Part shown: piece by piece, positions 1 through 64,000 of the stretch
Layout of the letters: every line of letters begins with the position of its first letter
Numbering within the stretch: the stretch's first letter is position 1
From: Cetorhinus maximus
Taxonomy: Eukaryota
Assembly (NCBI RefSeq): GCF_964194155.1
Contig: NC_135901.1
Location: 24,862,001-24,926,000, forward strand
Reading direction: 5' to 3'
Length of the DNA stretch: 64,000 nucleotides
Notes under the pieces: model-generated
The model's database searches: none
Told to the model about the DNA's origin: nothing
Seen by the model: the letters and a program-made list of their open reading frames with translations, nothing else
Made by a program: the position numbers and the translations under genes

Positions 1-59
1 ACCAGGGACCAGCCTCTGGAACCAATGTCCAGCCTGATACAAACCGGCTCTTCATTGAT

Positions 60-420
60 CTGGGAGCTGCGGCCCCGCTCGGTGCAAACGGGGGAGGGGG
101 ACCGGTCAGTTTATTTCCGGGGTTTGCGGTTTACACAACATGTTTCCGGAGCCTCTCCGTCTACCCGCCGGATCCATCGCTCCCTCCGCCCCGCCATACC
201 CCCATTTACCCATTGTGGACCCGTCTCTCCATCGCCATTACCCGCACTGCGCATGCTTCAGTCACAGCCTGGCTCCGCCCCCTCATTCACTCCGATTGGT
301 TGGAGGACCAGACCCAGCTGCTGGGACCTCCAGCCCCGCCCCCTCTTCCTATTGGTCCGGAGCTGCCGTCAATCACCGGGCATTGTGACGGTTTCAAACG
401 CTGAGTGGCCACAGACTCAG
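60..420 (-). promoter_or_regulatory. GC-rich ZNF-type promoter module (gene probably lies left of the window)
   Basis: ACTGCGCATGC (NRF1-like, ~246-256), ATTGG boxes (~295, ~351) and GC boxes; homologous to 40520-40913 and, inverted, to 21590-21725. Confidence 0.6.
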
Positions 421-515
421 CCTGACTTGCTGATTCTTGGCAGCATTTTCTGTTTGGGAAATTAGAGCTAGAGATGGATGGTCAGTTCCCCTCTGTCCGG
501 GGGGGATTCACACTC

Positions 516-588
516 ATTTCCCCAGTGCAGTGATTATCGCGTTTACTTTACATGAGGAAAGTCGCCGGCTCAATCCCGGCTGGAAACC
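516..588 (+). pseudogene. decayed tRNA-Val(TAC)-like pseudogene
   Basis: ATTTCCCCAGTGCAGTGATTATCGCGTTTACTTTACATGAGGAAAGTCGCCGGCTCAATCCCGGCTGGAAAC aligns end to end with the vertebrate tRNA-Val layout GTTTCCGTAGTGTAGTGGTTATCACGTT...GGTTCGAAACCGGGCGGAAAC; stems and A/B boxes are mutated. Confidence 0.7.
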
Positions 589-721
589 TTGAGTTTAACA
601 TTGTTACTGATGGGGAATTAACAGTGAGTTTAGTTTCATGTTGAACAGGGTGATAGTTACTGATGTCTCATTCCAGAGAAAACTGATCCTCTCTGACCCA
701 AAAACAAAATACTGTAATACT

Positions 722-1035
722 CTAGGTGGAAATCCGACCTAGAACTGGGGTGGGTCACTGTTTAAAAATAAGGGGTGGCCCATTTAAGACAGAGATGAAG
801 AGAAGTTGTTTCTCTCATCGGGTCATGAGTCTTTGGAATTGTCTTCCTCAAAAGGCGGTGGAAACAGAGTCTTTGAATATTTTTAAGGCAGAGCTCGATA
901 GATTCTTGATAAGCAAGGAGGGAAAAGTTGTCAGGGGTGGGCAGGAATGTGGAGTTAAACTGACAATTAGATCAGTTCAATTAGATCAGGCTCAAGGGGC
1001 CGAGTGGCCTACTCCTCCTCCTAATTCGTATATTT
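722..1035 (+). mobile_element. CR1 LINE 3' end fragment
   Basis: GHCLKIRGGPFKTEMKRSCFSHRVMSLWNCLPQKAVE (CR1 ORF2 C-terminus) followed by the GGGGCCGAGTGGCCTACTCCT tail. Confidence 0.85.
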
Positions 1036-1784
1036 GTTTGACCTCAAAACAGAAAATATTGGAAACTCTGAGCAGGTTAAACAGCATCTACAGAGAGGGA
1101 AACAGAGTGAATGCTTCAGGTCAGGAACCTTTGATCCAAACTGGAAAAAAATTAGAGATCGAACAGTTTACCAGCAAGTACAAAGTCAGAGAAAAGAGAG
1201 TGGGGGAGGACGGTGGGGTCGAAGGATTTTCTTACGATGGGAGACAACAGTGGATTTAAAGGTGAGAGGGACAGTGTGAAAAGGGAGAGAACAGTTAAGG
1301 ATGTTGTCTAAAATGTGGAAGTTGGATGGTCAGCAGTTTAGTGAGAATAGTGTCAAGAAAGCCGAAGGCAGGTCTCAGAGACAAAATGAGCTGAGTGAGA
1401 TAGGAGAGAAACTGGAGAAAGATGCAAGTGCAGAGCTTGGACAAGAAGGCGCTTCAGATACAACTTTTCCAGGTAGGTTAGTGGAAGGGAGGGAAGCAGC
1501 AGAGGCAGCTGATCAGATTGTCTCAATCTTAGTGACAAAGAAGTTCCATGAGCTCCTCACTTTTGTTGTTCGAGGTGAGGAGGAGGATACGGGGAAAGGG
1601 AGAGCACTTCAAAAGGAACTAACTCCTGTTAGAGATATTAGAAGTTTCACCACACTGTGCGTTTAGAACAAAGTTGATTTATTTGACTTTTATCCAAAAT
1701 ATTAACCATTATAACTGGGCTGGAGTTTATTAACATCAGCAGGAACAGACCCCAATGAACATGGTTCAGTCCTAGGCATGATTA

Positions 1785-2915
<1,131 letters not shown>

Positions 2916-3184
2916 GTTCAAAGGCTGATGATATTCAGGTCCTGATGAATCGAGAGACTCTGTCAGATCCTAATGTGATGTTTGATTTAAGTTTCCTGAC
3001 TGCAATTCCTCTCCTTCTAATATCCTATGAAACTGATTTAAAACAGAAAAGAGGGAGTGAGAGAGAAACCACAAAAAGACAAACATAGGTTGTGAAATTG
3101 AGGTGAATGAATCTGGTCATTTGTGGAGCCGAACCCAACTGCATCACTAATATCCTTCAGGGAAGGGAATCAGGCTCCAGGTCT

Positions 3185-3290
3185 TACTTCTGATGAAGAG
3201 TCATACGGACTCGAAACGTTAACTGTGTTCCTCTCCGCAGATGCTGTCAGACCTGCTGAGTTTTTCCAGCCATTTTTGTTTTTGTTTCAG
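3185..3290 (+). mobile_element. short Penelope pLTR-like insertion with hammerhead motif
   Basis: Flanked by the direct repeat CAGGCTCCAGGTCT (3171-3184 and 3288-3301); contains CTGATGA-A-GAGTC-ATACG-GACTC-GAAAC-GTT. Confidence 0.7.
3190..3224 (+). ncRNA. minimal hammerhead ribozyme motif
   Basis: Core CUGAUGA (3190-3196), stem II GAGUC/GACUC with a 5-nt loop, GAAA, palindromic AACGUU helix III; stem I imperfect here (ACUU/AACU). Confidence 0.6.
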
Positions 3291-3479
3291 GCTCCAGGTC
3301 TGTTTGGCTTTCCCGTCTGTAAATCCTCCTCTTCTAACCCCCTGTAAAAGGAGTTTCCAAAATCCATTCCTGTCAGTCCAGAATAGAAATTCACACCATT
3401 TCCTGCTCCAGGATCAGTAAAGTGAGTTAAAGATGATTTCTCATTAACAAATCCATTGCTGCATTTCCTTCATTAACCC

Positions 3480-3830
3480 ACATTTGTCCACTCGGGCCTG
3501 GCACCGGGAGAAAGCCCGCAGCTGCCGTTCTGTTCGGTGAAAAGGCGGGCCCGGCACTTTCTTACTGGGGGTGTTGAGGCCTCCACTGGGTGTTTGTGAA
3601 GCCTCCCCTCCCAATCACTGCCCCTAACGCTGCCTCCGCTTATCCGCCTCCTTCCCGCCTGAAGATGGGACAAAAAAGCTTCTGTCCATGGACATCACCC
3701 GCACTGCGCATGTTCCAGGTCACAATGCCGGGGAATGATTGGCGGAGGTTTCGGACCAATAGGAAGAGGGGGCGGGGCTGAGCCCGGATCTCTCCCATTG
3801 GCTGAAACTCTGCATTATTTTGAAAGCTGA
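3480..3830 (-). promoter_or_regulatory. GC-rich promoter/first exon of ZNF 1808-2915
   Basis: CACTGCGCATG (~3702), several CCAAT/ATTGG boxes, GGGGCGGGG, CpG-rich. Confidence 0.55.
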
Positions 3831-3999
3831 TTTGTGTCGAACTCCAGGGGAAAACCGGACCTTTCTATTTGTGGCTTTAAACAGATGAAACCCTGTGGGT
3901 GCGGAGCAAGCATTTCAACATTTGTTACTGAAATGGATTGATTCAGGACAGACAGCAGGGATTATTTCAGGAAATTACACAGTGTAGTGATCGTTTCTC

Positions 4000-4480
4000 T
4001 TTGAACTCATCCCTTGGAGAACAGTGTGAATTAGTGGAAGAATTCACAGGTTGTTTAACGCTCCTTCCATGTCTGTAATCATTTAATTCTAGCCGATCTG
4101 TTGGTCCGGCTTCAACCGGGAGAGTTTGATGAGCTCCCACAAATTCACAATGGGAGTGGACAGCCAGACATACCGGACATTCAGAACACATGAACCTTAC
4201 CGCCCCACTTTGAACAGGGCTGTTTGCTTCCATGTTCAAAAGCTGATGATGTGCATCATCAATCAAATTGATCTGATCAATCAAATGACTATGTCAGATC
4301 TTGATGTGATGCTTGGTTTGTGTTTCCCGTTTGCAAATCCCCCTGTAAAAGGAGTTTCCAAAAACCATCACTGGAAGTTCAGGCTAGAAATTCAGACCTA
4401 ACTTTTCTTTTGGTTTGAATTAATTGTGTGTAAGTCCTCTTCCTCCGAAAAAGATTCCAAAAACAATCACTGTCATAATG
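4000..4480 (-). pseudogene. decayed ZNF exon remnant
   Basis: Family acceptor module (CTGTAAAAGGAG at ~4343), TTCCATGTTCAAA start context (~4228) and degenerate finger sequence. Confidence 0.55.
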
Positions 4481-4489
4481 CAATCAGAG

Positions 4490-4777
4490 ACAACATTGTT
4501 TTCTGAAAGGGAAATCGTGTTTGACAATTTCATTAAAGTTCTTTGAGGATGTAACTAGCTGGGTGGATAATGGAAACCAGTAGATGTAGTGCATTTGGGT
4601 TTCGAAAAGGTATTCAATTAGCTGTCACATAAAAGTTAACTGCACAGGCTAAGTGATAAGGTGTTGTGGTGATATATTAGTATGGATAGAGGATTGGATA
4701 ACTAACAGGAAACAAAGGGTCTGGATAAATGTGTCATTTTCAGGTTTGTAGACTAACTGCTGGAATGCCACGGGGAT
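4490..4777 (+). mobile_element. older CR1 RT fragment (continues at 8994-9470)
   Basis: Degenerate KGKSCLT..FFE..KVF motifs; GMPRG|GSVLG is split by the younger CR1. Confidence 0.75.
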
Positions 4778-4930
4778 AAAAGAGCGCGAGGAGAGCGGCG
4801 GAGATGCGGGATAAAACTGGAAAAATGACGTCACAGGAAAGCTGTGACCTGATTGGTTAGTAGGAAATCTGCACCAAATTTGAACAAAAACACTGCAAAG
4901 CTAATTAATAAATTAATTATCTAAGTAGAG

Positions 4931-5874
4931 ATGGCTGGGCAGGCGATGTGTTGTAGCTGTATGGTGCGGGAGCTGGCAGATCGCATTGCGAGCCGCAGTG
5001 ACCATATCTGCAGCAACTGTTGGTTGCTGGAGGAACTCCAGCTCAGAATTGATGAGCTGGAGTCCGAGCTCCGAACGCTGTGGCACATCCGGGAGGGGGA
5101 GTGTTACCTGGAAGCTTTGTTTCAGGAGGCGGTCACACCCAGTAGATTAAGTACCTCAAATTCGGTCAGTGGTCAGGGTCAGCAAGTGAGGCAGGTAGAG
5201 AGATCCTGTGTTCAGGAACAGAGGAGCCTCAGATCTTGACCTTGTCCAACAGGTACGAGGTATTTGCTCCCTGTGTGGATAAAGAACAGGGCTGTAGGGA
5301 GGATGAGCCAGCTGACCACGGCACTGTGGCACAGGAGGCCATTCAAGAGGGTGGAGCAAAAAGACAAGTGGTAGTTGTAGGGGATTCTATAATTAGGGGA
5401 ATTGATAGCATCCTTTGTAAGCAGGATCGAGAGTCCCGCATCGTAAGTTGCCTCCCCGATGCCAGGGTGAGGGACATCTCTGACCGGCTTGAAAGGATTT
5501 TGGAGAGGGACGGGCAGGATCCAGTTGTTGTGGTCCACATCGGGACAAATAACATAGGTAAGACTAGGAAAGAGGACCTGTTTGGTGATTATCAGGAACT
5601 AGGAACTAAATTAAAGAACAGGTCCTCAAGGGTTATTATCTCTGGATTACTACCCGAGCCATGTGAAAACTGGCATTGGGACGCGAGAATAAGGGAAGTA
5701 AACATGTGGCTAAAGGAGTGGTGTGGGAAAGAGGGGTTCCATTTCATGGGGCACTGGCATCAGTATTGGAACAGGAGGGATCTGTACCATTGGGACGGTC
5801 TCCACCTGAACCAATCTGGTACCAATGTTCTAGCGAAAAGGGTAAATAGGGTGGTCAACAGGACTTTAAACTAG
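4931..5874 (+). pseudogene. CR1 ORF1 (zinc finger + SGNH/GDSL esterase), one frameshift near 5190-5240
   Basis: ORFs 4931-5239 and 5236-5874 carry CCSC..CSNC and the SGNH blocks. Confidence 0.85.
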
Positions 5875-6119
5875 AAAGTCGGGGGGAAGGGAAGGGTAAA
5901 ACTCCAAGAAGTATGACTAATGGGAAACAAAGCAGCAGGTTATCATGTGGGGGGTGGATTCAACTTCATGGAAAATTATGAACAAACTGAAAAGGAATGA
6001 GAGCCCAAGAGAGGCTATTAAATTCTCCAGAACACAAAATAGGACAGAGTGTTTGGAAAGGGCTAGGAATCTAACCTCAAGCATATCAGATAAAGGGACG
6101 ACAATGAGAAAGGGGACGG

Positions 6120-8902
6120 GAAATACAGGACTGAATGTGTTCTATCTGATTGCACGCAGTATATAAAATAAGGTAAATGAGCTTGTGGCGCAGATTGAAA
6201 TTGGTAGGTATGATGTGGTGGGCATCATGGAGACATGACTGCAGGGGGATCAGGACTGGGAGCTAAATATCCAAGGATATTTGAAAAGATAGGCAGGTTG
6301 GCAGAGCGGGTGGGGTTGCTTTGGTAGTAAGAAATGAAATTAAATTGATAGCAAGAAATGACGTAAGGTCAGATGATATAGAATCTGTGTGGGTAGAGTT
6401 GAGGAACCGCAAAGGTAAAAAAACCATAATGGGAGTTATGTACAGGCCTCCGAACCGTAGTCAGGATATGGGGCACAAGATACACCATGAGATAGAAAAG
6501 ACATGTAAGAAAGGCAAGGTTACATTGATCATGGGGGATTTCAATATGCAGGTAGAATGGGAAAATCAGGTTGGTAATGGATCCCAAGGAAAGGAATTTG
6601 TGGAATATCTACGAGATGGCTTTTTGGAACAGCTTGTGGTGGAGCCCACTAGGGAACAGGCAATTCTAGATTTAGTGATGTGTAATGAGGCAGATTTGAT
6701 AAGGGAGCTTAAGGTGAAGGAACCCTTAGGAGGAAGTGACCATAATATAATAGAATTTACCCTGCAATTTGAGAGGAAAAAGCTGGAATCAGATGTAATG
6801 GTATTACAGTTGAATAAAGGTAACTACAGAGACATGAGGGAGGAGCTGGCCAGAATTGACTAGGAGATGAGCCTAGCAGGAAAGACAGTGGAACAGCAAT
6901 GGCAGGAGTTTCTGGGAGTAATTTGGAAGACACGGCAAAAATTCATCCCTAGGAAGAAGGAGCATACTGAAGGGAGGAGGAGGCAACTATGGCTGACAAG
7001 GGAAGTCAGGGACAGCATAAAAGCTAAAGAGAAAGCATACAATGCGGCGAAGAGCAGTGGGAAGCCAGGGGATTGGGAAGCCTACAAGGACCAACAGAGG
7101 ACAACTAAAAAAGAAATAAGGAGGGAGAAGATTAAATATGAGGGTAAACTAGCCAGTAATATAAAAGAAGATTGCAAGAGGTTTTTTTTAGATATGTAAA
7201 GGGTAAGAGAGAGGCAAAAGTGGACATTGGGCCTCTGGAAAATGACGCTGGAGAAGTAATAATGGGGAACAAAGAAATGGCAGAGGAACTGAATAGGTAC
7301 TTTGTGTCAGTCTTCACGGAGGAAGGCATGAGTAACATCCCCATAGTTCAAGAGAGTCGGGGGGCAGAGGTGAGTATGGTGGCCATTACCAAGGAGAAGG
7401 TGCTAGGAAAACTGAAAGGTCTGAAGGTGGATAAATCACCTGGACCAGATGGATTACACCCCAGAATTCCGAAGGAGATAGCTGAAGAGATAGTGGAGGT
7501 GTTAGTGGTGATCTTTCAGGAATCACTGGAGTCAGGAAGGGTCCCAGAGGACTGGAAAATCGCTAATGTAACCCCCCCTGTTTAAGAAGGGAGTGAGGCA
7601 AAAGATGGAAAATTACAGGCCGATTAGCCTGACCTCGATCGTTGGTAAGATTTTAGAATCCATTATTAAGGATGAGATTTCAGAATACTTGGAAGTGCAT
7701 GGTAAAATAGGGCAAAGTCAGCATGGTTTCATCAAGGGGAGGTCATGCCTGACAAATATGTTAGAATTCTTTGAGGAGGTAACGAGCAGGTTAGACAAAG
7801 GAGAGCCAATGAATGTTATCTCCTTGGACTTCCAGAAGGCCTTTGACAAGGTGCCGCACAGGAGGCTGCTCAGTAAGATAAGAGCCCATGGTGTTAGAAG
7901 CAAGGTACGAGCATGGATAGAAGATTGGCTGTCTGGCAGGAGGCAGAGAGTGGGGATAAGGGGGTCCTTCTCAGGATGGCGACTGGTGACTAGCGGAGTT
8001 CTGCAAGGGTCAGTGTTGGGACCACAACTTTTCACTTTATACATTAATGATTTAGATGAAGGAACTGAGGGCATTCTGGCTAAGTTTGCAGATGATACAA
8101 AAATAGGTGGACGTACAGGTAGTATTGAGGAGGTGAGGAGGCTGCAGAAGGATTTAGACGGTTATGGAGAATGGGCAAAGAAGTGGCAGATGGAATAAAA
8201 CATGGGAAGTGTGAGGTCATGCACTTTGGTAGGAAGAATAGAGGCATAGACTATTTTCTAAATGGGGAGAGAATTCAGAAATCTGGAGTGCAAAGGGACT
8301 TGGGAGTCCTAGTCCAGGATTCTCTTAAGGTTAACTTGCAGGTTGAGTCAGTAGTTAGGAAGGCAAATGCAATGTTGGCATTTATTTCGAGAGGACTAGA
8401 ATATAAAAGCAGGGATGTCACGCTGAGGATTTATAAGGCTCTGGTCAGACTACATTTAGAATATTGTGAGCCATTTTGGGCCCCGTATCTCAGGAAGGAT
8501 GTGCTGGCCCTGGAGAGGGTACAGAGGAGGTTCACGAGAACGATCCCAGGAATGAAAGGCTTAACATATGAGGAACCTTTGAGGACTCTGGGTCTATACT
8601 CAATGGAGTTTAGATGGATGAGGGGTGATCTGGTTGAAACTTACAGAATACTGAAAGGCCTAGATAGAGTGGACGTGGGGAAGATGTTTCCATTAGTAGG
8701 AGAGACTAGGACCCGAGGGCACAGCCTCAGAGTAAAGGGAAGATCTTTTAGAACAGAGATGAGGAGAAACTTCTTTAGCCTGAGTTTGGTGAATGTATGG
8801 AATTCATTGCCACAGAAGGCTGTGGAGACCAGGTCATTGAGTGTATTTAAGACCGAGATAGGTAAGGGGATCAAAGGTTACGGGGTGAAGGTGGGAGAAT
8901 GA
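6120..8902 (+). pseudogene. CR1 ORF2 (APE endonuclease + reverse transcriptase), broken
   Basis: Consecutive ORFs 6321-6863, 6867-7199, 7172-7585, 7593-8198 and 8171-8902 reconstruct ORF2. Confidence 0.9.
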
Positions 8903-9611
8903 GGCTGAGAAACTTATCAGCCATGATTGAATGGCGGAGCAGACTCGATGGGCCGAATGGCCTAATTTCTGCTCCGATGTCTTATTGTCTTATGGGATCA
9001 GTGCTGGGACATCAACCATTTACAACCTATATTAATGACGTAGTTGAATGGGCCAAGTGTATTGCAGCCAAATTTGCTGACAATACAGAGATGGGTCTGA
9101 AATCAAGTTGTGAGGAGACAAAGAGCTAGGTTAAGTGAATGGGAAAACACTTGCAGATGGTGCATGATTTGGGAAAATGTGAGGGTTTCCACTTTGACAA
9201 GAAGAATAGAAAAGCAGAAATTATTTAAGTAGAGAGACACTGCAGGATGCTGTAGTACAGAGACCTCGGGGTCCTGGCACATAAATCTCAAAAAGTTCGC
9301 ATGCAGGTACTTCAAGAAATTAGGAAGGTAACTGGAATGTTGGCCTTTATTACAAGAGGGTTGGAGTATAAAAGTAGGGAAGTTTTGCAACAGCTGTACC
9401 GGGCATTGGTGAAACCACACCTAGAGGACTGTGTACAGTTTTGGTCTCCTTACTTAAGGAGGGATATATCCAGCGTGTCCACTCTGAACCAGGTTTGCTG
9501 CTCCCTCTGTGTCCAGCACTGTCTGCATCCCTGGCACAAGGAAATGGAATTTCAAAAGAAGGAAGGAATCTGTCAGCATTTGAAAGATATTCACAGAGAA
9601 TTCAAGGGCTC

Positions 9612-10660
9612 CTTGGATGGCAAACTGTGACTAGTAGGGTGCCACAGGGTTCAGTCCTTGGGCCCTAACTATTTACAATCTATATTAATGACTTGGATTC
9701 AGGGATAGAAGGTACGATAGCTAACTTTGCAGATGACACCAAAATAGGTGGGAAAGTAAGTTGCAATGAAGAAATAAGAAATTTACAAATGGATATGGAC
9801 AGGTTAGGTGAATGGGCCAGAATTTGGCAGATGAAGTTTAATGTGGATAAGTGTGAGGTTATCCACTTTGGTCAGAAGAATAAAAAGGCGACTTATTATT
9901 TAAATGGAGAGAAACTTCAGAATGCTTTAGTGCAGAGGGATCTGGGTGTCCGCGTGCATGAATCGCTGAAAGCTAGTATGCAGGTACAGCAGATAATTAG
10001 GAAGGTAAATGGAATTTTGGCATTTATTGCTAAAGGTATAGAGTATAAAAATAGGGAAGTGTTGTTGCAACTGTACAAGGTATTGGTGAGACCGCACCTG
10101 GAGTACTGTGCACAGTTTTGGTCCCCTTACTTGAGGAAGGATGTTGTTGCATTGGAGGCAGGTCAGAGGAGGTTTAATAGATTGATTCCAGAGATGTGGG
10201 GCTTGTGTTATGAGGAGAGATTGAGCAGTTTAGGCCTATACTCGCTAGAGTGTAGAAGGATGAGAGGAGATCTAATTGGGGTATATAAGATGCTACAGGG
10301 GGTAGACAAAGTAGACATGAGCAGATGTTTCCCCTTGTGGGGCATTCTAGAATGAGAGGCCATTGTTTTAGGCTAAGGGGTGGTAGATCTAAATCAGAGA
10401 TGAGGAGGAATTACTTTTCTCAAAGGGTCGTGAATCTGTGGAATTCACTACCTCAGAATGCAGTGGATGGCGGGACGCTGAATAAATTTAAGGAGGAGAT
10501 AGACAGATTTTTAATTAGTAAAGGGTTGAAAGGTTATGGGGGGAGGGGGGGAAATTGGAGTTGAGGCCGAAATGAGATCAGCCATGATCGTATTGAATGG
10601 CGGGGCAGGCTCGAGGGGCTGAATTGCCTACTCCTGCTCCTAGTTCTTATGCTCTTGTAA
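9612..10660 (+). mobile_element. 5'-truncated CR1
   Basis: VPQGSVLGP, FADDTK, LEYCAQFWSP, RVVNLWNSLP and CR1 tail. Confidence 0.9.
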
Positions 10661-10764
10661 GAGTTGAGATTTTTCTTTATTCTTGAAGAGTTGGACATCA
10701 GACTGCCTCCTTTCAGTATGGAGCTCCATTGTAGGACTTGGACCACCTTTGACGGAGCTGCCAA

Positions 10765-11405
10765 TGAGTCCCACTCCCCTGCCCTTTCCCCAAAGCCTTC
10801 ATTAGAATCATAGAATGGTTACAGCATAGAAGAAGGTCATTTGGCCCATCATGTCCATGACCACGCCAGCTTTCCGAAAGAGCTACTCAGCCAGTCCCAC
10901 TCCCCGGCCATTTCATCATAGCCCTGCACATTTTTTCTGTTCAGATAATTACCAAATTCTGTTTTGAAAGGCATGATTGAACCTTCCTCCACCACACTCT
11001 CAGTCAGTGCACTCCAGATTCTAACCACTCACTGCATAAGCAGGTTTTTCCTCATGTCACCATTGCTTCTTTTTCAATTCACCTTTAACCCATGTCCTCT
11101 GGTCCTCAGCCCTTCTGCCACTAGGAATATTTTCTCCCTGTGTATTCTGTCCAGATCCCTCATGATTTTGAGCATTGCTATCAAATCTCCTCTTAATCTT
11201 CTTTTCTCTAAACTGATCAGCCCCATCTTTACCAATCTGTCCTAATAACTGCAGTTTCTCATCCCTGGAACCATTCTCAATAATCTGTTCTGCATCCTCT
11301 TCAATACTTTCACATCCTTCCTAAAGTGTGGTATCCAGAATTGGACACAGTACTCCAGTTGTGGTTAAACCAGTGTTTTATTCTTATTTCTCATAACTTC
11401 CTTGT
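10765..11405 (-). mobile_element. CR1 3' fragments
   Basis: Reverse-complement CR1 tail (AGAATCATAGAAT) and ORF2 C-terminus. Confidence 0.75.
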
Positions 11406-11904
11406 TATTCTCGGGGAGTTGAACACCAGCCTTTCTCCTGTCGACATAGAGCTGCCTTATAGGGTTGTGACCATCTTTGAAAGAGCTGCCAATTAGCCCA
11501 CACTCCCCTGCCCTTTCCCCAGAGCCCTGCAAACTTTACCTTTTAACTGGAGATCCAACTCACTTTGGAAAGTTGTTATTGAATCTGCTCCTATCCCCTT
11601 TCAGGCAGAACGTCTCAGGTCATAACTTATTGAGTGAAAAATGGTTCCTCATCTTCCTGATGGATTTTTGCCAATTATTTGATGTGATGTGTTTAATTGT
11701 TGGTTTCCTGTTGAAGACATTACCTGAGTGGATTTAGGGGAACACGCTCATGATATCTCAGAGAGACCAAACATATGACATGCTGTATATTTGAAACAAA
11801 GCTGATTTATTTGATGTATTAAAATAGTCAACACCAGCCACATTACCGGACATTGCTGAAAAAAGAGACATGACTAAGCTTTTTGTCTTGCACTCATCAG
11901 GACA

Positions 11905-12125
11905 ATTCACAATATTCAGCACCATTCGTGACTCCTCAGATACTGAAACAGTCCATGTCCAAATGCAGCAAGACCTGAACAATATCCAGGTTTTGGCTGA
12001 CAAGTGGCAAGTAACATTCACGCCACACAAGTGTCAGGCAATGACCATCTCCAAAAATAGAGAATCCAACCATTGCCCATCGCTGTATCCCCCACTATCA
12101 ACATCCTGGGGGTTACCATCTGCTA
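11905..12125 (+). mobile_element. fragment of second LINE family (CR1/L2 group)
   Basis: MQQDLNNIQVLADKWQVTFTPHKCQAMTIS, shared with 25710-26560 and 60820-63920. Confidence 0.8.
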
Positions 12126-13995
12126 ATTAGTTTAAATCTAAGCCCTCTGGTCATTGCCATCTCTGTTAATGGAAATAAGTCCTTCCTATCCACTCTATCT
12201 GGGCCCCTCATAATTTTATACACCTCAGTTAAATCTCCCCTCAACCTCATCTGTTCCAAAGAAAACAACCCCAGCCTGTCCAATTTTTCCTTATAGTTAA
12301 AATTCGCCATTCCTATCAATATCCTCGTAAATCTCCTCTGTACCCTCTCTGGTGTGAACACATCCTTCCTGTCATGCACTGACCAGAACTGTACTCAGTA
12401 GTCCAGCTGTGGTCTAACTAGTAGTTTATTCAGCTCTAGTATAACCTCCCTGGTCGTTTAATAAAAACAGTAAATGCTGGAAATACTCAGCAGCTCTGGC
12501 AGCATCTATGGAGAGAGAGGAGTTTCAGGTCTGTGATCTTTCATCAACCAAAAATGCTAGAAATATTCCCTGTTCTTGTATTCTATGTCTCAGTTACTAA
12601 CAGAAAGTATCCTGTCTGCCTTTTTAATCACCTTATCTACCTCGCCTGTTCCTTCAGGGATCTGTGGACATGCACTCCAATGTCCCTCTGTTCACCTACA
12701 CTTCTCACTATCATACCAGTAATATCCTTTCCCTTTGCCCCGTGTTTGCCCTCCCCAAGTGTATTTATTACCTCACACTTCTCCAGGCTGATCTCCATTT
12801 GCTACTTTTCTGCTCACTTGACCATTCTATTGACACCTTCCTACAGTCTACAGCTTTCTTCCTCACTGTTAATGACAAGGTTGAAAATGTCTTAATCATG
12901 TCCCCATGTTAAAGTCTAAATCAGTGATATATACCACAGAAGTATGGGATCCTGTGCTGAGCCATCCAGAACTCCACCGGAAACAGCCTTGTGGTCTCAA
13001 AAACACCTCTTGGCCATTCCCCTTTGCTTCCTGCTGTTTCAGCTGCTGACACTTCCTGCACTTGTGATTGTCCAGCACAGAGAAGCATCCTGGTTTTCCC
13101 ATATGGAACTGGATGCACACTGTACAGGAATCGGATGCCCCGCCATGCCTTTATTTATCTGATTATTAACTCATTTAAACAAAATAAGCTAATCATTAAA
13201 ATAAATAAAGATTATTTGTGGTTGACAATGAGGAAGAAAGCTGTGGACTGCAGCTTCTTCTATTGTGCTGAAGTCACCTTATTTTTAGAGGGAATTAACA
13301 AAAATGTTTTTCTTAACTCTTATTATCTAAACACCTCAGGGTTTAATTTACTGAACAAAATCAGACTTCTTCACTGTTTCAACCCATTGTTAGTTAGCTT
13401 TATCATTATTCCCTAGATTTGATTAATTGAATACTGACTGCAATTATATAACTTATCAATTCGTCTTTAGTTTTAGGCTAATTGATTACTTTATAGTTGA
13501 TTAATGCAGTGACCAGGGCCATACTCAGTACTCTAGCTGTGCTCTAATTAGTGTTTTACACAATTCTAACATAATCTCCCTGCTCTTATATTCTAGGCCT
13601 CAGACAAGAAAGTGCCCCAAATGCCTTCTTGACCACCTGATCTACCTGTCCAGCCACATTCAGGGATCTGTGGATGTGCACTCCAAGGTCTCTCTGTTCC
13701 TCTGTACTTCTCAGCATCATCCCTTTTATTTCCATTCCCTTCTCTTGTTTGCCCACCCCAATTTCATGATCACACACTGCTCCAGATTGATTTTCATTTA
13801 CCAATTTTCTGCTCATCTGACCAGTCCATTGATGTTTTCCTGCAGTCCACAGCTTTCTTCCTCATTGTCAACCACAACAGCAATGTTGACATCATCTGCA
13901 AACTTCTTGCTCATTGCCCCTACATTTAAGTCTAAATCATTGATATAAACTACAAATTGTGGAACCCCACTGAAAACTAAAAACAGACGTCCAGA
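12125..13995 (-). mobile_element. nested CR1 fragments (3' ORF2 pieces plus an ORF1 zinc-finger piece at 12900-13150)
   Basis: [30 protein letters not shown] and EQRDLGV motifs. Confidence 0.8.
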
Positions 13996-14001
13996 CATGA
14001 T

Positions 14002-15520
14002 TCAGTCCTGCATGTGATTAACAGTAGCAATACCAGCAGAATCTAACCCCCGCTGTCGCATATAAACTTGCTGATGTCTCAGCAGGTTGTTTGACTGAGC
14101 GAATCTCTTCCCACACACGGAGCAGGTGAACAGCCTCTCCCCAGTATGAACTCGCTGGTGTGTCAGCAGATTCTGTTTACTTTTAAATCTCTTCTCACAG
14201 TCAGAACATTTAAAAGGTCTCTGATCAGTGTGAACAAGTTGATGTGTAGTGAGATGAGACGACTGAGTGAATCTTTTGCCACACACAAGGCAAGTATATC
14301 GTCTCTCCCCAGTGTGAACTCGCTGGTGTATCAGAAGGTCAGATGAATCAATGAATTCCTGCCCACAATGACTGCAGGTGAATGGCCTCTCCCCAGTGTG
14401 AACTCGATTGTGTCTCACCAGATGGGCTAACCGAGTGAATCCCTTCCTACAGATAGAGCAGGTGAATGGCCTCTCCCCAGTGTGAGTGTGTTGGTGTTTC
14501 AGAAGATCCTTTTTGCTTTTAAATTTTTTCTCACAGTCAAGACAATTAAAAGGTCTCTGCTCAGTGTGAACAAATTGGTGTGTCAGAAGGTGGGATGAAG
14601 AAGTGAATCTCTTCCCACACACGGAGCAGGTAAATGGCCTCTCCCCAGTGTGAGTGCGTTCGTGGTTCAGTAAATCCTTTTTACTTTTAAAGCTCTTCTC
14701 ACAGTCAGAACATTTAAAAGGTCTCTTATCAGTGTGAACAAGTTGGTGCATCAGGAGGTGGGATGACTGACTGAATCCCTTCCCACACACATTGCAGGTG
14801 AATGGCCTCTACCCAGTGTGAGTGCGTTGGTGTGTCAGTAGATCCTTTGTGCTTTTAAAGCTCCTCTCACAGTCAGAACATTTAAATGGTCTGTCATCAG
14901 AGTGAGCTCGATGGTGAGTCCGGAGGTTTGACAAAGCATTAAATCCCTTCCCACATTCAAGACAGGTGAATGGCCATTCGCCAGTATGAACATGCTGGTG
15001 TGTGTAGAGGCTGGATGACTGAGTGAATCCCTTCCTACACACGGAGCAATTGAACGGCCTCTCCCCAGTGTGGCTGCGTCGATGAGTTTCCACCTCAGAT
15101 GGGTAATTAAATCCTTTCCCACAGTCCCCACATTTCCACGGTTTCCCCGTGGAGCGGGTGTCCTTGTGCCTCTCCAGGTTGCGCGGTCAATTGATGCCCA
15201 GTCACACACACACAACACGTGTACAGTCCCTCCCCGCTGTGAACAGTTGATGTTTTTTCAGGCTGTGTAACTGGTTAAAGCTCTTTCCACAGTCAGTTCA
15301 GTGGAAAACTCTCACTCGGGGGGTGTGTGTCTGTCTTTGTGCTTCTCCAGTCACACTGATGTTTGAAACATTTTCCCACAGATAGAACAGCCAAACATTT
15401 CTCCTTCCACATTCAAAGGCCAATGATATTCGGATCCTGATGAATCAAGTGACTGTCAGATCTTGATGTGGTGTTTGGTTTGAATTTCCCATCTGCAAAT
15501 ACAACCCTCCGAATACCCTG
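14002..15520 (-). pseudogene. C2H2 zinc-finger gene (about 13 fingers plus fossil upstream fingers), nonsense-disrupted
   Basis: ORFs 14809-15093 and 14002-14790 are in one frame separated by TAG at 14809-14811 (HTG*RPF); the usual ATG of MEKPWKC reads ACG. Confidence 0.8.
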
Positions 15521-16019
15521 TAAATGAAGTTTAAATTGAAATACTCAAAATATGCAATCGACAAACAGGCCATTCTGTCCAACTATTCTGCTAGTATTAT
15601 GCTTCTCCTCCCATTCCATGCAAATCATCTCAACCTTTCTAATCCCTTTTCTCCCATGTACTCATCTAGTCTCCTGTTGAAACTATCACAATGTTTCCCC
15701 CTCAATGATTTCTTGTGAGTTCCACATTGTAACCACTCTCTGAGTGAAGAAATTTCAAGTGGAAACATTCTCTCCATATCTACCCCGTCCAACCCATTGA
15801 TCATTGTAAAGACCTCTATCTTAAGAAAAAATGCCCCAACCCAAACCTTCCCAACACCTGTATTTTTTTTTTGGTTTACAGAATTCATTAGTTGACCCAG
15901 GATAGAAATTGGGAAGAGACAAACGTTTCTCTCGGTTTGAGTTTGCTGTGTGTAAATCCTCCTCTTCTAACCCCCTGTAAAAGGAGTTTCCAAAATCCAT
16001 CCCTGTCAGTCCCGGATAG

Positions 16020-16330
16020 AAATGCACAACATTCTCTCCTCCTGCTCCGGGTTTGTCACCGGGACATTTCCTCTCGGCTCCACTCAGTGCAAACGGAGAA
16101 CCGGTAGCTTCTCACTTGGAGTTTGCAGTTTTCACAACACGTTTCCGGAGCCTCTCCGTCCACCCGCCGGATCCATCGCTCCCTCTGCCCCGCCCTTTAC
16201 CCATTGTGAATCCGGGAGAGAAGCGTCTGTCCCTGATCATCTGACACTGCGCATGCTCACAACACTGGGCAGCACTGCGCCTGCGCACTGCTCCCCAGTG
16301 GTGATGGACAGGGGACATTCTCCACCGCGG
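16020..16330 (-). promoter_or_regulatory. promoter/first exon of ZNF 14002-15520
   Basis: ACTGCGCATGC and ACTGCGCCTGCGCA (NRF1-like); homologous to 60-250 and 40560-40750. Confidence 0.55.
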
Positions 16331-16399
16331 GGGATGCTGGGTACAAATTCTGCCATAGAGAACTGCAATTATGAGCAGGGTTTTTTTTGCTTTCACACT

Positions 16400-16860
16400 G
16401 GGATCGGATGGCCAATAAATAAGATTAAATTCGTGCTGGTTTTCCTTAATTAACCCACATTTATCGATGTGATTATTAATTTTATCCCGAATCACTGCTT
16501 CTAGAATTTTCCCCACCACAGAAGTTAAACTGACTGGCCTGTAGTTACTGGGCTTATCTTTACTTGGTTTCAACAAAGTTGTAACGTTTGCAATCCTCCA
16601 GTCCTCTGGAACCACCTCTGAGCCTAAGTGAAATTGGAAAATTATGGCCAGTGCCTCTGCAATTTCCACTCTCACTTCCTTCATTATCCTTGGATGCAAC
16701 TCATCCAGTCCTGGCACTTTATTAACTTTAAGTATAGACTGTCTATCTAATATCTCCTTCTTATCAATTTTAAATACTTCTAGTGTTTTAATTACCTCCT
16801 CTTTCACCGTGGTCATATAGCATTTTCTTCCTTGGTAAAGACAGATGCAAAATATTCTTA
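16400..16860 (-). mobile_element. CR1 ORF2 fragment
   Basis: PGLDELHPRIMKE..VPEDWRIANV..NYRPVSLTSVVGKILE. Confidence 0.9.
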
Positions 16861-17019
16861 TAAAAGCAAAATACTGCAGATGCTAGAAATCTGAAACAAA
16901 AACTCAGCAGATCTGACAGCCTCTTACTCTCTCCAATATTATACTCTCATTCATTCTCTCTCCTGGAAGAATGTGTCCATTGACCTTTGTTGTTTCATTG
17001 GCCTTTATTGCTTTTTATC

Positions 17020-17660
17020 ATCCGTAATTGGCCTTTAATGTAAGCGGATTGGAGTAGAAGAATTAAGTTGTCTTGCTACAATTATAGAGGGATTTTCTGA
17101 GACCACAACTGCAACCCTGCATGCAGTTTTGGTTTCCACATTTAAAGAAGGATCTACTTGCATTGGAGGTAGTACAGTGAAGGTTCACTACATTGGTCCC
17201 TGGGGTGAAATGGTTGTCCTATGATCAGTGGCTGAGTAAATTGAGTCTATAATCTCAGCAGTTTAAAAGGTAAGAGGTGATCTCATTGAAACGTTTCAGA
17301 TTCTAAGGAGCTTGATAGGGCAGACATGGAGAAGTTGTCTTCCCGGCTGAAGAATCAAAAAGATGGGGCACAGTCTCAGGATAAGGAGCCGATCATTTAG
17401 GACTGAGATGAGGAAAAATTTATTCACTCATGTTGTTGTGACTATTTGGAATTCTCTACTCCAGAGGATTGTGCATGGTCTATTGTTGGATTCATTTAAG
17501 GCTGAGATAGACAAATCTTTGGTCTTTCAGCGAATCAACGGATATGGGGAACAGGTGGGAAAGTGGAGTTGAAGCTGAAGATCAGCTATGATCGTATTCA
17601 ATGATGGAGCAGGCTCGAGGGGCCCTATGGTCTATTCTGCTGCTTTTTACTATGCACTTA
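17020..17660 (+). mobile_element. CR1 3' fragment
   Basis: GHSLRIRSRSFRTEMRKN..IWNSL and CR1 tail. Confidence 0.8.
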
Positions 17661-18027
17661 CGTCCAGAAAATGCTTTTAACTTGTAAAACTGATTCGATT
17701 TCTGTTCCCAGCTGTTTGCGTTTTAATCTTGTCCCATTGAGTGATTTCACTGTGACTGAATATGGTTTTACTGATCAATGGACATTGAGCTCTCAGTGTC
17801 AGCACTGCAGAAACCTTTCGTTTAACTGTTCTGTGTGGAAATGAGAAACTGAGCAGAAAATGGTTAACAGGTGCACTTCTCTCAAACACTGAGATTAGAG
17901 GGGAAAATGTATTATTGTTGACAGCAAGCAGTCTCAGGCATTCCATGTCTGATTGGTTGTTTTTATTTAATTGTAATAAAATAGGGAAGTGTAACACAGA
18001 AATAAGAGGAGTTCATACAACTCCAGA

Positions 18028-18089
18028 ACCCCACCCCCCCACCGCCCCCCCACCCCCGCCACCCGCCCCCCCCCCCCCCCACCCCACCA
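18028..18089. repeat. C-rich low-complexity tract
   Basis: Near-continuous C runs; G-quadruplex-capable on the minus strand. Confidence 0.8.
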
Positions 18090-19499
18090 ATTTTACATCA
18101 TTATTTTGTTAAACGCTCCAAGATTTAGTCTTTTTAATCCTACTTGTCTTCAATACTCGACTTTCCAAGAGCTTATTTTAAACTCTTCAACTCATCTGTG
18201 ATGGTCACTCTCTGTGCCCAACCTGCCTTTTTAGGAAATAAATTGATCATTACTTCCCTCTGTCCGCCGAACATTCTCTCTTTCTATGTATCTGTCTTTT
18301 TCACTCTGCATCGTTCTCCATCAATCCCACTCTTTACAGTCTTTGGAAAATATATTGCCCTTCAATAGAAACAGGAGGATGTCATTCAGCCCCCTTGACG
18401 CTACTCTGAATTCACTAAGAGAATTGCTGATCTGCCTATCAGCGTCGTTCCCTTACTTCCATCTTCCTCTCTCAACAAAATCAGGAACAACCCTGGCAAA
18501 CAAACTCCCAGGAGGAGGTTGGGTGTGGGGGGGCTCAATTCCACTTGAGCATTCATTGATTGAACCAAAGTCCAACACCATAATCACTCGACTAACCTGC
18601 TGCATTGGAACCTTTTGCTGACCACTCATTGGGCCTTTCAGTGAACGAGACAGGACACATTCCAATGGTCATGGTGCGTTTCTTTTTCTCAAATGTTCCT
18701 TCATTCTATTTTCATCAGTCTCCAATTTGAAATAACTGACAAGTTCCTCTCGGTATTATAACTGAGAATGTGTCTATCTGCTCAGCATTAACTGAACACG
18801 GTAAGAGAGATGCTTTGGGATTATTTGAACTTGGTTTCAGCCCATGCACCCAATGGTTCACTGAGGGCTCGGTGATACATGTGCTACTGACATATTTACG
18901 ATGCGGGGAAGAGACTGTGAAGAGAATCTGTGTATCTACATATGTATCAATATTACATAGACAAGAAGATAGAAGGGAGGGAAACTGAAATGAGTGGAGT
19001 GTATGAAGGCAGATAGAAAGACAGAATAATACATGATGGACACACACTGTTTATAATGCACCTTCACTTGTCTGTGATTACAGATATCTGGTAACATGAT
19101 GGTTGTGAACTTAATATTGTTTATCATGTTTTGCTTCAAGATTCAAACATCCCTCTTCAAGTTTGACATGTGGGGAATCTTCTCTGTTGCAGAGAGCTAG
19201 CTGCCTTTCCAGAGACTCATCAGAGGTTTCAGTGATGATGATGATGGCGATCATTACTATTATTTCATGTTGATATAACCAAGACAAAGTGGATAGTGGA
19301 GAGGATCCTCTTATGACAAATGATGAAGAAAGTAATGCCACATCATCTTGCACCTTAAAATCGTAGACCTCATGTGCGCTGGCATCATCAGAATGTCAGT
19401 AAACCTCCACAATGTCACAATAGAATGTCATTCCCACTCGGTCTGTAACAGTGGAACTATCCCCCCTGTGAGCAGGCTGACTATAGCCTAGCTCGGGGT

Positions 19500-20603
19500 C
19501 AGAGAGTCATAGAGTTATACAGCACCGAAAAAGGCCCTTTGGCCCATCGCGTCCATGCTGGCCATCAAGCACCTATCTATTCTAATCCCATTTCCCAGCA
19601 CTTGGCCCACAGCCCTGTATGTAATGGTGTTTCAAGTGCTTACCTAAATACTTCTTAAATGTTGTCAGGGTTCCTGCCTCGACCACCCCCTCAGGCAGTG
19701 TGTTCCAGATTCCAACCATCCCCTGTGTGAAAATATTTTTCCTCAAATCCCCTCTAAAGCTCCTGCCCCTTACCTTAAATCTCCACCCCCTGGTATTGAC
19801 ACCTCTGCTGAGGGGAAAAGTTTCTTCTTATCTACCCTATCTATGCCCCTCATAATTTTGTACACCTCTATCAGGTCCCCCCTCAGCCTTCTCTTCTCTA
19901 AGGAAAACAACCCTAGCCTATCCAGTCTCCCTTTACAGCTGAAACACTCCAGCCCAGGCAACAGCCTGGTGAATCTCCTCTGCACCCTCTCCAGTGCAAT
20001 CACATCCTTCCTATAGTGTGGTGCCCAGAATTGCACAGATTACTCCAGATGCGGCCCAACTAGTGTTTTATACAGCTCCAACATAACCCCCCTGCTCTTA
20101 TATTCTATGCCTCGACTAATAAAGGCAAGTATCCCATATGCCTTCTTAACCACATTGTCTACCTGTGCTGCTGCCTTCAGGGATCTATGGACTTGTACAC
20201 CAAGGTCCCTCTGATCCCCTGTACTTCCTCGGCTCGTGACATTCATTTGTATTCTCTTGCCATGTTAATCCTCCCAAAATACCTCACCTCACACTTCTCA
20301 GGATTAAATTCAATTTGCCACTGTTCTGTCCATTTTACCAGCCCATCTATATTACCCTGTAATCTAAGGCTTTCCTCTTCACTATTTACAACACCACCAA
20401 TTTTTGTGTCACTTGCGAACTTGCTGATTATACCTCCTATATTAACATCGAAATCATTAATGTACACTACAAATAGCAAGGGTCCCAGCACCGATCCCTG
20501 AGGTATACCACTCATCACAGGCTTCCAATCACTAAAACAACTTTGGATCATCACCCTCTGCCTCCTGCCACTAAGCTAATTTTGGACCCAGTTTGCCAAA
20601 TTG
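19500..20603 (-). mobile_element. 5'-truncated CR1
   Basis: ORFs 20243-20554, 20040-20246 and 19770-20036 carry RT and C-terminal motifs; tail near 19500. Confidence 0.9.
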
Positions 20604-20694
20604 CAGAGCTCGAAATCGGGACTAAATTAACCACGTTAGCTATATGGGGGCTGCAGCTGACCGACGCTGCAGAGTACCACTGCTCCCTGATGCT
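20603..20694 (+). pseudogene. orphan antigen-receptor V segment 3' fragment (TCR alpha/delta-like FR3)
   Basis: AELEIGTKLTTLAIWGLQLTDAAEYHCSLML contains the V-set L-x-I-x-x-L-Q-x-x-D-x-A-x-Y-x-C motif and directly abuts an RSS. Confidence 0.75.
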
Positions 20695-20733
20695 CACAGT
20701 GACAGAAAACAGTGAAACTCTCATACAGAACTC
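20695..20733 (+). promoter_or_regulatory. 23-RSS (V(D)J recombination signal)
   Basis: CACAGTG + 23-nt spacer ACAGAAAACAGTGAAACTCTCAT + ACAGAACTC (6/9 match to ACAAAAACC). Confidence 0.7.
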
Positions 20734-21157
20734 CCCCCACTATGGATGCCTGGGCCCCAGCTGCTGAAGCGTGATCTCAGGGCGGTCAGATGTTGACACG
20801 GTGCTGAGTCACGCCCCTGTGAGCTGACACACACGGAGACGGAGCCAGGAAGCAGCCCCTTGTGTGAAGGACTCACAACAGACTGATTATTTGACACTAG
20901 GAAGTGTTCCTGAGTGTCAGCAATCTCTGTCTCGGTGCGTATCTGAACATTGAACCCTGGTTTTAAAGGGAGAAGTATTTGATCAGAGGCAGGAAGGAAG
21001 GTTTAACCTGTACATTGATTCTCTGATGGGTCTGTCTGTCCGATTGGATTCTACAGTTTGTTTTCTCAGCTGCTCCTGGAGACAGTTGGGTGACGGTTTA
21101 AGCCGAGTTTCTATCTGACACCCAACAGACAGAAGCTCCCAGCCACAGTCCAAAGGC

Positions 21158-21196
21158 AGTTTTTGTACAGGGGTGAGACAGTTTTCCATCACCGTG
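21158..21196 (-). promoter_or_regulatory. 23-RSS (V(D)J recombination signal)
   Basis: Minus strand CACGGTG + 23-nt spacer ATGGAAAACTGTCTCACCCCTGT + ACAAAAACT (6/7 and 8/9 matches to consensus). Confidence 0.8.
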
Positions 21197-21330
21197 AGTC
21201 TTAGAGAGAGTGCAGTGTGAATACGCTGTTGTCTCAGCAGGTCATTGCTTCTTGTAAAGGTATTCTCACATTCAGAATATTGAAACAGAGTGAACACATT
21301 GGTGTTCAGTGTATTGGGAGGATTCAGAGA
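21197..21330 (-). pseudogene. degenerate zinc-finger remnant fused to a V-like end
   Basis: FQYSECENTFTRSNDLLRQQRIHT-ALSLRL then RSS; a second finger remnant (SSQYTEHQCVHS, other frame) lies upstream. Confidence 0.6.
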
Positions 21331-21499
21331 GAAGCTGGAAGCGGCGGATAGTGAGAGTGGAGAATGTTTATTGTTTATTACAGAGATAAAAACAAAAAAC
21401 TGCGGATGCTGGAAATCCAAAACAAAACATCTCCGCCGATGCTGCCAGATCTACTGAGTTTTTCCAGGTATTTCTGTTTTTGTTCATTGTTTAATATTC

Positions 21500-21790
21500 G
21501 GCTCTGGGGCCGCACTCGGAATTTGTAAACCCCGTCCCCCCGCCCGGGGTTTATTAACCCGCTCCCGACAGTGACCTCTCACCTGACAGCTAACAATGCC
21601 CGCCTGATTGACGGCAGCTCAGGACCAATAGCAGGAGGGGGCGTGTCCGCGGTAGCGGCTGGTTCTCGAGCCAATCGGAGTGATGGAGGGGCGTGGCTAG
21701 GCTGCGACTGAAGCATGCGCAGTACTGGAATCAGAGCCGGAAGAAGGCGGTCGGGTTAAGATCACAAAGGGTGAGAAATGAAGCCGACGG
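21500..21790 (+). promoter_or_regulatory. promoter and non-coding first exon of ZNF 24465-25418
   Basis: CCAAT boxes (~21625, ~21671), GC box, GCATGCGCAG (~21713), CCGGAAG ETS site, donor AGG|GTGAGA at ~21771. Confidence 0.6.
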
Positions 21791-21804
21791 CTGGAGTTTG
21801 GGAA

Positions 21805-21895
21805 CCGGGGGGGAGCCTGGAAACCGCGCGCGAGCTCAGAGGGCGGGTGGAGATTATGAAACGGGGGGAGCCTGGAAACCGCGCGCGAACTCGGA
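21805..21895. repeat. two-copy tandem repeat, about 55 bp period
   Basis: GGGGGGAGCCTGGAAACCGCGCGCGA occurs twice. Confidence 0.8.
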
Positions 21896-21904
21896 GGACG
21901 GAGA

Positions 21905-22212
21905 GACGGTGGCCTCGTGGTAATGTCACTGGGCTCGAAACCCAGAGACCCTGATCTGAGGATATGGATTCAATTCAGTGAATAAATCTGGAATATAAAC
22001 CTCGGCTCGGAAATAGTGACCATAAAACTATCATGGGTTGTTTTAAAACCTCATCTGGTTCACCTGCGCCCCTTCAGGGAAGGAAATCTGCCATCTTACA
22101 TGTGACTGCAGACCCACAGTGAAGTGGTTCACTCTGAAACCGTCCGGCAAGCCACTCAGTTCCAGGGCTATTGGGGATGGGCAACGCCCGCATCCCATAA
22201 TAGAATTAAAAA
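21905..22212 (+). mobile_element. tRNA-derived SINE (partner of the second LINE family)
   Basis: GTGGC..GTGGTAATGTCACTGG head, CAGGGAAGGAAATCTGCC body and GGGATGGGCAA tail shared with the LINE end at 26490-26555; other copies at 26686-27045(-), 30865-31160(+), 56980-57180(-). Confidence 0.75.
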
Positions 22213-22569
22213 ACATGGTGGCTGTGGGACTGGAAACCCTGGTAAGAGGCCTGGCTTATGCAGGCAATTGCCTGTCACCATCTCGGGAGGGGAAGGGGGG
22301 TGGGGTGAATGGTTGGCCATATTGGTGAGGCAATTGTCATTTGTGGGAGAGAATTCCAAACTTTTCCCAGCCTTTGTGTCAACAATTGTTATCTCATTTC
22401 ACTCTGAAAGACCTGGCCACAATTTTTAGACTATGTCCCTAGTCCACAACTCCTCAGTTAACAGAAATAATTTCTCTCTATCTTGGATAAATTCCTGGAA
22501 ACACAATCTGAGTTTCAGTCATCTCTCCTGATAATTTAATTTCAGGTATTACTGTGACTGGGAAAGTAC

Positions 22570-23330
22570 CTGGATACACAAAGCCCTGGTCAGACCACAC
22601 CTGGAGAATGGTGTTCACTGCTGGGCAGCACACCTCAGGAAGGATATATTGTCCTTGGAGGGAATGCAGCACAGATTTGAATGAATGATACCTGGACTCC
22701 AAGAGTTAAATTGTGAGGAGAGATGACACAAAGTTGGGTTGTATTCCCTGGAATTTAGACGATTAAGGGGTGATTTGATCAAAGTTTTCAAAATATTAAT
22801 TGGAACTGATTGGATAGATAGATAGAAACAATTTCCACCAGTTGGGGAATCTGGGACTGGGGGCACAGTGTAAACATGAGAGAGCCAGACCTTTCAGGAG
22901 TGAAGTTAACAAACACTTCTACACACAAAAGGAGGTAGAAGTGAGGAACTCTGTTCCACAAACAGCAGTTGATGTGAGATCAATGTTAATGTTAAATCTA
23001 ACATTTAATGATCTTTGTTAACCAAAGGTGTTAATGGATATGGGGCAAAGGCAGGCATATAGGGTTAGATCACAGATAACCCATGATCTCATTTCACGGT
23101 GGAACAGACACGAGGGGATAAATAGCCATCTCCTAGAATCATTGCAACTTACACCACAGAAAGAGGCCATTCAACCCTTTGTGCTTCTGCTGTCTCTTTG
23201 AAAGAGCAGTCATGTTTAGACCCACATACCCACACTCTGGTTGTAATCAGTAAGTTCCTCATTCTCAAATCCTTTTAAAATTCCTTATAGAATCAGGTTC
23301 CAGCACCTTTTCAGCTCAAGAGTTCCCGGT
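22570..23330. mobile_element. CR1 3' fragments in ZNF intron
   Basis: [16 protein letters not shown]-type sequence and tail; paralogous pieces at 45395-46450. Confidence 0.7.
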
Positions 23331-23344
23331 CCTGACAACTCCCT

Positions 23345-23670
23345 GCTGGTGCAGAAACAGCTGAACTCGATGTTGAGTTCTGGAAGGTTGTAAAGTATCG
23401 AATCAAAAGATGAGCTGCTGTTCCTCGAGCTCCCACTGAGCTTCATTGGAACAGTTCAGGGGGCCAAGGACAGAGAGGTCAGAGTGGGAGTGGGGCGGAG
23501 AATTAAAATGACAAGTGACTGGAAGCTCAGGGTCAAGCTCACAGACTGAACAGAGGTTGTTCAACAAAGTGATCACCCAATCTTTGTTTGATCTTCCCAA
23601 TGTAGAGCAGACCACATGGTGAGCACTGAATACAGTAACTAAACTGAAAACATTATAAGCAAATCACTGT
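23345..23670 (-). mobile_element. Penelope-like GIY-YIG C-terminal fragment
   Basis: HFNSPPHSHSDLSVLG..EAQWELEEQQLIF; related copies at 46465-46770, 42380-42770 and 41430-41520. Confidence 0.75.
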
Positions 23671-23699
23671 CTGTTATAGGCTGAAGAAAGATGCTTTAT

Positions 23700-23985
23700 T
23701 TGAAGAGTAAGGGTTACAAAGTAAAACAAGCTGATTTCCAGAATATTAAATCAGAAGTCCAGTTATAGAGATTATTAACATCAGCAGAAACAAGCCCAAA
23801 CTATCAGAATGAACATGGTTCAGTCCTGAATGTGATTAACAGCAGAATCCAACCCCTGGAGTCACTGCTGAACTCACTGGTGTGTCAGCTGGTTGGATGA
23901 TAGATTTAATCCCTTCTCTCACGTGGAGCAGGTGTCCGGCCTCTCCCCAGTGTGAACTCGCTGCTGTGTGTCTTGGAGCTGATGG
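23700..23985 (-). pseudogene. antisense ZNF 3' end remnant inside an intron
   Basis: Family 3'UTR signature (TTAACATCAGCAGAAAC..GAACATGGTTCAGTCC) and degenerate terminal fingers. Confidence 0.65.
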
Positions 23986-24464
23986 TTTTCCCCATGCACC
24001 AGCTGCTCTTGTCTTTCCAGGTGGTGGGGGTCATGGGTTTGGGAGATTCTGTCAAAGATTCTGGTTGAGTTGCAGATCTATGAAATCCAACTCCTTTTCC
24101 CCTCCTCCACCTCTCTCTCTCTTCTCCCATAGAGGCCAGAGTCTTGTGTAGGCCCAGACTGGGAGGCAGGTTCCCTTCCCTGAAGGACATTGGTGAACCA
24201 GTTGGGTTTTTATGACAATCCAGCAGTTTTCATGGTCATTTTTTCCTAGTGTCAGCCCCACAAATTATCAGATTCATTCAGCTCAATTTCACAGCCTGCC
24301 TTTGTGTTTTTGTGGGTTCTGTTTCATATTTCCTTGTTTGTTTTAAATTCATTTTTACAGGGTATTAGAAAGATTTTCAGTCGGGAAAGTCAAACCAAAC
24401 ATCACATCGAAATCTGCCAGAGTCGCTCAATTCATCAGGACCTGAATATTGTCAGCCTTTGAAC

Positions 24465-25418
24465 ATGGAAGCAAAAAGTACCGTTCACACCAGGGAGAAA
24501 CCCTGGAAATGTGGGGACTGTGGGAAGGGATTCAGATCCCCGTCTGAGCTGGAAACTCATCGACGCAGTCACACCGGGGAAAGGCCGTTCATCTGCTCCG
24601 TGTGTGGGAAGGGATTCATTCAGTTAGTCTGTCTTCAGAGGCACCAGCGACTTCACACTGGGGAGAGGCCGTTCACCTGTTCTGTGTGTGGAAAAGGATT
24701 CACTCTCTCATCCCGTCTGCTGAAACACCAGCAAGTTCACACTGACAAGAGAGAGTTTAAATGTCCCAACTGTGAAAAGAGCTTCAAAAACCTACACGGA
24801 CTGAGGGTGCACCAGCACATTCACACCAGGTATGCACCATTCAGCTGCTCACAGTGTGGGAAGAGGTTCAGGACATCACCCCACCTTCTGACACACCAAC
24901 GAGTTCACACTGACGAGAGACCTTTTAAATGTTCAGACTGTGGGAAGTGCTTCAAAACTCCTGGGGATCTGCAATATCATCAACGTATTCACACTGATGA
25001 GAGACCGTTCAGATGCTCTCACTGCGGGACTGGCTTCAGGCAATCGTCTCACCTCACTACACACCAACGCACTCACACTGGGGAGAGGCCATTCACCTGC
25101 TCCAAGTGTGGGAAAGGATTCAGTCAGTCATCCAACCTGTTGACACACCAACAAGTTCACACTGAAGAGAGGCCATTCACCTGCTCTGAATGTGGAAAGG
25201 GATTCACACGATCATCCCACCTGCTGAGCCACCAGCAAATTCACACTGGGGAGAGGCCGTTTACCTGCTCCAAGTGTGGGAAGGGATTCACACAATCATC
25301 AGCGCTGCTGACACACCAGCGAGTTCACACTGAGGAGAGACCCTTCACATGCTCCATGTGTGGGAAGGGATTTAATCGATCATCCAACCTGGGGAAACAC
25401 CAGCGAGTTCACATGTGA
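24465..25418 (+). CDS. C2H2 zinc-finger protein, 11 fingers, intact
   Basis: AACATGG start, [19 protein letters not shown].., 11 C-x2-C..H-x3-H repeats with TGERPF-type linkers, TGA at 25416; acceptor TTTTACAG at ~24360. Confidence 0.9.
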
Positions 25419-25709
25419 CTACACTGCTCTGACTCTGCTGCTGTTAATCAGATTCAGGAGTGAACCTTGTTAATTATGATATTGGGGAAGTGTTGATGCT
25501 GTTGTTGCTAACCACAGTATCCGGGCTGGAGTTGACAATTGTGAAGTGCCTTTCACAATCTCAGGACATCTCTGTGTGCAGTAAGCCTCCACAAACAGCA
25601 ATGTGATAATGACCAGAGATGATCTGTTTTTAGTGAGATTGGTTGAGGGTGAAATATTGGCCTCACAGGGGAGAACTCCCCTCCTCTCCTTCCAAATAGT
25701 GGACATGGG

Positions 25710-26560
25710 ATCCTTCACAGTCCATGTCCAAATGCAGCTAGACCTGGACAATATCCAGATTTGGGCTGACAAGTGGCAAGTAACATTCACACCACAAGTG
25801 TCAGGCAATGACCATCTCCAACAAGAGAGAATCCAATCATTGGCCCTTGATGTTCAAAGGCATTACCATCACTGAATCCCCTACGATCAACATCCTGGGG
25901 GCTACCATTGACCAGAAACTGAACTGGACCAGCCATATAAATACTGTGGCTACAAGAGCAGGTCAGAGGCTAGGAATCATGCATCGAGTAACTCACCTCC
26001 TGACTCCCCAAAGTCTGTCTACCATTTACAAGGCACAAGTCAGGAGTGTGTTGGAATACTCCCCATTTGCCTGGAGGAGTGCAGCTCCCACAACACTCAA
26101 GAAACTTTACACCATCCAGGACAAAGTAGTCTGCTTAATTGGCACACATCCTTAAACATTCACTCCCTCCACCACCGATGCACAGTAGCAGCAGTGTGTA
26201 CCATCTGCAAGGTGCACTGCAAGAATTCACCAAGGCTCCCTCAACAGCACCTTTCAAACCCACAACCGCTACCATCTAGAAGGACAAGGGCAGCAGATAG
26301 ATGGGAATACCACCACCTGGAAGTTCCCCTCCAAGTCACTCACTATCCTGACTTCGAAATATATCACCGTTCTTCACTGTTGCTGGGTCAAAACCCTGGA
26401 ACTCCCTTCCTAACAGCACTGTGGGTATACCTACGCCACATGGACTGCAGCGGTTCAAGAAGGCAGCTCACCGCCACCTTCTCAAGGACAACGAGGGATG
26501 GGCAATAAATGCTGGCCCAGCCAGCGAAGCCCACATCCCATGAATGAATGAACAAAAAAC
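25710..26560 (+). mobile_element. 5'-truncated LINE (second family)
   Basis: IYKAQVRSVLEYSP..TLKKL; tail GGGATGGGCAATAAATGCTGG..CCCATGAATGAAT. Confidence 0.85.
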
Positions 26561-27290
26561 ATCTAGAGTATTGTGTAAAGTACTGTTCTCCTTATTTAGG
26601 AAAGATGTCAATGTGTTAGAAGCAGTTCAGAGAAGGTTTACTAGACTAATACCAGGAATGGGTGGGTTGTCTTATGAGGAAAGGCTTTTTTTTCATTTGT
26701 TCATGGGATGTGGGAGTCGCTGGCTAGGCCAGCATTCGTTGCCCATCCCTCATTGCCCTTGTTCAGAGGCATTTCAGAGTCAACCACATTGTTGTGGGTC
26801 TGGAGTCCCATGCAGGCCAGACTAGGTAAGGATTGCACAGGAAAGGGTATTAGTGAACCAGATGTGTTTTTACAACAATCGGCAATGGTTTCATGGTCAT
26901 CAACAGACTTTGAACTCCAGATGTTTTATTGGATTTAAATTCCAGCATCTGCCGTGGTAGGATTCAAACCCAAGTCCCCAGAGCATTACCCTGGGTCTCT
27001 GGAATACTAGTCAGTGACAATACCACTGTGCCACCGCCTCCCCTCCCACCAAGGTTTGGCTTGGACAGGTTAGGCTTGTATCCGCTGGAATTTAGAAGAA
27101 TAAGAGGTGACTTAATTGAAATGTTTAAGATCCTGAGGGGTTTTGGCAGGGTGGATGTGGAGAGGATGTTTCCTCCTGTTGGAGAATATAGAACTAGGGG
27201 CCACTGTTTAAAAATAAGGGGTTGCTCATTTAAGACAGAGATGAGGAGAATTTTTTTTCCCTCAGAGGGCTGTGAGTCTTTGGAACTCAC
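26560..27290 (+). mobile_element. CR1 fragment interrupted by an antisense SINE (26686-27045)
   Basis: LSYEERL|..|LDRLGLYPLEFRR resumes after the SINE. Confidence 0.8.
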
Positions 27291-28049
27291 CATTAGAGAT
27301 ATAAATTAGCCACGTGGGTCAAAAAATCAAAGGGGTTGTTTTTACGGTAAAAGACAGTTAATTTACATTTTTGTTTGGACCATCCTTGGTATATCATGTC
27401 ATGTAGATAGGCTGTGGGGGTTAGGAAAGCTCTTTGGTTTAATTTATCTGTGTGTGGCCATCTTGGTGATGCAACAGAGAGTGGGCAGGGCTTCATGGTC
27501 CCAGTGACCAGGAGAGAAAATGATGAATTCATTGATTATATTCTCACTCTCCACACAGGGACTTGAGAACAGAACCCAGCTAGATTAGAGAGAGGGATAA
27601 ACTGGGAGTGAGGAGAGGAATGGTGGAGATGTTAAGATGGGTTTGGCAGGATGACCATATCTCATGGAGAAAATTAAGGGACAACCTGCCATGGGAGTCC
27701 GTATGAGTGGGTAGGAGGGTCTTGGTTGGGATGCTGCCAGAGCTGGTGAGGCATGGAGGAATGGGGTGAATTGGCTGACAGAGCTGTTGGAGCACAGAAA
27801 CAGTAAGAGACAGTGTTCTGCATGAGGCATGACTACAAAGGTCCAATTTAAGGGACAAACAGTGTTCTACACCAGCAAGCCCAGGACAGCTGAATATAAG
27901 ACAATTCTGTAAAATCCTGTACATTTGGTCACCCTGCATTTTGGATTCCAGCACAGGGAGGAGGAGGAGTGTGTGGGATGAGGGTTTACCGCCTTGCAGG
28001 AACAAGAGAGGAAACCATGTTCCATAGAAACCAAAATTGTCTGTTTAGA

Positions 28050-30170
28050 ATTTCTATCCTGTCTTTAGAGTGATGAGTTTTGTAAACTCCTTTTCCAGGA
28101 TATTAGAACGGGTTTTACAGGCAGGAGGCTCAAACCGAACACCACAGCATGATCTGACAGAGTCACTCGATTCATCAGGACCTGAAGATCATCAACCTTT
28201 CAATGTGGATGGAGAAATGTTTGTCTGTTCTGCCTGTGGGGAAATGTTTCAAACATCAGTATGACTGGAAAATCACCAAGACACGCACACCCGAGTGAGA
28301 GTGTTCCAGTGTACTGACTGTAGAAAGAGTTTTAGTTACACAGCCTGAAGAAAGATCACACCATTCACAGTGGGGAGAAACCATACACGTGTTCTGTGTG
28401 TGGACAAGGCTTCAACTGATTGTCCAATCTGAAGAGATACAAGGAAACCAGCACCATGGAGACACCATGGAACTGGGAGGAATGTGGTAAAGGATTCAAT
28501 TCTTCATCCAGGCTGGAAATTCATCAATGCATTCACAATGGGGAAAAGCCATTCAGTTGTTCCGTGTGTGGGATGGGATTCACTCGGTCATCCGGCCTTC
28601 AGTCACACCAGCGAGTTCACACTGAGAAGAAGCCATTCAGCTGCACAACCTGTGGAGAGAGGTTCAAATCTTCATCCATCCTCACTGAACACCAGCGGAT
28701 TGACACGGGTGGGAAACCATTCACTTGCTTCGCGTGTGGGAGTTGTTGCAAGGATATGCTTTTGCTTCAGTGTCTGGAAGTCAGTGTCCAGTGGCGGACC
28801 ACAGGGATCTGTGCTGCGTCCCTTATTATTTGTCATTTATATAAACGACATAGATGACTATGTGGAGGGTAGGATTAGTAAGTTTGTGGATGACACAAAG
28901 ATTGGCCGGGTAGTTAACAGTGAGGTTGAGTGTCTTGGGCTACAGGAAGATATAGACGGGATAGTCAAATGGGCAGATAAGTGGCAGATGGAATTTAACC
29001 CTGAAAAGTGAGAGGTGATACACTTTGGAAGGAATAATTTGACAAGGAAGTATTCAATGAATGACATGACACTAGGGAGTTCTGAGGAACAAAGGGACCT
29101 TGGCGTGTGTGTCCATGGATGTCTGAAGGAGGAGAGGCATGTTAGTGGGGTGGTGAAAAAGGCATATGGGACACTTGCCTTTTTCAATCGAGGCATAGAT
29201 TACAAAAGTAGGGAGTTGGAGTTGTATAGAACCTTGGTGAGGCCACAGCTGGAGTACTGTGTGCAGTTCTGGTCACCACATTATAGGAAGGATGTGATTG
29301 CACTGGAGGGGGTGCAGAGGAGATTCCTGGGATGAAACATTTAAGTTATGAAGAGAGGTTGGGTAGACTTGGGTTGTTTTTGTTGGAGCAGAGAAGACTG
29401 AGGGGTGACCTGATCGAGGTGTACAAGATTATGAGGGGCATGGACAGGGTGCATAGGGAACAGCTATTCCACTTAGTTGAAGGGTCAGAAACGAGGGGAC
29501 ATATGTTCAAGTTGAGGGGCAGGAGGTTTAGCGGGGAATGAGAGGAAAAACATTTTTACCCAGAGGGTGGTGACTGTCTGGAATGCACTGCCTGGGAGGG
29601 TGGTGGAGGCGGGTTGCCTCACATCCTTTAAAAAGTACCTGGATGAACACTTGGCGCATCATAACATTCAAGGCAATGGGCCAAGTGCTGGTAAATGGGA
29701 TTAGGTAGGTAGGTCAGGTGTTTCTCACGTGTCGGTGCAGACTCGATGGGCTGAAGGGCCTCTTCTGCACTGTGTGATTCTGCGTGGGAAGGGATTCACT
29801 GAGGTATTCGCCCTCCGGTAACAGCACCGAATGCACACGAAGGAAAATCCATTCATCCTGCAGAAAGAGTTTCAGGCAGTCAACCGACCTCAGTGAACAC
29901 CAACGTACTCACACTGCGGAGAAGCCGTTCACCTGCTCCATGTGTAGAAGGGATATCCTTGGTCATCCCAAATGCTGACACATCAGCGAGTTCACACTGG
30001 GGACAGACCGTTCATCTGCTCCTTGTGTGGGAAGGGATTCCCTTGGTTATCCCAACTGCTGACACATCAGCGAGTTCACACCGGGGACAGATCATTCATC
30101 TGCTCCTTGTGAGGGACGGGATTCACTCAGTCACAACATCTGCTGAGACACGAGCGGGTTCACAAGTGAT
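28050..30170 (+). pseudogene. ZNF pseudogene split by a CR1 insertion
   Basis: Acceptor module at ~28097, fingers 28217-28740, degenerate fingers again at 29783-30170, family 3'UTR to ~30300. Confidence 0.85.
28741..29782 (+). mobile_element. 5'-truncated CR1 inserted in a zinc finger
   Basis: PQGSVL, FVDDTK, LEYCVQFWSP and tail; flanks GTGTGGGA / GCGTGGGA rebuild FTCFACG-KGF. Confidence 0.9.
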
Positions 30171-30539
30171 TACAGGGGTTGGATTCTGCTGTTTTTGCTG
30201 CTGTTAATCACACCCAGGATCAATAGTCTGACAATAATTGGTTTGTTTCTGCTGATGTTAACAAAACTGTAACAGGCTGAAGTTTAATATTCTGGAAATG
30301 TCACTGATTTTCAGGGCTGCATTGTCCCTTTTTAAAAGCTTCATCTGTGATCTTTCCCCTTAATACGAGAACTCTCAATAGGAGCTAATTTACAATAAAA
30401 TTATGAACTTTTACTTCAATCTTAAATTGATCTTTGATGCAAACTCTACAATTCAGTGTTTGAAAGGTTCCACTGATTAACATCTCCAATTAGAAAGTGC
30501 TGATTAACCCTTGCTGACAATTCTTACTGACTTCCACAT

Positions 30540-30825
30540 TCTTCACAGTGACACCTCCATTATGAAGTTAAATTATGAAGGAACAGCAATTAAAATGGTG
30601 AAATATTTTACAGGCAAATCAGTAAAAGCTTCATCAATCAACATTGATATTGATGAAGTTTGGAAGTCGCTGAGTTCAATCATTTCTGACACAGCAGCAG
30701 TAACATTTGGTAAAGGTGGAACCCACAGCAATGACTGGTTTGAGACCGACTCAGCAGAGATGACATCTGTCATTGAAGCTAAAAGCAAAGCCCACCTGAT
30801 GTACAACATAAAGCCAACAGCCAAA
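30540..30825 (+). mobile_element. RTE-clade LINE fragment (tentative)
   Basis: WKSLSSIISDTAAVTFGK..NDWFE..IEAK resembles the RTE endonuclease-RT linker. Confidence 0.5.
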
Positions 30826-31589
30826 TACTGTGTGCAGTTCTAGTCACCATATGAATTTAAGGGGAGGTGGTGGAGTGGTATTGTCACTGGACTCGTGTTC
30901 CAGAGACACAGGGTAATGGGGATGCGGGTTTGAATCTCACCATGGCAGATGGTGGAATTTGAGTTCAAATATCTGGAATTAGAAGTCCAATGATGACCAT
31001 GAAACCATTGTCATAAAAACCCATCTGGTTCATTGATGCCCTTTAGGAAAGGAAATCTGTCATCCTCACCTGGTCTGGCCTACATATGACTCCAGACCCA
31101 CAGCAACTCCTAAAAATGCTCTCTAAACAAGGGCAATTAGGGATTGGCAATAAATGCAAGGGTTTATATGTCATGAGAACGCACACACACAAACAAACTG
31201 GGTCTCTTTTCTTTTGAAATAAGACGTCTGAGGGCTGAGCTAATCATTTAAAATGATTAAAGGTTTTGATAGAGAGGATACAGGGAGAATGTTTACTCTT
31301 GTGGAGAAAAACATAACTAGACACCATCAATATAAGATTGTCACCAAGAAATCCAATAGGGAATTCAGAAGAAGCTTCTTCACCCACAGATGGCGTGAGT
31401 GAAGTGAATAGTATCAATGTACTTATGGGGAGGCTGGACAAACATATGAGGGAGAAGGGGATATTGGTTACGGTGATAAATTTGGAAGTGGAAAGATGGG
31501 AGGAGGCTCGAGTGGAACATAAACACCGAAATGGACTGGATGGGCCGAATGGTCTGTTTCTGTGCTGTATGTCTATGTAATCCTATGTA

Positions 31590-32785
31590 AGGCTTCAACT
31601 GATTGTCCAACCTGGAGAGACACAAGGACACCCACAACAGGGAGAAACCATGGAAATGCGGTGACTGTGGGAAGAGATTCAGCTTTCCATCCCAGCTGGA
31701 AACTCATTGGCTCAGTCACACTGGGGAGAGACTGTTACCCTGCACCGTGTGGAGGAAGGGATTCACCGAATCATCCAGCTTCCAGAAACGCCAGCACACT
31801 CACAGTGAGGAGAAACTGTGAAACTTACACTGTGTGTGGCAAGAGATTCACTCAGTCACCCATTCTCCGGATACAGTCTGTAAGAATTCTGTTCTTTCTT
31901 TGTCTGTGTATTTATAGAGTCTGTAGGAGTTGTGTTCTTTCTTTGCCTGTGTGTTGATCTGCAGGGTAGAGTCTGTGGGGGTGATGTCATGCTTTGAACC
32001 AGCTTGTCCTAGTTTGGAACTGTGAGATGGTGGAAGTGCAGAAGTTCTATGTAATCACAGAGGAATGTGTGTGCTCTCAACAACAGGCGAACGCTGTTCA
32101 GATGAACACACCTGTGATTGGACAAGAGCCACATGATTGTGTAGTGAAATGTACATGGACAGTTCTGATTGGTGGCCTCAGGGGAGCCAGTTGGGTGGGG
32201 GGTGGTGGGGGTTTCCAGCATAAGAACAGTCCTCTCAAGGGGTTTGATGCAGTGGAGAAAAGAACAAAGGGAAGAAGACAAAGAAATAAGAAAGAAGCAA
32301 GAAAGCTGGAAACTCCACACGAAAACCAGAAGCTATGGGGAAAGAAGTGCGCTCTGCTGTCCAGATATGACACGGGAAGTATAGAGCTCACATTATTCTG
32401 TAAATCACTGCTTGAACTTTACCTTTAGTCCAGAAGTTTGTCCTGTCTTTCTCTTAATAAAGCTGCTCCATAACTGAACTTTATTGTCACATCCGATCCT
32501 GTTGTAAGTAAGGAGTTCAATCCCTACAACCCACAAGTTCACATCAAGGAGATTCTGTCCATCTGCTCCATTTGTAGGAAAGGATTCACTTGTGTGTCCA
32601 GCCTCACTGCCCATCAAGTTGTTCACTCTGATGAGACCTTTTAATTGTTCCCACTGCGTGAAGAGTTTTAAAAGCTCTAAAGATCTGATGAAATACCAAC
32701 TCACTCACACTGAGGAGAAACCATTCACCTGCACTGAGTGTGGGAAGAGATTCACTACTCACTCAACCTGCGGACACACCAACCA
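31590..32785 (+). pseudogene. ZNF pseudogene split by a solo LTR
   Basis: [21 protein letters not shown].. at 31603-31870 and FNCSHC..FTCTEC at 32530-32780. Confidence 0.8.
31879..32528 (+). mobile_element. probable solo LTR
   Basis: TGTAAGAATT...AATCCCTACA termini (TG..CA, imperfect inverted ends), AATAAA at ~32456, interrupts a finger; no clean TSD. Confidence 0.6.
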
Positions 32786-33699
32786 TCCTGCCAATGGAAA
32801 CAATTTCTCCCAATGTAATTGAAAACTCCTAAAAAATAATCATTTCCACACCTCTATTAAATTAGTCATTAACCTTCTCTGCTCTAAAAAGAACAATTCC
32901 AGTTTCTCCAGTCTCTCCGCATAACTGAAACTTCTCACCCCTGATACAATTCTGGTAAATTTTCCCTGCACTCTCTCGAAGGCCTAGACATCTTTCCCAA
33001 AGTGTGGTGCTCAGAATTGACCACAAGACTACAGCTGATCAGTGATTTATAAAGATTTAGGATAACTGCCCTGCTTTTCCACTCCATGTCCCCATTAGTA
33101 AACCAAGGTTCCCATTATATTTTTATAAACAATTGATCAACATGTCCTGACGGATTCAAAGGTTTGTGTCCATACACTCCCAGGTCACTCTGTTCCTGCA
33201 CTGTGTTTAAAATTGTACCATTTAGTTTATGCTGCCTCTCCTCATTCGTCTTTCCAAATGCATCATTGACTGTGAATCACTTTGAAATGTTCTGAGGATG
33301 TGAAAGGTGCTAAATGAACACGAGAACTTTCTTTTACAGCTGATTAAAAGTTGTAGATTTTGAGCCAAAGATTAAATTGGGATTGATATTCAAAGTTAAC
33401 TAGTTTACTGTAGAAAAACTCCAACTGGAAGTCAGTGAATTAAGAGGAATGATCCCAAACAACTGTTCTTCAAGGTACACTGCAGGCCCGGCAGCTCAAT
33501 CAGCTCCACTCTCAGCTCAGGAGACCTCAACAACTCCACAAACTGTCCACAGGGGAGTTCTCCTGGTGCAGTGGGACCAATATTTGTGCTTTAACTATCA
33601 CCACCAAAAAAAACTGGATTAATCAGTCACTGGTCTGATTGCTGTTTGTGGAATCTTACTGTGCACAAATTGGCTGTCGTGAAACAGTAACTAGTATCT

Positions 33700-35210
33700 G
33701 TATAACACGATTAATGTAATAAAACATCCCAAGTGCTTCAGAGAAATTTCATAAAGAAAAAAATTGGCACTGAGTTACATAGGACATTGTTAAGGTAGAT
33801 GGCCAAAACCTTGATTGGAGAGGTAGATTTTAACGAGCATCTTTAATCAGGAGAGAGAGCTGGAGGAGCGGAGCGGGTTAGGGAGGGAACTTTATGCCTG
33901 GGTACAGCTACCAATGGTGGAGTAATTAAAATCAGGGATGTTGAAGGTCCCAGAATAAGAGGAGAGCAGATATCTCAAAGGGTGTGAGGCTGGAGATTAC
34001 AAAGATTGGGACGGATGGGACCATAGAGTGATTTGAAGACAAGGCTACAATTTTAAAATCAGGATTTGGTCAAAACCGAGTTTTAACCAGTGGCCAATGT
34101 AGAGCAGAGAACATAGGAGTGATGGGTAAACGGGAATTGGCGTGAGAAAGCACATGGGCAACAAAGTTTTGGACAATCTCACGTTTCCAGGTGGGGGTGG
34201 GGCGAATGTGAGAGTCTGGTCAGGAATGTATTGAAATCGTAAAGTCTAAAGGTAACACAGGCATGGATGAGGGTTTCAGCAGCAGATGAGCTGGAGTGGG
34301 GTGGAGACAGGTGAGGATAGGGAGATTGAAATATCTGGTATTAGTGATGGTGTGGATATGTGGTCAGGAACTCATCTTGGGGTCAAATCTGATACCAAGA
34401 TTGTGAAGAGTGTGGTTCAGCCTCAGACAGTTCCCAGGGAGAGAGATGGACTCGGTAGTTAGGGAACGGAATTTGTAGTGGTGACTGAGACAATGGCTTT
34501 GGTCTTTCAAATTTTTAATTGGAAGAAATTTCTGCTCATCCAGTACTGGATGTGGGATAAGCAGTTTGATAGTTTAGTAACAGTGGAGGAATGGAGAGGG
34601 ATGGTGGTGAGGTAGAGCTGGGTGGTGGTGAGGTAGAGCTGGGTGTTGTCAGCGTACCTGTGAAAACTAACACGGTGCTTTTGGATGATGTTGCCTAGTA
34701 GCAGCGTGTAGATGAGAAATAGGAAGGTCCAAGGATAGATCCTTGGGGGACACCAAGTTCAAGAACTTTGCAGAGGAAATGGAGGTTGGAGATGGGGTGG
34801 TAGTTTGCTAGGACTGTGGAGTCAAGGGTTGGTTTCTCTCAGAATGGTGACAATGGTGCATTTCAAGGTGAGGGTGACAAGTACCAGGAGAGAGAGAGAA
34901 CTGTTAACAATATCAGCTAACATGGATGGTCAGCAGTTTAATGAGAATAGGATCGAGGGACTTGGATGCGGGTCTCATGGACAAGATGAGCTCTGACATG
35001 GATTGACAGGAGATAGAAGAGAAACTGGAGAAAGATGCAATTTCAGGGCTTGGTCAAGGAGGAACTGTAGAGACCGTTTGGCCTGGTGGGCTGGTGGGAA
35101 AGAGGGAAGCAGCAGAGGCAGCTGATCGGATTGTCCCAATCTTAGTGACAAAGAAGCTCCGTAAGCACCTTACACTTGTTGTTGGAGGTGAGGATGGAGG
35201 AGACAGGGTA
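33700..35210 (-). mobile_element. L2-like LINE fragment
   Basis: Decayed RT (GVPQGSILGP, YADNTQLY on the minus strand); its 5' part is shared with 1260-1620 and 56100-56410. Confidence 0.7.
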
Positions 35211-35415
35211 GAACCCTTCAAAAGGAACTAACTTGTATTAGAGATACTAAAAAGATTCGACAGGCTGTGTTTTCAACACAAAGCTGATTTATTTAATTAT
35301 TGCCATAATAATATCCCCTATAACTGGGCTGGAGTTTATTAACATCAGCAGAAACAGACCCCAATGAACATGGTTCAGTCCTGAATGTGATTAACAGCAA
35401 AATCCATCACTGTAG

Positions 35416-36453
35416 TTACTTGTGAACTCGCTGGTGTGTCAGCAGTGTGGATGAAGTTGTGAATCCCTTCCCACACTCAGAGCAGGTGAATGGCCTCTCC
35501 CCGGTGTGAATTCGCTGGTGATTCAGCAGGGTGGATAACTGAGTGAATCCCTTCCCACATTCCATGCAGGTGAATGGCCTCTCCCCAGTGTGAATTCGCT
35601 GGTGATTCAGCAGGGTGGATAACTGAGTGAATCCCTTCCCACATTCCATGCAGGTGAATGGCCTCTCCCCAGTGTGAATTCGCTGGTGCACAGTGAGTTG
35701 TTCTGATCGCCTGAATCCAGTCGCACAGTGAGAGCACCTGAATGGTCTCTCCTCGGTATGAACACGTTGATGGCGCATCAGTTCCCCAGAACTTTTAAAG
35801 CACTTCTCACAGTCCAGGCATTTGAAAGGTCTCTCCTCAGTGTGAACTCGCTGGTGTGTCAGCAGGTGGGATGACTGAGTGAATCCCTTCCCACACTCGG
35901 AGCAGGTGAATGGCTTCTCCCCAGTGTGAATTCGGTCGTGCTCCAACAGGTTGGATAACTGAGTGAATCCCTTTCCACACTCGAAGCAGGTAAATGGCCT
36001 CTCCCCAGTGTGATCTCGCTGGTGTTTCAGCAGGCTGGATGACTGAGTGAATCCCTTCCCACACATAGGGCAGGTGAACGGCCTCTCCCCAGTGTGAATT
36101 TGCTCATGTTCCAACAGGTTGGATAACTGAGTGAATCCCTTTCCATGCTTGAAGCAGTTAAATGACCTCGCCCCAGTGTGATCTCGCTGGTGTCTCAGCA
36201 GGCTGGATGACTGAGTGAATCCCTTCCCACACATAGAGCAGGTGAACGGCCTCTCCCCAGTGTGACTGCGTCGATGAGTTTCCAGGTCAGACGGGTAATT
36301 GAATCTCTTCCCACAGTCCCCACATGTCCACGGTTTCTCCCCCGTGTGAATGCGCTTGTGTCTCGACAGGCCTGTTGATTGTCTGAAACCTCGTCCACAC
36401 ACAGAACACGTGTACAGTTTCTCCGCGATGTGAACGGTGCTTTTTCCTTCCAT
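35416..36453 (-). CDS. C2H2 zinc-finger protein, 12 fingers (one with Cys>His), intact
   Basis: [19 protein letters not shown].. open to TAA at 35416; polyA signal in the family 3'UTR at ~35335. Confidence 0.9.
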
Positions 36454-36924
36454 GTTCAAAGGCTGATGATATTCCAGTTATGATAAATTGGGCGACTGTC
36501 AGCTCCTGATGTGATGTTTGGCTTGAGGTTCATGACTGAAAGTGATTTAAAACAGAAAAAAGCAAGTGAGAGAGAACCCACAAAAACACAAGGGCAGGTT
36601 GTGAAATGGGGATGAATGAATCTGGTAATTTGTGAGGCCGGCACAAGGAAGAAGTGACCATGAAAACTGCTGGATTGTCATAAAAACCTAACTGCTTCAG
36701 GGAAGGGAACCTGTCACCCAGAGTGGAACTACACAAGACACTGGCCTCAATGGGAGGAGAGAGAGAGAGAGAGAGAGAGAAATAGAGAGAGAGATAGAGA
36801 GAGAGGTGGAACAGGCAGGGGGTCAAAGATAGGGAACAAACCCAGAACCTACTAAAAGGATCAGGGTATCAGGTGTATGTGAACACCATCACCTCCAAGT
36901 TCCCCTCCAAGTCACTCATCGTTC

Positions 36925-37760
36925 TGAACAGAAATTTCCTCCACTTAAGTACCGGGAAGACCAAAGCCTTTGTCTTCAGTCCCCACTACAAACTTCACTC
37001 CTTAGCCACCGACTCCATCCCTCTCCCTGCCAACTGTCTGAGGCTGAACCAGGCTGTTCACAACCATGGCAGAATATTTCACCCCAAGAATATTTCAGCC
37101 ACGAATCCACATTATCACCAAGACCGCCCATTTCCACCTCAGTAACATCGTCCGACTCTGTCCTCATCTCAGCTCATCTGCCGTTGAAACCGTCATCCAT
37201 TCCTTTGTTAACCCTAGACTTAACTATCCTGACACATTCCCCGCTGGCCTCCCACATTCAACCTCCCTGTGACCTTGAGGTCACCCAAAACTCTGCTGCC
37301 TGTGTGTTTAATCATACCAAACCTTGTTCACCCGTCCTCCCTATGCTCACTGACCTACAAAGGCTCCTGTTTAAGAAGCACCAAAGTTTAAAAATTCTCA
37401 TCCTTATTTTCCTCCATGGTTGTATTCTTCCCTATCTCTGTAATCTCCTCCAGACAGACAATCCTCCAAGATCATTGCACTCATCTAATTTCGGCCTCTT
37501 GAGCGTTGCTGATTGGTGGCCGTCCTTTCAGTTGCCTAGGCCCCAAACTCTGGAATTTCACCCTTAAACCTCTCCCCGTTGCTACCTCACTCTCATCCTT
37601 TAAGATAATCCTCAAAACTACCTCTTTGGCCATACACTTGCTGCCCTGCTCCCTCACAACAACTTGTGTGGCTCAGATCAAATGTTTCTTTGCAACATTT
37701 TTGTGAAATGTCTTGGAAAGTTTTATTACGTTAAAGGCACAATATAAATACAAGTTATGA
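36925..37760 (+). mobile_element. L2 LINE 3' fragment
   Basis: HFHLSNIVRLCPHLS..IHSFV..RLNY..QNSAA..LWN motifs. Confidence 0.75.
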
Positions 37761-38150
37761 GAACATAAGAAGTAAGAGGAGTAGGCCATTCGGCCCCTCA
37801 AGTTGTCCAGCCATTCAATAAGATCATGGCTGATCTGTCCCCGGCCTCAACTCCTTATTCATGCCAGCTCTTCATAGCCCTCAACTCCTCAATATTTCAA
37901 AAATCTATCTACCTCCTCTTTAAATCCTTTCAGTGATCTAGCGTCCACAACTCTCTGGGGTAGAGAATTCCAGACATTCACTACCCTCTGAGAGAAGAAA
38001 TTCCTTCGCATCTCAGTTTTAAATGAGTGTCCCCTTATTCTGTAACTATGTCCCCTAGTTCGAGATTCCCCCACTAATGGAAACATCTTCTCAACATCTA
38101 CCCTGACAAGCGCCCTCAGAATCGTTTACGTTTCAGTAAGATCACCCCTC
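37760..38150 (-). mobile_element. CR1 3' fragment
   Basis: MFPLVGESRTRGHSYRIRG..RVVNVWNSLP. Confidence 0.85.
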
Positions 38151-40109
38151 GCTGACTTGGACATATATCTCTGCACCTTCGTCATTGCTGGGTCAAAATC
38201 CTGTAACTCCTCACCTAACAGCTTCATGAGATCACCTTCACCACACGGACTGCAGAGGTAAGAAGGTCAAACATCATCTTCGCTATGAGCAACTGGGCAT
38301 TGGCAATATATGCTGCTGGTCTTGTTAGCGGCATCCAGATCCCGACTAAATTTTTTAAGTATGTATATGTTCAAAAACAATACCCTTTTATATTGTATGG
38401 ACAGTGTTCATTTAATAACCTGATCTCCCCTAGTATCTACCTCCCTTGATAATTTCAGTTTGAAATTGCTGGGTCCAACTGAGTTCCAAAGTCCTCAGGG
38501 TTAAATCGAGCAGCTTCTCCTCCATCTCCCCTCCAGCCCAAACTGATGCAAATAAGACTTTAAAAAGGGAATTGGATAAAAATCTAAGGAGAAAAAAAAT
38601 TGCTGGGCTATGAAGAAAGGACAGGGGAGTGGGACTAGCTGATCTGTCTTTGCAGAGAACCAGAACAGGCACAAAGGATCAAATGGCCTCTGCCTGTATT
38701 GTAATCATTGAATGATTCTCCGATTCTATTAAAAAGGACCAACACTGGAGGCTGAGAACCAACTTCTGAACCAATGCCTACCTGGCAACAAGCCGGCTCA
38801 TAATGTGTGTTTGTAGACTCGGTTATGTGAGCAATGCTTGCAATAAAAGGAACACAAAATACTGAAGCTGCTGGAAATCTGAAATAAAAAGAACAAATGC
38901 TGGAAATACTTAGTAGATCAGGCAGTATCTTGAGAAAGCAAAATAGTTCATGTTTCAGGTTGTGCAGAATGAATAATGGGGAATAAAAATGATGTAGAAT
39001 TTGGTGGTCAATATAAGCTTGGAAACGGAAGAGAAATGGGCTATGGCACAAGAAAAAGAATTCCTCACTATGAAAAGTATTGTAGGAAGATAAAGCTGGT
39101 AAGCAAAATATAAAATACCAAATAGAGCTAAAATACACCCAATACAGGAGGCAGAGAATGTTAGAGAACGGGAGAGAGGTGAAACAGAGCAATATATGGA
39201 TTCAGGTCCACAGAACAGGAGCTGCACAGCCCTAGAGCCATGAAACTTTCACAGATAACAAAGCATAGCACTAAGAATTCTAAATGGTAGCTGAAAGGTC
39301 AAAAATACTCACCTCTGAAATAATTTCACTGTTTTCAATATTAAAATCTCCTGCTGGAGCCTGCAGCTGGAAAGATATCAGAAGCACTGGAGTCAGAGAA
39401 AAATCTCCCAGTTGAGGAAAGACCCGGGGAGTGGGGTGATGTCACCGAGCAATTGTCAGCATGTGATGACATCACAGACACGAACACAGAACATCTGGGT
39501 CTGTGCAAACCAGTGATCACCACACATTATGAAGGATGTGAGGGTCCTTGAGAGGGTGCAGAGGAGATTTACCAGAATGGTTCCAGGGGTGTGAATTTTA
39601 TTTGTAATGTTAGGTTGGAGGAACTGGGGCTGTTCTCCTTGGAGCAAAGGAGATTGAGAGGAGATTTGATAGAGGTGTACAAGTTTATAATAGGCTTAGG
39701 TAAGATAGATAAAGAAAATCTGTTCCATTTATATGATTGTGAAAAGGTTACTCGCCATAGATTTAAGGCTTTGGGCAAGATTTACAGGGGAGATGAGAGG
39801 AAGAAATTTTACACAGCGAGTGGTAATGACCTGGGATTCAATACTTACACTCAAAGACTGATAATGTCCAGGTCCTGATGAATTGCTGATTCTGTCAGAT
39901 GTTGGTGTGATATTTGGTTTGAGTTTCCTGTCTGAAAATTTTCTTCTAATACTCTGTGAAAAAAGTTCACAAAGCCATCACTGTCAGTCCAGGATAGAAA
40001 AGTATTTCTCTTGATTTGAGTTTGCTGTGTGTAAATCCTCCCCTTCTAACCCTCTGTAAAAGGAGTTTCCAAAATCCATCCCTTTCAGTCCAGGATAGAA
40101 ATTCACAAC

Positions 40110-40913
40110 ATTCTCCCCTCCTGCCATCTGGCCCAGGATGACCGCGCATGCGCCCTGCTGCCTATTGCCTCTCATCGTCATCAGCAGTTCATCGATTCAA
40201 GGATGACGTTTACTCAGGGTCGTGAGTTTCTGCCGTGGGTTTTCATGTGATTAAACAGAGGCACAGAACTTTGGACACATTGGGTAGGATGTTCCATGAG
40301 GTATTGGGATTAGGGGAGGAGGATGTGCTTCATTTCCTTTCTTTCTCTGCCTCCTCAATAAGACATTGGGACTCAAAGGCTAATGCAGCTTGATGGACAA
40401 GTTATCACCATTCTGAACTATGGGTAACAAGCTCCTCCCAGTCAGTAAAACATTGCCCCCTACAAAGATGGCGGCCGCGCACGCGCCTCCTGCAGATGAC
40501 CCTCAATAAAGATGGCGGCGGTTAACCTGCCCGATCACTGGAAGCTGCGACCCCACTCGGTACAAACGGTGGAACGGTAAGTTTTTTTTCGGAGTTCGCG
40601 GTTTACACAACATGTTTACGAAGCCTCCCCGCCCATCGGATCCATCAATCCCTCTGCCCCGCCATTCCCCGCCCCCGTTTACCTATTGCGGATCCAAAAA
40701 AGAAGCGTCTCTCACTCTCGCCATTACCTTCACTGCGCATGCTTCAGTCACAAGACCAGCCCTGCCCCCTCATTCACTCCGATTCGTTGGAGGACCAGCC
40801 GCTCCATCTCGGTCCTCCTGTCCCGCCCCTGGTTCCTATCGGTCCCGAGCTGCAGTCAATCACCCGGGCATTGTGACGGTTTCAAACGCTGAGAACGGCC
40901 ACAGACTCAGCCT
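40110..40913 (-). promoter_or_regulatory. promoter region, probably for ZNF 35416-36453
   Basis: GCGCATGCGC (~40144), two AAGATGGCGGC YY1-like sites (~40465, ~40509), ACTGCGCATGC (~40732); paralog of 60-420. Confidence 0.6.
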
Positions 40914-41520
40914 AAAAGCAAAATACTGCGGATGCTGGAAATACAAAAGAAAAACAGAAACAGAAATACCTGGAAAAACTCAGCAGGTCTGGCAGCATCG
41001 GCGGAGGAGATCACAGTTTAAGTTTCGAGTCCTCATGACCCTTCAACAGAACTAAATAAAAATAGGAAAGGGGCGAAATATAAGCTGGTTTGTAGGGGGC
41101 GGGGGGGGTTGTTGAGACAAGCAGCCAGTAATAGGTGGAGATAACCAAAAGATGTCACAGACAAAAGGACAAAGAGATGTTGAAGGTGGTGATATTATCT
41201 AAAGGAATGTGCTAATTAAGAGTAGAAAGCAGGACAGACAAGGTACAGATAGCTGTAGTGGGGATGGGGGAATACTAAAAGGGCTAAAAGGTAGAGATAA
41301 ACAATGGGTGGAAAAACATTTAAAAACAATGGAAATAGGTGGGAAAAGAAAAATCTATATAAATTATTGGAAAAAACAAAAAGGAGGGGGAAGCAACAGA
41401 AAGGGGGTGGGGATGGAGGAGAGAGTTCAAGATCTAAAATTGTTGAACTCAATATTCAGTCTGGAAGGCTGTAAAGTGCCTAGTCGGAAGATGAGGTGCT
41501 GTTCCTCCAGTTTGCATTTT
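40914..41520 (-). mobile_element. Penelope-like 3' end (GIY-YIG tail + pLTR with hammerhead motif at 41015-41053)
   Basis: Absent from the paralogous empty site at 411-430 (ACAGACTCAGCCT|GACTTGCTGA); minus strand AGTT-CTGTTGA-AGGGTC-ATGAG-GACTC-GAAAC-TTA-AACT. Confidence 0.8.
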
Positions 41521-41609
41521 GACTTGCTGATCCTTGGCAGCATTTTCTGTTTGGGAATTAGAGCTAGAGATGGATGGTCAGTTCCCCTCTCTCTGGGGGA
41601 TTCACACTC

Positions 41610-41676
41610 ATTTCCCCAGTGCAGTGATTATCACGTTTACTTTACATGAGGAAAGTCCCCGGTTCAATCCCGGCTC
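41610..41676 (+). pseudogene. second tRNA-Val-like pseudogene copy, 3' end interrupted
   Basis: ATTTCCCCAGTGCAGTGATTATCACGTTTACTTTACATGAGGAAAGTCCCCGGTTCAATCCCGGCT, then a pLTR-like insertion 41677-41810. Confidence 0.65.
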
Positions 41677-43819
41677 AGAAGAAGAGTCATACGGACTTGA
41701 AATGTAAACTCTGTTTCTCTCCCCACAGATGCTGTTAGACCTGCTGAGTTTTTCTTTCATTTTCTGTTTTTGTTTCAGATTTCCAGCATCCGCAGTATTT
41801 TGCTTTTATCAATCCCTTGAAGCTTTGTGTTTAACATTGTTGCTGATGAGGAATTAACAATGAGTTTAGTTTCATGTCGAACAGGGTGACAGTTACTGTT
41901 GTCTCATTCCTTAAACATTCCTTCTTCACCTTGAAACAGGTAACGGAGTGAGAGTAAACTGATCCACAGTGACCCAAAAACAAGATACTGCAGGCGCCGG
42001 AAATCTGACCTCAAAACAGAAAATATTGGAAACACTCAGCAAACAACATCTATGGAGAGGGAAACAGAGTGAATTTTTCAGGTCACTGAATTTTTATCCA
42101 AACTGGAAGAACTATGTTCCTATGTTTACCAACAGGTACAGAGTCGGGGATAAGAGAAGCATAGAGCAGGAAAGAAAAACGGTCTTGTGAAAGGATGGAA
42201 GGTTGGAGATTAAATGACAAAGGGGATGATGGTGCAAGGCAAAATTGGGTGATAACGATACAAGTAGACAAACCAATGGAACAAGTAAACAAATAAAAGA
42301 CAAGTCCAGAGGAGGTACAAATCGTAACAACAGAACCAGTAGCAGCAGCTACTGTGCGGGAAAAAAAGGGAGTGGTTATGATCTGAAATTGTTGAAATGA
42401 ATGTTGAGTCCAGAAGGTCATGAAGTGGCCAATCAATAACGAGGTGCTGTTCCTCGAGTTTCCTTTGAGGTTTATTAGAAGAGTGTGGGAGGCTGAGGGC
42501 AGAGGTCAGACCTGAAGTGAGGTGAGAATTAAAATAGTAAATGACCGGAAGCTCACAGACTGGTGATATTCCACAAAGCAATCACCCAATCCAGATTTAG
42601 TCTCCTCAGTGTAGAGGAGACCGCATAATGAGCAGGTAACACAATACTAAATTGCAAGAAGATACAGGAAATCACTGTACCACTTGGAAAGTGTGTTTGC
42701 GGCCCTGGAATGTAAGAAGGGGAGGTGAAAGTGCGGGTGTTGCATCTGCTGTGTTTGCATAGAAATGATTCACACTGATGTTCATAAGAGCACAAGAAAT
42801 AGGAGCAGGTGTAGACCATACGGTTCTTGAGCTTCTGAAGCATTAAATGACTTTCCACCTGAACCCCACTTTCCCACTCTATCCCCAAATCTATTGATTC
42901 CCCGAGTATCCAAATCTTCATGAATTTGCATCTTGAATATACTCAAGATGGAGAGTGATAGATTCAATTCATTTTTAATCTTGAAAATGTATAGAGAGGG
43001 TGCACATGAATCGCAAGTGCTCCCTGTCACTGCTTGGCAATCACATTAACTGAACTTTCATCTGGCTTCTATCACCCCACTGAAATCCTGTCTTTCTCTG
43101 ACATGTTATTCTTTATGTCATAACTGATGGATTAAGAGTTAAACAGCCCACCATCCCATTGTAAGGGGAAGAGACAACTTTGTAAATGCTCCATAATGTT
43201 ACAGACTGGCACGTTGGTATATTCTTATATTCAGCTAATGATTAAAATGCTACAACATACAGGCATTTGGGGACAATAGTGAGTTTGCTGCTCAGATTAG
43301 CTTCATATATAAAATGGACCTGGAAGAACTGGAGAAGATGCAAGAAAAAAAATACTCGAATGATGGCAGAACTGGCAGGTTACACCCAACAAGAAAGATT
43401 GGACAGGCTGTAAATGTTTTCTCTGGAAAAGAGAATGAAGGATGACCTGAACATTTAAGATTATGAAAAGGTTTGACAGGGTAGACAAGTGAAATATGTT
43501 TCCAGTTGCAGACAGATGAGAATAAATATCAATTTGTCACTGTACAGTTCTAGAGCAACCAGAGATAAAAACAGAAAATGCTGGAAATGCTCATGATATC
43601 TGTGGAAGGAGAAAGGGAGTTAATATTTCAGGTCTGTGCAGTTCTGATGAAAGCTCATAGGCCTGAAATGTGTTTCTCTCTCTCCACAGATGCTATCAGA
43701 TCTATGGAGTATTTCCAGAATTTTTGAATGTTAATTCAAATCTGATGCATCCACAGTATTTTGCTTTTCTTTAACTGGAGAGTGCTGAGAACGTGGAATT
43801 CATTACCAGGGGCATTTGA

Positions 43820-44190
43820 GATTCCCTTCTGAGCTGGAAACTCATAGGTGAAATCCCCCCGTGAAAAGATACTTTGCCAGATGAATGTGGAAATGGATTC
43901 ACTCAGTCATCCCATTTACTGACACAACAGCAGAGTCACACCAGAGGGAGACCACTCAGACACTTCCCGTGTCTGAAGGGATTTGCTCAGTTGAGCCAAT
44001 GGTTAATATTCTAGCTTTAAAAGCTAAAAGCACTTGATCCACTGTCAGTGCTTTCATGTTGGTGAGGGGCAGTTTAACTATTCTGTATATGGGGAAAAAG
44101 CACTTTTACACTCCACCTTCTGATACCCCGGTGAGTTCACACCTAACTGTAGGTGTTCGTTCTGCTTTTAATCGCACCCAGTACAAAACT
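43820..44190 (+). pseudogene. highly decayed ZNF remnant
   Basis: CCTTCTGAGCTGGAAACTCAT and GGATTCACTCAGTCATCCCAT finger fragments. Confidence 0.55.
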
Positions 44191-44379
44191 ATGTTAGAGG
44201 CCTGTGGTCTTTAGTTGCTGCATCAATTAATTTAATAAATTGGTATCGTGGCCCAATGTCTCCAATCGTAATCGAATCGCACAACTTTATGTTCCATCAA
44301 CAACTATCGACTTTCAATGGCGAGGATCTTACCCAGCATTCGCTGCGATTATGAATGTGCTCTATCCTCATTACAGGGG

Positions 44380-44650
44380 CTCTTCGCGCAAGCGCACTGC
44401 TCCGTTGCGACCCGAGCATGCGCAGTGTGGGCTGTCACTGGAGCTGCAAGGAACGAATAGGATAAAAACAAAAAGCTAAAAGCTACTGCGGATGCTGGAA
44501 ATCCAAAACAAAAACAGAATTACCTGGAAAAACTCAGCAGGTCTGGCAGCATCGGTGGAGAAGAAAAATAGGAAGTGATCGTGTGCATTTGAGTAATGGA
44601 GCCGGTGGCTGGGTGAGGAGGATTAGAACCATCGAAGTGGGCGGGGATGC
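44380..44650 (+). promoter_or_regulatory. promoter/first exon of ZNF 47364
   Basis: GCGCAAGCGCA and GCATGCGCAG (NRF1-like), GGAAGTG, donor TGG|GTGAGG at ~44613. Confidence 0.5.
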
Positions 44651-45529
44651 TTCATAAGTACTCAGTGTAGGCCTGAATTCCGAAATAAAAACTTATCGAT
44701 CCCGCCTTGGCACCGAACGGAGTATAAGCAATGGGACTCCTCCCTCTCGTAGGCATGGTTTGCCGGCCGCCATCTCCAGCTGAGGTCTAACTAGTGTCTT
44801 ATATAAGTTCAGCATAACCTCCTTGGAGTCTCCAGGAATTGAAGATGAATCCCCAGGACACTGCCGTGTGCAACCCTGGAGAAAAATCATCAGGACATTA
44901 CAAAATATATATTTTTGTAATTTTCTTTGAACATTTCTCTTTACCAGATATAATAATATAGAAAATGGGATAAAGGCTGTTTGGCTGACAGTCAATCATC
45001 ATCCAATTGGATAATGAGACTTTTTGATTTCCAATTGGTGTCAGAAGGCACTTTGTTAAGGATGGATGTGTGGGAGCAGATCATGTGATTAAACCTCCAG
45101 GGATACATTTAATCAGAGTTGTAACCCTAGAGGAGAGAATGCTGTGAATTTCTATCCTGGACTGACGGTGATTATTTCTGTAAACTTACAGGGTACTGGA
45201 AGTGAAGGATTGACAAACAGGAAACTCAAACCAAACATCACATCAAAATCTGACAGAGTCACTCTTGTCATCAGAACCTGAATATCAGCAGCATCTGAAT
45301 GTGGAAGGTAAAAGGTTTGTCTGTTCTCTCTGTGGGAGAAGATGTCAGGTATCAATGTGACTGGAAAAGCACTGAGACACACAAACCCTGGTTAGAGCAC
45401 ACCTGGAGAATTATGTTCAGTTCTGGGCAACAAACAACAGGAAGGATAGAATGGCCTTGGACGGAGTGACATTTACCTGAGTGATATCTGAACTCCATGG
45501 TTTAAAGTACAAGTGAGATTACACAAAAG

Positions 45530-46240
45530 AGTCATAGAGTTATTATGGCACAGAGGAGGCCATTAGGCCCATTGAGTCCATGCCAGCTCTCTACTGCAAT
45601 CCAGTCAGTCCCATTCCCCTGTTCTATCCCTGTATCCTTGCAGGTTTATTTCCCTCAAGTGCCTATCCAATTTCCTTTTGAGATCATTCATCATGTCCAT
45701 TTCCACCACCCTCATAGGCAACAAGTTCCAGCTCATTACACTCACTGTGTAAAAATGTTTTCCCTCAGAAGCCCCTCAATCTCTTACCCAAATCCTTAAA
45801 TCTGTGTCCATGAGTTCTTAAGCGATCAGCTGATGGGAATAGCCTTTCTTTTTCTACCTTATCTAAACCTGTCATAATCTTGTACACCTCTATCAATCTC
45901 CCCTCAACCTCCTTTGCAGGAACCATTCTGGTAAATCTCCTCTGCACTTTTCTCAATGACCTTCACATCCTTCCTAAAGTGAGGTGACCAGAACTGGATG
46001 CAATTCTCGAATTGTGGCCTAACCAGAGCTTTATAAAGATTCAGCATAACTTCCCTGTTTGTGTACTCAACGCCACTATTCATGTAGCTCGAGATCCAAT
46101 TTATTTTAACCAGCTACTCTCTTAATATGTCCTGTCACCTTCAAAGATCTCTGCACATGAACCCGCAGGTCCCTCTGTCCCTGCTCACTCTTTAGAACTG
46201 TGCCTTTCATTATATATTGACTCTTTCTATCCATTCTGCT
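45530..46240 (-). mobile_element. CR1 3' fragment
   Basis: [22 protein letters not shown] and tail. Confidence 0.8.
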
Positions 46241-47363
46241 AAAATACACCACTCACTGTGAGGATTGTGATCCCTGAATTTAGAAGATTAAGAGGTGATT
46301 TGATCAAAGTTTTCAGTATATTAATTGTAACTGTCAGGGTGGATAGAGAGGAACTATTTCCACTGGTTGGGGAATCTAGGACGAGTGAGCAGAGTCTAAA
46401 CATAGAATCAGGTTCCAGCACCTTTTCAGTTAGAGAGTTCCCGATCCTGACAATCCTGATCCTGTTGGTGCAGAAACTGCTGAACTCGATATTGAGTCTG
46501 GAAGGCTATAAAGTGCCAAATCGAAAGATGAGCTGCTGTTCCTCAAGCTCCCACTGAGCTTCATTGGAACAGTTCAGGAGGCCAAGGACAGAGAGGTCAG
46601 AGTGGGAGTGCGGCGGAGAATTAAAATGACAAATGATCAGAAGCTCAGGGTCAAGGTCACAGACAAAATGGAGGTTGTTCCAAAAAGTGATCACCCTCAT
46701 TGTCGAGCAGATCACTTTGTGAGCAGTGAAGACAATAACTAAATTGCAAGATGTACAAGCAAATTTCTGTTTGGTTTCGTCTTGCAAAACCTTGAGAATA
46801 GCCCAAAGAAAGATACTTTCTTTTAAGGATAAAGGTTACAAAACAAAGCCTCTTCCCAGTGTGAACTTGCTGGTGTGTTTTGGACGTGATGGTTTTCCCA
46901 TGCACCAGCTGCTCTTGCTCTTCTAGCAGATGGGGTGCTGGGTTTGGGACATGATGTCAAAATTCTCATGTATCAAGTCCATCTCCGTTGCCCCCTCCTC
47001 CACCTCTCTCTCTTTCTCCTCCCATAGAGGCCAGGCTCTTGTGTAGCTCCAGCCCGGGTAGCAGGTTCCGTTCCCCGAAGGACATTAGTGAACCAGTTGG
47101 GTTTTTATGACAATCCAGCAGTTTTCATGGTCACTTTTCCCTGGTGCCGGCCCCACAAATGACCAGATTCATTCAGTTCAATTTCACAACCTGCCTTTGT
47201 GTTTTTGTGGGTTCTCTCTCACTCCCTTTTATCTGTTTTAAATCAATTTCACAGGGTATTAGAAGGGGAGGATTTGCAGTCGGGAAACTGAAACCAAACA
47301 TCACATCAGAATCTGATGGAGTCTCTCAATTTATCAGGACAGGAATGTCATCAGCCTTGGAAC

Positions 47364-48250
47364 ATGGAAGGAAAAAGCACCGTTCACACTGGTGAGAAAC
47401 CCTATAAATGTGGGGACTGTGGGAAGGGGTTCAATTACTCGTCTCAGTTGGAAATTCATCGGCGCAGTCACACTGGGGAGCGGCCGTTTACCTGCTCTGA
47501 GTGTGGGAAGGGATTCACTCAGTCATCCAACCTGCTGCAACACCAACAAGTTCACACTGGGGAGAAGCCGTTCAGGTGCTCTCACTGCGGGATTGGCTTC
47601 AGACGATCGGGTGACCTCACCACACACCAACGAGTTCACACCAGGGAGAGGTTGTTCACCTGCTCCGTGTGTGGGCAGGGATTCAATCATTTTTCTGTCC
47701 TGTGGACACACCGAGTTCACACTGATGAGGGAGAGTTTAAATGCTGTAACTGTGAAAAGAGCTTTAAAAGCCCACGTTCACTGATGGAACACCAGTGCAT
47801 TCACACCAGTTCCACGCCGTCCAGCTGCTCTGAGTGTGGGAAGAGGTTCAGGGGATTCTCCACCCTGCTGAAACACCAATGCACTCACATCGGGGAGAAG
47901 CTGTTCAGCTGCTCCGAGTGTGGGAAGGGATTCACTCGGTCATCCAATCTGTTGAGGCATTGGCATGTTCACTCAGACGAGAGACCTTTTAAATGTCCAG
48001 ACGTGGGAAGTGCTTTAAAAGGTCTGAGAAACTGACATCCCATCAACGTGTTCACACTGACGAGAGACCGTTCACGTGCTCTCACTGCAGGACGGGGTTC
48101 AGGCAAGCAGGCGACCTCACTGCACACCAGCGAGTTCACACTGGGGAGAGACCGTTCACCTGCTCGGAGTGTGGGAAGGGATTCACTCGTTTATCTCATC
48201 TCACTACACATCACCTTGTTCACACAATCATCAGCGAATTCACAAGTGAT
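47364..48250 (+). pseudogene. C2H2 zinc-finger gene, frameshift at ~48001 (possibly a truncated CDS 47364-48035)
   Basis: [16 protein letters not shown].. about 7 fingers, then CCA GAC GTG GGA (1-nt deletion); remaining fingers in ORF 47993-48319. Confidence 0.8.
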
Positions 48251-48979
48251 TACAGGGGTTGGATTCTGCTGTTGTTGCTGCTGTTAATCACACCATGGAC
48301 TAAACCATATCCATTCTGACAGTTGGGGTTGATCTCTAATGTCAGTTGCCCAGTTTAGACTTAGCGTGTACCTGCACCGTCTCTCAATCATGTGTGAATA
48401 AACCATCATGTCTGCAAACCTCGTTTTCAATGTAAATCACTCAAAAACTGTCTTGAACTAAAGATGAACAATAAACAGATCATAGTGCAATCCTGCAGGT
48501 CAATATTGACCGGAGAAAGTCTGTTCTGTAACTCGAGGATGAGGCTCGGTAAGCTCTGAATGTTTGTAATCACAAGTAGGCTCGAGCTGTTTGTGAGACG
48601 GGCTGATCAAAGCTGTTAATTTGTCACATATTGAATTACTCTGAAAATAAACTCACCAATTGATAACCTCAGACTCTGCTCCCTGCTGTAATTAATACTC
48701 AGCATCCATTCGTGCTGATTTGCAGTGAATCACTGAATATCTTGTGGAATCTTTGTTCCTTGTTTTGTGAAATAGCTCTCCCTATTAGTGCTGAACTGCT
48801 GGATAACTCTGATTACATTTAGACACGTCTAGAAAGGGTCTGTGTGCCCACATTTCACTGTGATTTGAAAACAATAAACAATGTTCATGGCTTGACTTGT
48901 AGTCTGGTATCCGGGTGATTTGTGAAGAAAGATTTAATTCACTCACTCAGCAACTTGAGGGGAACCAGACTGAGGTTTA

Positions 48980-50650
48980 ATGAACATAAGACATAGGAGC
49001 AGGAAAGGCCATTCAGCCCATTAAGCCTGCTCTGCTAGTCGATACGATCATGTCTGATCTTCTACCTTAGCTCCACACTCCCCACAAACCTTAATTCCCC
49101 TTGTCCCCAAACCTCTATCGACCTCTGTTTCAAATATATTTGAGAACCACAGCTCCCTGGGATAGAAAATTCCAAAACCCTATCGACCTCTGTTTTAAAT
49201 ATAATTGAGAACCACAGCTCCCTGGGTTAGAAAATTCCAAAACCCTATTGACCTCTGTCTTAAATATAACTGAGAACCACAGCTCCCTGGGATAGAAAAT
49301 TCCAAAACTCTATCGACCTCTGTCTTAGATATAACTGAGAACCACAGCTCCCTGGGATAGAAAATTCCAAAACCCTATCGACCTCTGTCTTAAATATAAC
49401 TGAGAACCACGGCTCCCTGGGGTAGAAAATTCCAAAGGATCACAACTCTGAATGAAGAAATTCCTCCTCATCTCAGTCATGAATGGTTGACCCCTTATTC
49501 TGAGACTAATCCCCGTGTCTAGATTCTCCAGATGGGAAACTTTTTCTCAGCATCTACTTTGTCAGGCCCCTTAAGAATGTATCAGTTAGATCACCTCTCA
49601 TTCTTCTAAACTCCATTCAATATAGGCTTAATCTGCTCAATCTCTCCTCATGGGACAATCTCCTCATCCCAGGAACCAGTCTGGTGAACATTTGTTTCAC
49701 TCCCTCTAGATCAAGTATGTCTTTCTTTAGGTAAGGAGACTAAACCCGCACACAGTACTCCAGGTGAGGCCTCACCAATGCTCTGTGTAATTGTAGTAAG
49801 ACATCTTTACTCTTATACTCCAATCCCTTTGTAATAAAAGCTAACAGACCATTTACCATTTGCTTGCTGTACCTGCGTGTTAACTTTCTGTGATTCATGT
49901 ACAAGAACAGCTAGGTCCTTCTGAATGCAAATATTTCCCAGTCTCTCACCATTCGAAAAATATTATTTTTTTTACTATTCCTACCAAAGTGTATAACTTC
50001 ACATTTCACCACGTTGTATTCCATCTGCCGTGTTCTTACCCAACCTGTCTATATCCCTCTGCAGCCTCTTTGTGTCCTCCTCAGCACTTACTTTCCCACC
50101 CAACATTGTATCATCAGAAAACCTGGATACATTACACTCAGTCCCCTCATCTAAGTCATTGATATCGATTGTAAATAGCTGAGGCACAACTACTAATCCT
50201 TGTGGTACCTGCTAGTCACAACCTGCCACCCTGAAAATGTCCCGTTTATTCCTACACTCTGTTTTCTGACCATTAACCAATCCTCAGTCCATGCTAAGAT
50301 ACCCCCAAACACCAGACCGAATTGTGTGTAATTACCTCTTGTGTGACCCCTTATCAAATGCTTTTTGAAAATCCAAATACACATCTACTGATACCCTCAT
50401 TATCCTCCTTACATATTACATTTTCAAAAAGCTCTTAACAGATTTGTCAAATATGAATCCATAAATCCTTTCATAAATCCATATTGGCTCTGCTTAATCA
50501 GTTAATGATTTTCTAAATGCCCTGTTAACACATCCCTCATGATAGATTCCTACATTTTGCCAATTATTGATGTTAGGCTAACTGGTTTCTAGTTCCCCAT
50601 TTTCTCTCTTCTTCCTTTTCAGAAAAGTGAGATGATGTTTGCTACCAAGG
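48980..50650 (-). mobile_element. CR1 fragment containing a minisatellite
   Basis: INDLDEGTECNVSRFSDDT, C-terminal motifs and tail. Confidence 0.8.
49108..49436. repeat. 65-bp minisatellite, 5 copies
   Basis: TGAGAACCAC recurs at 49141, 49206, 49271, 49336 and 49401. Confidence 0.95.
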
Positions 50651-50741
50651 CTAGGAGAGACACTCTGGAAGGTATGGGCAGCTGGGACTTGTCCATGAGA
50701 GTAACCAAAGGTCTGGGAACTGAAATAATCCAGTGTGATGA

Positions 50742-51168
50742 TGAGTCGTGGCTCAGTGTTGCATTTTCATGTCTGAGTCAGGAGGTTGTGGGTCCAAATC
50801 CACATCCAGAAAGATGAGCATAAAATCCAGGCTGACATTCCACTGCAGTACTGAGGGAGCACTGCACTGTCAGAGACGGCACTGAGACAGAATGGTGGGT
50901 GTAAGAGATCCATTGACACTATTTCAAAGAGCTGGGGGTTTCTACCAAGAGTTTTGATCAATATTTATCCCTCAATGAACATCACTGAAACAGATCATCT
51001 GGGTATTATCAATTTTTTGTCTATGGGATCTTGCTGTGCATAAATTAGCTGCTGTATTTTCTACATTACAACATTGACTGCACTTCAAAGGAATTTCATT
51101 GGCTGTAAAATGCTTTGGGACATCCCTGATGTCATTAAAGGCTCTGCAGAAATACAAATCTTTCTTTA
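50742..51168 (+). mobile_element. DeuSINE/SacSINE1-like SINE
   Basis: tRNA-like head GTGGCTCAGTG, Deu-like core (CAATATTTATCCCTCAA..AAACAGATCATCTGG..GGGATCTTGCTGTGC), L2-like tail; fragments at 25545-25710(-) and 33555-33700(+). Confidence 0.7.
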
Positions 51169-51357
51169 ACAGTGGAGAAAAGGCCCAGAAATGGAACAGT
51201 CAAGAACAGGATTTCAATTTGTCTCCTCTTAACCTGGAGAGAACAAATACTCCACACACTGTGTTGGACACCAAGTTGATTTATTTGACATTTAACCAGA
51301 ATATTAAACTCCAGCCCTGTTGCAGGGATTATTAACATCAGGAGGAATAAACTCCCA

Positions 51358-53095
51358 AGAGCTGGATTTTCAAAGAGGTTTGGAAACCTGACACTGGATT
51401 AATTCCAAGTTCAGACACTGCACCTGAACTGCATTGCTCTTGCGACACTATTTTTAAATGTAAATGAGCTGTTTTGGCAGGAGGTGAGCTCAGCATCCAA
51501 TCCGAGGCATCAAGTGCCTCCAGGGGGAGGGAGCTTCTTGTCTGACGCCAGCAGCAAATGCAGACAGCAGCCATTTTGGGGTTTGTTGCTGCTGCTTTGC
51601 AGAGGGGAGCTGGCAGTTCATGAAATGACCAGGACAATAAAGACAACACAACTGCGTACTGACGTCAAGTTGAGGTACAGCGCTCAAACCAGAACAAGTC
51701 TACCCCACAAATTTTACACACAAAAAAAAAAATTAACTTCCTTTTGACGCATAGTAACTCTAACAGCTGTGCACTAACATGTCTGGCATCATCCTGTAAG
51801 TAAGCCTGGGTAATAGATTTTAGTGCAGCCCAACCACGTTCAGGTTCATTTCATTTCATATTCATTGTAATAAGCTAACAAGGTCAAAACACAATTTTCT
51901 ACTAACGCTGAGATGAGAAGCCATTTTGATGTTAACCTTTTACAACAAACTAACCCAAAACAGTATCACGAAGCAGTGACTGTTGAGCAACAGATGATTG
52001 GTAGTTAAGGAGAAGTCACTTCATGTTGTTTCTGTATTTCTCCATTAGCATTTCTTATGAGAGAATTAAAGTGCTGTAACAGCTGGGGAATAAATGGGAT
52101 AGGCCCTGGACTCGCTCCCTTTCAGGAACACACACTGTCCTTGATTGTTGAGTCTATCTTAATGAATGGGCTCCTGTAAAGACACCAAGATAAGAGACAC
52201 AGCTTAAAGGAAGGAACTGTCCTAAGTTTAAGACAATGTGGTAAATTAGCTAAAACCAATGGAGTTAGCTCTTGTCACATTCTTGACAAATTATAGACCA
52301 GTTAGCCATTTCCAACAACTTGGCTAAGGTGGGCTTACAACATCTTTTAAGTCTAAAAATGAAGGTTTCGAGAAGCCATTTTGTTAGCATGTTATCTGTG
52401 TATCAAATAATGAAGGGTTATCCTCACTTCACATCTTCGGCCTGATCAACCGAGCAACATTGAGAAGTCTGTTTAATTGTTAAAGTTAAACATTCTCCTC
52501 TTACTGTTAATTGAAACTTTGATTTAATCTTTCTAACTTGTTACCTTTTCACCTTTTAATGGTTAATAAATCTTTCTGAAATGACCATTTAAAGTGTTCA
52601 TTCCTGCCAGATGGTTAAGTCCTGTAGAACCTGATGATTTCATTCACAATTGGGGATTTATTGCAAACAACCTGTACCCCATAAATCAATTTAGAATCCA
52701 GAAGAAAAGATTGAAAACCCCATTCTGTTTGAGACAGACTCCGTAACAAGTTCTTTAATGAGATTAAATTGGTTCATTGGTGGTTAATCAGATGGTTAAT
52801 TGGTGGTGAGTTAATTGGCGCTTTGCAGGGGAGAGATAATGATCATGAAGGTTGTTCTCCCAGGACGAGGCTATCCCATTGCACTTCGGGTGTGCTGATG
52901 CCTGCGATGTTTCCAAATGTGGGATATTCGACTGCAAAATTTGTGGTAGTGGGGGACTGCGTTCGTACTCTCCCCTGAAAAAAAAATCAGAAACTGTCTC
53001 AGAGGCAGCGGATCCAGTGCCTCTGGCCAGGAAAGTAATTTTCAAGTCACACAAGTCCCAGTTCCCACCCTCGTCAGGAAGTGAAAATCCAACCC
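51358..53095. mobile_element. MITE-like insertion in a ZNF 3'UTR with a nested LTR-like insert
   Basis: Terminal inverted repeats GAGCTGGATTTT / AAAATCCAACCC split the family 3'UTR (compare 23775-23830); inner segment ends in CCGTAACA at ~52748. Confidence 0.55.
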
Positions 53096-53171
53096 CAGCT
53101 ATCAAAATGAACATAGTTCAAACCTGGACGTGATTCACAGCAGCAATAACAGCAGAATCCAACCCCTGTTG

Positions 53172-53790
53172 TCATATGTGAAACTTCTGGTGTCTCTTCA
53201 GGTTAGATGAAAAAGTGAATCTCTTCCCACAGATGGGGCAGTTGAAAGGCCTCTCCCCAGTGTGAACTCGTTGGTGTCTGTGCAGGTTATGCGACCGAGT
53301 GAATCTCTTCCCACACACACAGCAGGTGAACGGCCTCTCCCCAGTGTGAACTCGCTGGTGTTTGAGCAAATTTATTGGTCCTTTGAAACTCTTCTCACAG
53401 TCAGAGCATTTGAACAATCTCTGATCACTGTGAACAAGTTGATGTGTCAGCAGAGCAGATGACTGAGTGAAGCCTTTCCCACACACAGAGCAGGTGAACG
53501 GCCTCTCCCCAGTGTGAACCCGCTGGTGGGTCCCCAGGTTAGATGAGCTCATAAATCCCTTCCCACACACGGAACAGCTGAACGGCCTCACGCCACTGTG
53601 AACACGCTGGTGTGTCAGAAGATTTGATAACTGCGTGAAACCCTTCCCACAATCGATGCAGGTGAACGGCCTCTCCCCAGTGTGAATACGCCGATGAATT
53701 TCCAGCTGGGATGGGGAAATGAATCCAGCTCCACAGTCCCCACATTTCCACGGTTTTACCCTGGTGCGGGTGTCCTTGTGTCTCTCCAGG
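53172..53790 (-). CDS. C2H2 zinc-finger ORF, 7 fingers, start codon uncertain
   Basis: Open frame [14 protein letters not shown]; the usual ATG reads AGG; fossil fingers and acceptor lie upstream to ~54120. Confidence 0.6.
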
Positions 53791-54449
53791 TTGGATCCTT
53801 GTCCAAACACACAGACACATGTATGGTTTCTCCCCACTGTAAATGCTGTAATTTTTTCAGGTTGTGTAACTAGCTAAAGCTCTTTGCACAGTCAGTGCAC
53901 TGGAACACTCTCACCGGTGTGTGTGTGTGTCTCGGTGCTTTTCCAGTCATATAGATGAATGATTTCTTTTTTCTACAGTCAGAATAGGCAAATATTTCTC
54001 CTTCCACATTCAAAGGCCGGTGATATTCAGCTCCTGATGAATCAAGTGACTCTGTTAGATCTTGATGTGATATGTTGTTTGAGTTACCAGTCTATAAGTT
54101 CTCCCTTCTGATGCCCTGTAAGCAGAGGTTTCAAAAGACCTCATTGTAAGCACAGCACAGAAATTCAGAACAGTTAATTTTAGTTTCTATGGAACATTTT
54201 TTTCTCTCTTGTTCCCCCAAAGCTGTAAATCCCCGTCCCACACACTCTCCCTCCTCCCTGGGCTGAAATTCAAATGAAGTGTTGGATAATTCTCTGTATC
54301 TTTTTAATAAATTCTACAACTGGAGATCATGTTTTACAAGGGGCCATTTGTTAACAGTTTCCCAAACACAGATCAGATTCCTCATCGATTTGAGCCCAAA
54401 GTGTAACCTCTTATTTATTGTCCCCCCTCCCCCATCCTCTGATGTGAAC

Positions 54450-55020
54450 CATCCTCCACTCGCTGACCCAGGATGGCGGCCGTTAACCTGGGCCTGTTCC
54501 CGGGAGGGAGAAGCCCCGCAGCTGCAAACCAGGAGGTGACAATTATTCCTCAGGGTTTGCGGATCCACAAAGTGTTTCCAAATCCTCCCCGTCCAGCCGC
54601 CGGCTCCATCGCTCCCTCCCCCCGGGCCTGTCACCGCGGGGTAAACACGGGGCCTGGGGCCTACCCCAGAAGTTGATCCAGTTCCCAGTCCAGCCGCGGT
54701 TTCCATTCCTACCCTGTGCTCACAATCTCCTCCCGCCTCCCGAACCGTCCGCTCCTCCTCACTCTGTCACCATGACTGACACTGAGCATGCTCAGAGCGC
54801 ACACTCACATTGCACCTGCGCACTGGGGGGGGGGGTGTCACCATCCGCCGCCATCTTGGCAGAGGAAGGTGAGTCTTGTTCAGGGAGCCAGGATCATGAA
54901 TGGCCATCTTGGTGAAGGCAGGCGAGTGAGGGCGGGGCTTCCTCCCCGGTTATCAGGCCCGGTTTATCCGGGCAACCGGCCGCCGCCATCTTGTGCTGAG
55001 TGTTTTCCATCCGGGTCTTT
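54450..55020 (-). promoter_or_regulatory. GC-rich promoter of ZNF 53172
   Basis: Three GCCATCTT YY1-like sites (~54850, ~54903, ~54985), GGGCGGGG, TGCGCA. Confidence 0.6.
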
Positions 55021-56599
55021 AGTGAAGGAATGGACAATGAGCTGGAGTCAGTTTGAAAACTGTTCAGAGGAAGGTCTGAAATCAGATTTACATCCAGATA
55101 CCTGTAAGGACAATAAAGTTTACATCAATTATGTGTTTAAAATGAAATCAGAATGCTGGAAATACTCAGTTCTGAAGAAGAATCAAATTGGATTGGAAAT
55201 GTTAAATCTGTTTCTCTCTCTTCACAGAAGCTGCCAAACTTGCTGAGGATTTCCAGAACTTTCTGTTTTTATTTCAGATTTCCAGCATTCACAGTATTTT
55301 ACTTTTATTTCAGTGCTGGTACTTCTATAAAGAAATATAAGCCAAAAAGCTGTGTTGAGGTAAATGGAATGGAATTGTTTTGTGTGAAATATAAACACCA
55401 GCACAAATCAGTGGAACAGAAAGGTCTGTTTCTGGACTCGGTATTCTCTGTAATTCAGCGTCATCTCCTACCTGCTCCTGATCAGCATGTTCCACATCCA
55501 CCACTTGTACTGTACGTGCTCAGAGAACAACCCGGTGCTGAGTAATCGCACTGGGCTCCTGCAGTCATTGATGGGTCACATTCTGGCATATGGGAAATTA
55601 TGGATTGTAACAATGTAATTGAAAGACCAATTGGGGAACAGAAATTTTTATCACCACATTGAGATTAGACCTGTTTCTGTGATGTTGTCCTATGGGACAG
55701 AGACAAATTAATGCTCAAATCTCTACAGCTGTGGCCCAGGAGGTGGTTTAATACATGGGCCCATAGCCCCCACCCACCGCCATTAACACTGTCACCCTCA
55801 TCACCGACTCCATCCCCCTCCCTTACCAAAGTCTGAGGCTGAAGCTGACCGCTTGCAACCTTAGTTTCCTATTTGACCCTCAGCTGAGGGCTGAGCAACC
55901 AACAACTTATCCTTTCCATCACTAAAATCAGCTCCTCCCACCTCTAATATCAGTTTCTTCATCCCTCCTCAGCTCATTTCCTGTTGAAATCTTCAATCAT
56001 GTCTTTGATGCCTCCAGATTGGACTATTCCAATGCTGTCCTGACTGGTGTCCCATCTTCCACCCTCCATAAACTTATGCTCATTTAAAACTCTTCTGAGT
56101 GGTCAGCAGTTTAGCAGAATAGGGTCAATAGAGCAGAAGGTGTGTCTCATGGACAAGATGAGCTCTTGAGAGGATAATGGGAGATCAGAGAGAAACTAAA
56201 GAAATTTGTGAGTTCAGGGCTAGAGTTGGTCAGATCTTTAGAGGAAGTTTGGCCAGATGGTCTAGTGGAAAGTAGGGGAGGAGCAGAGAGAGTTGATCGG
56301 ATTGTCTCAATCTCAGCGACAAAGAAGCTTCATGAGCTCCTCATACTTGTTGTTTGGGGTGAGGATGGAGGAGATGGGGGGAGAGAGAGCCCTTCAAAAG
56401 GAATTAACTTGTGGTAGAAATATTAAATGACTTGTCACATTGTCTGTTTTATATAAAGCTTATTGGTTTGACTTTTATCCAGAATATTAACACATATAAC
56501 TGGGTAAAACTTTTAGCTTTATTAACATCGGCAGAAACAGTTCCCAATGCTATTTTTATTTTGAGACAAGTGATGAAGAAAAACTGGGGAGGTCAATGA

Positions 56600-57550
56600 A
56601 TCATGAAGATTGTATTTATTGATCTAGAGAAGGCTTATGACCAGGTGTCCAGGGAGGGAGACTGGAGATGTGTTAGAATTCGTGGAGTCCCTGGGAAGTA
56701 TGTACGACTATTACAGGACATGTCCAAGGAGTTCCAAACAAGAGTAAGAAGCTGTGTGGGAGAGACTGAGAGCTTCAAAATCAAAGTTGGATTGTACCAA
56801 GGATCAACACTGAACCCTTTCCTCTTCCTGATGGTCACAGATGTTCGAACTGAGCAAATGTGACAGTCAATGATATTTGCAGATGACACTGAGCTGTGTG
56901 GTGGGTTTGATGAGAACATGACTGAGTATCTGGAGAAAAGCACTGGTAAGACACAGGTATGAAGATTAGGTTTTTAAAAATGTATTATTTCATGGGATGT
57001 GAGAGTCACTAACAAGACCAGCAATTGATGTCTATTCCTAATTGTCATTGATGGTTTCCTCGTCCATTGCAGGAGGCAGTTAAGAGTCAACCACATTGCT
57101 GTGGGACTGGAGTCACATGTAGGACAGACTGGGTAAGCATGGCAGATTTACCTTCCCTAAAGGACATTAGTGAACCAAAGACCCAATTTATGGACTGTCA
57201 GTTTGAGTCTAGGGAAGAGAATCAGAGTGAAGGTGTAAAGGTTATGGGCGAAGACTTGGAGAATGTGAGTAGCTTCAAGTACCTGAGGTCAGTGATGGCA
57301 GAGAGTGGAAGTATAGAAATTAAGAAACGGATTAACTCAGGTTGGAGTAATTGGAAGAAGTGCGGCTCAGTGTGCTGTGATAGAAAAGTGTCACTGAAGT
57401 TGAAAAGGAAGAATCTACAGGACCGGCCTTGTTAAATAGAGCAGAAACTTGGACAACATCAAGAAAAGAGGAACAGCAACTGAATACTCATGAGATACAG
57501 ATGCTGAAGTGGACGTGTGGAGTGACAAAGGATAAGATCAGGAATCAGTG
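56600..57550 (+). mobile_element. RTE-clade LINE fragment with SINE insertion
   Basis: VFIDLEKAYDQV..GVPGKYVRLLQDM..GLYQGSTLNPFLF..IFADD..FKYLRS..W.NWKK. Confidence 0.8.
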
Positions 57551-57599
57551 TGGCCATTATCATCGTGACGGCAGCGGTGGCAGACAATGAGGACAACAT

Positions 57600-59460
57600 T
57601 TTTTTCTTCTTTCATGGGATGTAGATGCCACTGGCGAGACCAGCATTTACTGCCCATCCCTAATTGCCCTTGAGAAGGCAATGGTGAGCTGCCATCTTGA
57701 ACCATAGCAGCCCATGTAGTGTGGGTATACCGACAGTGCTGTTAGGGAGGAAGTTCAGCATTTTGACCCAGCGACAGTGAAGGAATGGTGATATATTTCC
57801 AAGTCAGGATGGTGAGTAGCTTGGAGAGGAAATTTCAGGTGGTGGTGTTCCCATGTGCCTGCTGCCCTTGTCCTTCTAAGTGGTAGATGTTGCAGGTTTG
57901 TAAGGAGCTGTCAAAGGTCTTGGTGAGTTGCTGCAGTGCATGTTGTAGATGATGTCACTGTGGATCGGTTGTAGAGGGATGAATGTTTAAGGTAGTGGTC
58001 GGAGCACCAATCAAGCTCACTGCTCTGTGCTGGATGTTGTTGAGCTTCTTGCATGTTATGAAGCTGCACCCATCCAAGAAGTGGCGAGTATTTCATCACA
58101 CTCCTGATTTGTGCCTTGTAGATGATGGGGAGGCTTTGGGGAGTGTTATGACGTGACAGGTGATGTGTGCCAGGCGGACCAAATCCATAAGGGAAACTTA
58201 TCGACGCTATCACAAGGGTTTTGCAATTTGTATTTATTTCAATATTTGTGCACTGATCAGAAGTAATGTGTGCACTAACACCTTTAGAGACTTTATAAAC
58301 TAAATTGAAACATTTATTAATGAAAAAAAAAGATTTCAAGCAGATACATAAGATTACAGTTACTTAATACAATAACAAATCCCAAAATTACTAATTAACC
58401 TGATTCCCAACTACACACCTCCTTTAAGGCAACAGCCCAAAACAGATTTTAAGTTAAAATAGCAAGCCAGCAAGTTTACCACAGCATCCACTTGACAGTG
58501 GAATTCCAAAGGCTTTTCTCCAACTTTAGTTACCGGACACAGCAGACTTCTGCAAAAATGGCTGGGGGCTTCTCTAAGGCTGTTTCACACACTCCTCTTA
58601 GATCTTACATGGCTCCACAACAAAGCCTTTCATTCCTCTATATATATGTTTCTCTCTCTTTAATCTGTAAATTCCTTTGTTCTGTATGTCTTTGGAAATT
58701 TACCTTCCTCATAATATAAAAATCTTTCATATTGCCAATATGGTCAGTACCTTTGGGAAAAATAAACACACTGATTGGCCTTGCTTATCTTGCTAGTTGT
58801 AAACATCCTATTATCCCTTTGAAACCCAACAACTCCTTCGCTTATCTAAAAATTCAAATTTCCTTTGCACCTTATATGCAAAGCCTTGTCCATGCTTACT
58901 CATTAGCATTTATAAAACCGTTTGTACATCTCACGTCTTTTGATAATTTCAACCTTGCAGTCGATGTGACTCTCATTAAATACCGCAGACAGAAAAATGT
59001 ACATTCACATCCACAAACCGAAAATTATTATAGTTTCATGATAGGAGACAGGAGGTGAGAAACACGCCACAGAAATCCTCGTCTCAACCTGTCCTTGTTG
59101 CCACGCTATAGTGGGGCTTCAGTGATGGTAATGCCATTGAATATCAAGGGGAGATAGTCATTGTCTGGCACTAGTGTGAAGTGAAAGTAACTTACCACTT
59201 GTCAGTCCAAGCCTGAATGTTGTCCAGGTCTTGCTGCAAATGGACACGGACTGCTTTAATATCCAAGGAGCCATGATTGATGGCTGAACATTGTGCAATG
59301 ATCATTGAACACCCCCATTTCTGACTTTATGATGGAGGGAAAGTCATTAATGAAGCAGCTGAAGATGGTTAGGCCGAGGACACTACCCTGAGGAACTCCT
59401 GCAGCGATGTCCTGGGACTGAGATGATTGACCTCCAACAACCACAACCATCTTCCTTTGA
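57600..59460 (-). mobile_element. second-family LINE fragment interrupted by a solo LTR
   Basis: IYKAQIRSVMKYSP and GVPQGSVLG motifs; tail at 57600-57670. Confidence 0.8.
58144..59043 (-). mobile_element. solo LTR with 4-bp TSD
   Basis: TGTTATGA...TCATGATA flanked by GGAG at 58140-58143 and 59044-59047; related inverted copy at 62571-63115 (shares CTTTGGGAAAAATAAACACACT). Confidence 0.8.
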
Positions 59461-59534
59461 AGAAGAAGAAAAATGATCCCAATGAACATGGTTCAGTCCT
59501 GGATGTGGTTAACAGCAAAATAAAATCACAGTAC

Positions 59535-60235
<701 letters not shown>

Positions 60236-60819
60236 GTTCAAATTCTGATGATACTCAGGTTTCAATAAATTGAGCAACTCTGTCAGATCCTGATGTGAGA
60301 TTTGGTTTGAGTTTCCTGACCGCAAATCCTCCACTTCTAATATCCTGTGAAATTGATTTAAAACAGATAAAAAGGGATGAGAGAACCCACAAACACACAA
60401 AGGCAGGTTGTAAAATTGAGCTGAATGAATCTGGTTATGTATGGAACTGGCATGAGGAAAAAGTGACAATGAAAACTACCGGATTGTCACAAACATCCAA
60501 CTGGTTCACTAGTGTCCTTTAGGGAAGGGAACCTACCACCCAGTCTGAGTCTGGCTGTACACAAGAGTCTGAACACTTGGTGAGGAGAGAGAGAGAGAGA
60601 CGTGGGAGAGGGGATGAAGGAGTGGGATTTTAAATGTTTTAAATGTTTACAGCTTGACCAAAACTGTGAAAGAATCTCCTAAACCCTCAACTTCAACCAT
60701 TTAGAAGGACCAGGTGGTAGGTGCTTGTGAATACTATCACCTCCAAGTCACACACCATCCTGACTCGTCTGACATCCAGTACTGGATGAACAGAAATGTC
60801 TTTCATATAAATACGGAGA

Positions 60820-62570
60820 AAACTTTTTTAATTCGTGCATGGGATGTGGCCAGCTTTGGCTAGGTGAACATTTATTGGCCATCCCCAATTGCCCTGGAGA
60901 AGTTGGTGGTGAGCTATCTTCTTGAACCACTGCAGTCCATGTGGTGCAGGTACACCCACAATGCTATTAGGGAGGGAGTTCTAGGATTTTGACCCAGCAA
61001 TATTAAAAGAACAGCAATATTTTTCCAAGTCAGGATGGTAAGTGGCTGGGAGGGAAACTTCCAGGTAGTGGTGTTCCCATGTGTCTGCTGCCCTTGTCCT
61101 TCTGAATTTGAAAGATGCTGCCAAAGAACCCTTGGTGAGTTGCAGCAGTGCATCTTGTAGATGGTGTGTACCGTGCGTCGGTGGTGGAATGTTTGTGGAC
61201 GGGGTGCCAATCAAGCGGCTGCTTTGTCCTGGATGGTTTCGAGCTTCTTGAATGTTGTTGGAGCTACACTCATCCAGACAATGGGAAAGTATTCCATCAA
61301 GCACCTGACTTGTGCCTTGTAGATGGTGGACAGGCTTTGGGAGTCAGGAGGTGAGTTATTTGCTACAGCATTCCTAGCCTCTGACCTGCTCTTGTAGCCA
61401 CAGTATTTATATGGCTAATCCAGTTCAGTTTCTGGTCACTGGTGACCCCTAGAATGTTGATAGTGGGAGATTCAGCGATGGTAATGCCATTGAATGTAAA
61501 AGGGAGATGCCTGGCACTTGTGTGGCGCGAATGTTACTTACCATTCGTCAGCCCAAGCCTGGATATTGTTCAGGTCTTACTGCACTTGTTCATGGACTGC
61601 TTCGGTATCTGAGGAATCGTGAATGCTGCTGACATTGTGCAATTATCAGTGAACATCCCCACTTCTGACTTTATGGTGGACAGAAGGTCAGTGATGAAGC
61701 AGCTAAAGATGTTTGAGCCCAAGACACTACCCTGAGGAACTCCTGCAGTGATGTCCTGGAGCTGAGATGATTGACCTCCAACAACCACAACCATCTTCCT
61801 TTGTGCTAGGTATAACTCCAACCAGTGGAGAGTTTTCCCCTGATTCCCTTTGACTCCAGTTTTGCTAGGGCTCTTTGATGCCACAGTCAGTCAAATGCTG
61901 CCTTAATGACCTCAGGAGATCAGCTCTTTTGTTCATGTTTGAACAAAGGCTGTAATGGGGTCAGGAGCTGAGTGGCCCTGGCAAAACGCAAACTGTGTGT
62001 CATTGAGCAGGTTATTGCTAAGCAAGTGCTGCTTGATAGCACTGTTGATGACCCCTTCCACCGCTTTCCTGATTATCAAGATTAGACTGATGAGTCTGCA
62101 ATTGGCTGGGTTGGACTTTTCCTTTTTGTGTGCAGGACAAACCTGGGCAATCTTCCACATAGCCAGGTAGATGCCAGTGTTGTATCTGTACTGGAACAGC
62201 TTGGCTAGGGGCATGGCAAGTTCTGGAGCACAAGTCTTCAGTGCTATTGCCGGAATGTTGTCAGGACCCATAGCCTTTGCAGTATCCACTGCCTTCAGCC
62301 ATTTCTTGATATCACCTGGAGTGAATTGAATTGGTTGAAGACTGGCATCTGTGATTCTGGGGACCTCAGGAAGAGGCTGAGCTGGATCACCCACTCAGCA
62401 CTTCTGGCTGAGAATTGTTGCAAATTCTTCAGCCTTATCTTTAGCACTGATGTGCTGGGTTCCCCCATCATTAAGGGTGGAGATATTTGTGGAGCCTCCT
62501 CCTCCAGTGACTTGTTTAATTGCCCACCATTGTTCACGACTGGATATGGCAGGACTGCAGAGCTTAGATC
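60820..62570 (-). mobile_element. second-family LINE ORF2 fragment
   Basis: KAMGPDNIPAIALKTCAPELA..KSNPAN, GVPQGSVLG, tail at 60820-60900. Confidence 0.9.
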
Positions 62571-63115
62571 TGTCAGGAAGATACAATTATTATTATAATG
62601 TTATTGTAAAATAGAGTAACAGTGGGATGTGTTTATGTGTCTATATGTGTCTGCGTGTGTGTGATACTTAATTGAATCAGAGGCAACTAGTCTGGATTCT
62701 TTTATGTAAGAAGAGAAGTTCGGTTTGAAAGATTAATTTGATAAACATAGTGAAGTTTAGAAACATAGGTGTCAAGAGAATATTTGCATTTTTGAATAAA
62801 CCAGACTAGATTGTTTTCAAAAGATGGAGTGAAATGTGACACCTAGCCAGGTGAAGTTTAGAAAGAGTGTGTTTATTTTTCCCAAAGACTACTGGTAAAA
62901 CTTAGTGGTATGAGAGATTTTATCAGAAACATAAAGTCCAACGACATAGTGAAACAATAGGAATTTGCATTCAATGGGGAAGAAATGTCTAAAGGAACGA
63001 AGGTTGCGTGTAAGGGAAAGCAGTCTAAGGTTCAATGAGTGTGAAAAACCTTTAGCATCTATGCCTCAAACTGCTGCCTTCAGGGGCTGAAGTTAAGAGA
63101 ACTCATTTGGATTCT
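62571..63115 (+). mobile_element. partial LTR related to 58144-59043
   Basis: Starts TGTCAGGAA; reverse-complement similarity to 58600-59043. Confidence 0.65.
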
Positions 63116-63124
63116 TAATTTTAA

Positions 63125-63920
63125 AAAAAAAATTCATTCACGGGATGCGGGCTTCACTGACTGGGCCAGCATTTATTACCCATCCCTAGTTGCCCTTGAG
63201 AAGGTGGTGGTGAGCTGCTTTCTTGAACCACTGCAGTTCATGTGGTGTAGGTACACCTACGGTGCTGTTAGGAAGGGAGTTCCAGGATTTTGACCCAGCG
63301 ACAGTGAAGGAACAGTGATATATTTCCAGGTCAGGTTGGTCAGTGACTTGGAGGGGAACTTCTAGGTGGTGGTGTTCCCATCTATCTGCTGCCCTTTTCC
63401 TTCTAGATGGTAGAAGTCATTGGTTTGGAAGGTGCTGTTGAAGTTGCCTTGGTGAATTCCTGCAGTGCATCTAATAGATGGTACACACTGCTATTACTGT
63501 GCGTCAGTGGTGGAGGGAGTGAATGTTTGTGGATGTGGTGCCAATCAAGCAGGCTGCTTTATCCTGGATCGTGTCCAGCTTCTTCAGTGTTGTATGAGCT
63601 GCACTCATCCAGGCAAGTGGAGAGTATTCCATCACACTCCTTACTTGTGCCTTGTAGATGATGGACAGGCTTTGGGGAGTCAGGAGGTGAGTTACTTGTC
63701 GCACAACCTGCTCTTGTAGCCACAGTATTTATATGGCTAGTCCAGTTCAGTTTCTGGTCAATGCTAACCCCCAGGATAGTGGGGAATTCAGTGATGGTAA
63801 TGCCATTGAATGTCAAGGGGCGATGGTTAGATTCTCTCTTGTTTGAGATAGTCATTGCCTGACACTTATGTGGCACGAATGTTACTTGCCACTTGTCAGC
63901 CCAAGCCTGGATGCTGTTCA
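63125..63920 (-). mobile_element. second-family LINE 3' fragment
   Basis: KCQAMTISNKRE..IYKAQVRSVMEYSP and tail. Confidence 0.9.
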
Positions 63921-64000
63921 GGGTATGGTTTATTTTGCCTGGGACTTAGGAAAGTATGTGTCTTACTGTTGCCTTAATGAAAGTGCAACTGGGAGTCAGA

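Follow-up and report, generated by a model that had tools for sequence, protein, structure and literature searches.

A duplicated block in a zinc-finger gene cluster of Cetorhinus maximus as a probable remnant of two tail-to-tail TCR alpha/delta V pseudogenes

The window, meaning the whole stretch of DNA analyzed here, comprises 64,000 nucleotides of the Cetorhinus maximus genome (contig NC_135901.1, hereafter C24, 24.862 to 24.926 Mb). As the original prediction had stated, T-cell receptor (TCR) V ends lie here within a zinc-finger (ZNF) gene cluster: the 264 kb around the window contain 301 C2H2 motifs and one V hit, namely, the remnant described below, amid ZNF genes. The features of the block are as follows (positions of the window).

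19290..19410 (approximate limits), plus strand: likely third V relic, FR1, very decayed, placed by DNA homology
19500..20603, minus strand: 5'-truncated LINE fragment, C-terminal part of the reverse transcriptase in a broken frame (Pfam RVT_1)
20604..20694, plus strand: 3' end of the left TCR alpha/delta V pseudogene, FR3 to second Cys (DNA identity, V-set)
20695..20733, plus strand: left 23-RSS with a damaged nonamer (matrix, copy comparison)
20734..21157, no strand assigned: joined 3' flanks of both V genes (84 to 90% identity to older copies)
21158..21196, minus strand: right 23-RSS, near consensus (matrix, comparison with array V genes)
21197..21216, minus strand: last 20 coding bases of the right TCR alpha/delta V pseudogene, second Cys onward (homology to older copies)
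21213..21330, minus strand: C2H2 zinc-finger exon fragment (87% identity to ZNF exons L022 to L025)
21377..21481, no strand assigned: short high-copy repeat (alignment gap in the 12 other young copies)
21500..21900, plus strand: CpG island, likely promoter of the ZNF gene at 24369-25418 (base composition)

The left V end, whose peptide terminates in LQLTDAAEYHCSLM, showed 88% DNA identity to five near-complete V exons, while its own Pfam V-set match (E = 0.085) was below the cut-off. Upstream of it, the LINE fragment (Pfam RVT_1, E = 3.8e-9 for 20246-20575) occupies the place of about 480 to 500 bp of the left V gene, namely, leader, intron, and most of the exon; older copies of the block, which are without the LINE, align up to 19499 and restart at 20623. 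Part of the joined V flanks (20917-21105) matched V-array DNA at 71% (E = 4.5e-21). V-like coding ends had been proposed on both sides, which holds for the left FR3 end, but the right side retains just 20 bp of V coding sequence (21197-21216), with the ZNF exon fragment beyond. Homology to the older copies with whole exons stops at 21216, and the V end and the ZNF exon share 4 bp of microhomology at their junction (21213-21216). A 22-amino-acid piece of the ZNF fragment gave no Pfam hit by itself. Read on the minus strand (21197-21330), this fragment enters the V end in the phase that is normal for a V gene at the heptamer, and no start codon lies upstream in frame. The third V relic was not detected by the V profile in the window itself; paralogs gave weak V-profile hits (iE, 0.003 to 0.16), and the copy at 25.5 Mb gave a tblastn match of 2.5e-5. 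Leader, intron, and open V exon are thus missing, and since 91 bp plus 20 bp of exon are all that is left, the remnant cannot yield a receptor chain.

The CpG island (GC, 0.57 to 0.63; CpG observed/expected, 0.81 to 1.18) likely serves as promoter for the ZNF gene at 24369-25418, both its role and its target being deduced, and it contains motifs that we take to be GC-box, CCAAT, NRF1-like, and ETS-like elements. The near-palindromic repeat between the ZNF fragment and the island has a very high contig depth and occurs in the window copy only.

As predicted, two convergent 23-RSSs with V-type coding ends were present, with heptamers at 20695 (plus strand; CACAGTG-23-ACAGAACTC) and 21196 (minus strand; CACGGTG-23-ACAAAAACT). 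From nonamer to nonamer they are 424 bp apart, in line with the 420 bp or so first noted, and both spacers do share a common start, although its pattern is A..GAAAAC.GT rather than A.GAAAAC.GT. We scored them with a home-made 39-position matrix, which is not RIC and was built on V-RSSs of the same genome, using a 200-kb sample of the V array (C24, 11.75 to 11.95 Mb) that harbors 58 V-like exons (20 on the plus and 38 on the minus strand) and no zinc finger. The matrix took in 32 of the 58 hits, the other 26 being excluded for more than 4 mismatches, lack of a CAC start, or an offset nonamer. Of the 10,108 CAC sites that the surrounding 264 kb contain, the right RSS ranked first (48.5 bits) and the left RSS second (29.3 bits), the third-ranked site scoring 8.8, far below both. 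When heptamer and nonamer alone were scored, the right RSS kept the first rank and the left one dropped to rank 7. In leave-one-out comparisons, the right RSS exceeded 26 of the 32 array RSSs (17 of the 32 on heptamer and nonamer alone), and it is near consensus, matching at 37 of 39 bases the RSS that open-frame V genes of the array carry. The left nonamer harbors a 1-bp deletion relative to older copies, a damage found in all 13 young copies. Both nonamers carry at positions 4 to 6 the purine-A/T-purine motif named in the accessible part of PMC12711392, and the impairment of the left RSS may therefore be below what its score implies. Both RSSs are genuine V-type signals, beyond chance. The absence of partners nearby was also borne out: the same 264 kb contained zero J motifs, and none of its candidate 12-RSSs attained the 5th percentile of 96 real J-alpha RSSs.

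We then looked for copies of the block by genome homology search, scoring the best 40 of 390 candidates, and found up to 26 assembled copies over three forms. Thirteen full-length copies of the window type, nine of them on C24 and four on other contigs, were 95 to 100% identical, and each of two exact junction patterns recovered these same 13. Eight older copies (L014 to L021; 84 to 86% identity) have a two-V form without LINE and without ZNF fragment and display two complete convergent V exons with leader-like sequence, the left one frameshifted and the right one interrupted by a stop. Five more copies have the left V only (L039 to L043, e.g., C24:8384639-8384902), with a near-complete exon and an RSS broken off within the spacer; two of them are situated about 90 kb from a two-V copy. 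The full exons of the older copies matched the Pfam V-set (E = 5.3e-9 for the left and 1.3e-6 for the right) and, in a tree of 45 rows, none of them IgH or IgL V, both grouped with TRA/TRD V genes of sharks (supports, 99/95 and 96/85, respectively), the left one nesting among V genes of the array. Against solved structures, the best matches were a mix of TCR alpha/delta and antibody chains, and the window peptide alone gave weak matches, mostly to antibodies (best E = 0.0025). As to alpha or delta usage, relatives were found both in a gene model with C-alpha (P0010) and in one with C-delta (P0011).

The 13 young copies share their flanks over kilobases, represent 9 haplotypes, and differ at up to 35 of 727 bases, 8 of them differing from one another by 0 to 3 bases; some contain indels of 8 to 10 bp within the block. 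All three paralogous copies examined with 100 kb of surroundings lie among ZNF genes and share with the window the same upstream ZNF unit (homology, 8.6 to 19.5 kb), which suggests a single capture and subsequent segmental duplication. Closely similar pieces were present in public runs under three organism labels, indicating a real sequence that exists outside this assembly as well. Among the public-run contigs listed, none bridged a junction with 31 bases on each side, the best one reaching 26 bases past the V-ZNF junction, so the runs give a mere hint that the junctions are shared with other organisms. One contig of run X19, which is RNA by guess only (depth, 2.8), spans 21070-21242 and was not counted as expression; among the runs listed, none was recorded as RNA or as coming from lymphoid tissue. 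Given that the same V-ZNF junction occurs in 13 copies as divergent as these and that the RSS scores are far above the background sites, a chance motif match or an assembly chimera has a negligible probability, even though the region is highly duplicated, 4 of its 13 copies being on contigs other than C24 and 8 being nearly identical.

The 23/23 pair had been singled out for its signal-end geometry. A special meaning of that geometry was not supported, as the arrangement is that of uncut tail-to-tail V genes: in the array sample, 9 of 57 neighboring V pairs were convergent, 4 of these being 0.73 to 1.15 kb apart. Convergent 23/23 neighbors about 1 kb apart are thus common in the V array, and the geometry needs no RAG event. 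The left and right RSSs are not mutual partners; as normal V signals, both would find their partner among the 12-RSSs of the J-alpha/D-delta cluster. RAG/Transib transposons have RSS-bounded ends, a 5-bp target-site duplication, and asymmetric 12/23-like ends. Outward-pointing heptamers and a multicopy element would suit a reading of the 502 bp between the heptamers as a RAG signal-end fragment or as a small transposon of the Transib/RAG type whose terminal inverted repeats are the RSSs, but we regard this as highly improbable. No 5-bp target-site duplication was found (ATGCT versus AGTCT), both spacers are 23, and both flanks consist of V coding sequence, which the older copies continue into complete V exons; moreover, kilobases of flank are common to all 13 copies, so that none sits at an unrelated site. 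The two RSSs share 24 of 39 bases, a value reached by 229 of 496 unrelated array pairs (median, 23). A transposon or a reinserted signal-end fragment was therefore rejected, on the basis of V-coding flanks common to all copies and the lack of a target duplication. No germline coding joint was found, 13 of the 13 junction copies running on into the heptamer, and one pattern for a germline signal joint, covering a single spacer family, gave 0 exact matches.

Retention of the remnant by selection, as a regulatory or recombination element beside the ZNF promoter, would be in keeping with its same position beside the promoter in all 13 copies and with the closely similar pieces under three organism labels. 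We nevertheless consider it very unlikely, since co-duplication accounts for the position, some copies have indels inside the block, and variation in the RSSs equals that in the flanks. Comparison of the 13 copies showed variation at 3 of 32 core positions of the RSSs versus 63 of 649 positions elsewhere (Fisher P = 1.0), and at 5 of 78 when all RSS positions were counted (P = 0.42), a test of low power because 8 of the 13 copies are almost identical, perhaps partly through assembly redundancy. In the older copies, the right RSS was intact in 0 of 8 and the left in 1 of 8, a loss that fits neutral decay.

We next considered the chromosomal setting. Shark constant-region queries recovered one C-alpha gene at 14.05 Mb and one C-delta gene at 14.23 Mb, both on the minus strand of C24, while a search for C-alpha with Pfam PF09291 found nothing. 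The 200 kb around them contained 100 J-alpha motifs, 96 of which have a 12-RSS with at most 5 mismatches, as well as 13 J-delta motifs and one D-delta. Thirteen J-delta segments are many relative to mammals. The J-alpha cluster extends over 14.055 to 14.151 Mb and the J-delta/D-delta cluster over 14.238 to 14.262 Mb, D-delta being flanked by 12- and 23-RSSs. The inferred location of the RSS partner elsewhere was thus correct: J-alpha and D-delta 12-RSSs lie 10.6 to 10.8 Mb away on the same contig, a distance that depends on the assembly. The V ends, which had been proposed to be orphans, are not far-flung ones: their own contig carries C-alpha, C-delta, and J-alpha 10.7 Mb off, and V blocks in either orientation as far as 23.9 Mb. 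Among the V matches listed (the best 150 of 1056 and of 1123 candidates), most were on C24, between 0.17 and 25.5 Mb and on both strands. Over 0.17 to 26 Mb of C24, to the left and right of the single C-alpha and C-delta genes, the sequence switches back and forth between V blocks and blocks dense in C2H2-ZNF genes, and the ZNF blocks at 13.5, 15.7, and 25.5 Mb each contain one copy of the V-pair element. Other V exons lie 1.0 and 2.0 Mb from the window, a V exon being found at 23.87 Mb and a V block with good RSSs at 22.78 to 22.88 Mb.

Several other properties of the V field were observed. The ZNF block at 15.66 to 15.76 Mb sits between D-delta and the V exons at 16.3 to 23.9 Mb, and deletional use of those V exons would therefore remove ZNF genes. 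Many V exons are downstream of C-alpha (0.17 to 13.8 Mb), and exons with identical scores occur megabases apart (e.g., 0.167, 5.72, 12.73, and 16.32 Mb), which suggests either large duplications of very recent date or redundancy in the assembly. Blocks may also have been assembled in the wrong order in this part of C24, where duplication is heavy, and distances and copy counts would then change. In seven V exons of a family ending in CAMEP or CAMKP (C24:11.75-11.89 Mb), the nonamer lies one base beyond the position expected for a 23 spacer, which suggests a 24-base spacer.

Taken together, these data make it very probable that the block descends, in truncated form, from two TCR alpha/delta V pseudogenes arranged tail to tail. 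These likely left the V array of their own chromosome once for a ZNF cluster, and segmental duplication then likely multiplied them passively. The proposed capture of TCR V ends stands insofar as TCR alpha/delta V ends with 23-RSSs came into a ZNF context, but the captured DNA comprised at least two V genes in full, and their truncation came later. In the order of events that we favor, two or more whole V genes of this chromosome's array would have entered a ZNF cluster in a single capture, by ordinary rearrangement and not by RAG. A LINE-associated deletion would then have removed about 0.5 kb of the left V gene, and a microhomology join would have fused the right V gene to a ZNF exon fragment; the copies would have been multiplied passively by segmental duplication and presumably decayed neutrally. 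One finding against this explanation is that the right RSS is near consensus in the 13 young copies and lost in the older line. The parent V pair was not found in about 0.4 Mb of array, the closest right-V relatives among the matches listed having 57 to 60% protein identity. The outer capture breakpoints were sought and not pinned down, so ordinary rearrangement is a proposed mechanism of capture.

IG/TR orphons and V relics, in IMGT terms, are nonfunctional V segments with RSSs that have left the working array and multiplied through segmental duplication. The shark remnant resembles them in being dead V segments with RSSs, off the array and segmentally duplicated. In contrast to orphons, it lies on the contig of J and C, within the V field or on its margin, and is thus not clearly outside the locus. 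In elasmobranchs, TCR alpha/delta V exons are scattered among other genes over megabases, according to the accessible part of Flajnik et al. 2025 (PMC12227049), table S1 of which gives great white shark V models on both strands between 8.6 and 17.1 Mb, among them V pseudogenes and a plus/minus pair with 0.83 kb between its members. Here, too, V exons on both strands lie between other genes and form close opposite-strand pairs, but "zinc finger" and "ZNF" are absent from the main text of that article, as are "zinc" and "ZNF" from two supplements, and ZNF blocks with an amplified V pair are not described in these parts. At human IGL, ZNF280A, ZNF280B, and PRAME lie among V genes, and rearrangement of distal V genes removes them as bystanders (Mraz 2022, PMC9282919). 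ZNF genes are interleaved with V segments in both cases; in the shark, however, entire blocks of ZNF genes (100 kb or more at 15.7 Mb) separate V blocks from J-alpha, and the element is a dead V pair inside a ZNF block. RSS-bounded geometry is shared with RAG/Transib transposons and with germline-joined shark Ig genes, as far as the latter are covered by the accessible part of PMC2193156, whereas the block has no joined V-J, signal joint, or target duplication, and both its spacers are 23. Dispersed shark TCR alpha/delta V genes and ZNF bystanders at human IGL are therefore already known. A literature search on ZNF-TCR linkage in sharks and on V orientation, conducted mostly outside subscription papers and bioRxiv supplements, found no description of a duplicated V pseudogene pair in ZNF blocks, of this element, or of a ZNF-V mosaic.

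An addition to this origin, compatible with it but supplying an activity, would be that the right RSS acts as a live decoy: the CpG-island promoter of the ZNF gene would open the site and recruit RAG, and some thymocytes would join it to J-alpha. We consider this rather improbable. A good right RSS with a CpG island starting about 300 bp away makes decoy joining to J-alpha possible, all the more as this RSS beats most array RSSs, and is oriented toward the J-alpha 12-RSSs for deletion. The V block with good RSSs at 22.8 Mb and the V exon at 23.87 Mb also count in favor of this reading. According to the accessible parts of the two sources, RAG2 binds H3K4me3 (PMC5175335), which makes occasional use conceivable, and the mouse Trdv3 pseudogene is joined after removal of a loop boundary (PMC4995090). 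The same part of the latter source reports that mouse RAG tracks within a bounded loop domain, which speaks against use of a site more than 10 Mb from J-alpha. The remnant also has no V promoter, the left nonamer is damaged in 13 of the 13 copies, and no joint at either heptamer was found among the joints listed for 8 of the 24 public runs listed, which consist of contigs without recorded tissue from which rare variants were dropped, so that rare somatic events would be invisible there. Measurable use of the right RSS by RAG is quite unlikely. Equally doubtful is the broader scenario, in which ZNF duplications would have carried a near-perfect V-RSS to nine sites on the TCR alpha/delta chromosome, each by a CpG-island promoter, and in which such decoys would join J-alpha in thymocytes, delete or invert megabases of ZNF and V genes, and waste alleles, access being given by a ZNF and not a V promoter. 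Any join at these heptamers would be nonproductive; if the decoy were real, a join of the window copy would cost the allele about 10.7 Mb, with C-delta as well as V blocks and ZNF blocks among the lost DNA, and leave it nonproductive.

The remnant is real but most likely ordinary debris. As such, it offers a datable trace of DNA exchanged between the TCR V array and its alternating neighbors, the ZNF clusters, with one capture and two truncations on record. If the right RSS were used, its copies would provide a test of the reach of RAG in a shark, over 1.5 to 12 Mb, to a strong RSS by a nonimmune promoter, and this question of reach bears on how a dispersed V field stays specific.

What the first reader, a model, noticed from the sequence alone, without database searches (positions are those of the whole stretch)
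21158..21420. Zinc finger joined in frame to a near-consensus 23-RSS, head-to-head with a ZNF promoter
Seen: the minus strand reads SECENTFTRSNDLLRQQRIHT-ALSLRL and then the heptamer, so a finger sits where a V domain would be. The junction shares CACTGC between the finger end (ATTCACACTG) and the neighbouring V end (TACCACTGC), with 4 extra nt. The promoter at 21500-21790 lies about 200 bp upstream in divergent orientation. Inference: a microhomology-made ZF-RSS chimera, possibly in accessible chromatin. Speculatively this is a route by which RAG could rearrange ZNF arrays. The finger has lost one Cys and one His, so this copy looks decayed.
Basis: partly seen in the sequence, partly recalled or inferred. 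Interest (0 to 1): 0.7.

Follow-up and report, generated by a model that had tools for sequence, protein, structure and literature searches.

The report
Zinc-finger scrap before TCR recombination signal
In a shark-type T-cell-receptor region, a broken scrap of a zinc-finger gene sits directly in front of the DNA-cutting signal of a lost receptor gene; it was copied 13 times along with its neighbours and is most likely a non-coding leftover of a DNA-repair accident, although the immune recombinase could still cut there.

Summary
In detail: a near-consensus 23-RSS (21196-21158, minus strand) follows a decayed C2H2 finger. It is a three-part chimera: ZNF promoter-side DNA, a 116-nt piece from inside a different ZNF family's finger exon (net 11-nt deletion, first Cys lost), and the last 16-20 nt plus RSS of a TCR alpha/delta-type V. 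The ZF-V join shares 4 nt (ACTG). The V end is still attached to its own RSS and neither parent has a usable cryptic RSS there, so RAG probably did not make it. The '4 extra nt' come from the V parent. The junction occurs in 13 copies (95-100% alike) inside 16-20 kb segmental duplications, all from one event; 64 of 73 same-family RSS sites keep their V. RSS changes among copies (3 versus 1.6 expected) show no constraint, with low power. The contig carries the known elasmobranch TCR alpha/delta-IgH complex, with J segments 10.7 Mb away. Verdict: a V relic with an orphan RSS, not a ZNF-rearranging system. Left open: the RSS lies 380-525 bp from a CpG-rich promoter and could act like a deltaREC element. 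The scan noted a similar ZNF-before-RSS join in another genome (e1-9569010).

The parts
21158..21196 (-). 23-RSS of a TCR alpha/delta-type V: heptamer CACGGTG 21196-21190, 23-nt spacer, nonamer ACAAAAACT 21166-21158
   Evidence: spacer and flank match the V family; heptamer is CACAGTG in 10 of 13 copies
21197..21216 (-). V stub: last 16 nt of a V exon plus the 4 nt (ACTG, 21216-21213) shared with the finger piece
   Evidence: match to V parents L018-L025 begins at 21216; text alignment
21213..21328 (-). 116-nt piece from inside the finger exon of one ZNF family: tail of one finger plus one finger; net 11-nt deletion in the linker (after 21286), first Cys lost
   Evidence: 116 vs 127 nt against donor L015, 5 mismatches and 2 gaps; donors L014-L017, L026-L030; no Pfam match at E<=1 for 21103-21402
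21329..21600 (-). ZNF promoter-side module of another ZNF gene family, broken off at 21328/21327 (2 shared nt); holds a splice-donor-like CAG|GTGAGA at 21583/21582 (donor role inferred)
   Evidence: unfused paralogs L062-L082 continue differently after the break; motif check
21378..21480 (.). 103-bp high-copy repeat inserted only in this copy, flanked by a 12-nt direct repeat with 1 mismatch
   Evidence: absent from 12 of 12 other copies; flanks printed
21600..21790 (.). CpG-rich, likely bidirectional ZNF promoter (CCAAT, GC boxes, GCGCATGC at 21720-21713, CCGGAAG; motif names recalled); its + arm likely serves the ZNF at 24369-25412
   Evidence: function inferred
20734..21157 (.). Spacer DNA between the two convergent V RSSs, collinear with V-parent loci (84-90%); holds a weaker RSS-like site at 20797-20835 (+)
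20623..20733 (+). Partner V relic: 72-nt V end with its own 23-RSS (CACAGTG 20695-20701, ACAGAACTC 20725-20733), facing the first RSS
19500..20622 (-). Broken LINE reverse-transcriptase fragment (CR1-like, name recalled) standing where the partner V body was
   Evidence: gap in collinearity with V parents; three-frame translation; multicopy in the window
24369..25412 (+). Open 11-finger C2H2 ZNF exon, duplicated together with the relic

Best explanation
This is a truncated TCR alpha/delta-type V relic whose V body was replaced by a scrap of zinc-finger exon and ZNF promoter DNA, likely through a RAG-independent, microhomology-assisted germline rearrangement, and it likely codes for nothing. 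Shown: three source sequences, their breakpoints, 4 shared nt at the ZF-V join, 2 at the other join, a frameshifting deletion, and 13 copies from one origin inside larger duplications. Inferred: either two successive deletions or one template-switching repair event in a region where V segments and ZNF genes are interleaved; the relic then spread as a passenger of duplicated ZNF blocks and is now drifting. The RSS looks good because it is an authentic V RSS that has had little time to decay. It could be joined occasionally to a D or J, as V pseudogenes are, giving a sterile product.
For: Each side matches a separate unfused parent family up to a sharp point; the V side is collinear with V-parent blocks for about 10 kb. 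ZF donors do not carry this promoter module upstream: only 73-88% matches to the more distal promoter part, in 4 of 12 donor stretches. A 4-nt overlap arises in 2% of random joins of these parents. The V end is still attached to its RSS, which excludes a signal-end join. The donor's CAC at the join has no nonamer (7-9 of 9 mismatches in 9 of 9 donors) and is retained in the chimera; the V's internal site reads CGCAGTA with 8 of 9 nonamer mismatches in 8 of 8 parents. First Cys lost and linker frameshift in 13 of 13 copies. RSS changes 3 vs 1.63 expected on a tree of length 0.105. All 8 other placed copies share 16-20 kb with the window, including both neighbouring ZNF genes. The partner V 500 bp away suffered the same fate with a LINE in place of its body.
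Against: All 13 copies keep the essential CAC, while 8 of 8 unfused V parents have lost it; with so few changes this is not significant either way, and the constraint test has low power. The flank between promoter and finger piece shows 2 changes in 45 nt (0.044 per site vs 0.104 overall). One clade of 8 near-identical copies has an ATG in the finger frame (119-aa frame through finger and RSS in the 6 of 8 printed), keeps both His, and has a weakened donor-like site. The true unfused donor block (about 5% diverged) was not found; the V parents are about 11% away. The 2-nt overlap at the second join is uninformative (17% by chance).
Confidence: 0.8

Rival explanations
1. deltaREC-like element: the accident placed a real 23-RSS a few hundred bases from a CpG promoter, so RAG2 would be recruited through H3K4me3 and the RSS would be used in thymocytes as a non-coding partner for D-delta or J-alpha, deleting or inverting megabases of the complex.
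For: RSS 379-411 bp from the GCGCATGC promoter motif in 12 copies and 525 bp here, CpG o/e 0.79-0.96. RAG binding is driven by H3K4me3 promoters, which are normally poor in heptamers (PMC5175335, passages). RSSs with no coding segment are used as deltaRECs in mouse (PMC4995090, passages). Same contig as the J cluster; 4 of 9 placed copies are in deletional orientation; open-frame Vs with good RSS lie as far out as 22.8-23.9 Mb.
Against: The copies in deletional orientation are 7-11 Mb from the J segments; the two nearest copies (1.2 and 1.4-1.6 Mb) would invert, not delete. Mouse deltaRECs lie in or near the loop domain, the main one 120 kb from Trdd. No RSS constraint. No rearrangement data.
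Confidence: 0.13
2. Germline RAG made the junction by cutting at a cryptic heptamer in the V 3' end (V-replacement-like; recalled mechanism) or in the His-Thr linker codons of the finger.
For: RAG-type joining in shark germ cells is reported for Ig light chains (PMC2193156, passages). The join lies on heptamer-like words on both sides. An earlier AI note describes a ZNF joined to an 8-nt V stub in another genome (e1-9569010, not checked).
Against: The donor's CAC is kept rather than cut off; the V site lacks CAC; neither has a nonamer. The join falls inside both words, not at their borders, and is explained by 4 shared nt. His-Thr linkers give CACACTG everywhere: 80 sites in the window, 1 with a nonamer at <=3 mismatches.
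Confidence: 0.05
3. A system in which RAG rearranges zinc-finger segments to J or to other ZNF segments to diversify DNA-binding proteins.
For: The finger frame has V-like phase to the heptamer; 13 copies; one clade has an ATG-led frame; ZNFs and antigen-receptor segments share the contig.
Against: No intact finger in 13 of 13 copies; one origin only; 64 of 73 same-family RSS sites have V bodies and the other 9 are these copies; no 12-RSS next to a ZNF at similar stringency in the window; the only available partners are TCR or IgH D and J segments.
Confidence: 0.02

Closest known systems
Truncated V pseudogenes / V relics with retained RSS in TCR and Ig loci (class recalled; pseudogene Trdv3 is rearranged, PMC4995090)
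   Same: V 3' end and authentic 23-RSS with spacer and flank; body lost; no coding capacity; drifting
   Different: The replaced body is ZNF exon and ZNF promoter DNA; amplified 13-fold inside ZNF duplications
deltaREC elements of mammalian Tcra/Tcrd (PMC2198968, PMC4995090; passages read)
   Same: 23-RSS without a coding segment on the chromosome of the delta D/J and alpha J segments
   Different: Use by RAG not shown; 1.2-14 Mb from the J segments rather than about 120 kb; only 4 of 9 placed copies would delete; no conservation shown; derived from a V end
Elasmobranch antigen-receptor complex (Flajnik et al. 2025, PMC12227049; abstract, results section 6 and term search read)
   Same: TCR alpha/delta translocon, IgH miniclusters and scattered TCR-type V exons on one chromosome, as on contig C24 here
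   Different: The main text has 0 occurrences of 'zinc' or 'ZNF' (supplements not read); interleaving with ZNF clusters and such chimeras are not described there
Germline-joined shark Ig genes (PMC2193156; passages read)
   Same: Inherited rearrangement in a shark antigen-receptor region
   Different: Those joins remove the RSSs and show hairpin-type ends; here the RSS stays on its own V end and the join has microhomology

Membership tests
23-RSS | CAC-led heptamer, 23-nt spacer, A-rich nonamer | tested here: met
   1 mismatch in each element; family spacer; consensus as in PMC5175335
23-RSS | Cleaved by RAG with a 12-RSS partner | not testable with these tools
   needs a reporter assay or HTGTS
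TCR alpha/delta V relic | Sequence descends from a V-set exon end in the TCR alpha/delta region | tested here: met
   stub and flank match L018-L025 and L044-L052; L047 is Pfam V-set, E 7.9e-16; among natural receptors its best PDB matches are human TRA/V-delta-1 chains (where engineered multi-domain antibodies rank higher); J cluster on the same contig
TCR alpha/delta V relic | V body and leader lost or broken | tested here: met
   V coverage 0 of 97 aa upstream of the RSS in copy L177; ZF and promoter DNA in its place in 13 of 13
C2H2 zinc finger | C-x2-C-x12-H-x3-H ligands | tested here: not met
   first Cys is Tyr in 13 of 13; first His is Gln in 3 of 13; no Pfam hit
deltaREC-like deleting element | RSS not attached to a coding segment | tested here: met
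deltaREC-like deleting element | Upstream of D-delta in deletional orientation and within reach | tested here: inconclusive
   4 of 9 placed copies are oriented to delete but lie 7-11 Mb away
deltaREC-like deleting element | Joined to D-delta or J-alpha in thymocytes | not testable with these tools
   no raw lymphoid reads were offered
deltaREC-like deleting element | Conserved under selection | tested here: inconclusive
   3 RSS changes vs 1.63 expected, low power; no cross-species genomes held
RAG-made germline join | Breaks at heptamer borders, with the RSS removed or joined as a signal end | tested here: not met
   V end still on its RSS; donor CAC retained; no usable cryptic RSS

The most novel reading that the evidence does not exclude
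A family of 13 promoter-coupled orphan 23-RSSs, born by a ZNF-V accident, acts in shark thymocytes as deltaREC-like RAG targets. The ZNF CpG promoter supplies the open chromatin that a V promoter normally would, and joins to D-delta or J-alpha delete or invert up to 11 Mb of TCR V segments, IgM clusters and ZNF genes.
Probability: 0.13. Interest if true: 0.6.

Novelty: new member of a known kind. Interest (0 to 1): 0.25.

Why it matters
As a relic it matters little: it shows how V segments and ZNF genes interleaved in the shark antigen-receptor complex swap pieces. Its use is as a natural experiment. It puts a near-consensus RSS beside a housekeeping-type promoter, a setting reported to be poor in heptamers in mammals, at nine placed distances (1.2-14 Mb) and in both orientations relative to one J cluster. 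Whether and how often these sites rearrange would show how far RAG reaches in this very large complex and whether accessibility alone licenses an RSS.

Tried and rejected
Expression: no RNA holder listed. Four runs guessed to be RNA were laid as contigs: no listed contig covers the heptamer or bridges the ZF-V join, finger-side depth fades at about 21212, one depth-3 contig covers 20904-21172, and the tables were cut and flooded by the 103-bp repeat. A fifth guessed-RNA run laid nothing. None of this is evidence either way. DNA runs: one contig each in X12 and X9 (labels organism B and C) spans the RSS and runs 26 letters into the finger side, under the tool's 31-letter rule for bridging, so not counted; X2 listed none. 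Protein search with the junction part of the 119-aa frame: no candidate among proteins of 65-209 aa; other lengths were not searched. Earlier-findings search by this DNA: nothing; near this place: nothing. Assembly artefact: rejected, since 13 diverged copies form a tree; 4 copies on unplaced contigs may be haplotype duplicates of placed ones. Simple deletion within one ZNF gene: rejected, donors have a different upstream region. Neighbouring V as donor: rejected. N-nucleotides: rejected. A genome-wide list of all 23-RSSs could not be obtained, so the census covers one V family's signature only. C-alpha was not located. A tandem second RSS behind each V: only 3 of 38 family sites pass a loose test, 1 well. 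Paper searches listed nothing on ZF-RSS fusions or on ZNF interleaving with shark TCR loci; most subscription journals are not in the library.

Full report
OBSERVATION. The RSS is CACGGTG (21196-21190), 23 nt, ACAAAAACT (21166-21158). It is the only site in the window with at most one mismatch in each element, against 0.065 expected per simulated window. The window is otherwise a dense C2H2 ZNF cluster. A second V end with its own 23-RSS faces it on the + strand at 20623-20733.

THREE PARENTS. A search of the own genome with 21050-21420 gave 48 matches from 40 scored candidates out of 790: 13 full-length copies (the window's included), ZNF genes matching only 21328-21213, and V loci matching only from 21216 onward. 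(a) V side: L018-L025 are convergent pairs of TCR-type V segments, the relevant member being a pseudogene in the copies read. The window follows them from 21216 through the partner V, and after a LINE-filled gap for about 10 kb more at 83-90%. Intact family members end YYCALR with CACAGTG-ATGGAAA...-ACAAAAACT; L047 is a Pfam V-set domain, and its best natural receptor matches in the PDB are human TRA/V-delta-1 chains. (b) Finger piece: it comes from inside the finger exon of one ZNF family (9 donors read). Against L015 it is 116 vs 127 nt with 5 mismatches; the net 11-nt deletion puts the two finger parts out of frame. (c) Promoter side: 21329-21600 is a module found in many ZNF loci; 15 of the 18 unfused ones read continue with other sequence right at the break and 3 are cut 15 nt earlier by another insertion. 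The donors do not carry this module upstream, so both joins link different genes.

HOW THE JOIN WAS MADE. Donor and V parent share ACTG at the join; an overlap of 4 or more arises in 2% of random joins of these parents. The other join shares 2 nt (17% by chance). The four nucleotides beyond the standard V end are in all 8 V parents, so they are not N additions. RAG signatures are missing: the V end is still attached to its RSS; the donor's CAC is kept in the chimera and has no nonamer in 9 of 9 donors; the V-internal site reads CGC, not CAC, with no nonamer in 8 of 8 parents. I infer microhomology-assisted repair, by two deletions or one template-switching event (mechanism names recalled). Germline RAG joining exists in sharks (PMC2193156, passages) but leaves a different anatomy.

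COPIES AND SELECTION. The 13 copies are 95-100% alike over about 750 nt; 8 form a near-identical clade, 4 of them on unplaced contigs that may be haplotype duplicates. For all 8 other placed copies the shared block fills most of the 20 kb fetched and includes both neighbouring ZNF genes, with long finger frames in most, so the relic rides along. The first Cys is lost in 13 of 13 and the first His in 3 of 13. Heptamer plus nonamer changed 3 times against 1.63 expected; the finger piece changed at 0.087 per site against 0.104 overall, and the 45-nt promoter-side flank at 0.044. The test has little power. Against my reading: all 13 keep CAC while all 8 unfused V parents lost it, and the eight-copy clade has an ATG in the finger frame, giving a 119-aa frame through finger and RSS in the 6 copies printed, with a weakened donor-like site. 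That is one lineage, an ATG in 68 open codons is common by chance, and the window's copy has none.

IS IT RECURRENT? The family signature (heptamer with 2 nt before and 7 after) has 76 exact matches, 2 in the reversed control. Three lie on other contigs without V or nonamer; 9 are these chimeras (1 checked, 8 by coordinates); 64 have a V body (37 checked directly, 27 by adjacency to V hits). So there is one origin in this family; other V families were not surveyed. The partner V has a LINE instead of a body, so 'foreign DNA in front of an RSS' happened twice within 600 bp and is not special to zinc fingers.

SETTING. The window is C24:24.86-24.93 Mb. On C24, 28 of 30 12-RSSs found in 14.08-14.16 Mb carry FGxG J segments on the minus strand. 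Delta-type D/J segments and NAR-TCR-like cassettes lie at 14.24-14.30 Mb. One repeated 12-RSS recurs from 0.3 to 19.8 Mb, and the two copies read belong to IgH V-D clusters, with IgM-like constant exons beside one (segment names from recalled motifs, C-alpha not located). All 150 scored V hits (of 2076 candidates) are on C24 or unplaced contigs, and open-frame Vs with good RSS reach 22.8-23.9 Mb. This fits the elasmobranch antigen-receptor complex of Flajnik et al. 2025 (PMC12227049; abstract, section 6 and term search read; supplements not read), whose main text does not mention zinc fingers. PMC10751288 (passages) notes ZNF copies around shark MHC-Ia-like genes only. The window's RSS is 10.7 Mb from the J cluster; the nearest strict 12-RSS listed is 5 Mb away.

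WHAT IT COULD DO. The RSS lies 379-525 bp from the GCGCATGC motif of a CpG-rich promoter in all 13 copies. A donor-like site at 21583 suggests the relic sits in what was intron 1 of a lost minus-strand ZNF gene (inferred from the motif and from 4 of 18 parents with same-strand fingers within 1.5 kb downstream; the module could also be read as belonging to the + arm). RAG is drawn to H3K4me3 promoters, which are poor in heptamers (PMC5175335, passages), and non-coding RSSs act as deltaRECs in mouse and human (PMC4995090, PMC2198968, passages). So occasional joining to D-delta or J-alpha is plausible; the product would be sterile or leaderless. A regular deleting role is unlikely: the 4 placed copies oriented to delete are 7-11 Mb away and the two nearest would invert.

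VERDICT. A real feature, best read as a V relic with an orphan RSS, made once and multiplied as a passenger (0.8). deltaREC-like use 0.13, germline RAG origin 0.05, ZNF-rearranging system 0.02. New member of a known kind; interest 0.25.

Noticed in passing
G000:C24, about 0.2-26 Mb: TCR alpha/delta V segments, IgH miniclusters and ZNF genes are interleaved over more than 20 Mb on both sides of one J cluster. Ordinary V-J joins from distal Vs would delete or invert many ZNF genes and IgH clusters in each T cell. The ZNF interleaving is not mentioned in the main text of PMC12227049.
   Followed up: partly
window 20623-20733 and 19500-20622: The partner V has an intact heptamer in 13 of 13 copies but a LINE fragment in place of its body: a LINE-RSS chimera facing the ZF-RSS chimera.
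   Followed up: partly
window 20797-20835 (+); L047:1616, L052:1616, L188: A second RSS-like site about 102-107 bp behind the first RSS of several Vs; well formed in 1 of 38 family sites, decayed traces in many; the matching stretch is deleted behind the chimera's RSS (near 21107).
   Followed up: partly
L006-L013 (e.g. L011:1488-1847): Eight-copy clade with an ATG-led 119-aa frame through the finger and RSS, both His kept, and a weakened donor-like site; its four placed members lie inside the main V field.
   Followed up: partly
window 21378-21480: 103-bp very high-copy repeat inserted in this copy only, with a 12-nt flanking direct repeat.
   Followed up: partly
G000:C18:75.3-76.5 Mb (L095-L111): 17 nearly identical 12-RSSs in both orientations; the 3 read follow kappa-like light-chain V exons (name recalled).
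   Followed up: partly
G000:C30:18.30-18.36 Mb: At least 14 near-identical CACTGTG-12-nonamer sites on one strand at kilobase spacing; nature not checked.
   Followed up: no
L018-L025: Unfused convergent V pairs whose first member has a dead heptamer in 8 of 8 copies, also multiplied with ZNF blocks.
   Followed up: partly
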